Both the position numbers and the translations under genes were made by a program. Positions 1 through 64,000 of a DNA stretch of 64,000 nt are shown in pieces. The DNA is from Oligoflexus sp. (GTDB lineage Bacteria; Bdellovibrionota_B; Oligoflexia; Oligoflexales; Oligoflexaceae), in NCBI GenBank assembly GCA_041736305.1, contig JBGSTX010000074.1, positions 1 through 64,000 on the forward strand. Direction: 5' to 3'. The stretch's first letter is position 1, and each line of letters opens with the position of its first letter. Under the pieces are notes generated by a model. It saw only the letters and a list, made by a program, of their open reading frames with translations. It searched no databases and was not told the origin of the DNA.

Positions 1-59
1 AACCTATTTAGATCAATTGTTTCCGGCCCCAGCGGTAGGGCTTTGTCGATAGTGTTCAC
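1..59 (-). CDS. N-terminal fragment of the gene following flgI (truncated by the window edge; FlgJ-like by position)
   Basis: GGAG SD then GTG at 59, open to the window edge (MNTIDKALPLGPETIDLNR...). Identity inferred from flgI-flgJ synteny only. Confidence 0.4.
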   Translation of the reverse strand, partial: MNTIDKALPLGPETIDLNR

Positions 60-66
60 TCGCTCC

Positions 67-1086
67 TCACAGGATTCTAAGCTCGGCCTTCAATGCACCG
101 GATGCATGGATAGTTTGCAATATACTTACCAAATCGCCAGCCTTTACTCCCATTTGATTCAAGCTCCTTACGAATTCTGCTATCGTCGGCCCCTGCAATG
201 GGAGGACGCTTTGCTCTTTTACCCCTTTGCCCGTGCCGACTGCAATACTCAGCCCGTTATGAGACACAACCACTTCTTGGATACGGACTTCGCCACCCAT
301 CACAATCGTGCCGGTCTTTTCGTTGATGATCACAACCGCTTTCTGATCAGGAAGTACAGTAAGGCCCTCTAATTCCGCAATAAATCTTGTGACGTTCCCG
401 GCATAATCATCCGGTAGGCGGACTTTTATATGCGAGGCATCGGCAGCCTCCGCAAGAATTTGCCTAAAGTGTTGGTTGATGGCCTGCGCCACCCTATCGC
501 TCGTCGTGAAATCAGCCGACCTTAGGCTGATATCAATAAGCCCGTCCCGAAGCAATTCAGCAGTAGAGCCTCGTTCTACATATGCTGCGTTTGGCAGAAA
601 AGCGCTAGTTAATGCTTTGGCTGCTTCTGCTCCCGCCAGCCCAGATATAACAGATCCCTCGGCTACCGCGTAGTACTGGCCGTCACCGGCTTTGAGAGGT
701 GTTGAAAGCAAAGTGCCTCCCGCGAGGCTGACAGCGTCACCGATCGTTGAAACCTTTACATTGATCTTGTCACCGACTTGCGTGAACGATGGCAGTTCCG
801 CGGTTACGACGACGACCGCAGCAGCTCGTGTCAACATAGGTCCACTTCCTGGATCCATGCCAAGCTTATTCAAAAGTGAAGCTATGGCTTTATTTGTACT
901 GATCGAAACCGGACTATCGCCGGTCTTATTGAGGCCAATCACAAGTCCAAAGCCAATAAGGCTATTAGTCCTCTGCCCACGTATATTGACGAGATCTTTT
1001 ATTTTAATATCCTGGCCTGACGCCTGCTGAGCAAAAACAAAAACATTCATTGAGAACGCCAAGACCCAACTAATCAGCTTTTGCAT
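67..1086 (-). CDS. flgI: Flagellar P-ring protein FlgI
   Basis: Signal peptide, IKDLVNIRGQRTNSLIGFGLVIGL, SLAGGTLLSTPL and C-terminal ASGALKAEL motifs; flg context. Confidence 0.95.
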   Translation of the reverse strand: MQKLISWVLAFSMNVFVFAQQASGQDIKIKDLVNIRGQRTNSLIGFGLVIGLNKTGDSPVSISTNKAIASLLNKLGMDPGSGPMLTRAAAVVVVTAELPSFTQVGDKINVKVSTIGDAVSLAGGTLLSTPLKAGDGQYYAVAEGSVISGLAGAEAAKALTSAFLPNAAYVERGSTAELLRDGLIDISLRSADFTTSDRVAQAINQHFRQILAEAADASHIKVRLPDDYAGNVTRFIAELEGLTVLPDQKAVVIINEKTGTIVMGGEVRIQEVVVSHNGLSIAVGTGKGVKEQSVLPLQGPTIAEFVRSLNQMGVKAGDLVSILQTIHASGALKAELRIL

Positions 1087-2155
1087 TTGTCTTGGCCTCG
1101 GGGGTACTCAGGTTGGTTTTTGTAGAAGCTGGAGACGGGGTCCCGCCGCCTTGCTGGAGGCTTTCTAGAAGTTGCTCCTGCTTTATGATCGTTTCCTTCT
1201 GCTGCCCAATCAACGAATCTTGTTCGCTGACCTGGCGATTGAGCTCACCTAGCTTTACCTCAGCTTCTTGTCTGAGCTTAGCTACCCGCTCCCGCTCTTC
1301 AGCTACCTTGCCACGTTCTTTGCCAACGCTGACAATGCGTTCTTGGAGACGGTCTTTGACTTTTTCCATGTCTTTACGCTTATTTTCAAGGTCAAGCGCC
1401 ATCTTGGATCGTGCTTCATCGAAGCCGGCAAATCGAAGCGTGTACTCGTCTTCCCACTGGCTGGACTCGCGTTCGATCAACTCACCGTTCTGTGATTCGT
1501 ACCATTGGACTTCGCTCAGATCTAAGGTAGTAATTTCCTGCTTGCCTTGAATGATTGCCCGTGGAATCCGCCCTTGCGCTCTTATCGACTGAGACTCCCA
1601 ATCGTTTTCCGATGCCCGGTTGGCTTCAACAATAACATCACCGTTTTCAAGTTCCCTTACGACCATCATTTTAAGGATTGAAGGGATCTTGGGGTCGGGA
1701 AGTCCAGGCTCTAATTTAGGCAGTGCAGCGATAAGTTCTTCTTGAAGCGCCTTATCAAGCCCAGGTTTCGCTGAAACTGGTGGAACGGCAGGAGCACTGG
1801 CTTCAGGTGCCGCTGGGGACTTGCTCTTATCGCCCCTGTTGACGCGCACAGCGACGCTGATCAGATCTCCGACCTGAGCACGAGGTGGTTCAACAAAGAG
1901 CAAATGTTGGGCTTTGTTTAATGAAAAGAGGGAGCCGGTGTAATTTTTGGCCGCTTTAGGAACAAGGGCAAGACTTTCTCTTTTGACAAAGACTTCTGGA
2001 GTTGCCCTTGACTCTTCTTCAATAGGTCGTCGATGACTAAGACTGGCAGATTTGCCTTCCTTCTCATGCAGATATTCCCTTCGCGAAATGGGCACCACCC
2101 CTGTCTGGCAAGCAGTAGTGCTGAATATCAAGATTACCATACTCAAATTTTTCAT
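1070..2155 (-). CDS. flgH: Flagellar L-ring lipoprotein FlgH, divergent, with C-terminal coiled-coil extension
   Basis: Lipobox TTAC; GSLF...RAQVGDLISV and VVRELENGDVIVE FlgH motifs; lies between flgA and flgI. Confidence 0.8.
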   Translation of the reverse strand: MKNLSMVILIFSTTACQTGVVPISRREYLHEKEGKSASLSHRRPIEEESRATPEVFVKRESLALVPKAAKNYTGSLFSLNKAQHLLFVEPPRAQVGDLISVAVRVNRGDKSKSPAAPEASAPAVPPVSAKPGLDKALQEELIAALPKLEPGLPDPKIPSILKMMVVRELENGDVIVEANRASENDWESQSIRAQGRIPRAIIQGKQEITTLDLSEVQWYESQNGELIERESSQWEDEYTLRFAGFDEARSKMALDLENKRKDMEKVKDRLQERIVSVGKERGKVAEERERVAKLRQEAEVKLGELNRQVSEQDSLIGQQKETIIKQEQLLESLQQGGGTPSPASTKTNLSTPEAKTNAKAD

Positions 2156-3207
2156 GGCAGATGTACCTCGACCTGAGCTTTCGCAATAACGAGGCCCATA
2201 ACCTGCCTTTTTGTCGAGTCCAGCTGAATGCGAATTTTTTGTCCTATCGCACCCGTATCTAGAGCCTGTCCTGAAGCACTCATCTTCACTCCACTCGTTA
2301 ACACTGCGGCTTCAATCCGATCACCGCGGCGAACATCTGGTTCTTGGACCAGCTCGTAGACCCTTAGAACTTGTCCAGCTTTTACCGACATGCGAAGCGA
2401 TTTGCCCCCGAGTTCGGCTTTACTGCGTAGTACATTTTCTTGATAGGGGAGCCATTGCTCGATCACATCGGATTCACTTGGCATTGAACCGCGGACCAGC
2501 GCACGATTAGCAAGCAATGCTTTAATCTCGGCGCGCACGCCAATTTGCGCCTGCCATTCGAATGCTTCTTCACCCGCACCAGAGCTATCGATTGCGCGAA
2601 CCTGCAGGGTGATCAAAGTGCGCCGAGGTGCCAACTGCAAGCGCTCCATCTGCTCCTGCCAATCTGGAAACTCCAATGCATAACTATTGTGACGTAGACG
2701 AAACATCTGGGGCACTCGCAGCGACTGAAGGCGAAAACGAAGCCCGAGTTTGTTTTTGCCTTCTTCGGCACTTAGCCGCTCCTCAATCGTTGCCCGAACC
2801 GAGGCTTGATCGATGGGCTTCGAGCTGGCTCGCACCTTTATCAGCGGGGCACCAGCAAAGGTAAAGCTGTGCTGAGGATATTCGGCAGCTACAATCGCCT
2901 GCAGATCGGAGGATTTTATAGTAATTTCTTGGCCAGGCTTAGGACTCGCTCCAAAGTCGATGGCACTTACCTCTCGGCAAAGAGTCTGAGGACCATCGCA
3001 GCGGACCAGCTCATCTAAAAAAATGCGAGCACCTTGAACCGTAGCTGCCTCACCGAGATAAAGTGTACATGCCAGTTTAAGTTGAGGCGCATAGGTATTG
3101 CCTTTGACACTTCCTCCACTGCCTAGAGATAGGGGCGAAGGGAGAGGCCGACCGAGTACGGGCGTGCCGAAGACATGGAGGAGGACTGAGAGGAATACTT
3201 TCCTCAT
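2152..3207 (-). CDS. flgA: Flagellar P-ring formation chaperone FlgA (long N-terminus)
   Basis: C-terminal SAF/FlgA motif VRRGDRI...GQALDTGAIGQKIRI; lies between flgG and flgH. Confidence 0.85.
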   Translation of the reverse strand: MRKVFLSVLLHVFGTPVLGRPLPSPLSLGSGGSVKGNTYAPQLKLACTLYLGEAATVQGARIFLDELVRCDGPQTLCREVSAIDFGASPKPGQEITIKSSDLQAIVAAEYPQHSFTFAGAPLIKVRASSKPIDQASVRATIEERLSAEEGKNKLGLRFRLQSLRVPQMFRLRHNSYALEFPDWQEQMERLQLAPRRTLITLQVRAIDSSGAGEEAFEWQAQIGVRAEIKALLANRALVRGSMPSESDVIEQWLPYQENVLRSKAELGGKSLRMSVKAGQVLRVYELVQEPDVRRGDRIEAAVLTSGVKMSASGQALDTGAIGQKIRIQLDSTKRQVMGLVIAKAQVEVHLP

Positions 3208-3224
3208 CGTAGGACCCTCTGCTA

Positions 3225-4010
3225 TTAGCGAATATTATTAGTTTGCTGGAGCATTTGATCACCGGTCTGAATAACCTTCGAATTAATCTCGTAAGCTCGC
3301 TGCCCTGTGATCATATTGACCATTTCTTCGACGATATTCACATTGGAAGCTTCGAGCTCCCCCTGCCCTATGCGGCCGAAACCTTGAGTATTTGGCTGCC
3401 CAAGCAGAGGTGCACCGCTCGCTGGAGTATCCGCATAGAGGTTGCGCCCCAGCGACTCCAAACCGGTGGGATTGATAAAGTTAGCTAATACGAGCTGGCC
3501 GATATCCTGCGACTCTGCTCCGACTCGAACAGTTACTGCCCCATCCATACCGATATTGATTTTGTCTGCTGTCACATTCTCAGGCACGACTATCTCGGGG
3601 ACTACAGGGAAGCCATCCGACGTTACCAGACGGCCGGTTGGGTCGATCTTGAAACTACCGTCTCGGGTGTAGCTTATCGTACCGTCATCTTTTTGCACGC
3701 GGAAGAAGCCTTGGCCCTCAATCATAAGGTCCGTTGGCTTCTGAGTAATACGGATCGCACCTTCGTTGAACATCTTCTCTACCGAAGAAACCTTCGAACC
3801 ACCGCCGATTTGAATTCCGGTCGGGACAACTGTGCCAGCCGACGAGTTCTGACCAGGGGCTTTTAGAGTTTGATAAAGCAAATCATGAAAATTGGCACGT
3901 GACTGCTTGAACGCAGTGGTGTTGACGTTCGCGAGGTTGTTTGAAATGGTGTCGATCGTAATCTGCTGGGCTTCCATGCCTGTGGCAGCTGTGAAGAGTG
4001 AACGCATCAT
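3225..4010 (-). CDS. flgG: Flagellar distal rod protein FlgG
   Basis: MMRSLFTAATGM, ISNNLANVNT, LEASNVNIVEEMVNMI; 261 aa. Confidence 0.96.
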   Translation of the reverse strand: MMRSLFTAATGMEAQQITIDTISNNLANVNTTAFKQSRANFHDLLYQTLKAPGQNSSAGTVVPTGIQIGGGSKVSSVEKMFNEGAIRITQKPTDLMIEGQGFFRVQKDDGTISYTRDGSFKIDPTGRLVTSDGFPVVPEIVVPENVTADKINIGMDGAVTVRVGAESQDIGQLVLANFINPTGLESLGRNLYADTPASGAPLLGQPNTQGFGRIGQGELEASNVNIVEEMVNMITGQRAYEINSKVIQTGDQMLQQTNNIR

Positions 4011-4043
4011 GGTAAAGCTCCTTTCAGGAAAGTAGACCGGCTA

Positions 4044-4832
4044 TCAGGCGCGAACGTCACCGATCGCATTAGATGATTTTTCCATCATTTGATCGTAGTT
4101 GGAGACCGCCTTTTGATAGGCTTCGTATGAGCGATGAGCAACGATCATCGACGTGAGATTCTTGATGGCATTGACATTAGAGGCTTCGAGAGAGCCCTGC
4201 TGTAGTCTCGTTCTGCCTGGTACCAAAACATCTTCTGAACGACCGCCATACTGATAATAGTTGCGACCTACGCGCTCAAGCTCCTTAGGGTTCTTGAACG
4301 TAGCAATTTGCAGGCGATCGGTGAGCTGCCCATCCTGGAACACCTCTCCCTGTGCGTTTACTGTGAATTCAGTACCTCGCACCACGATAGCGCCTTTTTC
4401 ACCCTGTACGGGATCGCCGGCTTTGGTAACCAGTACACCTTCGGCTGAGAGGGTAAAATCCCCTGCCCTTTGGTAACGGGTGCCTTCAGCCGTTTGAACC
4501 GTAAAAAATCCTTCGCCTTCGAGCATCATGTCGTAAGGATTCTCGGTTGAAATAGCTGAACCTTGGGAAAAATCACGTTCCATAGCGGCGATGCCAACAT
4601 ACGACATGTCATTGCCACGAAGTGGGAATACCCCCTGCAGATCTTCTTTGTAGTTTGCTGGAGGCAACGGATCTGCGTAGTTTTTATAGGGCTCGGGCTC
4701 TTGAAGGGTAAAGGTAACGGAATCACCTTTGAAGCCAACGGTGTTGAGGTTTGCCAAGTTGTTGGCGATCGCTTCTAAGGCTCGCTCTTGAGAGATGGCA
4801 CCAGCGAGTGGGGTGTAGATGTTTTTTAACAT
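4044..4832 (-). CDS. flgF: Flagellar rod protein FlgF
   Basis: ANNLANLNTVGFK and LEASNVN motifs; start placed at ATG 4832 after GGAG. Confidence 0.9.
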   Translation of the reverse strand: MLKNIYTPLAGAISQERALEAIANNLANLNTVGFKGDSVTFTLQEPEPYKNYADPLPPANYKEDLQGVFPLRGNDMSYVGIAAMERDFSQGSAISTENPYDMMLEGEGFFTVQTAEGTRYQRAGDFTLSAEGVLVTKAGDPVQGEKGAIVVRGTEFTVNAQGEVFQDGQLTDRLQIATFKNPKELERVGRNYYQYGGRSEDVLVPGRTRLQQGSLEASNVNAIKNLTSMIVAHRSYEAYQKAVSNYDQMMEKSSNAIGDVRA

Positions 4833-4866
4833 GCTGGCTCCTATAAGCGAGGCGTTACAGTCTAAA

Positions 4867-4882
4867 AGCAATAAACGGACCA
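4867..4882 (-). promoter_or_regulatory. sigma54 (-24/-12) promoter candidate for the flgF operon
   Basis: Minus strand TGGTCCGTTTATTGCT = GG-N10-GC with TTGCT, ~35 bp upstream of the flgF ATG. Confidence 0.6.
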
Positions 4883-5104
4883 GACCGCAGTGGCTTTGCC
4901 GTGCCCTTGTGCTAAGCCCATTAGAGTGCAGAGAAGATTTCGAGTATTTTCACCAGAGCTTAAAGTTTTATCAAACAGAGCGGTGGTTCGATTTTTCCTG
5001 CTGTCAAGCAACTAACGCCAAACTGTCAAGAGCTTGACTCAAAAGTTTAGTTTTGACTCTAGGGTGCGAAGGCTTTTTGACGCTCGAGCGCCAAATGCAA
5101 TGCG

Positions 5105-5137
5105 GGCCTTGCGCGAACCCATGGTTCTCGCAAGGCC
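5105..5137 (-). terminator. Hairpin downstream of flagellin
   Basis: GGCCTTGCG...CGCAAGGCC inverted repeat 18 bp after the stop; weak U tract. Confidence 0.5.
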
Positions 5138-5154
5138 GTAAGCAGATCTAAGAA

Positions 5155-6087
5155 TTAGCCGAGGTTATTAAGAAGATTGAGGGCAACTTGAGGTAGTTTA
5201 TTGGCTTGGGAAAGGACCGCTGCACCGGCTTGAAGGAGTATATTACCCTGGGTGAATTCAGCTGTTTCGTAGGCGAAGTCCGCATCTTTAATTCGAGACC
5301 GGGCGGCTGAAAGATTTTCAACTGCTACTCCGAGATTTCTCTCAGTCGATACGAGTCGATTTTGGGCGGCACCTATCGTCGAGCGATGAGAAGCCAACTT
5401 GTTGAGAGCCTCATCGATAGTCGCCATTGATCTTTGCGCGTCGACTTTATTATCGATACGAGTTCCGCCCTCATTCTGCGCGCTCCCCAGTTCGAGCGAA
5501 AACTCTCCCTCAGTGGCAGCGTTCATTTTGCTGAAATCGAGTCGAATGATGTCGACCGGATTAGGGGCATCGAGAGAATCTGAGGGCAATATGTAATCTT
5601 TTCCGATTTGCATCTCGAGCGGGAACTGGTTGTGCGACACCAAAAGCCCAGGGTCGACATCGGACTGGCCTACGAGCAAGCGAGTTCCGTTGAACTCCGT
5701 TGATAAAGCGATCCGATCAACTTCATCTTTGAGAGCCATGTATTCACGATTGAGATAACCCCGCTCCCGCCCACCTACCGTATCGGAAGCAGCTTGGACC
5801 GAAAGTTCTTTTAATCGGGTAACAATGTTACTAATTTCCTCAAGGCTACCTTCAGCCACCTGCAGCATGGATACTGCATCATTCGCGTTCCTCTTTGCCT
5901 GACTGAGGGATCGAATGTCGGCATTGAGAGATTGAGAAATGGCGAGTCCGGCGGCATCATCGGCTGCTTTATTGATCCTATAACCAGAAGCGAGCTTTTC
6001 CATGTGCGCGCTTACTTTATTATTGGATTGGCCTAGGTTTCTCTGAGCATTGAGCGACTGGACGTTGGTACGAATCCTCAGGCCCAT
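5155..6087 (-). CDS. fliC: Flagellin (short, 310 aa)
   Basis: MGLRIRTNVQSLNAQRNL, SGYRINKAADDAAGL, SRIKDADFA; small variable region. Confidence 0.96.
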   Translation of the reverse strand: MGLRIRTNVQSLNAQRNLGQSNNKVSAHMEKLASGYRINKAADDAAGLAISQSLNADIRSLSQAKRNANDAVSMLQVAEGSLEEISNIVTRLKELSVQAASDTVGGRERGYLNREYMALKDEVDRIALSTEFNGTRLLVGQSDVDPGLLVSHNQFPLEMQIGKDYILPSDSLDAPNPVDIIRLDFSKMNAATEGEFSLELGSAQNEGGTRIDNKVDAQRSMATIDEALNKLASHRSTIGAAQNRLVSTERNLGVAVENLSAARSRIKDADFAYETAEFTQGNILLQAGAAVLSQANKLPQVALNLLNNLG

Positions 6088-6111
6088 ACGGCTCCTTCAA
6101 AGAGCAAGCAG

Positions 6112-6747
6112 TCATCGCGGTTTGGTGACTTGATATCTCAAGAATACAAAACTTTCGGCCGTGTGGGAAGCAAGCAGCTTAAATTTTACACTCCGCGAAA
6201 GATCAGGGGCGATCAGATGCGGGGCTCGGCTCTGACCGAGCACTATAGGGGCAAGCGAGAGACGGAGTTCATCCACAAGTCCTTTGTCATAGAACCAGCG
6301 GTTGACGATACCCCCACCGAAGAGAAGTGCGGACTTGTAAGCGGCGTTTTGCATAAAGTCCAAAAGAAATGAGACTTGATTAGCTTCGCCAAATACTAAA
6401 TTGGTGACGCCACTGCCCTCTTTGATTGGGAGGTGCATAGCTGAGAGCACAAAACGTCGGATGTGGGTTTGTTCCCAAAAAAAGTAAGAAAAAGGCAGGG
6501 CTTCTTGGGCAAAAATGAACCAGTGAGGATTCTGACCAGCAGGTCCAGGATGATCGAGACAGCTACCATTGGCACGGATCGAGCTAGCTCCAACTATGAT
6601 GGCATCTGCTTCTTCGATCTGAGCCCGAAGAAAAGCCCGATCGGCTTCGCACGTGAGGCCCAGGTCCTGACGTTCGTCATCTCCCTCACGATCGTGAAGG
6701 CCGATGCGCCCATCGAGGCTGGATGCCATAACGTTTATGATTTGCAT
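6112..6747 (-). CDS. RibD C-terminal/dihydrofolate reductase-family oxidoreductase
   Basis: MASSLDGRI, ADAIIVGA, GGG...GLVDELRLSLAPIVLG motifs. Confidence 0.8.
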   Translation of the reverse strand: MQIINVMASSLDGRIGLHDREGDDERQDLGLTCEADRAFLRAQIEEADAIIVGASSIRANGSCLDHPGPAGQNPHWFIFAQEALPFSYFFWEQTHIRRFVLSAMHLPIKEGSGVTNLVFGEANQVSFLLDFMQNAAYKSALLFGGGIVNRWFYDKGLVDELRLSLAPIVLGQSRAPHLIAPDLSRSVKFKLLASHTAESFVFLRYQVTKPR

Positions 6748-6851
6748 AGGACCTAGTGCTTTCGTCTCTAGAGGGGAATTTCCTGCTGAAGAGATGAAAT
6801 ACTACGTTTAAGGGGCATGCATCAAGCGAGAGCTGCAAGCGGAGGCTAGCT

Positions 6852-7382
6852 CTACGCGTCCTTGACTACCGTTAGTGTTTTCAAATCGGCTGTTTGGTCG
6901 CTACCTTGAGCAGCCAGGGCATGATCGAGCAGAATTTCAATCTCTCCAGCGGGAGCGCCGCGGGCAGCAGCGATTTCGCTAATGAGACGACCCTTCGCCC
7001 GTTCGATCATTTCTTTTTCACCGAAGGAAGGTTGACGTAGACGATCTTTCCCAGTCAGGTCACGTAAAACTTCGGCTATATCAAAGACTGAACCTGAACG
7101 AATCTTATCCGAAAACTCTTTCTTTCGCCTGTTCCAGACGCTCGAATGAGTCTTAGGATCTTCGCCTAGTATGCTCATAATGCGCACTATATCGTCCTCG
7201 TTGACGAGATCGCGAATCATGCCATTACTACTTTTTGGAAAACGAAGGGTAAGACCGGTAGCATAGATCTTGAGGATGTAATAGTCCTGCTTCATCCCAT
7301 CGAGGGCGAGGACCTCGGTGCCTTGAATTTCACCGACTCCATGAGTTTTATGGACTACTTTGTTTCCGGCTGAGAAGCTCAT
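6852..7382 (-). CDS. carD: CarD/CdnL family RNA polymerase-binding regulator
   Basis: FSAGNKVVHKTHGVGEI, WNRR..E...KIRSGS..DIAEVLRDL, SFGEKEM. Confidence 0.9.
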   Translation of the reverse strand: MSFSAGNKVVHKTHGVGEIQGTEVLALDGMKQDYYILKIYATGLTLRFPKSSNGMIRDLVNEDDIVRIMSILGEDPKTHSSVWNRRKKEFSDKIRSGSVFDIAEVLRDLTGKDRLRQPSFGEKEMIERAKGRLISEIAAARGAPAGEIEILLDHALAAQGSDQTADLKTLTVVKDA

Positions 7383-7631
7383 CACTGTCTCCTGGCTGAG
7401 AGGATCGAGTCTTTTCGCTCGAGAAGGACTCTGACCTGACCATTGAGTATTCAGAAACGACCGCAGCAGGGGCTAAAACGGGGTCAACATTACAGTGCAG
7501 CAGTGGCGTTTTATGACAAATCAAACCTGCTTTGTCAATCTATAAAATCCCGGTCATAATAATACAAATTTTAAGAGGAAGCATCCTTGATTGAGGTATC
7601 TTGGCTAACGAGCCCTAAACCTAAGACCTGC

Positions 7632-7660
7632 TTGCATTGTGCGCTCGTTTGGGGTACCTT
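7632..7660 (+). promoter_or_regulatory. sigma70 promoter candidate for rpsO
   Basis: TTGCAT-N17-TACCTT. Confidence 0.55.
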
Positions 7661-7668
7661 GCTCGCTT

Positions 7669-7745
7669 ACAACCCCTGGCAATCCTAAGCAAAGCCAAGG
7701 TAAAGAGTTTGTTTTAGTAAAAGTATTCGTTAGTTAGGAAGGACT
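7669..7745 (+). promoter_or_regulatory. Candidate S15 autoregulatory leader (hairpin plus pseudoknot to the SD region)
   Basis: CCTGGC/GCCAAGG stem; loop TCCTAA (7683-7688) is complementary to TTAGGA (7734-7739) at the SD. Confidence 0.5.
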
Positions 7746-7749
7746 CGAT

Positions 7750-8019
7750 ATGGCTTTGAGCAAAGCTGAAACGGCAGAAATCGTCCAGAAATTTGGGAAG
7801 TCGACCGGTGACACAGGAGCCCCAGAGGTGCAGATTGCTCTTATGACCCGGCGTCTGCAACAGCTAAATGAGCATTTCAAGACCCACGATAAAGATCACC
7901 ACTCGCGCCGCGGCCTCATGAAACTCGTTGGTCAGCGTAAGCGCCTCCTTACCTATCTGCGCGGCAAGGACACCAACGCTTATAAAACCTTGATTGGTGC
8001 ACTTGGCATCCGCAAATAG
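7750..8019 (+). CDS. rpsO: 30S ribosomal protein S15
   Basis: DTGAPEVQIA, KDHHSRRGLMKLVGQRKRLLTYL; 89 aa. Confidence 0.98.
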   Translation: MALSKAETAEIVQKFGKSTGDTGAPEVQIALMTRRLQQLNEHFKTHDKDHHSRRGLMKLVGQRKRLLTYLRGKDTNAYKTLIGALGIRK

Positions 8020-8035
8020 TCAACTTTCATAGCAC

Positions 8036-8096
8036 AAAGCGTCTTTATCTCTCGCCGGTATCTTGATACTTTGGGCAAGTGTAAAGACGTTTTTTT
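8036..8096 (+). terminator. Long hairpin with U tract between rpsO and pnp
   Basis: AAAGCGTCTTTA...TAAAGACGTTTTTTT. Confidence 0.65.
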
Positions 8097-8143
8097 AATT
8101 TTGGCGAGCCCGTCAATCTATATCTACTCGGAGTACACTCACG

Positions 8144-10231
8144 ATGCCTCTCATCAAGGAAGCCAAAGTCGGTGACAAAACCATATGTTTCGAATTTCAA
8201 AAGTTTGCGAAACAAGCCAATGGTTCAGTCATGGTCAGCTGCGGCGACACCCAAGTCTTGGTCACAGTCTGCGCATCTGAAAGCCCTAAAGAAGGCCAAG
8301 ACTTTTTCCCCTTGAGTGTGGACTATATCGAGAAGTTTTACGCCGCAGGTCGAATCCCCGGTGGTTTCGTCAAAAGGGAAACCAAACCTAGCGAAGCTGA
8401 AACCCTGGTCTCGCGCGTAATCGATCGCCCCTTGCGCCCCAGCTTTCCAGAGAGCTACCTGTGTGAAACTCAAGTCGTCTGTACCGTAATGTCGGTCGAT
8501 CCCTTGCACCATCCTGCACCTCTGGCACTCATTGGCGCAAGTACTGCGCTGATGATCAGCGACATTCCGTTCAACGGTCCTGTAGCTTCGCTTCGCATTG
8601 GCAAGAAAAACGGTCAGCTCGTTCTCGACCCTACGCTTGGAGAAGAAGGTGATCTCGACCTCACCGTAGCTGCCAATCCAGAGGCTGTGCTGATGGTCGA
8701 AGCCGCAGCAAATTTTCTCAGTGAAGAAGAAATGATCGAGGCCATCAATTGGGCTCACGATCTCATGCGTCCTCTGTATGAAATGCAAATTGATGTTCAG
8801 CGTGAAATTGGTAAGCCGAAGCGTGAACTGTCGACCACGATGGTGGGCGATGATGTTTATCCGGCCGTTGTTGAATTCGGCGGTCATCTCATTCGTGAAG
8901 CCCTGACAACTAAAGAAAAGCAGGCTCGAGGCAAAGCTCTGAAAGCTCTGAAAGACCGCATCCACAATGAACTTAATCCCGATAAGGATTCGGCTCGGAA
9001 GGCTTCCCTCGCTGCAGCGTTTGAGAAGCTGACCTATAACGGCATGCGGAGCATGATCCTCGACGATCGCCGCCGGATTGATGGTCGTGGTTTTAAAGAC
9101 ATCCGAGCCATCAGCTGCGAAACAAAAATTTTGAAAAGAACACACGGTTCGGCTCTTTTCACGCGCGGTGAAACGCAAGCTTTGGCGACCGTAACTCTTG
9201 GCTCTGGTGACGATCAGCAGCGCATGGATTCCATCCTCAGTGGGAGCCAAACGAAAAGCTTTCTTTTGCACTATAACTTCCCACCCTATTCCGTCGGTGA
9301 AGCCAAGCCACTGCGTTCACCAGGTCGGCGCGAAGTTGGCCATGGCGCACTTGCCGAGAAAGCTTTGACAGCGATTCTTCCTGATTCAAATAAGTTCGAT
9401 TACACTATTCGACTTGTTTCGGAAGTTTTGGAGTCAAATGGTTCGTCGTCAATGGCGACGGTATGCGCAGGTACGATGGCACTTCTCGATGCAGGCGTGC
9501 CTATTAAAGAACCCGTCGCAGGTATAGCAATGGGTCTTGTGATGGAAGGCGACAAATATGCCGTTCTATCAGACATTTTAGGTGATGAAGATCACCTCGG
9601 TGACATGGATTTCAAAGTTACTGGCGGCCAGACGGGTATCACTGCTTTGCAGATGGATATCAAGATTGGAGGCCTATCTCGGCAGGTTCTTGTCGAAGCC
9701 CTCCAACAGGCCAAAGAAGGGCGCCAATATATTCTAGGCAAACTTGTTGCTGCCATCAACGAGCCTCAAGAGATTAGTATCTATGCCCCTCGGATCTTCC
9801 AAATGAAAATCAAAGAAGACAAAATCCGCGATCTGATTGGACCCGGCGGCAAAACAATCAAGAGGTTGGTTGCCGAAGTAGGCGTGAAGATCGATATAAA
9901 CGACGACGGCACGGTCAATATAATTGCCCCCGATGGTCAAACAGCTGAAAAGGCTAAGCAGGCTATTCGGGCCATCACGGCTGATCCGGAAGTTGGGTCG
10001 ATCTATCTCGGTCTTATCAAGAAAATCGTCGATTTTGGTGCGTTTGTTGAAATTCGTCCTGGCCTAGAAGGTCTTTTGCATATATCGCAGCTGGAAAACC
10101 GTAAGGTTGATAAGGTCACTGATATCATCCAGGAAGGCGAACAAGTTCTGGTTAAAATTATTGACGTAGATCGCCAAGGTAAGGTCAAGCTAAGTCGCAA
10201 AGACGCGCTTGGCAAACGACCAACTGTCTAA
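8144..10231 (+). CDS. pnp: Polyribonucleotide nucleotidyltransferase (PNPase)
   Basis: FFPLSVDY, IDRPLRP, ESNGSSSMA, DHLGDMDFKV; KH and S1 domains. Confidence 0.98.
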   Translation: MPLIKEAKVGDKTICFEFQKFAKQANGSVMVSCGDTQVLVTVCASESPKEGQDFFPLSVDYIEKFYAAGRIPGGFVKRETKPSEAETLVSRVIDRPLRPSFPESYLCETQVVCTVMSVDPLHHPAPLALIGASTALMISDIPFNGPVASLRIGKKNGQLVLDPTLGEEGDLDLTVAANPEAVLMVEAAANFLSEEEMIEAINWAHDLMRPLYEMQIDVQREIGKPKRELSTTMVGDDVYPAVVEFGGHLIREALTTKEKQARGKALKALKDRIHNELNPDKDSARKASLAAAFEKLTYNGMRSMILDDRRRIDGRGFKDIRAISCETKILKRTHGSALFTRGETQALATVTLGSGDDQQRMDSILSGSQTKSFLLHYNFPPYSVGEAKPLRSPGRREVGHGALAEKALTAILPDSNKFDYTIRLVSEVLESNGSSSMATVCAGTMALLDAGVPIKEPVAGIAMGLVMEGDKYAVLSDILGDEDHLGDMDFKVTGGQTGITALQMDIKIGGLSRQVLVEALQQAKEGRQYILGKLVAAINEPQEISIYAPRIFQMKIKEDKIRDLIGPGGKTIKRLVAEVGVKIDINDDGTVNIIAPDGQTAEKAKQAIRAITADPEVGSIYLGLIKKIVDFGAFVEIRPGLEGLLHISQLENRKVDKVTDIIQEGEQVLVKIIDVDRQGKVKLSRKDALGKRPTV

Positions 10232-10252
10232 GAGTCAAGAAAAGGACTTTTC

Positions 10253-10681
10253 ATGTTTGAATTGCGATATCAAGAAGGGTGCCAGCCGCGCTATATGACT
10301 GAACACAGCGCCGCCTGTGATCTAGTCGCAAGGGAGCGCCAACTTCTTGAACCAGGCAAGGTGTCTTTAGTTCCGACCGGAGTCTGGATCTCGCAAGTTA
10401 AATGGGAAGAAGTTCCTGAAGGAACGATCCCAGAATTACAGATCCGAGCGCGCTCGGGTTTGGCTAGGAAACATGGCATCACACTCGCCAACGGCATAGG
10501 AACCATCGACGCCGACTATCGCGAAGAAATTGGTGTGCTCCTCATTAATCTGGGATCGAAAACTTTCATTATCGAGAAGGGAGATCGTCTGGCTCAGATG
10601 GCGCTCAATCTCGTCCATCGTTTGAAGCACTTGCCTGTTGGAGGGCAACGCGAAGGTGGCTTTGGATCAACTAGCCTTTGA
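10253..10681 (+). CDS. dut: dUTP diphosphatase
   Basis: RSGLA, GTIDADYR, R.GGFGST motifs. Confidence 0.95.
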   Translation: MFELRYQEGCQPRYMTEHSAACDLVARERQLLEPGKVSLVPTGVWISQVKWEEVPEGTIPELQIRARSGLARKHGITLANGIGTIDADYREEIGVLLINLGSKTFIIEKGDRLAQMALNLVHRLKHLPVGGQREGGFGSTSL

Positions 10682-12493
10682 CGAAAGGGACTTCGTTTTA
10701 GGTTCAGTCGCGTCCTGCCGCTCCTGGCTCGAGGTCAACGCTTGCTGCACAAGAATATGACCGATCTCCACTTGTCCAATTTGATAGTATAGCTGACCTA
10801 AAGCCATAATAAGAGCAGGTTTCTCGCCCAGAATGAGGCGCAGCTGTTCAAGTACAGCGATGGCTCTAGCAAGGTCGTCGCATTCGAGACAAGCTTGAGT
10901 GAGAGCCATAAGCAGGGTATTATTTTCGATATCGATAGTTATGCTTTTCCCTAACCAGTAAACCGCATCATCAGCGCGCCCAGACTTCCTGAAGACATAT
11001 CCCAGGCCCATCATAGCTTCAGCATCATTAGGCTTTATCGCTAGAGACTTGCGATAAAATGACTGCGCTTCGTCGTAGGCACAGGTCAAGTACGCTATTC
11101 TTCCAAGTCCCAAGTATGCATCACGCTGCAAGGCTTCATCAGCTGTACAATACTCAAAACCTGACATCGCTGCTTCAAGATGGCCTGCACGAAGCTGAAC
11201 CTGAGCCTTAAACAGCTGCAAGCGTCCTTTTTCCTCAGGACGTCGCTCCCAAAGCATGAGAGCACCATCGATGGTGCCGAAAAGTTCGTCGAGAGGAACC
11301 TGTCCCCACGCTTTATTTAGCTGCTGCATGACTTCAGGAAAACTTAGGTCCCCTGGCTCATTATGGCCTGTTCCCTGGAGGATTTCAGTCGCAAGTTTAG
11401 CAAGAATTTGCTTACTTTCAGCAGAGTCAAAATGGGTAATACAGAGGGCAGCCATGGCCTTACGGCTAAAACTTGCTTCATCCCTTTGCTTAAAAGATTT
11501 CAAAAGAGAGAGGCCCAGCGCCTCAAAATTTTCGACTGGGGCAACAAATTCAGACCCAAAGTTGCCCGCAAAATGGTGCTGAATATCAAATAATGGGCGG
11601 AGTCCGCAGGCTAAGCCCTCCAAGACCCAGAAATTTGCTGACTCAGCGACTACTGTACTCCGATACCCTTTAGAGAGCGAAACTCCAAGGTCTGCAGCGC
11701 AATAAAGATCCCGCAAGAACGAAGAAGTGTCCTGCCCTATAAAAAGAACCTGCCCGGCAATTCCAGAATCGACGGCTAGGTACTTTAGCTGCTCCTTAGC
11801 AGGACCTGAGCCGGTAAAGAGGACTCGAACGCTCTCGGTCCCTATTAGCTCTCTCTGAATGAGATATTTGACCGCCATAAGCAGACCGGTACCGCGGTTA
11901 TAATTTTCGAGAGGATCAGAGCAGAGGATAAGAAACTGCTCGTCTTTTATTCCAATATATTCCCTAAATTTCTTTCGGAGCTGAGGCTGGAAACCGAGCC
12001 TTCCACTGGCTACTCGAGGCGCGATAGACACGATGCGTGTTTCATCTACCCCCAAAAAATTTAGTTGTTCTGCTGCTAAAGAGTCGGAAACTATGAAAGT
12101 TGTGGCTTTAGACAGGATATCTGCAAGTCCACTTGTGTCACCATCAAGATTTTGTCTGAGACTCACACCATCAGAAATAAATATGAGTAAGGGCTTATCG
12201 TTGGCTTCGCAGTAGCGAAGAGCTTGGAAGCTCGCCTGATCAGTGCAGCCTGAGGCAATTATAATATCCGCTCGTGAGATAGCTTCTTCTACACCACGCA
12301 TATAGCCAGGAAGATGGGGATCCTCAATGAATGTCTGCAACGGAATTTGAGTCAGAAAACTAGGCTTCCTCAGATCAGCGAGAAAGCTGGCTGCTTCAAT
12401 CTCCCAAATATCAGTCAAAGGCTCGAAGGCGTCGAAGATGCGAAAGCTCTGACTCTTCCCGACGATAAGCAAAACTTTCAGTTTTCTCTCCAC
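10667..12493 (-). CDS. GT-B (family 4-like) glycosyltransferase fused to C-terminal TPRs
   Basis: GSGPAKEQL, LYCAAD and E-x7-E (ESANFWVLEGLACG); TPR repeats after residue ~420. Confidence 0.65.
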   Translation of the reverse strand: MERKLKVLLIVGKSQSFRIFDAFEPLTDIWEIEAASFLADLRKPSFLTQIPLQTFIEDPHLPGYMRGVEEAISRADIIIASGCTDQASFQALRYCEANDKPLLIFISDGVSLRQNLDGDTSGLADILSKATTFIVSDSLAAEQLNFLGVDETRIVSIAPRVASGRLGFQPQLRKKFREYIGIKDEQFLILCSDPLENYNRGTGLLMAVKYLIQRELIGTESVRVLFTGSGPAKEQLKYLAVDSGIAGQVLFIGQDTSSFLRDLYCAADLGVSLSKGYRSTVVAESANFWVLEGLACGLRPLFDIQHHFAGNFGSEFVAPVENFEALGLSLLKSFKQRDEASFSRKAMAALCITHFDSAESKQILAKLATEILQGTGHNEPGDLSFPEVMQQLNKAWGQVPLDELFGTIDGALMLWERRPEEKGRLQLFKAQVQLRAGHLEAAMSGFEYCTADEALQRDAYLGLGRIAYLTCAYDEAQSFYRKSLAIKPNDAEAMMGLGYVFRKSGRADDAVYWLGKSITIDIENNTLLMALTQACLECDDLARAIAVLEQLRLILGEKPALIMALGQLYYQIGQVEIGHILVQQALTSSQERQDATEPKTKSLSSKAS

Positions 12494-15027
12494 GAGCCAC
12501 CCCCCGAGTTGATGTCAGTCTTCGACATACGGGTACCTGGTTCGCTGCTAATAAAGAAATGGGTTTTACTCGCTATCAGTTGATCTTCGCTTCCAACCAA
12601 GACTCCGAGTTGAAGCTGGTTCGAGACTAAGTCGGCAGATGCCTTTAGAGTAAACTTCATCACCTGGGACTCACCAGGGGCAAGCCGCTTTATACTATAT
12701 CGCTGACCCAAAAGCTGGAGCTGCTTTCCTGCAAGATTCACCATGCGGGCTTCGACCTGCTTGGCTGAAATCTGGGAAGAATTTTTTACTTTAAGCTCAA
12801 CTTGTGCTGTTTCTCCAGCTTCGAGGACTCCCTTGAGACGACCACCTTTCTCTTCGGTGACTTGCAGAGTGATTTCATACTGTGGTTCCTGATTTTCCTG
12901 TAAATCAAGCCAAAAGTTACGCTCTTTACCCACCAAGGGCCAGCCACTGCGAGCTAAACCAGCGCGCAGTCGAATGGGGCTTTCTTTGGCATCAACTTTC
13001 AGCTCGTAGTTCAATACACCCTGGGCCTCTTGACCGGCAGCAAGCCTACCTACCAGTATTTCAGTGGTTGCCACTGAGTCATGGTTCCCAGTAACAAAGA
13101 CTGAGAGCCTTGAAAGGGTTGCATCACTCGTATTTTGGATTCGCCAAGGAATGCGTACAGTCTGGCCTTCCTTAAGACTCATTCTCTCTGGGAGATCGAC
13201 TAAAAAGCGAATTTTCTTATCAGACACCAATTGTTTATCTTCACCTTCAGCAGCCCACTCAACCTTCTTTTGCTTGGCCAACCAAGCCTCTGAACCTCGG
13301 TTGAGCTCCTTGAGCATTTTTCGAATTAGCTTAGCAGAACTTGCCTTCCAATAGCTCGAGCGCAGCCTTTCCGGAGCTATCGGTACGCCTTCTCGCGAAC
13401 CGAGGTCTTGGATCATGCGCAGGGCAAAATTTAGTGGAATATCTTTATCGGGAGACTTTCCAGTACTCTCTTCATTTAGGTAGAAAGCTTTCATGTCATG
13501 AGCCTGCACTCCGGCTGCTCGCAGCTTTTCCTGGTCCAGGCTATGATCAAGGAAGCGCTCGCCCTTATAGCGGTATTCTCCGAGAAGGTTGGCTTGGCCT
13601 TTCAGTGGATAAATAGGTTGGAGCCAGATATCAGGCATAATTCCCACGTTTTGAATTGAAATTCCGCGAGGAGTAAAATAGCGGGCAATAGTTAGCTTAA
13701 GGGCCTGATCACCTGGAAGTTCGAAGACTGTCTGCACTGACCCCTTCCCAAAACTAGGTTCACCGATGACTAGAGCACGCCCATGATCCCTTAGTGCGCC
13801 GGCAACAATCTCGCTTGCGGATGCGGTATCACCATTTGAGAGAATGAGTATAGGATAGTCAAAACGATATAGATTTTGCTTAGCGAGCTCGTACTCGCGA
13901 CTGCGACCTTGAGTACTGACGATGCGCCCTTCATCAAGGAAAAGATCGGCGACTCTGACAGCTTGATCTAGGAGCCCTCCAGGATTGGATCGAAGGTCTA
14001 AAACGATTCCAGCGAGCCGATTGCTCTGCTGTTGGGCCTTTAAAAGAGCGTCGCGCAACTCCGATGCGGTCCGAGAGGAAAAGCTATCGATGCTGGCGTA
14101 AAACACATCGCCAGCATTGCTGGGAACTAGCTTCGACTCAACCGAATCAACCTGAATAATTTCCCGCATTAATGAAAGCTTCCTGGGCGCCAGATCACCT
14201 TCCCGAAGCACAAACAAATTAACCCGTGTACCGGGCTCACCGCGCATATATTGGATGAGATCTTCAAGAGTAGTACCAAAGGTACTTTTGCTATCAATTT
14301 GCATGATGCGGTCGGCTTTGATGACACCAGCGCGAGAGGCAGGACTTTTTGGAAGGGGCTTGATGACTGTTAGTACGTCTTCTTGCATACCAACAACGAC
14401 TCCGAGACCACCGAACGAACCTTCAGTACCTTGCCGCAAATCTCGGTATTCTTCTGGCGCAAGCAGATTGCTATGGGGATCGAGTCCCGCGAGCATAGCA
14501 TTGAGTAGCTGAAAAGCTCCGGTGGGAGGCACCCTACCAATTGGAGTACGCTCTTCTTTATGCTTCTCAAGTAGCTGCGATATTCGAATGCAATCCCGCA
14601 TCATTTGTTCATAGGCATAGTTGGAATCTACTTTCAGGCTCAGTCTGTCAGTGCCCCGACTTACCGTAATATTTTCTTGGTCAAGCATACTGAGTTGAAG
14701 GAGGTCCTGCTCGCGTAGCGATCGTAGGGTCGACTGCATAAGTTCTCGGTTGCCGACTCTGGCTTCATCTACGTAGTAGTTTTGAATGATGTTGAGAATT
14801 GAATCAACCAGCATCGAGTCGGAAAGTCCAATAGCAGCTTTAAGCGGCTTCTTAGTATCACGTATGGGTAGTGAGGTTGCTTCAGGAATTGGCTCTAAAT
14901 CAGACAGTTCAAACGCCTTGGAACCGAGAGTGCTTCGGGAATCCACTAGAAAGTGAAAGATGGTGAACATCGCTAAGCAGCTCGCGAGTCCAGTTGCGGC
15001 ATTAAGTATCTTTGTCCACTTTCGCAT
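12478..15027 (-). CDS. S41 family carboxyl-terminal protease (PDZ plus peptidase) with long C-terminal beta-rich extension
   Basis: LDPHS, FGGLGV (PDZ), DLRSNPGG, ASASEIVAGAL (Ser), FGKGSVQ (Lys); N-terminal hydrophobic anchor. Confidence 0.92.
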   Translation of the reverse strand: MRKWTKILNAATGLASCLAMFTIFHFLVDSRSTLGSKAFELSDLEPIPEATSLPIRDTKKPLKAAIGLSDSMLVDSILNIIQNYYVDEARVGNRELMQSTLRSLREQDLLQLSMLDQENITVSRGTDRLSLKVDSNYAYEQMMRDCIRISQLLEKHKEERTPIGRVPPTGAFQLLNAMLAGLDPHSNLLAPEEYRDLRQGTEGSFGGLGVVVGMQEDVLTVIKPLPKSPASRAGVIKADRIMQIDSKSTFGTTLEDLIQYMRGEPGTRVNLFVLREGDLAPRKLSLMREIIQVDSVESKLVPSNAGDVFYASIDSFSSRTASELRDALLKAQQQSNRLAGIVLDLRSNPGGLLDQAVRVADLFLDEGRIVSTQGRSREYELAKQNLYRFDYPILILSNGDTASASEIVAGALRDHGRALVIGEPSFGKGSVQTVFELPGDQALKLTIARYFTPRGISIQNVGIMPDIWLQPIYPLKGQANLLGEYRYKGERFLDHSLDQEKLRAAGVQAHDMKAFYLNEESTGKSPDKDIPLNFALRMIQDLGSREGVPIAPERLRSSYWKASSAKLIRKMLKELNRGSEAWLAKQKKVEWAAEGEDKQLVSDKKIRFLVDLPERMSLKEGQTVRIPWRIQNTSDATLSRLSVFVTGNHDSVATTEILVGRLAAGQEAQGVLNYELKVDAKESPIRLRAGLARSGWPLVGKERNFWLDLQENQEPQYEITLQVTEEKGGRLKGVLEAGETAQVELKVKNSSQISAKQVEARMVNLAGKQLQLLGQRYSIKRLAPGESQVMKFTLKASADLVSNQLQLGVLVGSEDQLIASKTHFFISSEPGTRMSKTDINSGGGSWREN

Positions 15028-15049
15028 GAGCTTGTTCTCCTAGCTTCTC

Positions 15050-15076
15050 CTATCGTCGGCTAGGAAATTTAGTTGA
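15050..15076 (-). promoter_or_regulatory. sigma28-like promoter for the S41 protease
   Basis: TCAA-N15-GACGATAG. Confidence 0.5.
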
Positions 15077-15189
15077 GGGCTAAGGCAAAACCTGCTCTAA
15101 GATGCGCTTTTGGGACTCAAAAAACACCTATCTAACTCACTGGTAATATTAGACTAATATTGATACAATCAATTTATGGCAAAATGCTC

Positions 15190-15216
15190 TTAAATTTTTT
15201 CCAAAAATTCCGATAG
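15190..15216 (+). promoter_or_regulatory. sigma28-like promoter for the TPR gene
   Basis: TTAA-N15-TCCGATAG. Confidence 0.55.
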
Positions 15217-15252
15217 AGGAACAGGATTATGGGTGCGACCTGAGAGGTGCCT

Positions 15253-16725
15253 ATGCAGCGGAACAAGCTTCCGAAATTTTTGTTTTTAACTTTGCTTACA
15301 GGCTTCCTCACAAGCGGCATCAGCGCTAAGGGCGAGGAGCTTCGATCGAATCCCTTTGAATTGGAAGATAGGGTCTGGACTGCAAGTCCCGATAAGCTTC
15401 AAGATCTTGAGGGCTTGGTCACCAAACTCATTCAACATCAGCCTTCCTCGGCCTTTGGCCACTACCTCTTGGCTCAACTCTATCTCAGGCAATTTAAGGA
15501 AGAACCCACCCATCTCAAACTACTTAAACAGGCTTCTGAATTAGGGCAGCAGGCTATAGAATTAAGTCCTAAAGAAGACTATGGCTATCTCATAGCAGCC
15601 CAGGTGCTCGACCTGATGGGCTACCCTGAAAATGCTTTCGATATTTTGAATTTTGGAAAGGATGAACTCCGCTCAGCTTCTTGGCGAAGCTCGTTCGTTA
15701 GTGGACTTTTGCAGGACACAAATACTTGGGGCAAGAGATCGATCGCAGACTTTGAAAGAAGCCTTAAGTATAGTGATACTCATGCCAACATCGTTGTCCC
15801 GCAGCTCGTGAAAGTACTACAAAGGAGTTATGCGGGAGATAAATTAGTCAGTGAACTTCTCGAGTGGCGCTCTCGCTACAACCATCTTGATTTTGATTTG
15901 AGTTTAGCTGCTGCGTATGAGCAAAACGCCAATTTTGCAGCTGCACACCAGACTTATCGCGAAATTCAAAAGAAAGCTCCTACCTGTCACAAGGCATTCA
16001 TTGAAGACGCGATCATCCTACACTCCCAGCTTAATCAATCGGCCCAGGCCGAAAGCATGCTCACAAAGCTAATCGCAAATGAAAATGTTTTAGAAAAGCA
16101 TCAAATTAGCCTGGTCAAGTCTCAGTTAGGGCGGATAATGCTCGAAAAAGGCGACTTTGCGCAATCACGTCGCCTTTTTCGAGAGGCGATTAGCAAAGGC
16201 AGCAATTCAATGGAGTGGTTGACCTTCGCTCATAAATCTTATGAAAAGCAGCACCGTCTTAAAGATTTTTCTGAGCTCCTTTTGGAGTTAAGCATAAAGA
16301 TTCCTGGTTCGAGCTATCTTTACGCTCTAAGGGGCGAGGTTCTCTCTGAGAATCTCGCTTTGCACGATAGTGCTTTGGAAGCTTTTGAGTCGGCAATCCT
16401 TCTCGACCCGGAGCGAACTGAATTTCACAACGGACTTGGCCTTACTTATTACCGAATGGCTCGATATGACGAAGCATTGACTAGCTTTCTCAAGGCCACT
16501 CATATCGATCCGCAAGACGCCACCTCGCGCTACAATCAAGCCTGTGTGCTGTCAATTCTAGGTCGATCGATTGAAGCTCTCGGCTCTCTACGAGAAGCCA
16601 TAGGCATCGATCCTCGCCTACAACAGACAGCCCGCAGCGATAAGGACTTTGAGAACCTTCGTGAAATGCAAGGTTTCCAATTCCTAACAAATCCGCGAAG
16701 CAGCGCGTCTATCCGCCAACCTTAA
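15253..16725 (+). CDS. Exported tetratricopeptide repeat protein
   Basis: Signal-peptide-like N-terminus, multiple TPRs, terminal YNQAC...SDKDFENLR motif; ATG after GAGAGG. Confidence 0.85.
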   Translation: MQRNKLPKFLFLTLLTGFLTSGISAKGEELRSNPFELEDRVWTASPDKLQDLEGLVTKLIQHQPSSAFGHYLLAQLYLRQFKEEPTHLKLLKQASELGQQAIELSPKEDYGYLIAAQVLDLMGYPENAFDILNFGKDELRSASWRSSFVSGLLQDTNTWGKRSIADFERSLKYSDTHANIVVPQLVKVLQRSYAGDKLVSELLEWRSRYNHLDFDLSLAAAYEQNANFAAAHQTYREIQKKAPTCHKAFIEDAIILHSQLNQSAQAESMLTKLIANENVLEKHQISLVKSQLGRIMLEKGDFAQSRRLFREAISKGSNSMEWLTFAHKSYEKQHRLKDFSELLLELSIKIPGSSYLYALRGEVLSENLALHDSALEAFESAILLDPERTEFHNGLGLTYYRMARYDEALTSFLKATHIDPQDATSRYNQACVLSILGRSIEALGSLREAIGIDPRLQQTARSDKDFENLREMQGFQFLTNPRSSASIRQP

Positions 16726-17893
16726 GAAGTTTTCTCGGATAAATTAGCAAGTTGCCGACATCGTCTGCGTAAGCACTCACACCCTCTGACCAAAACGAAT
16801 CTTGGCAGCTAAATTTCTTCTTCAGATGCTGATCCGCTTCCAGATGCCCTAAAATTAAATTTATAGGCAAGTTTTTAAAGTCGTACTCATATGGAGGCTC
16901 TTTCCAGGCAAAGCCTTCGGGCGAGAGATCCATTGCGGCCTTGATAATGGCTAAACCTAGAGAATAGGTCTCAATATTCTTGGGATCAGGCAAATGGATT
17001 TGGAAGCCTCGACAGGTTTGTCCTGCCCATTTTTGAGAGGTTGGCTGAAATTCTGCTGGTCTTAGGAAGAATGCCGAGCTTCGATGATAATCGAGTACCC
17101 TCTTCGCATACTTTTCCCCGTCTTTGATATAGGGGGCCCCAACGAATTGAAAAGGGAGCCCAGTGCCTCTACCTTCTGAAATATTGGTTCCTTCCAGCAT
17201 GACTGTTGCTGGATAGATATAGACAGATTCAGGCGTCGGAAGGTTTGGCGAAGTGAGAATCCAGTACTTGAAGTTATCGCTCCAGTAGCTTTGTGGGTCC
17301 CATCCTTCAAGTCGAACGATGTCTAGCTCGGCACCTATTTCACGATTGAAGTAGAGCGCAGATTCGCCAGCACTTAAGCCATGACGCAGGGGTAGAGGAA
17401 ACTCTCCAACAAAGGACCTTGCAGCAGAATCTAAGATGCGGCCTTCAATCTGAGTTCCACCGAGAGGATTTGGTCGATCGAGAACGACGACGCGCTTGCC
17501 TAGCTTTTTTGCGGCTCGGAGACAGCCTGCTATCGTATACTTGAAAGTGTAGACGCGGCATCCAACGATCTGGAGGTCAATGATGATCGTGTCAATATCA
17601 TTGAGCATCCCTGGAAGCGGTTCACGAGTCTCAGAGTAGAGGCTATAGACGGGAATCCCATATGGACCTGCATGGGCGTGGCCGGTTTCTATCATATTGT
17701 CCTGGACCGTCGCATGAAAGCCATGCTGTGGTCCAAAAAAAGCTTTGAGCCTCGCGCCTAGGAGACCGTGTAGAATGTCCCAAGCTGTCCGAAAATCCTG
17801 GTCCGTCGATGCCTGATTACAAAGCAGCGCGCAGCGTCCCCAGTTTCGAGCCTTCTCTGGGTTCTGAGCTAATACTTCTATGCCAAGCTTCAA
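16709..17893 (-). CDS. namZ: Exo-beta-N-acetylmuramidase NamZ family (DUF1343)
   Basis: FGPQHG, SLY, DLQIVGCRVYTF, LDRPNPLGG, SPNLP, SEGRGT motifs. Confidence 0.88.
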   Translation of the reverse strand: MKLGIEVLAQNPEKARNWGRCALLCNQASTDQDFRTAWDILHGLLGARLKAFFGPQHGFHATVQDNMIETGHAHAGPYGIPVYSLYSETREPLPGMLNDIDTIIIDLQIVGCRVYTFKYTIAGCLRAAKKLGKRVVVLDRPNPLGGTQIEGRILDSAARSFVGEFPLPLRHGLSAGESALYFNREIGAELDIVRLEGWDPQSYWSDNFKYWILTSPNLPTPESVYIYPATVMLEGTNISEGRGTGLPFQFVGAPYIKDGEKYAKRVLDYHRSSAFFLRPAEFQPTSQKWAGQTCRGFQIHLPDPKNIETYSLGLAIIKAAMDLSPEGFAWKEPPYEYDFKNLPINLILGHLEADQHLKKKFSCQDSFWSEGVSAYADDVGNLLIYPRKLLKVGG

Positions 17894-17906
17894 GGTAAAG
17901 CCCTCT

Positions 17907-18146
17907 TCAGATAGTTCGCTTATTTATCTTTTCAATAAGCTTGTTAAGACATTCCTCCATCGTCGACGCAGTAACAGACGGTATCACACTGCTTTGATCG
18001 GTCGCATGTTCGCCGTGGCCCACCCAAACAGTTGGTCCGAGCTCATTGAGCTCAAAAAGGTAGTTGATTCCTTGATGCAAAAAATTGAATCGATGGATTC
18101 TGAAGAGCTTGCTGCCTTCCGGGACCTTGGTGGCTTTCCAGTCCAT
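17907..18146 (-). CDS. Small hypothetical protein (79 aa)
   Basis: GAGG SD before the ATG, 13 bp upstream of namZ on the same strand, globular composition. Confidence 0.65.
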   Translation of the reverse strand: MDWKATKVPEGSKLFRIHRFNFLHQGINYLFELNELGPTVWVGHGEHATDQSSVIPSVTASTMEECLNKLIEKINKRTI

Positions 18147-18354
18147 TTAAACCTCGTCTATTCTCTTTGCTGCGCTGAGATAAGAATGCTTAAAGACTAC
18201 TCTAATGCAACTCCACCTCCGGCGTCCAGAAAAATTCCCGGCATTAACAAAAACTTAGCTTGAGCAACGGATGAAAAGGGGAGGGTAGAATAATTGAAGA
18301 AGCCGCCTTAGTGGAAGCGGCTTTGGGAGTGGTCTCAGAAATCTGGGCTCGAGA

Positions 18355-18756
18355 TCAAGCAACGTCGCCGTGTTCGTATTCGCCATCGGAGATTTTTTTA
18401 TCGATAAAGTCTTGTAAAACACGCTCATTGTCACGATCGATGAGGACGATCTTGATAGCAATACCAGCACCGGTATCAGCCATCACTGCATGCTCTTTTG
18501 GGACTACCCGCGCCATCTTCCCGTTAAAAAAGATAGTCCGCTCAGGCTCAAGCTCAGCCCAAACTTCGAGTATGCTCGATTGATTGAAGGGAAAACGGCC
18601 TGGACTTTCAAATTCGAGGAAAAATCCAGTATTCGATACATCGCGTGACTGGACCTCATAGCGGATCTGAGCGCCTATCGAACCGATGATAACTCGGACC
18701 GACTTACTGAGACGCAGGCGACCGTTCTTACGATTTTCTCTAGACAATTTAGACAT
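18355..18756 (-). CDS. PilZ domain protein (candidate c-di-GMP receptor)
   Basis: RxxxR (RKNGR) and DxSxxG (DVSNTG). Confidence 0.85.
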   Translation of the reverse strand: MSKLSRENRKNGRLRLSKSVRVIIGSIGAQIRYEVQSRDVSNTGFFLEFESPGRFPFNQSSILEVWAELEPERTIFFNGKMARVVPKEHAVMADTGAGIAIKIVLIDRDNERVLQDFIDKKISDGEYEHGDVA

Positions 18757-18792
18757 GAGGGATTCCTTGTACCACATTCCCCAACGAAGGTT

Positions 18793-18819
18793 TTATCGGT
18801 ACAAGGAGCCAATACTTAA
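18793..18819 (-). promoter_or_regulatory. sigma28-like promoter for the PilZ gene
   Basis: TTAA-N15-ACCGATAA. Confidence 0.65.
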
Positions 18820-18841
18820 GCGCGACAGCTAGAAAAAAAGC

Positions 18842-19918
18842 TTACTTTTTGGCGAATTCGCTTTCGATTACCCTTTTGAACTCTTCATATGGCAGAGCTC
18901 CCGAGAGACGGCGGCCATTGATAAAGAATGCAGGCGTACCAGTCACCCCTAACTTTTCGCCACTTCTAAGGTTTTCATCAATAATCGCAACATGTTTTGC
19001 TGGATTTGCGATGCAATCATCGTACTTCTTCGAATCCAGTCCAATCGTTTGGGCGGCCTTCTTGAGATCGCTATCGTTGAGACTTTTTTGGTTCTTGAAG
19101 AGCTCTTCGTACATTTCCCAGTATTTGCCCTGCTCTTTTGCACAGCGAGCGGCAATGGCAGCTGGACGGGCACGGTTGTGAAAGCCTAAAGGAAAGTCTC
19201 GTACGATCCAGCGAATCTTTCCTTGGTATTCCTTAAGAAGTTGACGGGCAGCCGGCTGAACTCGCTCACAGAAAGGGCACTGGAATTCCGAGTACTCAAT
19301 GATAGTGATGGCACAATCATTACCCTTGCAGCCTGTAGGTTTAGTATCTTTAGGAGAGGGACCATATTTTACAGGGTCGTTGTCATTTACGCTGACCTTG
19401 TAAACAGGTTCCTTGGGCTCTGGATACTGAATTTCAAGCTGCTTTTTGGCAACACCTTCTGCGATAATCGACTCGAAGACTTCCTGCGCTTTAGTACGCT
19501 GCAGATACTCGACCATCATCTTTTTCTTTTCGGCATCGCTGCGATCTTTGAGCTGGGGATAGTCTTTGAATTTTTCCAAAGTTTCTTTGATCTCGGAATC
19601 AGAGACCTTGGTTTTTGCATCGAGATAGTCCGTCTTTGCTTTTTCGACAGGAACCTTGTCTTTTTCCGCTATTTTCTGGAAAAAATCCTCCAGGTATTTT
19701 TCACGAGCCAGATCGCTTATCAGTTCAAAGCGCTTCTGCTCAATATCGAAAAATTTCCCCTGGTTTTCCCTGGCAAGATCTTCAACCGCGTAAGCCTTGC
19801 CATTAATCTTGAAGGCAGGCTCGGCACGAAGCTGCGCTGCATAGGTTGCAAAGCTTGATACTAAGGCCGCCATTATGAAAAGATACGGCGCTCTTCGCCG
19901 ATTGTTGATGATCGCCAT
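18842..19918 (-). CDS. DsbA-family thioredoxin-domain protein with N-terminal helical domain
   Basis: Signal peptide; YSEFQCPFC, DFPL, GVTGTPAFFING. Confidence 0.9.
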   Translation of the reverse strand: MAIINNRRRAPYLFIMAALVSSFATYAAQLRAEPAFKINGKAYAVEDLARENQGKFFDIEQKRFELISDLAREKYLEDFFQKIAEKDKVPVEKAKTDYLDAKTKVSDSEIKETLEKFKDYPQLKDRSDAEKKKMMVEYLQRTKAQEVFESIIAEGVAKKQLEIQYPEPKEPVYKVSVNDNDPVKYGPSPKDTKPTGCKGNDCAITIIEYSEFQCPFCERVQPAARQLLKEYQGKIRWIVRDFPLGFHNRARPAAIAARCAKEQGKYWEMYEELFKNQKSLNDSDLKKAAQTIGLDSKKYDDCIANPAKHVAIIDENLRSGEKLGVTGTPAFFINGRRLSGALPYEEFKRVIESEFAKK

Positions 19919-20108
19919 AGAGATTTTTGTGCTCCTCAGGTATGTTATTGAGATTCCTGCACTTTATCAAGCAGTAAGGATATGATAAGGTCTTACCCAT
20001 GATAAATCGATAAAAATTGTCTCGCTTAGGTAAAAAGTTGTGGTGCCTTTTTAAAAAAAAGTGAAGTTGTGATCTTGAAGCGATAAGGCTCGAGCTAAAG
20101 GAAGCAGC

Positions 20109-20666
20109 ATGAATAGCAGTCAGGACAGTCTTCTCGTCTGGATTGATATGGAAATGTCGGGACTAAACCCGAGTACCGATGAAGTTCTAGAAATAGCGGT
20201 TCTCTTGACCAATAAGGACTTGGATGTCGTCGCTGTAGGTCCTGAGCTCGTGATCAAGCAATCCCCAATCCTATTTGATAAAATGGATACATGGAATCGC
20301 GAACACCATACTAAATCCGGCCTTTGGGACTTGGTATTATCATCGGCACTCAGCCTGCCAGATGCCGAAAAGATCGTTCTGGATTTTCTTAAACAGCATA
20401 TAGGACCTCGTCAGTCACCCCTCTGTGGCAACTCCATTAATCAAGACCGGATGTTTCTTATGCGACATATGGCAGCTGTTCATGAATATCTTCACTACCG
20501 CATGATTGATGTCAGCTGCTTGAAGGAGCTCGTAAAGCGTTGGTATCCGGGTGGCCCAAGTGCTCCCACCAAGGCCAACCATCATCGAGCTTTAGATGAT
20601 ATAAGAGAGAGCATTGCTGAGCTTCGCTTCTATCGCGAAAACTTCTTTTTGCCTGCACGCCAATAA
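20109..20666 (+). CDS. orn: Oligoribonuclease
   Basis: LVWIDMEMSGL, PLCGNSI..DR, HYRMIDVS, HRALDDIRESIAEL. Confidence 0.97.
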   Translation: MNSSQDSLLVWIDMEMSGLNPSTDEVLEIAVLLTNKDLDVVAVGPELVIKQSPILFDKMDTWNREHHTKSGLWDLVLSSALSLPDAEKIVLDFLKQHIGPRQSPLCGNSINQDRMFLMRHMAAVHEYLHYRMIDVSCLKELVKRWYPGGPSAPTKANHHRALDDIRESIAELRFYRENFFLPARQ

Positions 20667-20673
20667 GTCATCT

Positions 20674-20702
20674 TTCGTGCTGCTTTTCTTTGATGTTAGT
20701 AT
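20674..20702 (+). promoter_or_regulatory. sigma70-type promoter candidate for the intergenic RNA
   Basis: TTCGTG-N17-TAGTAT with extended TG; predicted +1 near 20709-20710 coincides with the first stem. Confidence 0.5.
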
Positions 20703-20708
20703 CTTGTT

Positions 20709-20892
20709 TAGGACCCTCTGGCCGATGCGGATCAACCGTGGTTTATAAGGTCCTATAGGCTAAATGCCTAGGAAAGGAGGTGGTGCTGTGGTGTCTATCG
20801 ACTGCACTAGTAGCACGGAGGTGAACGTCTCTTAAACAGAGGCGTAACCTCCACTACTAAACCGGCTCTACCTCTAATATTGGAGAGCCGGT
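20709..20892 (+). ncRNA. Structured intergenic RNA, Pxr-like candidate, containing a short ORF
   Basis: Consecutive stems: TAGGACC/GGTCCTA; TAGGC/GCCTA; TGGTGC/GCACTA; TAGTAG-GGAGGT-ACGTCTCT/AGAGGCGT-ACCTCC-CTACTA; ACCGGCTCT/AGAGCCGGT. Confidence 0.65.
20788..20835 (+). CDS. Putative 15-aa peptide MVSIDCTSSTEVNVS
   Basis: AAAGGAGGTG SD, 7 nt from AGGAGG to the GTG; TAA lies in the loop of the long hairpin. Confidence 0.35.
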   Translation: MVSIDCTSSTEVNVS

Positions 20893-20930
20893 CCCCTGAT
20901 TTTACCGTCTTCGAGACCAACTTCAGATCT

Positions 20931-21779
20931 TTAACTCATCATCTTTTTTCGGAAGAAATTAGGAATTGCGAACACGGCAGTCATCAGATCCTCATTGAGG
21001 TACTGAAGATCAGTTTTAGCAATTGCCGAAAAACGCTTCCTATCGAACTTACTGATGTCTATGGCTTGCTTTGACGCCATCGTCCACGACCACATCCCTT
21101 TTGGATAGGTAGGAATACTGCCGATATAGGGATGTACATGGCGGAATCCCCCGGCGGTGACGTTGCGATAGATTCGTTGTAAAATGGGAGCATCATGCCA
21201 GGGTGATTCAGACTGACAAACCATAAGACCGTTCGGTTTTAATGCCTTTGCTACGCTCCGGTAGAATTCACCACTGAATAAACCTTCGCCTGGCCCAATC
21301 GGATCCGTTGAATCCACTACGACAATATCCAAGCTCTCAGGCTTGCAATCTTTCATATAGGCGACTCCGTCTCCTATATTGAGCGTGACCCTTGGATCAC
21401 GAATGCCCTGAGCAATTTTTGGGAAGAATTTTTCGCAGGATTCTACGACCAGCCCATCAATTTCACAGAGGACAATTTCCTTTACCTCTGGATGTTTCAG
21501 CAGCTCGCGGACAGTCCCCCCATCACCACCACCAATGACGACAATACGTTCAGGGTTGGGATGGTTGAGAGCTGGTACATGCGCGATAAGTTCATGATAA
21601 ACAAACTCATCTTTATCCGTGCACATCACTAGACCATCGAGAAGAAGCATCCGCCCATAGGCCTCTGTTTCTATCACATCGACAGTCTGGTATTCCGAGC
21701 GTCCGCGAAAAAGTACATCTTTCGCTTTAAAGCCAGCTTTTAGATCGTCCCCATAATCTTCAAAATACCAAAGCTGCAT
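20931..21779 (-). CDS. speE: Spermidine synthase (polyamine aminopropyltransferase)
   Basis: LLLDG, DEFVYHE, VIGGGDGGTVRE, VDSTDPIGPGEGLF. Confidence 0.95.
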   Translation of the reverse strand: MQLWYFEDYGDDLKAGFKAKDVLFRGRSEYQTVDVIETEAYGRMLLLDGLVMCTDKDEFVYHELIAHVPALNHPNPERIVVIGGGDGGTVRELLKHPEVKEIVLCEIDGLVVESCEKFFPKIAQGIRDPRVTLNIGDGVAYMKDCKPESLDIVVVDSTDPIGPGEGLFSGEFYRSVAKALKPNGLMVCQSESPWHDAPILQRIYRNVTAGGFRHVHPYIGSIPTYPKGMWSWTMASKQAIDISKFDRKRFSAIAKTDLQYLNEDLMTAVFAIPNFFRKKMMS

Positions 21780-21806
21780 CTTGTCTTTCCTTCCCCTCTG
21801 ACAGGC

Positions 21807-22496
21807 TTAGCGCCCTTTTCGTTCTTGGCTGCGAACATATTCGAGGAAGGAAGCTTTGTCTTCCATAATAGCCTGGTAACGCATCGGATTCATTCCGCGC
21901 TGCCCCTTACCTCGGTTGCCGCCACGGTTGTTGTTGTTGTTATTATTCGCACCGCTGTTAGACCCGGCAACGTTGTTGCCGTTGCCTCGGCTCCCCATAG
22001 ACGGTCCGCCGCCACTACCCTTCATTTGATTTTTGCGTTCGACGATTTCCCAAGCTCGTAGGACAACCCCTTCAGCCAAAAGTTCGGTGACGAATTCTTC
22101 CATGGAAATACCTTCGTCAGCTGCTTGCTCCTTAATTTTACGGATCAACGAGCGTGAGAGTTTGATATGGAGAACTTCGGATTCGACTTCAGTTTTGCTG
22201 TTATTGGCTTTTGGAAGAATGAGAGGACTCGCTTCGTGATTAACTTCAGGAGTGGAAATGAATTTCTGCTCTAAGGGCGGCAGAGCAGCTTCTACCAGGG
22301 ACGCCACAAGTTCGGCAGAGGCCTCCTCGACTGATTTACCATCTTTTTCCCTAGAGCTCAGCTTTGTGCGCCCCATCTTTTTACTCACTGCCGAAGGAAT
22401 AGGACGGTCCATGTCATCGATCCCGGGCTTTTTAATGCGGGGACCAGACTTTTTACTGAGAGTTTTGGCCTTCTTGCCCTTAACTTTTTCTGCCAT
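21807..22496 (-). CDS. Hypothetical protein with ribbon-helix-helix-like core and Asn/Gly-rich low-complexity segment
   Basis: LHIKLSRSLIRKIKEQAADEGISMEEFVTELL; AGGAG SD; poly-Asn run. Confidence 0.75.
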   Translation of the reverse strand: MAEKVKGKKAKTLSKKSGPRIKKPGIDDMDRPIPSAVSKKMGRTKLSSREKDGKSVEEASAELVASLVEAALPPLEQKFISTPEVNHEASPLILPKANNSKTEVESEVLHIKLSRSLIRKIKEQAADEGISMEEFVTELLAEGVVLRAWEIVERKNQMKGSGGGPSMGSRGNGNNVAGSNSGANNNNNNNRGGNRGKGQRGMNPMRYQAIMEDKASFLEYVRSQERKGR

Positions 22497-23046
22497 TCTG
22501 AATCATCTCCTGACGTTATTTCACAAGGAAGGGAACACTTTCCGACTAGTCGCAGCCTGGGAAGCCAGACGTTCGGCTTTATGGATGCAAAGAGGTCATG
22601 CAGCGAGGCGAAATCTCGGTATGGGTGCCGAGAAAAAAGCAGGAAGAAATCGCTTATCTGCATGAAATGAGGCAGAAAAAGCTTGCACAGATTTCCTCAA
22701 TCGAGTCGTTCGCTTTACGTATGCTTTCGAAGGGACTTTCATTGGCTCGTTCGAACCAATCCAGGAAAAGGCAATCCTTGTGTACTATATCCTCTGCCTC
22801 AGGCTAGAGCCTCTCGTCAAGCTCAATCATCGGTCGAAAACCCAAAACTCTTTAGGATTCGCGGCCCTTAAGCGGGGTTAAAAAATTTTATCCTTTGTTT
22901 TCAATTGATTACAAGATAGTCTTGGGCAATGAAAGAATCGAATATCGTAGAATCATACATAGTAATTGGCGGTATAGCCTCCTCCCTAAAATTGGAATGT
23001 CGTGTAATATGAAAAGCTCCAGCAAATCTTCATTGGGGTTACATGG

Positions 23047-24603
23047 ATGAACTTTTGGCGAAAACCTTTGCGCGGATTGCGCTCAGTTAAACATATCCTC
23101 GCCTGTTGGCCTTGGCTGTATGTCCTGGCTCTCGGGAGCACCGAGTTTGCGCTAGCCGCGCGCTCAGACTTGCGTTTATCGCTAGAGGATTCCATCCGGA
23201 CCTTTGACCCACGTCAAAGTGTAGATGCAAACAGCCAGTACATCGAAGATCTCATCCATTGTTCGCTCATAAGCTTCGATCCCCAAGGCCAATTGAAAAC
23301 GGGGATCACCGCAAAAATGCCCGTATGGGTAAAGCCAAATATCCTCGAGCTCACACTGAAAGACGGCATTCGTTTTAACGATGGATCACCTCTTACCGCT
23401 GCCGACGTCGCAGCCACTTATCTGGCCTTCGTGCAGGACAAGAGCTTCGCTCGCAGCGCATCCTTCAACACTCTCGTCAAAGTAGAACTAACGGATTCCA
23501 AAACCCTCCGCTTTGAGCTCAAGGAAGCCGACGCTAGCTTTATAAGCAATTTAGTCGTAGGAATTTTACCTAGTAAATATGCCCAGGAAAAGCAGCTAGA
23601 CCCTCTCAAAACACCTAGCTGCGGACCTTACAAATTAAAAAGCGTCGATATAAATACGATTACGCTCGAAGTTAATCCTCAAATTCCAGTCGATCAACAA
23701 CCCAAGTTGAAAACTCTTGAGTGGAAAATTGTCAAAAATGAAAAAACGCGCTTTGCGAAGCTCCAAACCGGAGAACTCGATCTGGTCCAGAACAGTATCA
23801 GCCGCGATACGCTGAAAACAATTGAGCGAAAAAATCCGCAGCTCCGCGTCATCCGTAGCCCAGCGCTCAAGACCAGCTATCTCGGCTTCAATCTCCGCGA
23901 TAAGTTAGTAGGCAATCCTGCGATTCGAGAAGCTATGTCTCACGCGATCAATCGACAGGAGATCATCGACATTATCTTAGGTGGTTTAGCTAGTCCTGCC
24001 ACTACCCTACTGCCACCTAATTCTCCCTTTCAAGAAAGCCAGCTGAAGTCACGACCCTTTGATTTAGAAAAAGCAAAATCTATTCTCGATGCCGCTGGCT
24101 TTCCTATGAAGGAAGACGCACGCTTTGAGGTAAGTCTCAAAACCACGACTGACATCACCCGCCTGAGTGTCGCGAAAGCTATCGCGAGCCAACTGAAAAA
24201 AATCGGCATCAAAGTCATAGTCGAACCGATGGAATGGGGCCGCTTCAAACAAGATGTCGACGCCGGTCGCGTGCAGATCTGGAGTTTAACCTGGGTCGGC
24301 TTCAAAGACCCTGATATCTACCGTCACGCTTTTGCTAGTGAAAGCTTTCCGCCAAATGGGGCAAATCGTGGTTGGTATAGCAACCCCAAACTCGACGAGC
24401 TCCTTAAAAAAGGGCGACGCACGACCGACGAGAAAGAACGTATCTCCATCTATAAAGAAGCTCAGCTGCTCCTCGATCAGGATATCCCCTATATATTTCT
24501 CTGGCACGAAGACAACTTTGCCGTCATCAACAAACAGCTGGAAGGTTTTACCCTTTATGCTGATGGCCGTTACACCTCGCTGACTGGAGCCCATTTTCCT
24601 TGA
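23047..24603 (+). CDS. ABC transporter substrate-binding protein, family 5 (peptide/nickel)
   Basis: RFNDGSPLTAADV, GPYKL, IREAMSHAINR, WYSNPKLDELL. Confidence 0.92.
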   Translation: MNFWRKPLRGLRSVKHILACWPWLYVLALGSTEFALAARSDLRLSLEDSIRTFDPRQSVDANSQYIEDLIHCSLISFDPQGQLKTGITAKMPVWVKPNILELTLKDGIRFNDGSPLTAADVAATYLAFVQDKSFARSASFNTLVKVELTDSKTLRFELKEADASFISNLVVGILPSKYAQEKQLDPLKTPSCGPYKLKSVDINTITLEVNPQIPVDQQPKLKTLEWKIVKNEKTRFAKLQTGELDLVQNSISRDTLKTIERKNPQLRVIRSPALKTSYLGFNLRDKLVGNPAIREAMSHAINRQEIIDIILGGLASPATTLLPPNSPFQESQLKSRPFDLEKAKSILDAAGFPMKEDARFEVSLKTTTDITRLSVAKAIASQLKKIGIKVIVEPMEWGRFKQDVDAGRVQIWSLTWVGFKDPDIYRHAFASESFPPNGANRGWYSNPKLDELLKKGRRTTDEKERISIYKEAQLLLDQDIPYIFLWHEDNFAVINKQLEGFTLYADGRYTSLTGAHFP

Positions 24604-24624
24604 ATGCCACTAGGAGGTTTTACT

Positions 24625-25548
24625 TTGGTCGTTTACATTGCAAAGCGTCTGGCCAGCCTTATACCTGTGGGCCTAGGTGTCCTGCTTATCGTCGCGTTTA
24701 TGATTCATCTGGTTCCAGGCGACCCAGTAGATGCAATTCTGGGCGACTATGCGAGTCAGGATGACAAGAATTCACTTCGCCATGCCCTCGGTCTCGATCT
24801 TCCCGTCCCGCAGCAGTTAGCTGCCTATGTCCAAGATGTGGCTCGAGGCGACCTTGGAAGCAGCCTTATTTTTCATAAGCCAGTAACCCAGCTGCTCCTC
24901 GAAAGAATGCCGGCGACAGTTGAACTCGCTATTTGTTCTCTTCTCGTCGCTTTAGCTATTTCGATTCCGCTTGGAGTTATCAGCGCTGTAAAAGCTGGCA
25001 GCAGCATAGATATCGTGGCGATGACTTTTGCTGTATCGGGAGTCGCGATTCCAACCTTCTGGCTCGGCCCGCTCCTGATCCTGCTTTTTTCCATTGAACT
25101 TGGTTGGTTACCTGTATCAGAACGAGGCTCTTGGCAAAGCTATATTCTACCCTCTCTTTCTATGGGCACCGCGCTAGCTGCAGCCCTGAGCCGTATGACG
25201 CGAAACTCGATGTTAGAGACGCTTAAAGAAGACTTTATCCGCACCGCACGTGCCAAGGGTTGCTCAGAGTTTCGGGTTATTATGCAGCACGCTTTCCGAA
25301 ATGCCTCACTTCCGCTAGTGACCGTCATCGGATTGCAGTTCGGAGTGCTGCTAACAGGAGCCATTATCACAGAACGTATTTTCGACTGGCCCGGTCTGGG
25401 AAGCCTCCTCATCGAAGGCATCGGTACCCGCGACTATCCAGTCGTTCAGGGTTGTGTCTTAGTTTTTTCGAGCTCCTATCTGCTGGTCAATCTCCTCACG
25501 GATCTTACCTACTCGTTGGTTGATCCTCGCATAAGGCTCAGTCCCTGA
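24625..25548 (+). CDS. Peptide/nickel ABC permease (OppB/DppB-like)
   Basis: PGDP, LGLD, RTARAKG, RDYPVVQG, DPRIR; TTG start after AGGAGG. Confidence 0.93.
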   Translation: MVVYIAKRLASLIPVGLGVLLIVAFMIHLVPGDPVDAILGDYASQDDKNSLRHALGLDLPVPQQLAAYVQDVARGDLGSSLIFHKPVTQLLLERMPATVELAICSLLVALAISIPLGVISAVKAGSSIDIVAMTFAVSGVAIPTFWLGPLLILLFSIELGWLPVSERGSWQSYILPSLSMGTALAAALSRMTRNSMLETLKEDFIRTARAKGCSEFRVIMQHAFRNASLPLVTVIGLQFGVLLTGAIITERIFDWPGLGSLLIEGIGTRDYPVVQGCVLVFSSSYLLVNLLTDLTYSLVDPRIRLSP

Positions 25549-25558
25549 AGGAGTGCTC

Positions 25559-26407
25559 ATGTCCACGGCTCTCAATCCTCAGCAAAGAGTCTGGCAAAAA
25601 CTGCGGATCAACCCGCGCTTTTTGCTAGGTTTAACCGTCTTAGGGCTTACTCTTTTCTGCGCCCTCGGTGCACCTTGGCTAGCTCGTTTTCCTCTTGGTG
25701 AGGCTGAACTTGTTGATCGGCTCTGTGCACCGGGAAGCCAACACTGGCTCGGCTGCGATACTGAAGGGCAAGACATTATGACAATCATGCTCTACGGAGC
25801 GCGTATCTCGCTCTACGTAGCTTTGCTAACGGTAACTCTTTCTCTAAGCCTAGGAACTTTTCTGGGGCTTATAAGCGGATACTGGCGGGGCTGGTTCGAT
25901 GTCCTTCTGATGCGTATTGTTGATATATTTATGGCATTTCCAGGTATACTTCTCGCCTTGACTCTGACCGCTATTATCGGTCCAAGTCTTTATACGGTCG
26001 TGTTTGCGATAGCTGCCAGTGGGTGGACCAGCACGGCTCGCCTCGTAAGAGGGCAGGTTCTTTCAGTGCGCGAGCGAGAGTTTGTACAAGCCAGCCGTGC
26101 GCTGGGCGCTAGCAACCGCCGGCTCATATTCAAGCATGTTTTGCCGGCAGTCTTATCGCCTTTGGTTGTACATGCTACGTTTTCGCTTTCTAGCGTTATT
26201 ATCGTTGAGGCAGGCTTGAGCTTTCTTGGCTTCGGTGCCCGTGATGCTATCCTCACTTGGGGTGGTTTGCTAGGACAAGCCAGCCAGGTGGAGCTGGACC
26301 AAGCTCCACATTTAGCAGTGATTCCCGGGCTGGCTATTTTCACCTTGGTGATGTCTCTTAATTTGATGGGCGATGCCCTTCGGGACGCTTTGGATCCTCG
26401 CAGCTAG
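25559..26407 (+). CDS. Peptide/nickel ABC permease (OppC/DppC-like)
   Basis: HWLGCD, YGARISL, REFVQASRALGA, GDALRDALDPR. Confidence 0.93.
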   Translation: MSTALNPQQRVWQKLRINPRFLLGLTVLGLTLFCALGAPWLARFPLGEAELVDRLCAPGSQHWLGCDTEGQDIMTIMLYGARISLYVALLTVTLSLSLGTFLGLISGYWRGWFDVLLMRIVDIFMAFPGILLALTLTAIIGPSLYTVVFAIAASGWTSTARLVRGQVLSVREREFVQASRALGASNRRLIFKHVLPAVLSPLVVHATFSLSSVIIVEAGLSFLGFGARDAILTWGGLLGQASQVELDQAPHLAVIPGLAIFTLVMSLNLMGDALRDALDPRS

Positions 26408-26451
26408 AGGCAGAAAGACAAAAACTGACAAAGGCGAAGGAAGACAGAATT

Positions 26452-26835
26452 ATGAAAAAGAAAATTTTGGTGGTCGACGATTCTTTGACAGCTCGACGCC
26501 TGGTAACCAGCAATTTAGTTGATCTCAACCTTGAAGTAATTGAAGCCGGCGACGGCAAGGAAGGCTTGAGTCGTCTTCGAGAACATCCGGATGTTCATCT
26601 AATATTTACAGATATCAACATGCCTTGGATGAGTGGCCTCGAAATGATTGCTGAAATCAAGAACAATGCTCAGCTAGCAAAAATTCCCATCTGTCTACTA
26701 ACCACAGAGACTGGCTCAGATTCTTTAAGTCAGGCGAAAGATCTTGGCGTCAACGCTTTTCTAGTGAAACCTGTGCAGAAAGCACAGCTTCTGGCTGTTA
26801 TCAACGGTTACTTGCAGGCCCAGACAGGAGCATGA
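26452..26835 (+). CDS. Single-domain response regulator (CheY-like)
   Basis: ILVVDDS, TDINMP, LTTE, FLVKP. Confidence 0.92.
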   Translation: MKKKILVVDDSLTARRLVTSNLVDLNLEVIEAGDGKEGLSRLREHPDVHLIFTDINMPWMSGLEMIAEIKNNAQLAKIPICLLTTETGSDSLSQAKDLGVNAFLVKPVQKAQLLAVINGYLQAQTGA

Positions 26836-26843
26836 GACTGACA

Positions 26844-28589
26844 CTAGGGAACAAATCGACTTTCTCCATTCTGCCAAACGCGAGGATGATCGATCATGAA
26901 TTTAACTAGACTATTCTTGAGGTGATCGTCGAAAGCTTGCGGCTGCATTCGCTCTTTCATTTCAAAGATAATGTCTTTTTTCTCTTGCTCGAGATTGGCT
27001 AAATACTCTTGCTTGAGCAATGAATAACGCTCAGGCTGACGCTCCCGCATCTTTTGCAACTCATGATTCACTTGCCTTTTTGCTTCGATAATATTGTAGC
27101 CCTTCTTAGCTGACGAAGATCCTGACGACCCTTCAGTAGCCGCTGGTGAGATCGACGAAGGCTTGCTCAAGATCGGCTGAATAGGAGGCAAAGATGGGGA
27201 TAATCCTTCAAGTCTTGCTTCTGCTTCTACTTTTACTTTTGCCTTGGCTTTAGTATGCGTGGCGAGATACTCCAGTACCTCTGGCTGCCGAAGGCTTACT
27301 GGAGTTGCAAGACTGGATCGATGGATACGTTCAATGTCTCGTCTGTAGTCACTTTGATCTATTAAGATACGCGCAAAGCGCAGCACATTTTCTTTTGAAC
27401 TTGTTCCCGTCACAATGCGAAAAGCTTCGCTTTCACGGACCCAGGGCGGGAGGCTCATGGGATGGGGAGCATCTATTCTTAACTTCCATTCGAAATAGAG
27501 AGCTGGAAGAGACAAAAGTAAATTGCCCTCAATCCGGAGGTAAGTAGATTTCTCACCTTCAGTAAAGCTCAAAATCTCCTTCCAAAGCTGGTGTGCAGCT
27601 TCCGGTCCTCTTTCGGAATGATGGGAAAGAACTGGAATTAAGGCTTCAATCGTCCCCTGCATGCGCTGCTCCTGAAAAAACTGGGCACAGCGCGCTTCGT
27701 GAACCATTATCGCTTGCCTCTCACCAAGGATTTCTCGGCCGAACCATATGACTGCAAGGGGATCGGTATCGTCATCAACCGCCAAAAATTCGACCTCCTG
27801 GCCAGCCCCAAGCAAACCATGATCACTGAGCTTTCGCCCTACTTTCTTTAATAGGCGCAACTTCTGATTGAATTGGCTTAGAGGCTCTTTAATCTCTGTT
27901 GCTTTGCGAGCTGGTAATTCGATGTCCGCAAAAATTTCATCGAAACTTTTTCCAAAGAGACTATCCCAATGAAGGTGACTTCTTTCCCAGAAGGTAGCTT
28001 TCTGCAGCTGCAAAAATACAAACTGTTCGAGGTTCACCATATCGAGCCAGACTGATGGCCGCAGAGGAAGCGGCGCAAAGCTCCCCAGATAGCGGTGAAC
28101 TCGCGACTTACCTTCTATGAGTCTTTGCAGCTCGCGATAAGGCTCGGCATATCCAAGAATTAATTCTGGCGCTAGGGGTGAAAGCTTATAGGCTGTCTGC
28201 CAGACACCTGATTGGGCCTGCCGTCGCTCTTCGCGCTCGAAAAGAAGACAAGGTTCGGTTGCATCTTGAGGATTACGGGGGGATATTGGCTCAATTCGAA
28301 TCGCTCGCAGGAGCTGGATGATTCTCTGAAAGAGAAAACTCTTGAGTCGGCTCCTATCGGGATTATGTTTTTGTAAGCTTTCGCCCTCAAACGTGACCCA
28401 ATCTTCATCACGAAGGATCTGCTCTTGCATCAGCTGTATAAGGACAAGGAGGCCGTTGAGTTCGGTATCCGTCAACGCAGGGCTCAGGCCAGAAGCGGCA
28501 CTCATGCTAAGAGGGTCGATAGTAAAACGCCGGGCCTGTTGCGCTATTTCAAAGGCCCGAATCCACCAAAGTGGAGTCATAAAGGACAT
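26844..28589 (-). CDS. Hypothetical protein; N-terminal half resembles winged-helix replication initiators
   Basis: 581-aa ORF; WH1/WH2-like pattern seen by eye (see findings). Confidence 0.6.
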   Translation of the reverse strand: MSFMTPLWWIRAFEIAQQARRFTIDPLSMSAASGLSPALTDTELNGLLVLIQLMQEQILRDEDWVTFEGESLQKHNPDRSRLKSFLFQRIIQLLRAIRIEPISPRNPQDATEPCLLFEREERRQAQSGVWQTAYKLSPLAPELILGYAEPYRELQRLIEGKSRVHRYLGSFAPLPLRPSVWLDMVNLEQFVFLQLQKATFWERSHLHWDSLFGKSFDEIFADIELPARKATEIKEPLSQFNQKLRLLKKVGRKLSDHGLLGAGQEVEFLAVDDDTDPLAVIWFGREILGERQAIMVHEARCAQFFQEQRMQGTIEALIPVLSHHSERGPEAAHQLWKEILSFTEGEKSTYLRIEGNLLLSLPALYFEWKLRIDAPHPMSLPPWVRESEAFRIVTGTSSKENVLRFARILIDQSDYRRDIERIHRSSLATPVSLRQPEVLEYLATHTKAKAKVKVEAEARLEGLSPSLPPIQPILSKPSSISPAATEGSSGSSSAKKGYNIIEAKRQVNHELQKMRERQPERYSLLKQEYLANLEQEKKDIIFEMKERMQPQAFDDHLKNSLVKFMIDHPRVWQNGESRFVP

Positions 28590-28716
28590 GTAATTCTCTT
28601 CCGCCCAGGGAAACTTTCGAGCTAGCCTTCTTCACCTAAGAGGCGACATTCTGCAGAGCAAACCCCAGAAACGCAAGTGCATAGGATAACGCGCCAGAGA
28701 TGTCTGACGGGCTAAT

Positions 28717-29361
28717 CTAGAGGTCTTGTGGAAATGCTTGCCGATTCTGAGCTAGTTGCTGAAGATGTGGCCGAGAGCTTTCCTGGCAGAATTGCTGCAG
28801 ATCTCTCATGAGAGAGTTCATTTGGCTTTGATTCATTTTCATCTGTATATAAACGGCATAGGAAAGGGGAATAGAAGCCTTAATATCTTCACTATCCACT
28901 TTTTCGTAGTAAATATCTTGGACTAGATCGCTCTTGAGTTGCTTAGCAAGGGTCTCGCCTAACTTAGCTTCGAACAGCTGCATATCTTCGCCACTGAGTT
29001 GGCCCAAGCTCCCTTGGCTTTTCCAGTAATCCAATAAGAAATCACGGACCTTTAGCCGCATATTCGATAATGCCAATTCATATGCTTGATCAAGGCCCAA
29101 GGTAATATCTAGTATTTTATCTTTTCGGGCCACCAACTGGTATTCAGCTTGCCCAGGTGCCCATACTTGGGCTGCCAGATCTTCCCGCCCAGACGGCTGA
29201 GAGCCTTGCATGACGGCTGCCAACCAGGAAGGTCTCTCTTGACGGCTACGCTCAATGACACGCATTTCTGTGGGTGAAGTTCCACTTGTGGACCGACAAG
29301 ACCAAGAAGAAAGAGCTATCAGTAATGGGCCAATAGCATATAATTTTATTAGTAATTTCAA
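28717..29361 (-). CDS. Putative lipoprotein (LPP20-like)
   Basis: Lipobox-like SSWSC, RPSW motif, DIYYEK. Confidence 0.65.
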   Translation of the reverse strand: MKLLIKLYAIGPLLIALSSWSCRSTSGTSPTEMRVIERSRQERPSWLAAVMQGSQPSGREDLAAQVWAPGQAEYQLVARKDKILDITLGLDQAYELALSNMRLKVRDFLLDYWKSQGSLGQLSGEDMQLFEAKLGETLAKQLKSDLVQDIYYEKVDSEDIKASIPLSYAVYIQMKMNQSQMNSLMRDLQQFCQESSRPHLQQLAQNRQAFPQDL

Positions 29362-29379
29362 TATATTTTACCTCTAGAC

Positions 29380-29586
29380 TCACTTTTTTCGTAGACGCGA
29401 TTCATCACTCACTTGCGTCTTAGCCATCTGGTCGATAACACCAACTTTCGAGGTGCCTCGAATTTGGCGCATTTTATCGAGTACTTTTTCCATAAGAAGC
29501 GGGTCGCTTTTGATTATTTCCCTCAGAATTTCAACTTCGTCAGTGGATCCACGTTCTTTGGTCTTTTGACTTTGGCTCTTGCTCAT
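29380..29586 (-). CDS. Small hypothetical protein (68 aa)
   Basis: AAGGGG SD before ATG 29586; own sigma28-like promoter. Confidence 0.65.
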   Translation of the reverse strand: MSKSQSQKTKERGSTDEVEILREIIKSDPLLMEKVLDKMRQIRGTSKVGVIDQMAKTQVSDESRLRKK

Positions 29587-29606
29587 GGACACCCCTTTTT
29601 TATGAC

Positions 29607-29633
29607 TTATCGGAAAGAATTTCTTCGAGTTAA
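29607..29633 (-). promoter_or_regulatory. sigma28-like promoter
   Basis: TTAA-N15-TCCGATAA. Confidence 0.65.
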
Positions 29634-29637
29634 GCCT

Positions 29638-30327
29638 TTAGGGATAAAGAGTCTGAATATGCTCCTGATCCAAGTCGCTCAGGATTCGGGACGTCATTAA
29701 TGGACCAATATATGTCTTAGCATGCATAACGGAGTCAGGATCGAGCTCGACTTCAACATGATCGAGACCTATCAGATGGCCAAATTCATGAACTAAAACC
29801 GATTCGGCGTCGACAATGCTGTCTTGGTTTTCATCCGCCTTCAAAGGCAGCTTCGAGTCCACGAAACTGTAAGACTCCAGGTTTAGAATCACATCACCTT
29901 TAATAATGCGATCCGAAGAGCCATCGTTTTCCCAGACGGTCGTCGCCAAAGTCAAGTCAGATTTGCCAGTCGTGGCTTTCCAGTCTTTCTCAAGATAAAC
30001 GGTAGTGACCTCATCATCGAGACTGCCGTAAAGGGTGCCATCACGAGAAACTTCGCGGATTCCTGCAAAATTTAGAATTTCTCTACCCACAGCTTTATTC
30101 CAGCGTTCAGCTGCATTGATAGTGCTTTCTACAATATGATCCGACGCTAAGTTCGAGACATAAACGTCTACGACCTGAGTCCAACCCGTCAGAGTGTGGA
30201 AAGGAGTTCCGTCAGTTAAAGATGCAGAACTTGCTGCCTGTGAGTCATGGCTGGAATGGCGCGATACGTTAAAGAGGCCACAGGCGTTTAGTGTAAGAGC
30301 TAATGTTGAGAGAATGAGAATACGCAT
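29638..30327 (-). CDS. Matrixin/metzincin-family metalloprotease lipoprotein
   Basis: Lipobox LNAC; HEFGHLIGLDH zinc motif and SVM Met-turn. Confidence 0.9.
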   Translation of the reverse strand: MRILILSTLALTLNACGLFNVSRHSSHDSQAASSASLTDGTPFHTLTGWTQVVDVYVSNLASDHIVESTINAAERWNKAVGREILNFAGIREVSRDGTLYGSLDDEVTTVYLEKDWKATTGKSDLTLATTVWENDGSSDRIIKGDVILNLESYSFVDSKLPLKADENQDSIVDAESVLVHEFGHLIGLDHVEVELDPDSVMHAKTYIGPLMTSRILSDLDQEHIQTLYP

Positions 30328-30383
30328 GCTGCCTCCGCAACGTTCGTTTCTCTAATCTCTAGGATCCACATCTTACTTAAAAC

Positions 30384-30410
30384 TCTTCGGCCTCGTTTTG
30401 GAGCTTTTGA
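30384..30410 (-). promoter_or_regulatory. sigma28-like promoter (IHF-consensus TATCAACATTTTA nearby at 30444-30456)
   Basis: TCAA-N15-GCCGAAGA. Confidence 0.55.
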
Positions 30411-30462
30411 GCAGATTTAATTTAATCTCATTAAACTCTTTTATATCAACATTTTACAAAAA

Positions 30463-31152
30463 TCACAAAAGATGCTTTGCGAGTCCGATTTGAAACTCTC
30501 GAGCCGACTTTTCTAGATCGAGACTTTCTTTCGACGTGTAAGCAAAGTCGGATTGTTCCATTTGAAAACGTAGAGCCCAGCTAAGCTGGTAAAAGTAGTC
30601 AAAGGCCCAGCGAAAGCTTCGAACATCTCCACTAACTGCAATATTTTCCGAGGCAAAAGGCGTTTTGAGTCTTAAGCGTTCGATTCTCTGCCAACCGTAG
30701 GTAAAGGTGCTAAGAGTCCGCCAGCGCTCGTTAATATTCCAGACCAGTCCCACAGAAATACCGGGCAGGGAGAATGAACGATCCACTTTAAAGGCATCCG
30801 CATCCTTCACCGCTTCTTCGATTACCCAGCTGGCACCTGTTCCAAGGGTATAACCGAGGCTGCCGAAGAGAGGGAGGTGAAAGCTGTAGTCTACCTCTAA
30901 CTCGAAAGCGTCTGACTTCGCTTGAAAAGACTCGGAGGTACGCTGCAAATAACCTTTCCAATGGTTCTGTGCAAAGCCCAGGTTAAAAGAAAAATTGTGG
31001 TCATGTCGAAACCCACGCACAACTCGCTCCCAATCAACCTTTTCCGGAAAGACTGGGTCGGGCTCGGCATCGAGAGCTTCCTGAGCTTTAGACACTTCTG
31101 CTAGCCCAATTACTAACACGAACAGCACTTTGTCCAAGAAAGAGCTTGTCAT
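30463..31152 (-). CDS. Putative outer-membrane beta-barrel protein
   Basis: Signal-peptide-like N-terminus and alternating aromatic beta strands; start uncertain. Confidence 0.6.
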   Translation of the reverse strand: MTSSFLDKVLFVLVIGLAEVSKAQEALDAEPDPVFPEKVDWERVVRGFRHDHNFSFNLGFAQNHWKGYLQRTSESFQAKSDAFELEVDYSFHLPLFGSLGYTLGTGASWVIEEAVKDADAFKVDRSFSLPGISVGLVWNINERWRTLSTFTYGWQRIERLRLKTPFASENIAVSGDVRSFRWAFDYFYQLSWALRFQMEQSDFAYTSKESLDLEKSAREFQIGLAKHLL

Positions 31153-31277
31153 AGGGCCCACCCAGCAAAGCATTCGCACTACAGTTTTCGTGAGAATATC
31201 GTTATGATGTTACGCTTCGACCTGAACCTATACATTTAGACAGATCTCACAGAGCAGTTGCAGGAAAGGTCTTTCAG

Positions 31278-32453
31278 ATGCTGCCACTACCCGAATCTTT
31301 CGATCAGTTACCCTGGGACGTCCTAGGTATTTCAGGACTCGTTTTCTTAATTTTTACGGCTATACTTTTTGGTTTAGTCCGCCGCTCCAAACACCTGCAA
31401 AAACAAGCCGCACTTAAAGCTGCTGCTGAAGCAAGTGCTGGTATTTCAAAGCAGAGTCCCGCGACTCCCAGCGAAGCCCCCGCCACGCCTATCGCACGCG
31501 CACCCAGCGATGTGAACGATATCCTCCAAGATAATCAGCAGTCTTGGTTAGGCCGTTTACGAGCCGGTCTCAGCAAGACGAGGCAGCAGCTCAGCGATAA
31601 CCTCAGCCGCCTCCTGAGTGGTGGGCAGCTGATCGATGACAAAACCCTGGAGCAGGTGCACGAGGTATTGTACCGCAGTGATATGGGAGTCGAAACAGCT
31701 GATCAGTTAGTTGCGGCATTGAAGCAACGCTTCGGCGGAAGTAAGGAAGCTCCAACTTGGCCCATGATCGCGGCGGCTTTGCAAGAATCCATAGAAACAA
31801 GCATGGGTGCACCAGAACCTCCCCTCAATCAGCCTGCGGAAGGGCCACTTGTCATCCTGGTCGTAGGCGTAAATGGAGTAGGTAAAACAACAAGTATTGG
31901 CAAGCTGGCAGCCAGATTTCTAGCTCAGGGGAAATCCGTTCTCCTTGCAGCTGGTGACACCTATCGTGCCGCGGCAATAGAGCAGCTGCAGGTATGGGGT
32001 GATCGATTATCTGTGCCTGTAATTCGCCATCAACAAGGCTCAGACCCAGCTTCAGTTGCGTTCGATGCTGTGAAAGCGGCCAAGGCACGCGCGGTTGACG
32101 TTCTTTTAATCGATACCGCGGGACGTCTGCACAATAAACAGGAACTGATGGACGAGCTGGCCAAGATCAAGAAAGTGATCGGTCGAGAGTTACCCAGCGC
32201 GCCTCATGAAACTTGGCTCGTCATCGATGCGACAACCGGACAAAACGCGATCGTTCAGGTGAAAGCTTTCGGCGAATTGATCCAGCTCTCCGGACTCATT
32301 GTAACCAAATTGGATGGAACGGCCAAAGGAGGAGTCATCATTGGCATCCGCCAACGATTCCAGCTTCCCATTAGGTATATAGGCGTCGGGGAAAAGGCTG
32401 CAGACTTGAAAGAATTTTCAATCCACGAATTTACTTCATCTCTGTTTGCATGA
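31278..32453 (+). CDS. ftsY: Signal recognition particle receptor FtsY with N-terminal transmembrane helix
   Basis: GVNGVGKTTSIGKLA, DTAGRLH, DATTGQN, TKLDGTAKGG. Confidence 0.97.
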   Translation: MLPLPESFDQLPWDVLGISGLVFLIFTAILFGLVRRSKHLQKQAALKAAAEASAGISKQSPATPSEAPATPIARAPSDVNDILQDNQQSWLGRLRAGLSKTRQQLSDNLSRLLSGGQLIDDKTLEQVHEVLYRSDMGVETADQLVAALKQRFGGSKEAPTWPMIAAALQESIETSMGAPEPPLNQPAEGPLVILVVGVNGVGKTTSIGKLAARFLAQGKSVLLAAGDTYRAAAIEQLQVWGDRLSVPVIRHQQGSDPASVAFDAVKAAKARAVDVLLIDTAGRLHNKQELMDELAKIKKVIGRELPSAPHETWLVIDATTGQNAIVQVKAFGELIQLSGLIVTKLDGTAKGGVIIGIRQRFQLPIRYIGVGEKAADLKEFSIHEFTSSLFA

Positions 32454-32464
32454 AGAAGAAGGAA

Positions 32465-32541
32465 TGGTGCGGCTACCCTGACTCGAACAGGGGACCTCCA
32501 CGATGTCAACGTGGCGCTCTAACCAACTGAGCTATAGCCGC
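32465..32541 (-). tRNA. tRNA-Val(GAC)
   Basis: Cloverleaf GCGGCTA...TAGCCGC-ACCA, anticodon loop TTGACAT. Confidence 0.96.
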
Positions 32542-32649
32542 GAGGAGATGTAGCAGGCAAAAAAATCGAACTCGTTTAAACCGAGAATATTCGAGGCTTG
32601 CTGCCAGAGCACCTTTTTTAACGGCAGCCTCCCTGCTTTGTCAATCGCT

Positions 32650-34725
32650 TTAGTTCGTGCGTCCCGTGATTTTTTGAAGGACTGCGTCAGGAACTTGCTC
32701 ATACGAAGAAAAACGCATGGTGTAGGTCGCTCGCCCCTGAGAAATAGAACGCAAATCAGTCGTATAGCCAAACATTTCCGAAAGAGGCGCAGTTGCCTGC
32801 ACTTCCTGTAGGTGCCCACGGAGTCCGACATTACTTACCCGGGCGCGGCGACTGTTCAAATCTTTGATTATGTTAGAGAGGAATTCATCAGGAACGAGGA
32901 CCTCTAGGCTCATCGTCGGCTCCAGCAAAAGGGGCTTGCCCGCGCGAAACGCATCTCTCATCGCAAAACTAGTCGCAATTTTGAAAGCTGATGCTTCGGA
33001 TCGTTCTGGATCCACTTTCACATCGACAAGCGTGACGCTCACGGCAGTCATCGGGTAACCCGCAATGACCCCAACCTGCACAGCTTCTTCCGCCCCGGCT
33101 TTGACAGCCCGCAACAACTCATCGTTCAATTTTTCTTTCGGCACTTTGTTTTCAAAAGTGAGGACGGTGCCCTGCACTCCGGGACCAACTTTTAAGAACA
33201 CCTGGGCAAACTGATTAAGCTTTTCTGTTTCACGCTCGAAAGTCTTTTCAACTTGAACTTCGTTCGAAACCGTCTCTCTGTAGTTGACTTGAGGCTTACC
33301 AACATTCGCTGCCACTTTGAATTCGCGGAAAAGCCGGTCAACGATAATTTCTAGATGCAGCTCGCCCATTCCACTGATGAGCATTTGCCCTGTTTCTTGA
33401 TTATTACTGACGCGGAAAGTTGGATCTTCATTTTCAAATCGCTCGAGACCTTTAGCGAGTTTTTGGGCATCAGCGGTGCTTTTAGGTTCGATAGCGATAG
33501 AAATCACTGGTTCGGGAATTTCTAGAGACTCGAGCACGATCGGGTGTTTGGAATCACAAAGCGTATCGCCTGTAGCGACCATTTTTAGGCCAGAAACAGC
33601 AGCGATATCACCAGCCTCTATTGATTGCACTTCCTGCCTTTGGTTGGCTTCCATCCGCAAGATTTTAGAGATGCGTTCACGCTTGCCTGTCCTGACGTTG
33701 AGGACGGTCTCGCCGTTTTCTAAACGACCTGCATATACCCGAATATAAGTAATCTGGCCTACGAATGGGTCTGTTTGAATCTTGAACGCTAACATCGCAA
33801 GAGGTTCATCTGCAGTTCGCTTCCGATGCACGATCCTATCAGGGTGGTCTGGGTGAGTGCCTTTAAGTTCAGGCATATCCAATGGCGAAGGAAGGTAAGC
33901 TGTCACTGCATCCAGAAGGGGCTGAATCCCTTTGTTTTTGAAAGCACTGCCGCAGAGCACAGGAACTATCTTCATCGCAATGCAACCTTTTCTGGTCGCA
34001 CGGCGAATGTCGTCTTCGCTCAGGGGCTTACCTTCTAGATATTTCTCGGTCGCCTCTTCGTCGAATTCCGATACTGATTCGATCAACTGCTCGCGCGCAA
34101 TCTCGGCTTCATCCTGAAATTCCTCAGGGATTTCTTCAGTTCGAAAAGACTGCCCGAGTGCATCGCCATCCCAGAATAGAGCCTTCATCTCTACCAAATC
34201 AATGATACCGCGAAAGCTGTCTTCACTCCCCATCGGCCATTGCAAAGCAACTGGATTTGCCGCAAGCCGGTCGCGCATCGATTGAATCGACTCTTCGAAA
34301 CTAGCTCCGACACGATCCATCTTATTGACAAATGCAAGCCGCGGAACACCGTACTTATCCGCTTGGCGCCAGACGGTTTCAGACTGCGGCTCGACTCCAT
34401 GGACTCCGTCGAATACAGCTACCGCACCATCCAATACACGCAGAGATCGCTCAACTTCGACAGTAAAGTCGACGTGCCCAGGTGTGTCGATGATGTTGAT
34501 CGTGTGCTCTTTCCAATAGCAGCTTATAGCCGCAGCAGTGATGGTGATACCACGCTCCTGCTCCTGCTCCATCCAATCCATAGTGGTATTACCATCGTGG
34601 ACTTCGCCGATTTTATGAATCTTGCCCGTATAGAAGAGGATGCGTTCGGTAGTTGTCGTTTTTCCTGCATCGATATGGGCCATAATTCCAATATTACGAA
34701 GACGGAGCAGATTAATTGGCTTCAT
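32650..34725 (-). CDS. fusA: Elongation factor G (divergent domain IV; EF-G2/recycling-type candidate)
   Basis: [26 protein letters not shown]; follows rpsG. Confidence 0.93.
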
Positions 34726-34778
34726 GAAAAAATTGTCCTGTCGCGAATGCCCCGAAGAGTGAGGCCGTCAGCTCAAAT

Positions 34779-34825
34779 AAAAAAAACCGTTCGCAAGCCC
34801 ACCAGGACTTTAGCAGCGAACAGTT
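34779..34825 (-). terminator. Intrinsic terminator between rpsG and fusA
   Basis: Minus strand AACTGTTCGC...GCGAACGGTT followed by a T run. Confidence 0.65.
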
Positions 34826-34935
34826 CTTCAAATGGAGAAGCTATCTCAAAAATAGGGCTTGAGGGTCTGGCTTGGGGTCTCAGTGACCTGCGACACAAAT
34901 CCAAACGAACAGATCCTCGAATGCGCCATTGGCTT

Positions 34936-35403
34936 TTACCAGCGGTAATGAGCGAAAGCTTTGTTGGCTTCAGCCATCTTGTGTACGTCTTCACGACGCT
35001 TGATGGTTGCTCCACGCTTATTAGCAGCGTCCAGCATTTCACCAGCAAGACGCTCACGCATACTCTTGCCGCTACGCTTACGGGCGAATTCGATCAGCCA
35101 GCGAATGGCCAATGCTTGGCGACGCTCTGGACGAATTTCTACGGGCACTTGGTAGTTGGAACCACCAACGCGACGAGATTTTACTTCCAGCATAGGCTTG
35201 GCATTGTCGAGAGCCGAACGGAAGGTCTCAAGTGGATCGCTTCCGCTCTTTTCAATCTCAGACATCGCGCCGTAGAAAGCTTTCTCAGCAGCGGCCTTTT
35301 TGCCGTCCCGCATCATGCAGTTGACGAACTTCATTACGATTTCATCTTTAAAAACTGGGTCTGGAAGAACCAATCTTTTTTGTGCTACGTGGCGACGCGC
35401 CAT
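34936..35403 (-). CDS. rpsG: 30S ribosomal protein S7
   Basis: [30 protein letters not shown]. Confidence 0.98.
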
Positions 35404-35442
35404 TCTTCACTCCAAGTATAAAAAAGCTCTCTGCCTTTGAGA

Positions 35443-35817
35443 TTAAGCTTTCGGTCTTTTTGCGCCATATTTACTGCGGCTTTGACGACGCGCGTTTACG
35501 CCAGAGCAGTCGAGCGAACCACGGACGATGTGATAACGTACACCTGGCAAGTCTTTCACTTTACCACCTCTTACAAGAACCACACTGTGCTCCTGGAGGT
35601 TATGACCTTCACCACCGATATAAGATGTTACTTCAACACCATTCGTCAAACGAACGCGCGCGACTTTCCGCAACGCCGAGTTTGGTTTCTTGGGAGTCGT
35701 CGTATAAACGCGTGTACAAACCCCACGCTTCTGCGGGCAACCCTTGAGGGCCGGGGCTTTCGTCCGGTTTCTTTGGACGGTCCTACCTTTGGCTATTATC
35801 TGGTTGATCGTCGGCAT
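35443..35817 (-). CDS. rpsL: 30S ribosomal protein S12
   Basis: [18 protein letters not shown]. Confidence 0.98.
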
Positions 35818-36008
35818 GCTCTTGTTTCCTTCACTTATGCGGCGAACTCAAACTTAAATGAGACCAAGACTGGGTCGCATCCACCGGCTCATTCTTTTCA
35901 GGTCTCACCGCCTGGTTCTGATGCAAGTTTCAGTTCGCTCGTCTTCACCTAACGCGAGGTATGTAGCAGTATCAATACGAGCCTAAGAAATCAAGCGCAT
36001 TCTAAGGT

Positions 36009-36032
36009 AAAAAGGGCCCATAACGGGCCCTT
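36009..36032 (-). terminator. Terminator after rpoC
   Basis: AAGGGCCC...GGGCCCTT stem with T run on the minus strand. Confidence 0.75.
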
Positions 36033-36051
36033 GGAATGCACTCAGTTCACT

Positions 36052-39000
36052 TCAGCTACTAGCTTCCATGGCAGGTTGCGCAAGCGGAACCAGCTGCTCA
36101 TCAGAAGCGCCGCGTACGCGAGACTCTAGGCGACGGTACTGAGATGAGCCCGTCCCCGCTGGGATCAATCGTCCCATAATGACGTTCTCTTTCAATCCAC
36201 GCAGGTGGTCGATCTTACTATTGATCGCCGCTTCCGTTAGCACCTTCGTCGTTTCCTGGAAAGATGCTGCAGAGATAAAGCTGTCCGTAGAAAGAGATGC
36301 TTTGGTAATACCCAGAAGAACTGGTTCCCAAATAGCTTCCTGTCCACCTTGTTCGCGAATGCGAGAGTTGGAATCCTCGACTTCATAACGCTCTACCTGC
36401 TCAGCTGGCAGATACTTCGTATCGCCGGGGCTCAGAATCTTCACACGACGGCACATCTGACGCACAATCACTTCACTGTGCTTGTCGTTAATTTTCACAC
36501 CCTGGAGCCGATACACGTCCTGAATTTCTTCGACAAGATACTTCGCCAGCTGAATTGTTCCGAGGATACGCAGAATGTCATGTGGACTCGGTGATCCGTC
36601 GACCAGAGTCTGGCCCTTACGAATATAATCCCCTTCCGTCACAATTATGTGCCGGCCCTTAGGAACAGTGAAGTCTTGGCTACTGCCATCATCACCAACC
36701 ACAACAATTTTACGTTTTCCTTTGGAATCAGCTCCGAAGGTAACTGTACCATCACGGTCAGACATAATTGCGTAGTCTTTAGGCTTTCTAGCTTCGAAAA
36801 GCTCCGCAACCCGGGGCAAACCACCGGTAATATCTTTTGTTTTGGCAGTTTCACGCGGTATCTTGGCGATGACGTCACCAGGCATAACCTCGGCATCGTT
36901 CTCGATGAAGATAGTTGCACCGACCGGCAGTGAGTAGCGAGCGTCGCGCTTGCCATCGACACTGACCGTCTTGCTGCTCAACTTATCGACAACTTCGATC
37001 GAAGGCTTGAGATCCGTACCGCGGGTTTCAATAACAACTTTACGAGTGAGGAAGGTGACTTCGTCAGTCCGCTCTTCCATCGACTGACCTTCTTTGAGGT
37101 CGTTGTATTTAATGCGCCCACCAACTTCGGCTAAGATGGGATTCGCGAAGGGGTCCCATTCAGTCAGCGGCCCACCAGCCTCGACTTCCTGACCATCGCT
37201 AACTAAGAGATAAGAACCGTAGGTGATCGGATAAACTTCCCGCAAAGCACCTGAGTCTTTGTCGAGAATCTTTATCTCACCATTACGACTCAAGACGATC
37301 CGACGATTTTCACGGTTATTTACCGCCGTGATACGCTCGAATTTCACGACACCGGAGAAGCCGGTATCGCGGGTATTCTTTTCAACTTTGTGCGTAACAG
37401 CACCACCAAAGTGGAAGGTACGCATGGTGAGCTGTGTACCCGGCTCACCTATCGACTGGGCAGCGATAACCCCAATTGCTTCGCCAACGTTGATAAGATG
37501 CCCTGTTGCCAAGTCGCGGCCATAGCACTTCGCACAGATACCGACGCGGGTAAGACAGGTCAGCACTGAACGAGTACGAGCCAATTCAATACCGGCAGCG
37601 TCCATAGCTTTGGAAATGCGCTCATCAATGACTTCGCCTGCCGAGGCGATCACTTCAGAAGTTGCTGGATGGATAACATCATCAAGCAAAGCACGGCCGA
37701 GGGTACGGTCACCAAGCGATTGCTTGATGTCAGAACCTTCCCGGAGCGGAGTCATATTGATGCCGAGACCCGTCTTGCAATCCTGCTCTGCAATCGTGCA
37801 GTCTTGGGCGACATCGACAAGACGCCGAGTCAGATAACCTGAACTTGCTGTCTTCAAGGCTGTATCCGCAAGGCCCTTACGCGCACCGTGCGTCGAGGTA
37901 AAGTACTCAAGAACCGAGAGTCCTTCACGGAAGTTTGCCGTAATCGGAGTCTCGATGATTTCACCCGAAGGCTTAGCCATGAGCCCCCTCATGCCCGCCA
38001 ACTGACGAATCTGCTGCGCAGAACCACGAGCACCGGAATCGGCCATCATGAAGATCGAGTTTGAGCTATCGACTTCACGCTCAATGCCTTTGTGGTCTTT
38101 TTTAGTTTCCTTAGCGATGTTCCGGAACATTTCTTCAGCAATGCTTTCGGTAACTTTCGCCCAGATATCAATAACCTTATTGTAGCGCTCCCCTTCAGTC
38201 AGAAGACCTTCAGAGTATTGCTCCTTAATCTTTTTCACTTCTTCATAAGCATCATCGAGGAGACGCTTCTTGCCTTCGGGCACAACCATGTCACCAATGG
38301 CGATCGAAAGGCCGGCTTTGGTCGAATAGCGATATCCCATGGCTCGCAGAGCATCAGCCAGCAGGACTGTCTTTTTTGGACCCGCGATTCGGAAAGTATG
38401 ATCGACGAGAGCCGCCAATTCTTTCTTGCCCATGCGACGGTTAATCGTGTCAAACGGCAGCTCGTCGGGCAGAATTTCCGAGAGCAAAGCCCGGCCTACA
38501 GTCGTGTCGTAACGCTTCCCATTTAAACGAACCGAGATCGGAGCCTGTAGACCAACTTCATCATGGTCATAGGCAACTCGGACCTCTTCTACCGAACCGA
38601 AGATTTTACCGGCACCTTTGTCGGCGATGTTATCTTTGGTGAGATAGTAAATCCCGAGAACGATATCCTGAGTCGGAACGATAACTGGAGTACCCGAGGC
38701 TGGGCTCAAGATATTGTTCGTCGACATCATGAGAACGCGAGCTTCCATCTGGGCTTCAACGGAAAGCGGCACATGCACGGCCATCTGGTCACCGTCGAAG
38801 TCCGCGTTAAATGCGAAGCAGACCAGTGGGTGTAGCTGGATAGCTTTACCTTCGATAAGAACTGGCTCAAAAGCCTGGATTCCAAGTCTATGCAAAGTCG
38901 GTGCACGGTTCAGAAGTATAGGGTGCTCTTTAGTTACTTCCTCGAGAATATCCCAAACTTCGGGACGCTCTTTTTCGACCAGCTTTTTCGCAGATTTGAT

Positions 39001-40191
39001 CGTCGAAACGATCCCGTGCTCTTCAAGCTTGTTGTAGATGAAGGGCTTGAACAGCTCGATGGCCATCTTTTTAGGCAGACCACACTGGTGCAGCTTAAGC
39101 GTAGGGCCTACGACTATAACCGAACGACCGGAGTAGTCGACCCGCTTACCGAGCAAGTTTTGACGGAAGCGACCCTGCTTGCCCTTGAGCATATCCGAGA
39201 GAGAACGCAGCGCACGCTTGTTGGGGCCGGTGAAGACCTTACCGCGGCGACCGTTATCAAAAAGAGCATCGACGGCCTCCTGCAGCATCCTCTTTTCGTT
39301 CCGGATAATGATTTCGGGCGCGTTCAATTCGATGAGGCGCAAGAGGCGATTATTCCGGTTGATAACACGGCGGTATAGATCGTTAAGATCCGAAGTCGCG
39401 AATCTGCCCCCATCCAATGGCACCAGCGGCCGTAGATCGGGAGGTAGAACAGGAATAACTGAAAGCATCATCCATTCGGGTTTGCTGTCGTTATTCTTGA
39501 AAGCTTCGACTACTTTAAGACGTTTTTGCAGCTTCTTGCGAGCAGCTTCGGAGCTAGCTTCAAGTAGAGCTTTACGCAAATCGTCGGCGAGATCTTCAAT
39601 GCGCAGACCCGCTAGCAGTTCTTGAATCGCTTCCGCACCGACACCTACCTGAAAGGCGCCGTTACCATGCTCTTGAAGCAACTGTTCGTACTCGTCTTCG
39701 CTGATCACCTGACCGACGCGAAGTTTAGTTGTCTCATCCGTACCCGCATCGAGAACGACGTAGGATTCGCTGTAGAGAATGCGCTCGACATCTTTTAGAG
39801 GGATGTCAAGAATTGCACCGATACGCGAAGGGAGCGACTTCAAGAACCAAATGTGAGCGACCGGAGTCGCGAGGTTGATGTGCCCGAGACGCTCGCGGCG
39901 CACCTTCGAATGGATAACTTCAACACCGCATTTATCGCAGACGATGCCGCGGTGCTTCATTCGCTTATATTTGCCACATATACATTCAAAGTCCCGAACC
40001 GGGCCAAAGATTTTAGCACAAAACAGACCATCGCGCTCAGGCTTGAAGGTACGGTAGTTGATGGTCTCAGGCTTTTTAACCTCACCATAAGACCAGCTCC
40101 GTATCTTTTCCGGTGAAGCTAGCGATATTTTTATCGCACTGAAGCTCAGAGGATCGGTCGGTTTATCGAAAAAGCTTACTAAGTCGTTCAA
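36052..40191 (-). CDS. rpoC: RNA polymerase beta' subunit
   Basis: NADFDGDQM, zinc finger, RTFH; TTG start at 40191 after GGAGG. Confidence 0.98.
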
Positions 40192-40261
40192 GTGAGTAAC
40201 CTCCATGAGGACGGATGAGAGGGGCGTGCCCATGCATGCCCCACTCGCGGATGCTAGGGCC

Positions 40262-43200
40262 TTACTGACTAAAACCTTCGAGACCGACTTCTTCGTCGTC
40301 ACGTATGAGGTTCACGTCCAGCGCCAAGCTCTGAAGCTCTTTGACGAGAACGTTAAAGCTCTCAGGCAGGCCCGGCATCATCATGTTCTGGCCTTTCACA
40401 ATCGATTCGTACATACGCGTCCGGCCAAGGACGTCGTCTGACTTCACGGTCAGGAACTCTTGCAGAGTATTCGCTGCACCGTAAGCTTCCATGGCCCAGA
40501 CTTCCATCTCTCCGAGACGCTGGCCACCGAACTGAGCTTTACCGCCCAAAGGTTGCTGCGTAACAAGAGAATAAGGACCAATTGAACGGGCATGGATCTT
40601 TTCGTCAACCAAGTGGTGAAGCTTCAAAACGTACATAACGCCAACTGTCACACGGTTGTCGAACTTGTTCCCCGTACGGCCGTCGTAGAGATCGCTCTGC
40701 CCGTCTTCATCAAGACCAGCAAGACGGAGGTAGCGCTTGATGTCGACTTCCCCGGCACCATCAAAGACTGGGTTAGCGAGATGCACGCCTTCCCTGAATT
40801 TTCTGACAAAGCTAACAAGCTCAGGGTCACTGCAGCTGTTAACAAATTCCCTGATCTTTTTGTCGTCCCAAATCTCGAAGATAAATTGCTCGAGATCCTT
40901 CCTATTGAAAGACTGCTCGAAGAAAGTCTGCAGCTTCTCGCCTAGACCTTTAGCAGCCCAGCCCAGGTGAGTTTCAAGAATCTGCCCGACGTTCATACGC
41001 GAAGGAACACCGAGAGGATTCAAAACGATATCCACTGGCCGACCATCACCAAGGAACGGCATGTCTTCTTCAGGAAGGATACGTGAAACGACACCCTTGT
41101 TACCGTGTCGACCGGCCATTTTATCACCAACTTGCAGCTTACGCTTGATGGCAACATAGACCTTGACCATTTTGATCACACCCGGAGGTAGCTCATCGCC
41201 CTTGCGGACTTTCTTAATTTGCTCTTCCGTCATAAAGCGGATGAGGTTGATCTTCTCTCTGAGGCTCTCGACAACTTTGCTCAAGAGTGAATTGCGCTGA
41301 GCATCTTTAACGGCGAGCTGCTCCCAGTAAATGTAGTCGAGCTTAGTGAGAAAATGCTCATCAACTACTGATCCCGAGCTCGCAATTGCCAAGCCATCGC
41401 GGCCACGAATTTCGCCAGCAAGGGTCTCACCCGCAACGATGCGAGCGATTTTACGGGCTGCTGATTCTTTGATGATCGTGATTCGGTCACTTTCATCTTT
41501 CCTCAGGCGAGCGATTTCTTCCTCTTCGATTTGTAGGCTGCGAGCATCTTTAACGGCACCTTCGCGGGCGTAGACCTTAGCTCCAATCACAGTCCCTACT
41601 ACGCCAGGTGGAACCCGGAGAGAGGTATCGCGAACATCACCGGCTTTTTCACCGAAAATAGCCCGTAGGAGCTTCTCTTCCGGAGTCAGCTGAGTCTCGC
41701 CCTTCGGCGTAATCTTGCCGACCAAGAGGTCATTTGGCTTCACATCAGCACCGATACGGATAATACCCGCTTCGTCGAGGTTTTTGAGGGCCTCTTCACC
41801 GACATTAGGAATATCTGAAGTTATTTCTTCTTGACCGAGCTTTGTATCGCGCGAAATACATTCAAATTCTTGAATGTGAATACTAGTATAAAGGTCTTCT
41901 TTGACGACCCGCTCGGAGATGAGTATGGAGTCCTCGAAGTTGTAACCGCTCCATGGCATGAAGGCCACAACCACGTTTTGCCCTAGAGCCAGCTCGCCCA
42001 TTTCTGTCGCAAAACCATCGGCGATAATATCGCCTTTTTGTACGCGCTCGCCCTTAACCACGATAGGCTTTTGGTTGATACAAGTATCGACGTTCGAACG
42101 CTTGTTTTTCTCGAGCTTATAGATGTCGACTTCAGCGCCCACTTCCGTGAGGTTTTCGTCCTTGTCGTCCGTCTTGATAACAATACGCTCGGCATCGACA
42201 GAAACGATTACACCGTCCCGTTTCGCTACTACCGTGGCACCCGAATCGCGTGCCACGATGCGCTCCATACCAGTTCCAACCAGCGGAGCCCGGGTTTTCA
42301 AGAGCGGAACAGCCTGCCGCTGCATGTTAGATCCCATGAGAGCGCGGTTTGCATCATCGTTTTGAAGAAAGGGGATGAGATTCGCAGCCACAGAAACGAG
42401 CTGACTTGTGGAAACATCCATCAAGTCAGCTTCCTCTGCCCGAACAATCTCACTTTCACCGGCGCGACGTGCGTAAACCATCTCATCATCTGTGAGCACG
42501 TTACTCGCCTGGGCGATCACGTGATCCAAATGTTCCTCAGCTGCCGAATAGTAGCGAACGGAATTCCTGCCGCCATTCTCTTCGGTAAGCGACTTAAAAG
42601 GGGTCTCGATGAAACCGTACTCGTTTACTTTCGCAAAGCTCGCAAGCGACGAAATCAGACCGATATTCGGACCTTCAGGGGTCTCGATAGGACAGATCCG
42701 ACCGTAGTGAGTGGGGTGAACGTCACGCACTTCAAACCCTGCGCGCTCACGGCTCAAACCGCCAGGCCCAAGGGCTGAAAGACGGCGCTTGTGGGTAACT
42801 TCCGACAGAGGATTCGTCTGATCCATAAACTGGCTCAGCTGCGAACTACCAAAGAATTCTTTGACGACGGCCGAAGCCGGCTTATTGTTCACAAAATCGT
42901 GTGGCAAAAGGGTGTCGACATCACCGAGCTGGAGACGCTCTCTAATCGCTCGTTCTATACGAAGAAGGCCGATGCGATACTGATTCTCCAGCAATTCACC
43001 AACAGCCCTTACACGACGGTTGCTCAGGTTGTCGATATCATCGATCTGACCTTTTTCATTCTTAAGGCCGATCAGATATTCAACGGCACGGAGAATATCC
43101 TCTTTGGTCAGCGTTCTGACTTCGAGTGGGATCTCTAGACCTAGCTTCTGGTTGAGCTTCATGCGACCGACGGCACTCAGATCGTAGCGGTCAGCGTTGA

Positions 43201-44389
43201 AGAAGAGATTTTCGAAGAGCGCCGTAGCCGGCTCAATCGTCGGGGGATCACCGGGACGCATTCTCTTGTAAATTTCGAGAATAGCCTCTTCCTTCGTATC
43301 GATCTTGTCGGTCACGAGGGTATTTCTAAAGGAAGCATCTGCGTTCACACCGTCGATGAAGAGAACAGAAAACTCCCGCACACCAGCTTTGACCATCTTC
43401 TCAAGGAATTCGAGAGTCAATTCGGTGTTCAACGGCACAATGGGCTTACCCGTCTTGTCGTTGATAGCTTCCGCTGTAATCTTGCCTGTGAGTTCGTCTT
43501 GCTCCATCGCTACATATTCGATCCCAGCCTGCTCCATCTGCCGAATTGCGCCAACGGAGATGCGCCGCCCCTTTTTAACGAGGACTTTGCCTGTAGAAGG
43601 ATCCACTAAGTCGGTCAGCGCACGCTGGCCCCGCAAGATTTCATAGTTTAACTTTTTCTCGAGTTTACCTTCGCGGATCCGGATCGATTCCTTCTTATAG
43701 AAGCGATCGAGCAGTTCCTGCTCGGTGTAACCCAAAGCCTTGAGGAGAATCGATCCATGCATCTTCCGGCGACGGTCAATCCGGAGATAAAGAATGTCTT
43801 TGGAGTCGAACTCGAAGTCGAGCCAGCTGCCTCGATAGGGTATAACTCTCGCAGTGTAGAGGAGTTTCCCCGAAGCGCTGTTACGACCTTTATCATGGTC
43901 AAAGAAAACACCAGACGAACGATGCAACTGGGAAACGACAACTCTTTCCGTACCGTTGATGATGAATGTACCATCATCGGTCATCAAAGGAATTTCGCCG
44001 AAGTAGACCTCCTGCTCTTTTACATCCCTGATGCTTTTGACATTCGTTTCCTTGTCGAGGTCCCAAACTACCAGGCGAATGACGACCTTAAGGGGAGCAG
44101 CGAAGCTCATACCCCTCTGGCGGCACTCGTCGACTGTGTATTTAGGCTCTTCGAAAGAATAGCTGACGAACTCGACCGAAGCGGTTTCCGCAAAATGAGT
44201 AATAGGGAAAACCGAATTGAAGACGGCTTCGAGGCCGACGCTTTTCCGATTCTGTGGCAGCTCTTGCGCCTGCAGAAACGAGTTATAGCTATTCTTCTGC
44301 AGCTCGATCAAATATGGTATGTCAATTGCAGGGGGTATCTTTTCAAAGCGCTTGCGAGGACGTGTAAAACTGGAAGCGAGGGAGGTCAT
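40262..44389 (-). CDS. rpoB: RNA polymerase beta subunit
   Basis: [34 protein letters not shown]. Confidence 0.99.
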
Positions 44390-44651
44390 TGAGCACTCCT
44401 ATGAAAGGAATAGCGTTGCAAACAGTGCAGAAGCCGGCATACTTCTCTTGCAACCCACGTGAACCGTGAGTGCTGGTCCTGAGAATACGGTCTCAGGGTA
44501 GCGTCAATACAACACACGGGTCCAGTTCAGATCTCTACAGAGTGCCGAGGCCCTCATGCATCAGGTGGAGGTCCCTTACGACCTGTGACCAGAATGAAAA
44601 TGTGCGGACTGCACTCTTCGGCTTGCGCCGTGTCATGCTAAATCAGAACAG

Positions 44652-44700
44652 AAAAAATCACCCCGCACTCCAAGTAGCCTGCTCTTGGATCGGGGCGTGA
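44652..44700 (-). terminator. Terminator/attenuator hairpin within the rplL-rpoB spacer
   Basis: TCACGCCCCG-TCCAAG...CTTGGA-CGGGGTGA followed by TTTTTT. Confidence 0.65.
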
Positions 44701-44885
44701 AAGACCGAGTGGCTTCCACAGACACTGCGGTAACATTTTGCATCTAATATCCGATGAAACGGATCAAAAACCCATTTTCAGCCGAAACATAGGGAACTGA
44801 ATTCTCAAAAGTTTTCGAGCTAAAGCGCAGGTTCCCCAACTTCATATATCCTCAGAGTCAATAGGATATATGGAACTTGAGCAAT

Positions 44886-44950
44886 AAAAAAGCGGAAAGA
44901 GCTGCAAAGCCAAAAAAGATCTTGACCTGCAAACACTTTCCGGCATTTTT
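44886..44950 (-). terminator. Hairpin with U tract right after rplL
   Basis: CGGAAAG...CTTTCCG followed by CTTTTTT. Confidence 0.55.
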
Positions 44951-44952
44951 GC

Positions 44953-45330
44953 TTACTTGAGTTCGACTTTAGCGCCGGCCTTCTCGAGAACGTCCTTGAT
45001 CTTGAGGGCGTCTTCTTTAGGAATGTTAGCTTTAACTTCCTTTGGAGCGCCTTCAACTAGGTCTTTGGCTTCTTTCAAGCCGAGACCAGTGATCGCACGT
45101 ATTTCTTTGATGACGTTAATCTTCTTGTCACCAGCGTCAGTAAGAACGACTGTAAATTCAGTCTTCTCTTCGACAGGTGCTGCTGCACCAGCGGGCATTG
45201 CAGCAAAGGCTACAGGAGCTGCAGCGCTTACACCAAACTTCTCTTCCAGCTCCTTCACGAGGTCAGCCGCTTGCATAAGCGTCAGATTCTGAAGAAACTC
45301 AACAACCTGTTCTTTCGTTACGTTGGCCAT
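44953..45330 (-). CDS. rplL: 50S ribosomal protein L7/L12
   Basis: [29 protein letters not shown]. Confidence 0.98.
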
Positions 45331-45381
45331 ACAAATCTTCCTCCCAAATCACATCCATAGCTTCGACCGGAACCAAAGCCC

Positions 45382-45906
45382 TTACGATGTTTTCTTATCT
45401 TTAATAGCGTTGATAACCTGAACTAGATTTCTTGGTACAGCATTCAGCACGCCCAAAATATTACGATGGGGTGCGACGAGAGATCCAATAATCTGAGCCA
45501 GTAGAACTTCTTTACTGGGCAAATCAGCGAGAGATTTAAGGTTCGCCTTGGAAAGAGGAGCTCCTTCCATATGACCGGCTGTAACCTTAAAGTTCGGATG
45601 ATCTTTTTCAAAATCGAGCGCAGCCTTTGTTATAGCAGCCGCATCTCCATATCCGCAGATAAGACCTACTGGACCGACCAGACTTTTCGACAGATCTTCC
45701 AGGTCCTGAACGTCAATAGAAATAGCCTTTTTAGCTATCCTATTCTTGACGACTTTGAACTCTGCGCTTGCTTTGCGAAGCGACACGCGCAGCTTAGTCA
45801 TCTCTTCTACAGTCAGACCGCGATATTCTGCGACGAGTACAGCCTTTGACTTCTTAAACCGTTCGGCTGTGTCTTCACGCAGTTCTTTTTTCGCTTTACG
45901 ATCCAT
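45382..45906 (-). CDS. rplJ: 50S ribosomal protein L10
   Basis: EYRGLTV, VVKNR, LPSKEVLLA. Confidence 0.96.
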   Translation of the reverse strand: MDRKAKKELREDTAERFKKSKAVLVAEYRGLTVEEMTKLRVSLRKASAEFKVVKNRIAKKAISIDVQDLEDLSKSLVGPVGLICGYGDAAAITKAALDFEKDHPNFKVTAGHMEGAPLSKANLKSLADLPSKEVLLAQIIGSLVAPHRNILGVLNAVPRNLVQVINAIKDKKTS

Positions 45907-45920
45907 TGCTCATTTCCCCT

Positions 45921-46616
45921 TTAGACCTTGAAGGGCGTCGTATCAACGCGAACACCAGGTCCCATAGTAGCTGACAGACATACCTTCTTCAGGTAGGTGC
46001 CTTTGGCCGTCGAGGGCTTAGCCTTCAGCAGCGTGTCGATGATGGTCCGAGCGTTCTCTGCCAGCTGCTCTGCACCGAAGTTCGAGCGACCAACCGAAAG
46101 ATGCACGATACCAGCTTTGTCGACCCGATACTCGGCGCGACCAGCACGAAGCTCGGTGATAGCTTTGTCGATTTCAAAGGTGACAGTTCCCAGCTTGGGG
46201 TTGGGCATGAGACCGCGTGGACCTAGAACCTTGCCGAGACGACCGACAACACCCATCATGTCAGGGGTTGCGATCACTTGATCGAAATCAAGCCAGCCTT
46301 CGCTGATTTTCTTGGCTAGATCGTCGCCGCCGACGAAATCCACTTGATGATTTCCTGCCTCTACCGCCTTTTCGCCCTTCGCGAAAACAACGATGCGCAC
46401 TTTTTTTCCTAACCCGTGAGGGAGGACAGTTGCGCCGCGGATGTTTTGATCTGCGTGACGAGGATCAACACCGAGGTTGATAGCCAGATCAACAGAAGCA
46501 TCCATCTTAGAGTAGGACGTGTTCTTGACGAGTGTGCAGGCCTCGAGAAGATCGTATTGTTTATTACGATCTACCTGGGCGAGGGCTGCGCGATACTTCT
46601 TTCCTCGCTTAGCCAT
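45921..46616 (-). CDS. rplA: 50S ribosomal protein L1
   Basis: [25 protein letters not shown]. Confidence 0.98.
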
Positions 46617-46626
46617 AATATTCTCC

Positions 46627-46665
46627 GTAGTCCTATCGAACCTAATAACTTTTAGGCTCTCCTAC
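46627..46665 (-). promoter_or_regulatory. Candidate L1-binding operator before rplA
   Basis: GTAG-GAGA-GCCTAA/TTAGGT-TCGATAGGA-CTAC stem/asymmetric loop/stem abutting the GGAG SD. Confidence 0.5.
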
Positions 46666-46684
46666 TATGTGCCGCATGAAAAAC

Positions 46685-47107
46685 TTACTTAACTTCGAGA
46701 CCCATGCTTCGTGCAGAACCCATGATGATTCTCATCGCCGTGTCTTCTTCGTAAGCGTTGAGGTCTTCCATCTTAGTCTTGGCGATCTCACGCACCTGAT
46801 CCATCGTTACAGTTCCAGCAGTGGCTTTGCTAGGAGTCTGCGAGCCTTTTTCGACTTTTGCTGCTTTTTTCAACAAGTCGGAAGCAGGAGGACTCTTCGT
46901 GATAAAGCTGATGGACTTGTCAGCATAGACAGTAATAACAGTCGGCAGAATAGAACCGACTTGCTTCTGCGTCTTTGCATTAAATTCCTTGCAGAAGGCC
47001 ATAATATTGACCCCCCGCTGGCCGAGAGCTGGACCTATGGGAGGAGCTGGGTTTGCTTTACCTGCCGGAATCTGCAGTTTGATAAATCCGACAACCTTCT
47101 TTGCCAC
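46685..47107 (-). CDS. rplK: 50S ribosomal protein L11
   Basis: [22 protein letters not shown]. Confidence 0.98.
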
Positions 47108-47252
47108 TTTTTATACTCCTTCTTTTCCAATGCCAGGCAGCTATCTGAATCAAGACTTGGAAGACGGGGTTTACGTTATTTTGTGTGGGGCGTCAAGCTT
47201 TAAACCAACAAAAGCCCTGACAAGGCTACCCAATGTCACACAGAAAGACGAG

Positions 47253-47798
47253 CTACTGAATCTTTTCAACCTGACCGTATTCCAGCTCCACTGGGGTTTC
47301 CCGACCGAAGATGCGGACGAGAACACGGACCTTAGATTTATCGGGCCGAACCTCATCTATTACACCGTCAAAATTACTGAATGGACCATCCATAACTTTA
47401 ACTGACTCACCTTTTGAGAAATGAACTTCCTGCACGACATCTTTCTTGTCCTGTACCGACTCAGGAGAAGTCATGCGCAGTACTTCGTGATCAGGAAGTG
47501 GCTTCGGATGTTTGGCGTTGCCAACAAAGCCCGTAATTTTCGGCGTACTTTTTACAGTGTGCATCGATTCGTCATCGAGATGCATTTGAACGATGATATA
47601 GCCTGGAAAAGAAGTCCGGGAAACTGAACGCTTCTTACCTGCTTTATTAACAGTTTCGCTGACTGTATGAGGAATGTAGATCTCACCAAACTTCTCTTGC
47701 TGGCCTTCGCTCTTAGCTCGATCGATCAGACCGCTCTTAGCTTTTTCCTCAAAGCCAGAATAAGTATGGATTACGTACCATTTGAGATCAAAAGTCAT
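47253..47798 (-). CDS. nusG: Transcription termination/antitermination factor NusG
   Basis: WYVIHTYSGFE, FPGYI, KOW DGPF, IFGRETPVEL. Confidence 0.97.
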   Translation of the reverse strand: MTFDLKWYVIHTYSGFEEKAKSGLIDRAKSEGQQEKFGEIYIPHTVSETVNKAGKKRSVSRTSFPGYIIVQMHLDDESMHTVKSTPKITGFVGNAKHPKPLPDHEVLRMTSPESVQDKKDVVQEVHFSKGESVKVMDGPFSNFDGVIDEVRPDKSKVRVLVRIFGRETPVELEYGQVEKIQ

Positions 47799-47845
47799 GT
47801 CACCTGCCTCGTTGCATTCAAAATTGGTTCACTGTCCCTACCCCT

Positions 47846-48226
47846 CTAGGTTAGGAGAAGTGCAAAGACCTTGGCCCAGATGAGATCAAAAACGGCCAGT
47901 ATTACCGCAAAAATTCCAACCACGATACAGACGATGACGGTCATGCGCCTGGTATCAGGAAGGCTTGGCCAGGTCACCTTACGGAGTTCCCCGATAGAAG
48001 CAAGAAAGTACTCATGGCGCTCTTTATCTCGCGCGAGGATCCAGACTGAGAGTAAACCCAATGCCACGCTGAGTACGGTAGCGGATGTGTGGTAGACGGT
48101 ATCATATCGATCCGACCAACCGGTCTGAACACCCAATGTCACACTGGCTTTCCAGACCATTAAGCCCACCAAAACGGCGAAAATTACATAGGCCACTTTC
48201 AGCCAATAGGAGTCGTCCTTGTTCAT
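47846..48226 (-). CDS. secE: Preprotein translocase SecE (3-TM type)
   Basis: ELRKVTWP; lies before nusG. Confidence 0.93.
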   Translation of the reverse strand: MNKDDSYWLKVAYVIFAVLVGLMVWKASVTLGVQTGWSDRYDTVYHTSATVLSVALGLLSVWILARDKERHEYFLASIGELRKVTWPSLPDTRRMTVIVCIVVGIFAVILAVFDLIWAKVFALLLT

Positions 48227-48421
48227 TTAAGCCTCTCCAGGATGGAAACAAAAATACTGTAGCGAAAGCCTATCTCAAAACTTGCCGAAGGAGAACGAGA
48301 CTTTAGTGACCCTAAGAGCTTTCCCGTCTTACGAGTCCAAGAAAAAATTTTGTGGGAAAGTCATGAGAGAAGTAAGCTTTGGCGGATACCAAGATGCGCG
48401 CCCCCTTGAGAGATACAGGAG

Positions 48422-48494
48422 CAGGCGAGGAGGGACTCGAACCCACAACAGTCGGATTTGGAATCCGATGCTCTACCATTGGAGCTACTCGCCT
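48422..48494 (-). tRNA. tRNA-Trp(CCA), 3' CCA not encoded
   Basis: AGGCGAG...CTCGCCT-G, anticodon loop TTCCAAA, followed by CTC. Confidence 0.95.
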
Positions 48495-48565
48495 AGAAGA
48501 CTTTGCAATGAAGCTACACTATTCTCGCCCACAGGAAAAGTCGAAGCAAGACAGACGAGAACAAG

Positions 48566-48597
48566 AAAAAGCTGCCATTCGGAAATGGCAGCTTTTT
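48566..48597. terminator. Bidirectional terminator after tuf
   Basis: AAAAAGCTGCCATT-CGGA-AATGGCAGCTTTTT perfect inverted repeat. Confidence 0.85.
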
Positions 48598-48606
48598 GAT
48601 TTCTAT

Positions 48607-49800
48607 TTACTCGATAATCTCAGCAACAACACCAGCACCTACTGTACGGCCACCTTCACGGACAGCGAAGCGGAGCTCCTTGTCCATCGCGATCGGTTGA
48701 ATCAATTCAACTTCGATATCGATGTTGTCACCAGGCATAACCATCTCAACGTTGTCTGGCAACTTGATGGAGCCGGTTACGTCAGTCGTACGGAAGTAGA
48801 ACTGAGGACGGTAGCCTTTGAAGAATGGAGTGTGACGTCCGCCTTCTTCTTTGGTCAAAACGTAGATCGACGCTTTGAAACGCTTATGAGGCGTGATCGA
48901 ACCTGGCTTAGCCAAAACCTGACCGCGCATAACGTCTTCCCGCTTGGTGCCGCGAAGAAGAATCCCGACGTTATCACCAGCGCGACCTTCGTCGAGAAGC
49001 TTTCTGAACATTTCGACGCCAGTACAGATCGTCTTTTGCGTTTCTTTCAGACCGACGATTTCCATTTCTTCGCCGACCTTGACGATACCGCGCTCGATAC
49101 GACCAGTGACAACAGTACCGCGACCTGAGATCGAAAACACGTCTTCGATAGGCATCAGGAACGGACGATCGACTGGGCGCTCAGGAAGAGGGATATACTC
49201 GTCGCAAGCTTTGATGAGCTCGACAACTTTTTGAGCCCACTTGTCGGTTGCAACACTGGCTTCCAGAGCTCTAAGAGCGGAACCGCGGATGATTGGAGTT
49301 TCGTCGCCAGAGAACTTGTAAGCAGCGAGAAGCTCACGAACTTCCATCTCGACAAGGTCAAGAAGTTCTTCATCATCAACCATGTCGCACTTGTTCATGA
49401 AAACGACGATCTGAGGCACACCAACCTGACGAGCCAGGAGAATATGCTCCCGAGTCTGAGGCATAGGGCCATCAGCCGCGCTTACGACCAAAATCGCGCC
49501 ATCCATCTGTGCAGCACCGGTGATCATGTTCTTCACATAGTCAGCGTGACCTGGACAGTCGACGTGTGCATAGTGACGATTTGCGGAGCTGTACTCAACG
49601 TGTGAAGTCGAGATCGTGATTCCACGAGCTTTTTCTTCAGGGGCGTTGTCGATCTCGTCGAAAGCCTTCGCTACGCCGCCGTATGCTAGCGCCATGACTT
49701 TGGTGATAGCCGCGGTTAGAGTCGTTTTACCATGGTCAACGTGGCCTATGGTGCCGATGTTCACGTGGGGTTTATTGCGTTCGAACTTTTCTTTTGCCAT
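48607..49800 (-). CDS. tuf: Elongation factor Tu
   Basis: [21 protein letters not shown]. Confidence 0.99.
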
Positions 49801-49910
49801 TTTTTCCTCCCGCTAACGGCTGCAAGCGAAGTAAATCTTCTTATAATATCTTCTGATCTTAAATGATTCATAGCAGAGACTAGTCGACATCTCGTGCTTT
49901 GAGGCATGAA

Positions 49911-49986
49911 TGGAGCCCTGAACGGGAATCGAACCCGTGACCTCGTCCTTACCAAGGACGTGCTCTACCAACTGAGCCATCAGGGC
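49911..49986 (-). tRNA. tRNA-Thr(GGT)
   Basis: GCCCTGA...TCAGGGC-TCCA, loop TTGGTAA. Confidence 0.96.
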
Positions 49987-50132
49987 ATACTTGCGATCTA
50001 GACCCCGACCTCTTTACCACATTGTTGACCCTGTGAGAGGGTTTTTAGCTCCTCACAACATTCTCGTCAACCTATGTCTTCATCGCTAGCCTCCTCGCAA
50101 GAGACCCGCGCTATTAATAACGGGTTCAAGGA

Positions 50133-50209
50133 TGGAGCGGGAAACGGGATTCGAACCCGCGACCCTTAGCTTGGAAGGCTAATGCTCTAGCCAGCTGAGC
50201 TACTCCCGC
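50133..50209 (-). tRNA. tRNA-Gly(TCC)
   Basis: GCGGGAG...TTCCCGC-TCCA, loop CTTCCAA. Confidence 0.96.
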
Positions 50210-50240
50210 TTACCTTTGCCCGGCGAACCGGTGAAGAAAC

Positions 50241-50325
50241 TGGTGGAGGGAGGTGGATTCGAACCACCGTAGGCTAAGCCAACAGATTTACAGTCTGCCC
50301 CCTTTAGCCACTCGGGCATCCCTCC
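50241..50325 (-). tRNA. tRNA-Tyr(GTA)
   Basis: GGAGGGA...TCCCTCC-ACCA, loop CTGTAAA, long variable arm. Confidence 0.96.
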
Positions 50326-50373
50326 AATGTCGCACATAAGCACAAGGAGCTTACATACATTTAAAACAGCAGA

Positions 50374-50449
50374 TGGAGCTGGTGATGGGACTTGAACCCG
50401 CAACCTGCTGATTACAAGTCAGCTGCTCTACCAATTGAGCTACACCAGC
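50374..50449 (-). tRNA. tRNA-Thr(TGT)
   Basis: GCTGGTG...CACCAGC-TCCA, loop CTTGTAA. Confidence 0.95.
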
Positions 50450-50543
50450 AACTGCCTCGTCGGACTTTAAACCATGAAAAATGTTTAGCGTCTCGAGCGT
50501 TAGAGTGAATTACACTCTGTGCTTTGTACCTGTCAAGTGAAAG

Positions 50544-51341
50544 CTAGCCTTCAAAAGTTTTTTGCGTTTGGTTGAAGCGCTGATGGAGAGCATGAATCAA
50601 GATGCCTGCAGCTACCGAAACATTGAGCGATTCGAGATTTCCTGCTGGGGAGGGAATAGATACTTTGAGATCGCATCGCTTCAGGATATTAGCGCCAACA
50701 CCTCGTTCCTCGGAACCCAGCACTAGGACGACCTTATCGAATGACTGTGGCAACGAGTTGACCGCCGTGCCGTCCATGTCGGCCGCAAGAATCCAGTAAC
50801 CGGCCCCTTTGAGTCTTTCGAGCGCGCGCATCAGATTTGTAACAATCACCGGCTCGATCCAGGCAAATGCCCCTTGAGCTGCGCCTAAGGTGGCGGTGGT
50901 AATAGGTGCCTGTCGATCTTTCGGCAGCAGCAGGTGACGACATCCAAAAAAAGCCGCGCTACGAGCGATGGCTCCTAGATTTCTTGTATCCGTGATATGG
51001 TCGCAAGCGACAATAATGTCACGCCGACAGCTCTGACTGCGCTCGAAGAAAGTCTCCTCATCAAGTTCGACAATCTTAACCTTAGCGCTAAGTCCCTCCG
51101 AGGCTTGCGGATTGACTTTTGCCGTTACGGGTTTAGAAAGTGAGTATTTTTCAAAGAGTGCATGGAGGCGCTTTTCTTCGCTAGCGGCGTAGCTGATCTG
51201 CTCTAAAGCAGAGGGGCGTGCTCTTAAATATTCTTCCAGAGCCGACCAACTGCTGATAACGAGACCGCCCCCGTCTTCCTTATGGGTGCGGCGAGGGCGG
51301 TTTTTTGATTGAGCTTCAGAGGGAAATGTTTTCTTGATCAC
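50544..51341 (-). CDS. TrmH/SpoU (RlmB-like) RNA 2'-O-methyltransferase
   Basis: DTRNLGAIARSA, VLGSEERG, ESLNVSVAAGI. Confidence 0.88.
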   Translation of the reverse strand: MIKKTFPSEAQSKNRPRRTHKEDGGGLVISSWSALEEYLRARPSALEQISYAASEEKRLHALFEKYSLSKPVTAKVNPQASEGLSAKVKIVELDEETFFERSQSCRRDIIVACDHITDTRNLGAIARSAAFFGCRHLLLPKDRQAPITTATLGAAQGAFAWIEPVIVTNLMRALERLKGAGYWILAADMDGTAVNSLPQSFDKVVLVLGSEERGVGANILKRCDLKVSIPSPAGNLESLNVSVAAGILIHALHQRFNQTQKTFEG

Positions 51342-52576
51342 ACAATCATTTTCTGAAAGGTTCGTTTGATGTCCCAGCCTTTACCGCCAGGCAGCAAATC
51401 ACCAATCAATTGTAAAAGGAAGAGCACAAGCGCCTGTATCTCTTTCGCCATCTGTTGAGTCTGCCTCTGGCTCGTATGAGCTTTTGCATAGATACTAACG
51501 ACGGACTCTAAGGGTATAGACCCATCAGTAGATACGAAGATCGGCGATCGCGAAAAGCTATACTGCTGTTCGAGAAAGAGTTCAATATCGAGGAGAGGAA
51601 AATATAGCCCTTCTTGAGTAAAAGCTTTTTTGGCGCCATCAAGTACGAGATGATATGCGTCTATTTGGCTCTTTATGACTTTCAGTTGGCCACCTTCAAA
51701 ATGCCTCAAATTCGCGTCAAACCCGTCGATCTCCAAGGCGTGTCGATGAACCAAGTTGAAGAGAGCGCACATAGAATTGAGCCTGGTGAGTTTTGAATGA
51801 TTCAAAAAATCCTCAACGGAGCTATTGGTGATCGCCAGTTCGACCGTATCCCCGAGAAATGTACCTGCGACTGCGTTGAGCCTTTCACAGACTGACTCCA
51901 CCTTCTGAACACGACCATTGACATCAATTTTCTTATGAAAGTGTTCGACCATGCATGCATAGGCCTGGCAGTCATCAATGAGTTCATAAGTAGGCAAATC
52001 CATATTGACGAGGGTCGAGGAAGCTTCCAAACCTTCCTGAATCTGCAGGTACAATTGGTTTTGGAGAAAAAGAGACTGAAAGATGCTATAAACTTGAAGC
52101 TTTAGAGCCTGCCACAACTGGCCAGTCGTGAAGACTCGATTTTCGAGCAGAACCTTGCCGAATTTTGTTGTTCGCGTCACCTGTACGGCCGCTTCGGCCA
52201 GTTGATCGAGAGTAATAAGCCCCGCTCGATAGATGACCTCACCTAGGCGATCGTCCATCAAGGTCGAAGCCGCAAATACCAGTTCGCCGTTTCGCAAATA
52301 GAGGCGCTTGAAGCAATTGCCGAGGTCGATGGAAAGGACTCCATCGAATCGCTCCTGATGAAGTCCATAGATCAGTCCAGCAAAAGCTTTCCGACTGAAC
52401 TGCCCGAAGCCCGACTCGTCGCCACGCATGGCTGCCGGCCTCTCACTCCTGTCGACTATGAGACGTGAGCGACCGAGTTCACGGACCTGCCAATCACTGT
52501 GCTGACGAATGACTTCACCAGTAAGTAGCTGACCTTCTTCGACAGATTTGATTTGCAAGCCGGCATCGTCTGCCAT
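51338..52576 (-). CDS. DUF4388/PATAN-like domain protein with MshEN-like motifs
   Basis: GVLSI...KRLYLRNGELVFAAS, then RLGEVIYRAGLIT and KFGKVLLENRVFT. Confidence 0.7.
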   Translation of the reverse strand: MADDAGLQIKSVEEGQLLTGEVIRQHSDWQVRELGRSRLIVDRSERPAAMRGDESGFGQFSRKAFAGLIYGLHQERFDGVLSIDLGNCFKRLYLRNGELVFAASTLMDDRLGEVIYRAGLITLDQLAEAAVQVTRTTKFGKVLLENRVFTTGQLWQALKLQVYSIFQSLFLQNQLYLQIQEGLEASSTLVNMDLPTYELIDDCQAYACMVEHFHKKIDVNGRVQKVESVCERLNAVAGTFLGDTVELAITNSSVEDFLNHSKLTRLNSMCALFNLVHRHALEIDGFDANLRHFEGGQLKVIKSQIDAYHLVLDGAKKAFTQEGLYFPLLDIELFLEQQYSFSRSPIFVSTDGSIPLESVVSIYAKAHTSQRQTQQMAKEIQALVLFLLQLIGDLLPGGKGWDIKRTFQKMIV

Positions 52577-52579
52577 GAT

Positions 52580-53968
52580 TTATCCCTTTTGCTTGGGCTC
52601 GATTCCGTAGAGTTTCATCTTTCTATGAAGATTGCTCCGTTCGAGCCCGATTGCTTCCGCAGTCTTAGTAATATTCCATTGGAATTCTTCTAGTTTACCG
52701 AGAAGGTAGGCTCTTTCAAAGTCTGTTTTTGCCTGCTTGAGAGTTGCTGCGGTCATAAATTCGAGGTTGGCGCTCTCCGTATTCTTCTCATCCATTCCTA
52801 AATGGTTTCTTAGGGTTTTGACATCTACGACCTCTGAGTCGGACATGATACAGAGCCTTTCGAGCAGATTTTTCAACTCCCGGATGTTCCCAGGCCACGG
52901 ATATTCCTTGAGGACTTTGGCTGCTTCGCTAGAAAACTGCTTTTGCTTTTCACCCAATTCAGCTGCCATGAGATGGAGAAAGTGGTCGGCCAGAACAAAG
53001 ATGTCATCACCACGCTCACGCAAGGGAGGCAACTGAAAGGGTACGACGTTGAGCCGATAAAAGAGATCCTCCCTGAAAAGTCCGACTTTGATAAGCTCCT
53101 TGAGGTCTTTGTTGGTCGCAGCCACCACTCGCACGTCGACGTGCATGGTTTCCGTGCTACCGACTCTTTCGTACTGCTGCTCCTGCAGAATACGTAAGAT
53201 CTTGGCCTGGGTTCGCAGCGACATGTCGCCTATTTCGTCAAGAAAGAGGGTCCCCTGATGAGCTAACTCAAACTTACCTTTCTTCTGGCTCACGGCATTG
53301 GTAAACGCGCCTTTAGCATGGCCAAAGAGCTCCGACTCGATCAACTCTTCAGGAATAGCCGCACAGTTGACCGCAACGAAGGGCCGGGTCGAGCGTGAGC
53401 TCTTCTCGTGAATGCTACGAGCCACAACTTCCTTACCTGTACCATTTTCTCCGGTTATGAGAATCCAGGCGTTGCGTGGAGCCACCATCTGAATCTGCCG
53501 CTTAATCTGGAGGATATTGGGCGCAAGACCGATCAGCTCTGGAACAGTCGCCTGCCGACTTCTTTCCTCGAGTCGACTGCGGATTTCACGAGCGTGTTCC
53601 ATCAGAGGAAATATTTTTTCGAGGGACAAAGGTTTTTCCAGATAATCGAAAGCCCCGAGCTTAGTTGCTCGCACGGCAGTTTCGATCGAACCATGCCCAC
53701 TCATGATAACGACCGGAATCTTCGCGTTGTGTTGCCGCATTTTTTGCAAAGTATCAATGCCGTCCATGCCGGGCATCCAGACATCCAAGAGTACAAGGTC
53801 CGGCTCACGCTTCAAAAAAAGTTGAAGTCCGATCTTGCCATTTTCAGCTGTTACAGTCTGCCAACCTTCATCATCGAAGACATCAGCCAGAGTCTTCCGA
53901 ATCTTATCTTCGTCATCCACGATCAACGCGAGAAGCGCGTCATGTGGAATTTTGGAATGATCAACCAT
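52580..53968 (-). CDS. ntrX: sigma54-dependent response regulator, NtrX-like
   Basis: REC (LLDVWMP, SGHG), AAA+ (GENGTGKE, GAFTNA), C-terminal HTH; downstream of an NtrY-like kinase. Confidence 0.85.
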   Translation of the reverse strand: MVDHSKIPHDALLALIVDDEDKIRKTLADVFDDEGWQTVTAENGKIGLQLFLKREPDLVLLDVWMPGMDGIDTLQKMRQHNAKIPVVIMSGHGSIETAVRATKLGAFDYLEKPLSLEKIFPLMEHAREIRSRLEERSRQATVPELIGLAPNILQIKRQIQMVAPRNAWILITGENGTGKEVVARSIHEKSSRSTRPFVAVNCAAIPEELIESELFGHAKGAFTNAVSQKKGKFELAHQGTLFLDEIGDMSLRTQAKILRILQEQQYERVGSTETMHVDVRVVAATNKDLKELIKVGLFREDLFYRLNVVPFQLPPLRERGDDIFVLADHFLHLMAAELGEKQKQFSSEAAKVLKEYPWPGNIRELKNLLERLCIMSDSEVVDVKTLRNHLGMDEKNTESANLEFMTAATLKQAKTDFERAYLLGKLEEFQWNITKTAEAIGLERSNLHRKMKLYGIEPKQKG

Positions 53969-56261
53969 AGCCTGGCACCCTTTTCGCAGTTTTAGACTCA
54001 TCCAGTGGAAGTTCAATCACGATAATTGTACCAATGGGTTGGTTGTCAACGATACGCAGGTAGCCTCCGTGATCGGTGATAATCTGGTTCACTATCGCCA
54101 AACCCAGGCCGGTTCCTTCTTTTTTGGTCGAAAAGTAGGGTTCGAGAACCCTTTGTTTCAGATGATCAGGGATGCCGCAGCCATTGTCGGCGATTTCGAG
54201 CCTCACGACATTGTAGTCTTCGAGTATTCGTGTTCTTATGGTGACGACACCGCGTTCTCGCTCTTCAGGAATAGAAGCGATCGAATTGCTCACTATGTTG
54301 GTAACCGCACGGACCATGTGCTCACGGTCCAGCGGAATAGGCGGCAGGTCCTGAGCGAGCTCTCCGACTTCAAAATCTACCCGGCTATAACTCATGCTAA
54401 AAAGGCTGACCACCTGTAGCAAGATGCCGTTCAGGTCTTCCGCTTTGGTCTTGACGGAAGGTAGGCGAGCGAACTTTGAGAATTCGTTGACCAAATCTCG
54501 GAGAGCATCGACTTCGGAAATGATGGTTTCTATGCAGGTGACGAAGACTTGATGATCTTTGCCGTGAAACTGATCGCCAAATCGTCTCAATAGTCGCTGT
54601 GCGCTGATTTTGATGGGAGTAATGGGGTTCTTAATCTCGTGAGCAATCCGACGAGCGACCTCCCGCCAAGCAGCAACTCGCTGAGCTTTGACCTGCTCAC
54701 TAGCATCGTCAAAGACCACGATTATACCGAGATCCTCGCCTTCTTCGTCCAGTATCCGCGTGGCATCCGCCAGTAGGGTAAGATCTCGACCGGTCTCCGA
54801 GAGATCAATTTCGCCGCTGAAAGACCCCACCTGCACTCGCTCCGCAATAGGCTTCCAGAAGATTTCTACAACACTGGGCTCCAGGGCTTCTTCGATAGGC
54901 TTCCAAAGGCAGGTGGCTGCTTCAATATTGAGCAGGCGCTCTGCGGCTCTGTTTACCGAAGCCATTTGACCTTTGGCATCCACGGAAATAACCCCGGCGT
55001 TGATATTCCGCAGGACTACCTCCATATACTTCCGCCTTCGGTCGAGTTCCTCATTTGTATTCTCAAGCTGACGGGTGAAAACTGCAACTTTCGCTGCATG
55101 TTCCCTTAGATCGCTGGTCATGCTGTTGAAAGCCAGCATCAGCTGACCAGTTTCGTCATCAGACTTTACCTCAAGGCTTATGCCATAGTTGCCAGCCGCT
55201 ACTTGCCGCGTCGCATCGGCAAGCCTCTGAATAGGAGCTATGATGCCCCGTGCTACGTAGAAGCCGAGCCATATAGCGGAAAAGCCGATGATGACGACCA
55301 TGAGAACGAGCAGGATCACATAGCTAAGACGAATTAACTCGGCGCCAGGCTTGAGACTCGCGAAATCCTGAATAATGGATTCTACGCTCTGGAGAATCTG
55401 GGTCTCGAAACGTTCTTCAAGGATAATGAGGCCCAGCAGGCGGCGATCCTTCGGCGAAACTATCGGTGCGACTCCGCGAACGATGTCCCGTCCTTCGTCG
55501 GCATCTATAATCGCGCGGGAGATCATCGTCGGATTCTGCTGAAATCGCTGCATCGCATGAATCGCAAAGCGCAGCTCACGATTGGACGGCAGAGTCTTCA
55601 CAGACTCATTATGCCAAATAAGATTGGCATCTTGATCATAAACCCGAACGCTTGAAACGCGATATTCTCGGGCGAAATTTTTCAGACGACTTGCGTTGAT
55701 GCTTTGCACGTCTTCGATATCAAAAGGCCCAGAGTCGGGGAAGTCAATTCTCTGCAGGGCGAGGCGAGCCAGTTGTCCAAGGCGACGTTGGTCTCTATCG
55801 TAGACCATGGCTCCCGCTTCCCGAGTCCGATGCATCGTCGCTTCAACTCGGGAAGAAAACCAGGTCTCGAAACTCTCGGTTAAGAAACGGGTCGAGATAT
55901 AAAACAGTAAAGCCGTCGGAGCCACAGCGAAAAAGACGAGTGCAATTACAAGTTTGGTTCGAAGCTTCGACCCAATCACTCCGTGTCGGCGATCGATGAC
56001 CAATTTCACGATATTACGGAAGAGGAGAAACGAGAGAATAAGGATCAGGACAACATTGACGTTAATAAGGCCGAAATAGACGAGAGAATTTAGAAATTCC
56101 TGATGCTGAGCCAAGGCTTTACTTAGGTCAAAGAGGCGCCCTTCAAGTCGAGAAAGAGCTACAAAGACCAGAGCAACGCCTAGCATTGCTATCACTTCTA
56201 GAAGGCGGCGTCGCTCTTCCCGGGAGCCGAGTGAGAGCCATTTTGTCCAGTTACTACTCAA
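53961..56261 (-). CDS. ntrY: Sensor histidine kinase, NtrY-like (TM, HAMP, PAS, HisKA, HATPase)
   Basis: GSKLRTKLV, AAWREVARRIAHEIKNP, DNGCG, GTGLGL; TTG start after AAAGGAGGT. Confidence 0.87.
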   Translation of the reverse strand: MSSNWTKWLSLGSREERRRLLEVIAMLGVALVFVALSRLEGRLFDLSKALAQHQEFLNSLVYFGLINVNVVLILILSFLLFRNIVKLVIDRRHGVIGSKLRTKLVIALVFFAVAPTALLFYISTRFLTESFETWFSSRVEATMHRTREAGAMVYDRDQRRLGQLARLALQRIDFPDSGPFDIEDVQSINASRLKNFAREYRVSSVRVYDQDANLIWHNESVKTLPSNRELRFAIHAMQRFQQNPTMISRAIIDADEGRDIVRGVAPIVSPKDRRLLGLIILEERFETQILQSVESIIQDFASLKPGAELIRLSYVILLVLMVVIIGFSAIWLGFYVARGIIAPIQRLADATRQVAAGNYGISLEVKSDDETGQLMLAFNSMTSDLREHAAKVAVFTRQLENTNEELDRRRKYMEVVLRNINAGVISVDAKGQMASVNRAAERLLNIEAATCLWKPIEEALEPSVVEIFWKPIAERVQVGSFSGEIDLSETGRDLTLLADATRILDEEGEDLGIIVVFDDASEQVKAQRVAAWREVARRIAHEIKNPITPIKISAQRLLRRFGDQFHGKDHQVFVTCIETIISEVDALRDLVNEFSKFARLPSVKTKAEDLNGILLQVVSLFSMSYSRVDFEVGELAQDLPPIPLDREHMVRAVTNIVSNSIASIPEERERGVVTIRTRILEDYNVVRLEIADNGCGIPDHLKQRVLEPYFSTKKEGTGLGLAIVNQIITDHGGYLRIVDNQPIGTIIVIELPLDESKTAKRVPGYG

Positions 56262-56387
56262 GCCTCGCCTACCTCCTTTGAATTCCAAGAAGCTGTCTTC
56301 TTCCAGGGATAGCAAGGCGCGAGGAAGAAAAAAACCAGAGTTTTCGAGAGTTAGATTGAACTCGAACTTTCTCAGCTAGCAAGCTGT

Positions 56388-57062
56388 TCAAGGCTTAACT
56401 AAGAGCGAAACTCTGCCAAAAGGCAAATTTTGGTAAGAAAGCTCGAGTTCCACTTGTCGTATCCCAGCCAACTTCTTTTCTTCTTTAAACCGAACCTGAG
56501 CCTCCTGATTGAGACGAGGATGATTGGTACGAATCTCCTTCACCTTAATTTGGTCACTAGGTTTAAGCTCCAGAGTTTGTCCAGCCAGGACTGTTCGCAA
56601 CTGATCGTTTACTTCGATGGCGACCGAGTGCAGGGTCGGTTCAATTATGTGGATCCTGATATCGCCATGGCTAGTACCAGCCGTCAGTGCTTCGATGCGA
56701 TATTCGCGGCCTTTCTTGTCACGAGACCACTCTTTTTTTAAAAGTTTGGTGTCAATGCTCAGATCGCGATCGTCACCTTTACGAGCCAAATTTTTCTGCC
56801 AGAAGCCGACGAAATTGATGAGATCTGGGCTTCGCGAACTTTTTTGAAGGGTCGCGTAGAGGAGACGGAGCTGATCACCACGAATCAATTCAAGCACGCT
56901 CCCTTGGGGAATTTCCTTTGGTTCGCTGCCATTTACTGCCACCCCAATGACAGAAAGGCGCGGAACGGTGACAGCCCGAACTTCGCTACTATAGCCATAG
57001 CCCCAGCAAAGCCAGAGAGAGCAAGACATCTTATAAAAAAAGCGTTTGAACTTAAGCGGCAT
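56388..57062 (-). CDS. Hypothetical exported beta-rich protein
   Basis: 224-aa ORF with GAGGG-like SD and signal-like N-terminus. Confidence 0.6.
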   Translation of the reverse strand: MPLKFKRFFYKMSCSLWLCWGYGYSSEVRAVTVPRLSVIGVAVNGSEPKEIPQGSVLELIRGDQLRLLYATLQKSSRSPDLINFVGFWQKNLARKGDDRDLSIDTKLLKKEWSRDKKGREYRIEALTAGTSHGDIRIHIIEPTLHSVAIEVNDQLRTVLAGQTLELKPSDQIKVKEIRTNHPRLNQEAQVRFKEEKKLAGIRQVELELSYQNLPFGRVSLLVKP

Positions 57063-57265
57063 GAAGTACTCTCACCCTCGGGTAAGTGAACGTCGAAGAA
57101 GACAAGAAAGGGAAAAAATCTTGCCAAAGAGACGCGACGCTCGTACGTTTGTCTAACTCAGCACAGGAGAGCGAAAAGCTCAGGAGGCACTCGCTCGATC
57201 GATAGAATCAGGAACATAGGGCTGAATATTCTTGAAGAATAACACAACTCGCAAAAGATGTCCCC

Positions 57266-58162
57266 ATGACCATAGTTCAGAATCAAGATCTCTTGCAGCA
57301 GTTTCAGGCAGCCTTGCGCGCGAAGAATCGTCAGCCTTCGACTGTCGAATCGTATAGCCGCGATGCTCAGGACTTTCTGCGATTCCTTGAGCACAGTGGA
57401 CTTGCTATCCGCGCCGTAGAACCAGAAACTCTGCTTTGGTTTCGAGATCACCTGCATTCGATCCAAGAGGCTGAGAATTCGGTGAGACGGAAAGTAATTG
57501 GAGTACGACAATTCTATCGGTTTTTAGTCGATGAACGCGTTATCAACGATTCACCCTTTGACTCTGTCCCCCTACCAGAACGTGATGAAAGTCTCCGGAA
57601 AGCGGTTCAGGAAAGTGCCCTTGAGCGCATGCTTGAGTTGCTCCCGAGCACCAGCCTCAAACAAGCACGCGATCGCGCTATCTTGCATTTGCTAGGCTTT
57701 GAAGGCATAAAGGCTCATGAACTTATTCTGCTGAACTGGACTGATCACTTGCAGTCAAAGGGCCTAACGACTCTGAGTATACCTGGCAATAAAGGGCGGA
57801 CGATCGCTCTATCGCATGAAAGTGCCGCGAGTCTTGAAGTATATGCCCAACGCTTCGAGTCGTGGCGGGGCCGGCAAGATACTGACTCGCAGGCGCGCTT
57901 CCAGCGGATATTCGTTGCCTTCAAAGGCAAAGATAGCCCCCTCGTTCTGCCTGCTATGACCCGACATGGACTTAAGTTCATGCTGCACGAACTAGGCGAA
58001 CGCTTTGAACTCAAGCAGCTCCATACTGAAAGCTTGCGCCATCACGCGATTCAATTCCAGCTTGCTAGCGGTAAAAGCGCAGAGGAAGTGATGGCCCATC
58101 TCGGTCTTCGGCGCCTAGGCAATGTAGGCAAGCATCTTGCCCAAAGTCGGATGGCACCGTGA
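57266..58162 (+). CDS. XerC/XerD-like tyrosine recombinase fold protein lacking catalytic residues
   Basis: STVESYSRD, SVRRKVIGVRQFYRFL, RDRAIL, LRH; catalytic R, H, H and Y substituted. Confidence 0.8.
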   Translation: MTIVQNQDLLQQFQAALRAKNRQPSTVESYSRDAQDFLRFLEHSGLAIRAVEPETLLWFRDHLHSIQEAENSVRRKVIGVRQFYRFLVDERVINDSPFDSVPLPERDESLRKAVQESALERMLELLPSTSLKQARDRAILHLLGFEGIKAHELILLNWTDHLQSKGLTTLSIPGNKGRTIALSHESAASLEVYAQRFESWRGRQDTDSQARFQRIFVAFKGKDSPLVLPAMTRHGLKFMLHELGERFELKQLHTESLRHHAIQFQLASGKSAEEVMAHLGLRRLGNVGKHLAQSRMAP

Positions 58163-58650
58163 GCGAAGACGTGGCTACGGACGACTTAGTCTGGATGAAA
58201 ATGGCTCTCTCCCTTGCAAGAAGTGCGATCCACCTTGGAGAAGTTCCCGTTGGCGCCGTCTTAGTCAGAGATGGTCAGATAGTAAGCACTGGCCTCAACC
58301 TTCGGGAGACTTGGCAAGTCCCGAGCGCTCACGCAGAATTCATCGCCATTGAACGAGCTGCGAACTACTTAGGTCGTTGGAGGCTCCACGATTGTCAACT
58401 CTACGTGACTCTCGAACCTTGCCTCATGTGTGCTGGAGCCATCTACCAGGCGAGACTACGTCGTGTGGTTTATGGGGCTTTCGACCCTAAAGGGGGAGCC
58501 CTTGGAAGTCTTTATCGGGTTCACGAGGACCAGCGCCTCAATCATCGCTACGAAGTTTGCGGGGGTTGTCTCGAAGCCGATTCTGCACGACTCCTCAGTA
58601 GCTTTTTTTCGAAGCGACGTGCTCTGCAGAAAATAAAGCCAGAAATCTGA
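58159..58650 (+). CDS. tadA: tRNA adenosine(34) deaminase
   Basis: GEVPVGAV, AHAE, LYVTLEPCLMC, GAFDPKGG, FF..RR. Confidence 0.93.
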   Translation: MSEDVATDDLVWMKMALSLARSAIHLGEVPVGAVLVRDGQIVSTGLNLRETWQVPSAHAEFIAIERAANYLGRWRLHDCQLYVTLEPCLMCAGAIYQARLRRVVYGAFDPKGGALGSLYRVHEDQRLNHRYEVCGGCLEADSARLLSSFFSKRRALQKIKPEI

Positions 58651-58735
58651 GTTTCAAAGCTTTCGGCTGGTACCAGAAAAAAATATCGCTTAAATTCCAG
58701 CCGAGCCTGGAACGCATCTATCTCAAGGAGCCGCT

Positions 58736-59098
58736 ATGTCTTACGATTTTTATAAGTTGATCCACTTTCTCGGTATCTTCCTGGTATTTTCTGCTCTCGG
58801 TGGCCAATTTGTTCAAGCACTCAATGGAGGGGATCCCCGTCTGGCTCCTGCACGCAAGTGGATTGGAATGTTTCACGGTATCGGTCTCGTCCTGATCCTT
58901 GTCGCTGGCTTCGGGATGCTGGCTAAGGCTCAGCTGCCCATTCAGGGTTGGACGATAACTAAACTACTCATTTGGCTAATATTGGGCGGAGTGGGTGCGA
59001 TTGCCGCAAAGAAACGTTCTGCCGCCGGAGCCCTGTGGGTTGCAGCCATTTTGCTTGGAGTGATTTCTGCATACATGGCTCACTACAAACCCTTTTGA
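58736..59098 (+). CDS. Small 4-TM membrane protein
   Basis: YKLIH, HGIG, TKLLIW, C-terminal KPF; AAGGAG SD. Confidence 0.8.
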   Translation: MSYDFYKLIHFLGIFLVFSALGGQFVQALNGGDPRLAPARKWIGMFHGIGLVLILVAGFGMLAKAQLPIQGWTITKLLIWLILGGVGAIAAKKRSAAGALWVAAILLGVISAYMAHYKPF

Positions 59099-59106
59099 AC
59101 CCTACC

Positions 59107-59640
59107 TCATAGATATGTCTCGATTACTTCTGCTTTCCTGATCGTAACTGGCTCAAGGGGGCGGTCTTGAGGTCCGGTACGGACCTCGCCAATTTTCTTT
59201 ACAACTTCAAGGCTTTCTTTGTTGCTCACGCGTCCGAAGACGGTGTACTGATTATCAAGATACGGAATGCGTTCGAGACAGATGAAGAACTGGGAGCCGG
59301 CAGAATTAGGGTCACTAGTTCGCGCCATTGAGAGAACGCCCGGCTCATGAGGGCAGTCGTTGAATTCGGCTGTGACTGTGTAGCCTGGTCCGCCTGCACC
59401 ACTACCCTTAGGGCAGCCCCCTTGAATTACAAACCCAGGGACTACACGGTGAAAAGTTAGGCCATCATAAAAGCCTATCTTAGCTAAAGCTATGAGGTTT
59501 CTGCTATGGCCAGGGGCGACATCGGTAAACAATTCGACCTCGACAAGCCCCATTGACGTATCAAGCCTGACTTGATACTTAGTCTTATTAAAATCGATGG
59601 TTTTCTCGAGGTCTTTGACTTGCTGCTTAACATCTGCCAT
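59107..59640 (-). CDS. Cyclophilin-type peptidyl-prolyl isomerase
   Basis: FYDGLTFHRVVPGFVIQGG, SMAR, SAGSQFFI, YTVFG. Confidence 0.95.
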   Translation of the reverse strand: MADVKQQVKDLEKTIDFNKTKYQVRLDTSMGLVEVELFTDVAPGHSRNLIALAKIGFYDGLTFHRVVPGFVIQGGCPKGSGAGGPGYTVTAEFNDCPHEPGVLSMARTSDPNSAGSQFFICLERIPYLDNQYTVFGRVSNKESLEVVKKIGEVRTGPQDRPLEPVTIRKAEVIETYL

Positions 59641-59750
59641 AAGCCATTCCTTTATAAGAGTGGATGCTCCCTCAGGCGCGAGGTCTCACACTTACCTGAA
59701 TCTGAAATCCGAGTAAACGCCTGAGCACAAGCCTAGCAAAGGACAGATCC

Positions 59751-60953
59751 ATGGACGCGACCTACATTGCCATTTCTTCCAATGACACGACTGACGTGGT
59801 CGCCCAGGAACTGGCTTCCCTTGGGGCACTACAAATTGACAAGGGCTATGCCGCCGTTTCTTTTGCAGCGGCAGACGAAGTAGCCTATAGACTTCATTTG
59901 CGCCTGCAAAGCGCCAGCCGCCTGCTTCTTGTCCTTAAACAAGGCTCAGGATCCAGCCTCGCCATCATTACCCATCAGGCACGCAAGGTAAAATGGGACA
60001 ACTATTTTCGCTCGGACAGTACCTATCTAATCGAAGGAATTGCCGGCGATCGCGGTCCCGACTTCCCTTCAGCAACCGAGATCAGCAAGGCTGTCCGTTT
60101 GGGCCTTGAAGACTATTTTCGGAAGATGGATAAGCCCTTACCTAAGGTCGACCTCAAAGATCCAAAGATCCGTGTCGTAGCTCACATAGCGAGTGGGCGC
60201 TTGACTCTTTCAATCGACACGTCTGGAAAATCGCTCCATAAGCGCGGCTATCGTGAAGACTCCCATCCGGCCCCTATCAAGGAAAACCTTGCGGGAGCCC
60301 TGCTCCAGATGATCGGCTACGACGGGAGTCAAAATTTTTACGATCCTATGTGTGGCTCAGGAACGATTGCCATCGAAGCAGCCTTCCGCGCCCTCCACAA
60401 GGCGCCGCTTATCCATCGGAAAAAGGGCGAATTTGGACTCGAAAACCTACAAAGTTTCAACAGCGGACTTTGGCGTCAGGTACAAGACGGGTGCAGGCAA
60501 GAACGTCTGGAGCAGCCTGCAGCAAAAATTTATGCAGCAGATATTGATAGTCGCTACATCGAAGCCACGCGCAGCAATGCACTTCGCGCCCGTGTGGAAA
60601 AATATATCGACGTTCGCCATGGATCCTTTTTCGATCTTCCTGCACCCGCGAACCAAGGGATGCTACTAGCTAACTTCCCTTACGGAGAGCGTATAGGGAA
60701 ACGCAGTGAAGAAGAAATGATCGAGTTCTATAAAAAAGTTGGTGACACCCTAAAACAAAAATACGCCGGCTGGACAGCAGCTCTTTTGGTCGCCGAAGGA
60801 TCCCCTTATAAGCATATTGGCTTACGTCCTAAGCGCCGAATCCCCATCGATAATGGCGGCATCCCCTGTCGCCTTTTGATCTTTGAACTTTACTCTGGAA
60901 AAAAATACCAGAGCGAAACCTCCGCAGAACCGGAACTTCGCATACTTCACTGA
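59751..60953 (+). CDS. THUMP-domain class I RNA methyltransferase (RlmL-like)
   Basis: SIDTSGKSLHKRGYR, APIKENLA, DPMCGSGTIAIEA, NFPYGER. Confidence 0.9.
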   Translation: MDATYIAISSNDTTDVVAQELASLGALQIDKGYAAVSFAAADEVAYRLHLRLQSASRLLLVLKQGSGSSLAIITHQARKVKWDNYFRSDSTYLIEGIAGDRGPDFPSATEISKAVRLGLEDYFRKMDKPLPKVDLKDPKIRVVAHIASGRLTLSIDTSGKSLHKRGYREDSHPAPIKENLAGALLQMIGYDGSQNFYDPMCGSGTIAIEAAFRALHKAPLIHRKKGEFGLENLQSFNSGLWRQVQDGCRQERLEQPAAKIYAADIDSRYIEATRSNALRARVEKYIDVRHGSFFDLPAPANQGMLLANFPYGERIGKRSEEEMIEFYKKVGDTLKQKYAGWTAALLVAEGSPYKHIGLRPKRRIPIDNGGIPCRLLIFELYSGKKYQSETSAEPELRILH

Positions 60954-60985
60954 AAAGCTCTGAAATTTAGCGCCTCTCCGGAGGC

Positions 60986-61783
60986 CTAGTTTTTCACCCG
61001 ACGTTGTCTAAGATTTTCGTAGAGAATGATCGCTCCCGCCACCGAAACATTAAGTGAATCCCCAAGCCCGAGCATTGGAATTTTAACTGAAATATGTTGA
61101 AGCGCATCCCATTGCTTGGACAGGCCCCTTGCTTCAGAACCAAGCACGAGCGCGAGCGGTCTATTTAAGTCTTCTTCATCATGAAAGCGCTTTGCATAAG
61201 GCGAAGCCGTTACTATTGCAATGCCTCGCTCTTGACAAAAAGCGTAGAATTCATCGTGGGTGCAGGCTATCAGCGGCAGACTAAAGAGTGCGCCTACGCT
61301 GGCACGCACTGCGGCAGGATTGAAGAGGTCGGCTTTCGGATCCAGAACTATGAGGGCAGAAGCGCCAACTCCATCCGCAGAGCGGGCAAGAGCCCCAAGA
61401 TTTCCTGGCTTTTCGACATTTTCAAGTACCAAAAAAGGGGGCCCTGCAGGACACTCGCTTAATACTTCGAGACTCCAGCTTCTCGCTTCCATAACGCCGA
61501 GCAGTCCGTCGGTGCTTTCACGCACAGCCAGCTTCTGAAATACTCCTTCAGAAACTTCGATGAGAGCATTCTCGGGGACTTCCTGGATAACGAGGCGAGC
61601 TTCATCGCTCAATACAGAAGGACAGAAGAAAAGGGTGCGGCAAACGTAGTCTCGCGCAAGCGCCCGCCGTAGTTCTCGAGCCCCCTCGATCAGGAAGAGC
61701 CGACTCTCACGGCGCTCGTGGCTGTTCCGAAGTTTTAGGCATTCTTTGATCTTGGGGTTTTGTGGACTGCTAATCGTTAACAC
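60986..61783 (-). CDS. TrmH/SpoU family RNA methyltransferase
   Basis: ISSPQNPKIK, EKPGNLGA, GSEARGL, DSLNVSVA. Confidence 0.92.
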   Translation of the reverse strand: MLTISSPQNPKIKECLKLRNSHERRESRLFLIEGARELRRALARDYVCRTLFFCPSVLSDEARLVIQEVPENALIEVSEGVFQKLAVRESTDGLLGVMEARSWSLEVLSECPAGPPFLVLENVEKPGNLGALARSADGVGASALIVLDPKADLFNPAAVRASVGALFSLPLIACTHDEFYAFCQERGIAIVTASPYAKRFHDEEDLNRPLALVLGSEARGLSKQWDALQHISVKIPMLGLGDSLNVSVAGAIILYENLRQRRVKN

Positions 61784-61786
61784 AGG

Positions 61787-62656
61787 TCAATCCCGAATGA
61801 ACCAGCAGCTCGCGCCGCTGGGAAGTGCACGCTCTGACTCCTCTTCACAGACGAGCATCTCTTCTGAGAGATAGCGGCCTCTGGCCTGAGGAACCATCGC
61901 TTTCAAAAGGTTTTGCATAGCAATCGGCGTATAGCCGTTTGAATGGGAGCTGAGGAGAATGAAACGGAAGTCGTCTGCCAATAAATCTTTGAGCAGATCG
62001 AGAAGAAGGCTGAGGTGCTCTTCAATCTTCCAGACTTCACCCTTACTCCCGCGGCCAAAGCTCGGTGGATCTAAGATAATGCCCTGGTAACGTCGATCTC
62101 GCCTCAACTCACGGGCAGTAAACTTCTGCACATCGTCGAGCAGCCAGCGAATGGGAGCGTCCTTCAAGTCGTTAGCTTCGGCATTGGACTTACCCCACTG
62201 AATGCTAGTCTTCGACGCATCTACATGTGCGACTTTCGCGCCGCCCTGAGCAGCGGCAAGGCTTGATCCTCCCGTGTATGCGAAGAGGTTGAGAACATGG
62301 AAATCATTCCCGCTGCGACTTCCATCAAAACAGAGGCGTCTGATCCTTTGCCAGTTCATAGCCTGCTCAGGAAACAGCCCCAGATGTCCGAAGTCGGTAA
62401 GCTCCATCACAAGTTGAAGTCCACCGTATTCGATGGGCCACTGCTTTTGCATGCCCTTCGATATAATGGTCCACTTCCCCTCACCACCGCTGAAGCGATT
62501 GTAGCGAGCGTCGACTTTCTCCCACACTTCTGGACCGAGCCGCGGTCGCCAGACAGCCTGGGGCGAAGGGCGCACCAGCCGATAGGGTCCAACTTGCTCG
62601 AGCTTTTGGAAATTTCCAGAGTCGATGAGAGAATAGCTACTGCTTGAAGTCGACAT
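61787..62656 (-). CDS. Class I SAM-dependent methyltransferase (RlmI/RlmK-like)
   Basis: HLGLFPEQ, LNLFAYTGG, ILDPPSFGRG. Confidence 0.88.
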   Translation of the reverse strand: MSTSSSSYSLIDSGNFQKLEQVGPYRLVRPSPQAVWRPRLGPEVWEKVDARYNRFSGGEGKWTIISKGMQKQWPIEYGGLQLVMELTDFGHLGLFPEQAMNWQRIRRLCFDGSRSGNDFHVLNLFAYTGGSSLAAAQGGAKVAHVDASKTSIQWGKSNAEANDLKDAPIRWLLDDVQKFTARELRRDRRYQGIILDPPSFGRGSKGEVWKIEEHLSLLLDLLKDLLADDFRFILLSSHSNGYTPIAMQNLLKAMVPQARGRYLSEEMLVCEEESERALPSGASCWFIRD

Positions 62657-62702
62657 ATGAGGCCCTAGCAAGGTCTCCCACAGGTAGCGGGAGACAGTAG
62701 TA

Positions 62703-63809
62703 TCAAAATGCTAGAGGTTCATACTTCAAACTCAGAGCCTCTGCAATGGCTGGGTGCACTACTTTGCCTTGGTAAGTATTGAGGCCGAGTTGGAGGGCCA
62801 GAGATTCTTTGAGAGCTTTTTCGAATCCTTTTTGGGCCAGTTCCATGGCATAGCGCAGAGTTACGTTAGTTAGAGCATAGGTCGATGTCTTAGGTACATC
62901 CCCAGGAATATTAGTCACCCCGTAGTGCAGGACCTGTTCATCCACGAACACCGGATCATCATGCGTGGTAGGACGAATCGTCTCGATACATCCTCCCTGA
63001 TCGATGGCCACGTCGACGACGACGGAGCCAGGTTCCATCGTGCGCACCATCTGACGAGTTACCAAGCGTGGCGCTTTAGCTCCGGCTATCAAAACTGCAC
63101 CCACGACGAGATCTGATTCTTCAACCGCTTGAGAAATATTCTCGGGATTGGACATCATCGTATCCACATCCGTGCCAAAAATATCGTCAAGATATGCCAA
63201 ACGAGCCGCACTGACATCCAGTATCGTAACGCGTGCACCAAGCCCTATGGCCATTTTGGCTGAATTTATTCCTACAACTCCGCCCCCCAAGACCGCCACA
63301 CGTCCCCGTCTAACTCCTGGTACTCCACCCAGGAGGAGACCCTTTCCACCCTTGTGCTTTTGGAGGCATTGAGCCCCCACCTGTACCGCCATACGACCAG
63401 CTACTTCACTCATGGGAGTCAAGAGAGGAAGAGAGCCATTGGCTAGCTGAATGGTTTCGTAGGCTATAGCGTTTACGCCACGCTTTACCAGTTCGTGGCC
63501 AAGCTCTTGGGCTGCGGCAAGATGAAGGTATGTATAGAGGACAAGCCCTGGCCGCAGGTAATTAAATTCAGAGGCGATCGGCTCCTTTACTTTTATGATC
63601 AGGTCGGCTCCGCCCCAGACTTCTGCGGCGCTGCTGACAATCAAGGCTCCAGCCACACTGAATTTTTCGTCGGAAATACCGGCTCCTAAACCCGCACCCT
63701 TTTCCAGAAGTACTTTGTGCCCGGCGTCGACGAGCATCTTGACTCCGCCCGGGACAATAGCTACGCGGTTTTCGCGATTTTTGATTTCCTTTGGAACGCC
63801 GATGATCAT
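62703..63809 (-). CDS. ald: Alanine dehydrogenase
   Basis: [39 protein letters not shown]. Confidence 0.97.
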
Positions 63810-63877
63810 AGAAATGGCCCTTGCTCTCAAAAGTAAAGAGAATTAGTGACTCTCCGCAATGCGAACCTAGCCCGTTC

Positions 63878-64000
63878 TTACGTTAGCGTAGGAGGCAGGT
63901 CAATCGTCATTCCATCAAACGCAAGTTCCACGTGGGGCGGCAGCACGGCCGAATGCTCGACGTAGTCAACTTCGTGGGAAAGATGAGAAAGCACGCCCCG
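63878..64000 (-). CDS. C-terminus of an MBL-fold hydrolase (PhnP-like), truncated by the window edge
   Basis: ...SHLSHEVDY...LPPHVELAFDGMTI*. Confidence 0.7.
   Translation of the reverse strand, partial: RGVLSHLSHEVDYVEHSAVLPPHVELAFDGMTIDLPPTLT

Follow-up and report, generated by a model that had tools for sequence, protein, structure and literature searches.

A probable ribosome-docking mini-mRNA between orn and speE of Oligoflexus, related in design to rre, Ms_IGR-5 and CC2171

The window analysed here is a stretch of 64,000 nucleotides from Oligoflexus sp. (contig JBGSTX010000074.1). The convergent genes orn and speE leave between them an intergenic gap of 264 bp (20667-20930), which the initial annotation had described as almost fully folded. 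This was borne out by folding of the whole gap on the + strand (z -3.99), and all the structural elements that had been listed are present in the sequence where they had been placed. The features of the locus are given below, the two boxes complementary to the 3' tail of 16S rRNA being named SD1 and SD2.

20109-20666, + strand: orn (Pfam RNase_T, 1.7e-24)
20674-20679, + strand: -35-like hexamer TTCGTG, read from the sequence; weak
20694-20702, + strand: extended -10 box TGtTAGTAT, from the sequence and an alignment of relatives
20710 to about 20904, + strand: predicted transcript of ~195 nt, both ends predicted
20710-20754, + strand: 5' hairpin P1, with an outer stem AGGACC/GGTCCT (20710-20715 with 20749-20754) and two inner stems
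20756-20770, + strand: hairpin P2, TAGGC-TAAAT-GCCTA (helix 4), abutting the ribosome-binding box SD1
20771-20784, + strand: SD1, GGAAAGGAGGTGGT, complement of the 16S rRNA 3' tail
20783-20816, + strand: hairpin A, GTGCT/AGCAC plus TGGTG/CACTA (helix 5)
20788-20835, + strand: mini-ORF of 15 codons with a GTG start and a TAA stop (20833-20835)
20817-20824, + strand: SD2, GGAGGTGA, in-frame 8-nt complement of the 16S tail, codons T-E-V
20826-20844, + strand: hairpin B, CGTCTCT/AGAGGCG (helix 7), whose loop TAAAC (20833-20837) contains the stop codon
20847-20852, + strand: 16S-tail-like ACCTCC tract, pairing with GGAGGT (20817-20822) and thereby enclosing hairpin 20826-20844
20861-20903, + strand: terminator, stem ACCGGCTCT/AGAGCCGGT (20861-20869 with 20884-20892) followed by CCCCTGATTTT
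20931-21779, - strand: speE (Spermine_synth, 2.9e-62), convergent with orn

The promoter initially proposed was TTCGTG-N17-TAGTAT, and only its second half withstood comparison. TAGTAT (20697-20702) lies 17 nt after TTCGTG and is preceded by TG at 20694-20695, which makes it an extended -10, and the box TGnTAnnnT was kept in 19/19 relatives reaching that position in the alignment. The -35-like hexamer is poorly conserved in relatives and matches TTGACA at 2/6 positions, which is why a simple promoter scan did not list this promoter. The start of the transcript was placed 7-8 nt past the -10 box and its end at the U-tract. The closing hairpin (20861-20892) is followed by TTTT at 20900-20903; 5/9 pairs of its stem (helix 8) are changed on both sides in an alignment of 18 relatives, and the 3' ends of relatives read GGTCCCATTTTT or similar. 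The core of this stem, GCCGG, shows a conservation that is unusually high for a terminator. The RNA corresponds to the free-standing, structured unit of the initial annotation, running from promoter to terminator, and not to a 5' leader.

Contigs of 79-200 nt assembled from RNA libraries (4 runs from 4 studies), two of these with an identity of at least 99%, map on 20726-20872; strand, ends and level are not readable from these contigs, and RNA libraries can contain DNA. Eight RNA runs contained only 4-9% of the sampled words, the contigs coming from four. The flanks (20500-20725 and 20873-21100) are uncovered in the contigs of these four runs, which is uninformative on the transcription of orn and speE, and so are the remaining runs.

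For the predicted transcript (20710-20905), the folding energy is -81.6 kcal/mol compared with -58.8 ± 4.7 for shuffled sequences (z -4.88), and 0/200 shuffles were as good, so that the folding clearly exceeds that of the controls. The minus strand folds well too (z -4.54), as expected of a complementary strand, and the strand is not settled by this measure; the RNA was assigned to the + strand because the promoter and terminator are conserved and G.U pairs are many. Covariation was analysed with a hand-set structure of 51 proposed pairs in an alignment of 18 relatives. These pairs were 83.5% paired, compared with 37.5-45.5% when the partners were shifted by 1-3 columns, and both-side changes occurred in 19 pairs versus 10.4 ± 1.9 in shuffles, none of 500 shuffles reaching 19. 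Homologues with covarying, compensatory stems, by which the initial annotation had set store, were found. When 30 diverse sequences were aligned with MAFFT, RNAalifold recovered 20 pairs only, because the variable hairpins were misaligned.

At least 6 helices are present in the ~195 nt. The inner stems of P1 have 3/4 pairs each changed on both sides (helices 1-3), and P2 is paired in 100% of cells, with a G-C to A-U change in 7/18 relatives and another pair going from A-U to U-A in 1/18. Hairpin A is paired in 95.6% of cells; 7/10 of its pairs vary one-sidedly (G-C to G.U), with no pair changed on both sides, and the hairpin overlaps an alternative pairing of AGTAG (20809-20813) with CTACT (20854-20858) that is seen in folds. 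The helix formed by SD2 and the ACCTCC tract (helix 6) is paired in 86% of cells, with one-sided changes only. For hairpin B, 5/7 pairs are changed on both sides among the 18 relatives. Its loop holds the stop codon, an arrangement recovered in 26/35 Oligoflexales-type sequences versus 28% of shuffled controls; it is not clearly enriched in the actinobacterial and acidobacterial types (23/72 versus 19% of controls).

The exposed stretch GGAAAGGAGGTG (20771-20782), already marked in the initial annotation, is a perfect complement of the 16S tail over 11 nt (20772-20782). With G.U pairs at 20771 and 20783 and a U-A pair at 20784 the complement reaches 14 nt and ends 3 nt before the GTG. The 16S 3' end, which reads ...GGATCACCTCCTTTCT, was taken from same-genus and same-family genomes, the 16S gene of the genome itself being unassembled. 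SD1 is invariant in 18/18 relatives and mostly unpaired in both MFE and centroid folds. SD2 is likewise invariant in relatives, and its core GGAGGTG ends 9 nt before the stop codon of the mini-ORF. A pattern search that demanded both GGAGGTG boxes, the stop codon being no part of the pattern, recovered this distance unchanged (stop at +15) in 110/116 unique matches across phyla. The GGAGG boxes pointed out in the initial annotation are indeed the key feature of the RNA. Masking of SD2 by downstream pairing is a feature of little information: SD2 is paired downstream in 33/35 Oligoflexales-type sequences, but so it is in 82% of shuffled controls, and the actinobacterial and acidobacterial types (38/72 versus 57% of controls) show no clear enrichment.

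Between these two boxes starts a mini-ORF encoding fM-V-S-I-D-C-T-S-S-T-E-V-N-V-S. Its GTG at 20788 lies 7 nt after GGAGG, and a second in-frame GTG follows at 20791. Among 34 unique Oligoflexales-type relatives, an open in-frame ATG, GTG or TTG located 4-13 nt after GGAGG was found in 34/34, compared with 1/34 and 0/34 for the other two frames. The stop codon, always TAA or TAG, lies 15 nt after GAG in 33/34 relatives and at 18 nt in the remaining one, giving lengths of 14-17 codons. The frame is kept even though the distance between SD1 and SD2 takes all three values modulo 3 (21/8/5), and the alignment shows in-frame insertions in L019 (6 nt) and L020 (3 nt). Start, frame and stop are therefore conserved across the order, but most of the peptide is not.

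Three described groups of small RNAs share this design, and the RNA does not stand as the new sRNA class that had been one of the options raised initially. The first group consists of the small mRNAs rreB of Bradyrhizobiaceae and rreR of Rhodobacterales (Hahn et al., RNA Biol 14:1353, PMC5711450; our statements on rre refer to the accessible part of this paper), which were reported from Alphaproteobacteria only. rreB binds the 30S subunit strongly and is translated weakly; its decay depends on the start codon, and it is stabilised when the start codon is replaced by a stop codon (PMC5711450). The RNA of the window resembles the rre RNAs in being free-standing and ~165-195 nt long and in having a terminator and a sigma-70-type promoter, here a hairpin with a U-tract and the extended -10 present in 19/19 relatives, the ends being predicted. 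The 16S-complementary box including AGGAGG, the GTG 7 nt downstream, an ORF of 14-18 codons whose frame is kept in 34/34 relatives, a start codon inside a hairpin and a peptide that is not conserved between clades are further points in common. It differs in the extent of the complement, since a perfect match of at least 16-17 nt that extends as far as the first base of the start codon is typical of rre, whereas the window has 11 nt, or 14 nt with two G.U pairs. The docking box is exposed here, while only 5 nt of it are predicted to be single-stranded in rreB, and two extra 5' hairpins precede it. A second in-frame GGAGGUG is also found 9 nt before the stop; the accessible part of the rre paper is silent on such a box.

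The second group is Ms_IGR-5, from the intergenic region IGR-5 between MSMEG_5794 and MSMEG_5795 of M. smegmatis. According to the accessible parts of the respective sources, it carries ribosome footprints in both M. abscessus and M. smegmatis (PMC4974804), was picked up by RNA-seq in S. lividans, has a relative in S. avermitilis that is an independent sRNA unit (PMC8780764) and is functionally uncharacterised (bioRxiv 10.1101/2021.12.14.472595, PMC10454040). The free-standing Ms_IGR-5 combines the box AGGAAAGGAGGUGGU with a mini-ORF of 12-18 codons, has a hairpin between the boxes and carries a GAGGUG in frame and exactly 9 nt ahead of the stop codon, and the consensus of the Rfam model RF02471 itself reads GAGGUG, 9 nt, UAG. 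The same succession of AGGAAAGGAGGUGGU, hairpin, in-frame GAGGUG, 9 nt and stop was found in the window. In the actinobacterial loci, however, a -10-like box (TAGGGT in Streptomyces) lies just 5' of the docking box, the transcript starts being predicted, and leaves no space for hairpins like P1 and P2; the 3' domain is longer and different, and Acidimicrobiia often start with CTG, ATC or ATT. RF02471 (threshold 45 bits) had no match in the gap or in the whole genome at E<=10, nor in three other Oligoflexia loci at E<=1, while actinobacterial-type loci used as positive controls scored 84.5, 47.7, 47.1 and 51.3 bits.

The third group is CC2171, an sRNA of Caulobacter that was validated by Northern blot in Methylorubrum extorquens as well. 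Its 5' motif GAAAGGAGGUG precedes a short frame opened by GUG, and it has its own terminator; an ORF of at most 30 codons was found in 111/113 metagenome examples, the other frames giving 79/113 and 66/113. It differs from the RNA of the window by a full 17-nt complement and by ORFs that are mostly longer, up to ~25-29 codons, and the second box is not general, GAGGT occurring 15 nt before the stop in 18/113 only. The corresponding model RF01867 (threshold 75 bits) had no match at the locus at E<=10, its positive controls scoring 101.3 and 88.8 bits. Its sole match in the genome lies elsewhere (13.8 bits, E 2.9).

With regard to distribution, BLAST found the RNA conserved in 28/41 related genomes, and the exact pattern was present in 44/131 genomes of the phylum, all within the order of the window. 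Oligoflexus tunisiensis Shr3 is a cultured carrier of the element. Outside the phylum, versions from Streptomyces, Gordonia and Acidimicrobiales were matched by RF02471 at 32-84 bits, and the GGAGGTG pattern occurred in 28/151 genomes of one acidobacterial class; in Zixibacteria it was found in 2/101 genomes, which is the chance level. Five pattern matches lying in long ORFs (L035, L049, L075, L109 and L133) were dropped as chance. A 5' motif of 19 nt is common to metagenome loci matched by RF01867 (the 101.3 and 88.8 bits above) and by RF02471 (53.5 bits). Actinobacteria, with Ms_IGR-5, and Acidobacteriota thus carry the same plan, second box included, and the alphaproteobacterial CC2171 and rre RNAs share the plan of a 16S complement and a mini-ORF, mostly without the second box. 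As this kinship across phyla rests on a shared design and on a search pattern containing both boxes, convergence may apply.

Taken together, these results indicate that the RNA is likely to be a small, independently transcribed, ribosome-docking mini-mRNA of the rre/Ms_IGR-5/CC2171 kind, and, since the Rfam models miss it and the long complement typical of rre is lacking, we call it a new branch of this known kind. In such a scheme, a 30S subunit would dock on the exposed SD1, melt hairpin A, in which the start codon is hidden, and then initiate. The ribosome would read the short frame and, at the stop codon, its anti-SD could re-pair with SD2 at the spacing of an initiation complex. The fate of the RNA would be set by the ribosome and not by a protein product. 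Among the alternatives raised initially, a ribosome (anti-SD) decoy and a dual-function RNA come close to this reading, but plain titration of ribosomes is unlikely because a strain presumed to overproduce RreB grew unchanged (accessible part of PMC5711450).

The same observations could be explained, with a rather low probability, by an ordinary small-protein gene, in which the 15-residue Cys-containing peptide would be the effector, metal- or redox-active or binding a protein partner, and the RNA features would merely tune its synthesis. The conserved frame, start and stop of the 34 relatives agree with this, as does the abundance of Cys, which makes up 47/251 residues of the variable part and occurs at least once in 28/34 peptides; Cys-rich frames are also seen in the versions from Actinobacteria and Acidobacteriota. 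The RreB and RreR peptides are reported to be conserved within their own clades (PMC5711450, accessible part). However, beyond the segment that RNA pairing and SD2 hold constant, residues change freely, even within the genus, and T-S-S-T-E-V is conserved at the nucleotide level as well, third codon positions included. The last three codons form part of a covarying stem (helix 7). Peptides of different phyla have only E-V in common, which is the SD2 box itself. In the same part of the rre paper, synthetic RreB and RreR were unstructured and the presumed overproduction of RreB was without effect on growth (PMC5711450).

Less probable still is a non-coding regulatory RNA in which the ORF is incidental, acting either by base-pairing through its ACCUCC and UACCUCU tracts or as a CsrA decoy. 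These two 16S-tail-like CU tracts could mask the ribosome-binding sites of targets, and the terminator arm reads CCCUCCUUUC in other Oligoflexales, but the frame-specific conservation of start and stop described above is unexpected for a non-coding RNA. As for CsrA, six GGA triplets were counted in the transcript sequence and the genome encodes CsrA (76 bits). Known CsrA decoys show many GGA motifs in loops, whereas no GGA of the predicted fold is fully contained in a hairpin loop; one (20728-20730) straddles a stem-loop boundary. CsrA was not found in 5/5 actinobacterial and acidobacterial genomes with the same design, and a CsrA decoy, which the initial annotation had also considered, is thus unsupported as the common function.

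It is very improbable that the RNA is a cis-acting part of its neighbours, that is, a processed orn 3' UTR, a two-way terminator or an attenuator with antisense read-through into speE. A same-strand orn is the immediate upstream neighbour in 18/34 unique Oligoflexales loci, but is absent from this place in the other 16, and speE is convergent within 400 nt in 6/34 and further off in some others; the flanking genes differ in the three actinobacterial loci that were looked at. From its sequence, the closing hairpin could double as a terminator for speE on the opposite strand, but the RNA has its own extended -10, conserved as described, and the relative in S. avermitilis is an independent unit (PMC8780764, accessible part). 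Pairing of SD1 with the 3' domain, which would allow an anti-terminator logic through the 5' arm of the terminator, was better than in shuffles in 14/35 relatives but at chance level in the window itself (62/100 shuffles as good), and the anti-terminator idea was dropped for this locus.

The identity favoured initially, that of a homologue of Pxr, the developmental sRNA of myxobacteria, can be dismissed almost entirely: its sole support was the layout GAAAGGAGG...GGAGGTG with no tool result behind it, cmscan of the gap at E<=10 against Rfam 15, which presumably includes a Pxr family, gave no Pxr match, and Pxr, according to the accessible part of PMC5684412, is a non-coding RNA of three stem-loops (SL1-SL3) lying directly behind the NtrC-like gene pxrR and confined to Cystobacterineae, whereas the RNA of the window, although also a free-standing structured small RNA with several stem-loops, belongs to Oligoflexales, sits behind orn, is about twice as long, has at least 6 helices and carries a conserved ORF. 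The same gap contains a 17-nt identity to RybB (RF00110), CTGCTTTTCTTTGATGT at 20680-20696 (21.1 bits, E 0.051). It was read as chance, being below the gathering score of 40 and located 5' of the predicted start, in the spacer of the promoter; the stretch is kept in the closest relatives only.

Returning to the mini-mRNA reading, the geometry of the second box and the stop codon is common to the Oligoflexales, actinobacterial (Ms_IGR-5) and acidobacterial branches, and we did not find it described in the accessible parts of the literature on Ms_IGR-5, CC2171 and rreB. One speculative explanation, to which we give a low probability, is that SD2, placed 9 nt before a stop codon in a hairpin loop, acts as a termination trap that recatches the ribosome by its anti-SD. 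If so, the RNA would be a two-site device holding or reporting on ribosomes, and could sense release and recycling capacity, or the charging of Cys-tRNA through its Cys-rich frame, in either case coupled to its own decay. Small RNAs in which a near-complete complement of the 16S tail precedes a tiny frame are so far listed separately as rre, CC2171 and Ms_IGR-5, with no link drawn between the three names. The window adds a branch from Oligoflexales, related to Bdellovibrionota, that every Rfam model misses, and brings the actinobacterial, acidobacterial and alphaproteobacterial forms under one plan. In the Oligoflexales form the docking box is shorter and exposed, and box 1, start codon, box 2 and stop codon offer handles for mutation.

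The subject of this analysis is an RNA predicted to span about 195 nt (20710 to about 20904, + strand), located between orn and speE, with the following features.

20109-20666, + strand: orn (Pfam RNase_T, 1.7e-24)
20667-20930: orn/speE gap (264 bp), between the two convergent genes
20771-20782, + strand: first box, GGAAAGGAGGTG, directly after hairpin P2 (20756-20770)
20788-20835, + strand: mini-ORF of 15 codons, GTG start (20788) 7 nt after the GGAGG core, TAA at 20833-20835
20931-21779, - strand: speE (Spermine_synth, 2.9e-62)

All the elements that the initial annotation listed in this gap were found in the sequence, at the same coordinates or within 1-2 bases, and its expectations of a non-random fold and of homologues with covarying stems were borne out. 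Compared with dinucleotide shuffles, both strands of the gap are more stably folded (z -3.99 and -4.54), and the predicted transcript 20710-20905 reaches -81.6 kcal/mol against -58.8 ± 4.7 for the shuffled controls (z -4.88), none of 200 shuffles being as good. Covariation was counted over 18 relatives on a structure set by hand, with 8 helices and 51 pairs, in which 83.5% of cells were paired versus 37.5-45.5% when the partners were shifted by 1-3 columns. Both partners change in nineteen pairs, compared with 10.4 ± 1.9 in shuffles (0/500 reach 19), most clearly in the inner stems of the 5′ hairpin P1 (20710-20754), in P2 (G-C to A-U in 7/18), in hairpin B (20826-20844) and in the terminator. 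The frequent G.U pairs fit only the + strand. In an alignment of 20 loci, an extended -10 box (TGnTAnnnT) is kept in all 19 that reach this position, 7-8 nt upstream of where the first stem begins; TTCGTG makes a weak -35-like element, and the site is absent from the output of a simple promoter scan. At the 3′ end, a hairpin is conserved among the aligned relatives, with CCC and a run of U after it. On sequence grounds, the RNA is a conserved gene with its own predicted promoter and terminator.

Metatranscriptome contigs of 79-200 nt from four runs of four studies fall on 20726-20872, two of them at least 99% alike. They are consistent with expression in a limited way, because strand and ends cannot be read from contigs and DNA may be present in RNA libraries. 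The contigs at least 99% alike, from two freshwater RNA runs, stop exactly at 20726/20728 and 20866, with adapter-like letters directly beyond; these ends may reflect either a distinct RNA piece of about 140 nt or a library artefact.

The initial annotation had likened the RNA to the myxobacterial sRNA Pxr. This identity was rejected, since the gene context differs from that of Pxr and the RNA carries a conserved reading frame. Rfam at E≤10 returned in the gap only noise and a sub-threshold match to RybB (21.1 bits, E 0.051); the latter stems from 17 nt (20680-20696) that agree with the 5′ seed region of RybB in enterobacteria, lies within the promoter spacer and is probably fortuitous. At gathering thresholds, Rfam found six tRNAs only in the whole window and left the gap empty. 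The six tRNA genes are on the minus strand, at 48422-50449 and 32468-32541, four of them clustered at 49914-50449.

As no 16S gene is assembled in the own genome, the 16S tail was taken from a same-genus and a same-family genome, both of which end in ...GGATCACCTCCTTTCT. The first box is a perfect complement of this tail over 11 nt (20772-20782), or over 14 nt (20771-20784) counting G.U at both flanks and one U-A, and a second box, GGAGGTGA (20817-20824), is an 8-nt complement. In the predicted fold of the transcript, the first box is left almost wholly free of pairing, hairpin A (20783-20816) holds the start codon in its stem, and ACCTCC (20847-20852) is the partner of the second box. Specific masking of the second box is not claimed, as it is paired in 33/35 sequences versus 82% of controls. 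Nor do we claim here an anti-terminator switch between the first box and the terminator, a pairing that beats shuffles in 14/35 relatives but not in the window. Eight loci from other Oligoflexales families (L044, L048, L063, L077, L084, L090, L105 and L125) carry CCCUCCUUUC, or even CUCACCUCCUUUCU, in the 5′ arm or loop of their terminator hairpin, about 30-40 nt past the stop. This tract is nearly a copy of the 16S rRNA tail and can pair with the first box; its counterpart in the window has decayed to UACCUCU.

Codons 11-12 of the mini-ORF (GAG GTG) sit inside the second GGAGGTG (20817-20823), and exactly three further codons lead to the stop, which is placed in the loop of hairpin B. We examined 34 unique Oligoflexales-type sequences, a start being defined as an open ATG, GTG or TTG 4-13 nt after the first GGAGG. 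Such a start was present in the GAG-GTG frame in 34/34, compared with 1/34 and 0/34 for the other two frames. The stop, always TAA or TAG, falls 15 nt after GAG in 33/34 and at 18 nt in the remaining one, giving 14-17 codons. The inter-box distance modulo 3 takes all three values (21/8/5), yet the frame is kept, and the alignment insertions in two relatives are of 6 nt (L019) and 3 nt (L020), both in frame. Because the N-terminal residues vary freely among relatives, T-S-S-T-E-V is conserved down to the nucleotides, third positions included, and the final three codons covary within a stem, selection seems to bear on the RNA and its being translated rather than on most of the peptide. Cysteine is a notable exception, making up a striking 47/251 residues of the variable part of the 34 peptides. 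At least one is present in 28/34 and at least two in 16/34, often as CC or CxC, and versions from Acidimicrobiia (e.g. MNDGCCGT..) and Acidobacteriota (MEYCRCG..) also have cysteine-rich frames.

BLAST of the gap gave matches in 28/41 related genomes (own genome counted), including several families of the same order, with identical or near-identical loci in Oligoflexus, Oligoflexales and Pseudobacteriovorax. The exact pattern occurs in 44/131 genomes of the phylum, all in the window's order, and in 0/36 genomes of the other orders searched, where so strict a pattern can miss diverged copies. Of the 34 unique Oligoflexales loci, 18 have orn as the immediate upstream gene on the same strand and 6 have a convergent speE within 400 nt; flanking genes differ in the 3 actinobacterial loci examined. 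Beside speE, a 229-aa ORF (21807-22496, - strand) had a FitA-like ribbon-helix-helix as its sole match, and that below threshold (20.6 bits, cut-off 27).

A two-box scan of one genome per species, in which no stop was demanded, recovered at least 119 loci, and beyond Oligoflexia the matches listed include dozens of Acidimicrobiales, Streptomyces, Gordonia and some Acidobacteriota. Among the matches listed, the stop is exactly 15 nt after GAG in 110 of 116 unique hits and at 18 nt in one, five were chance hits inside long ORFs, and an in-frame start, ATG in Streptomyces (MYAHRTSEVAAG), stands 6-12 nt after the first box. Many Acidimicrobiia (Acidimicrobiales-type loci L024-L139) start with CTG, ATC or ATT, not ATG, GTG or TTG, at a fixed 8-nt spacing; these are near-cognate starts of the kind discriminated against by initiation factor 3. 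The pattern was also present in 28/151 genomes of one Acidobacteriota class, and near the mini-mRNA copy of one acidobacterial locus (L172:1-212), no more than about 1.5 kb away, are four tRNA genes and a cobalamin riboswitch (117 bits). Since the search pattern demanded both boxes, the likeness of the forms in these phyla may reflect either homology or convergence; the features outside the pattern, namely stop position, in-frame start, inter-box hairpin and free-standing promoter and terminator, all agree across phyla.

Part of this set is recognised by known Rfam models. The Rfam model of Ms_IGR-5 (RF02471), whose consensus itself reads GAGGUG, 9 nt, UAG, scored 84.5 bits in Streptomyces, 47.7 in Gordonia, 47.1 and 51.3 in further loci, and 36.0 and 32.4 bits, below threshold, in Acidimicrobiales. 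One acidobacterial locus weakly matches both CC2171 (RF01867, 26.3 bits) and RF02471 (14.7 bits). The CC2171 consensus begins with the full 17-nt complement, then GUG. A metagenome scan with its 19-mer gave at least 120 loci, and among the matches listed all unique sequences but one have frames of 12-31 codons (≤30 codons in 111/113). Six of 12 such loci match RF01867 (39-101 bits, two above threshold) and two match RF02471 (53.5 bits, above threshold, and 30.8 bits); therefore both families have a common 5′ end.

According to Hahn et al. (PMC5711450), rreB of Bradyrhizobium measures 165 nt, and its perfect 16S complement of 17 nt extends up to the GTG of a 14-codon ORF. The RNA co-sediments with 30S subunits and is weakly translated, changing its start codon to a stop raises its stability, and its overexpression leaves growth unaffected. 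Its function "remains elusive", analogues are reported from Alphaproteobacteria only, and the text consulted mentions neither CC2171, Rfam nor Actinobacteria. Ms_IGR-5 has been described in M. smegmatis as validated, NAD-capped and still uncharacterised (bioRxiv 10.1101/2021.12.14.472595). In S. avermitilis it forms an sRNA unit (PMC8780764), and it is ribosome-protected in M. abscessus and M. smegmatis (PMC4974804). It was also detected by RNA-seq in S. lividans. CC2171 was confirmed by Northern blot in M. extorquens; no condition or function has been assigned to it. The literature searched yielded no functional study of Ms_IGR-5, CC2171 or rreB. RF02471 and RF01867 did not detect the window RNA when the gap was searched at E≤10, nor in a search of its whole genome, and RF02471 had no match at E≤1 on three other Oligoflexia loci; unlike rre, the window RNA has fewer than the hallmark 16 perfect 16S-complementary nucleotides. 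Because both models miss it and this hallmark is lacking, the RNA appears from sequence to lie outside the three families, yet to be of the same kind. Closest are Ms_IGR-5 and the acidobacterial forms, which have in common with it GGUGGU after the core and a second box at -9 from the stop.

The fallback ideas of the initial annotation, a ribosome (anti-SD) decoy or a dual-function RNA, came close to the mark. From the GGAGG of the second box to the last sense codon there are 8 nt, a spacing like that of initiation, and the stop beyond lies in a hairpin loop. We propose that 30S subunits would dock on the first box, open hairpin A and initiate, and that the terminating ribosome would pair again with the second box. 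By analogy with rreB, the stability of the RNA, and whatever it signals, would then depend on ribosome traffic. Taken together, the RNA is a new Oligoflexales variant of a kind of RNA already known but functionally unexplained.
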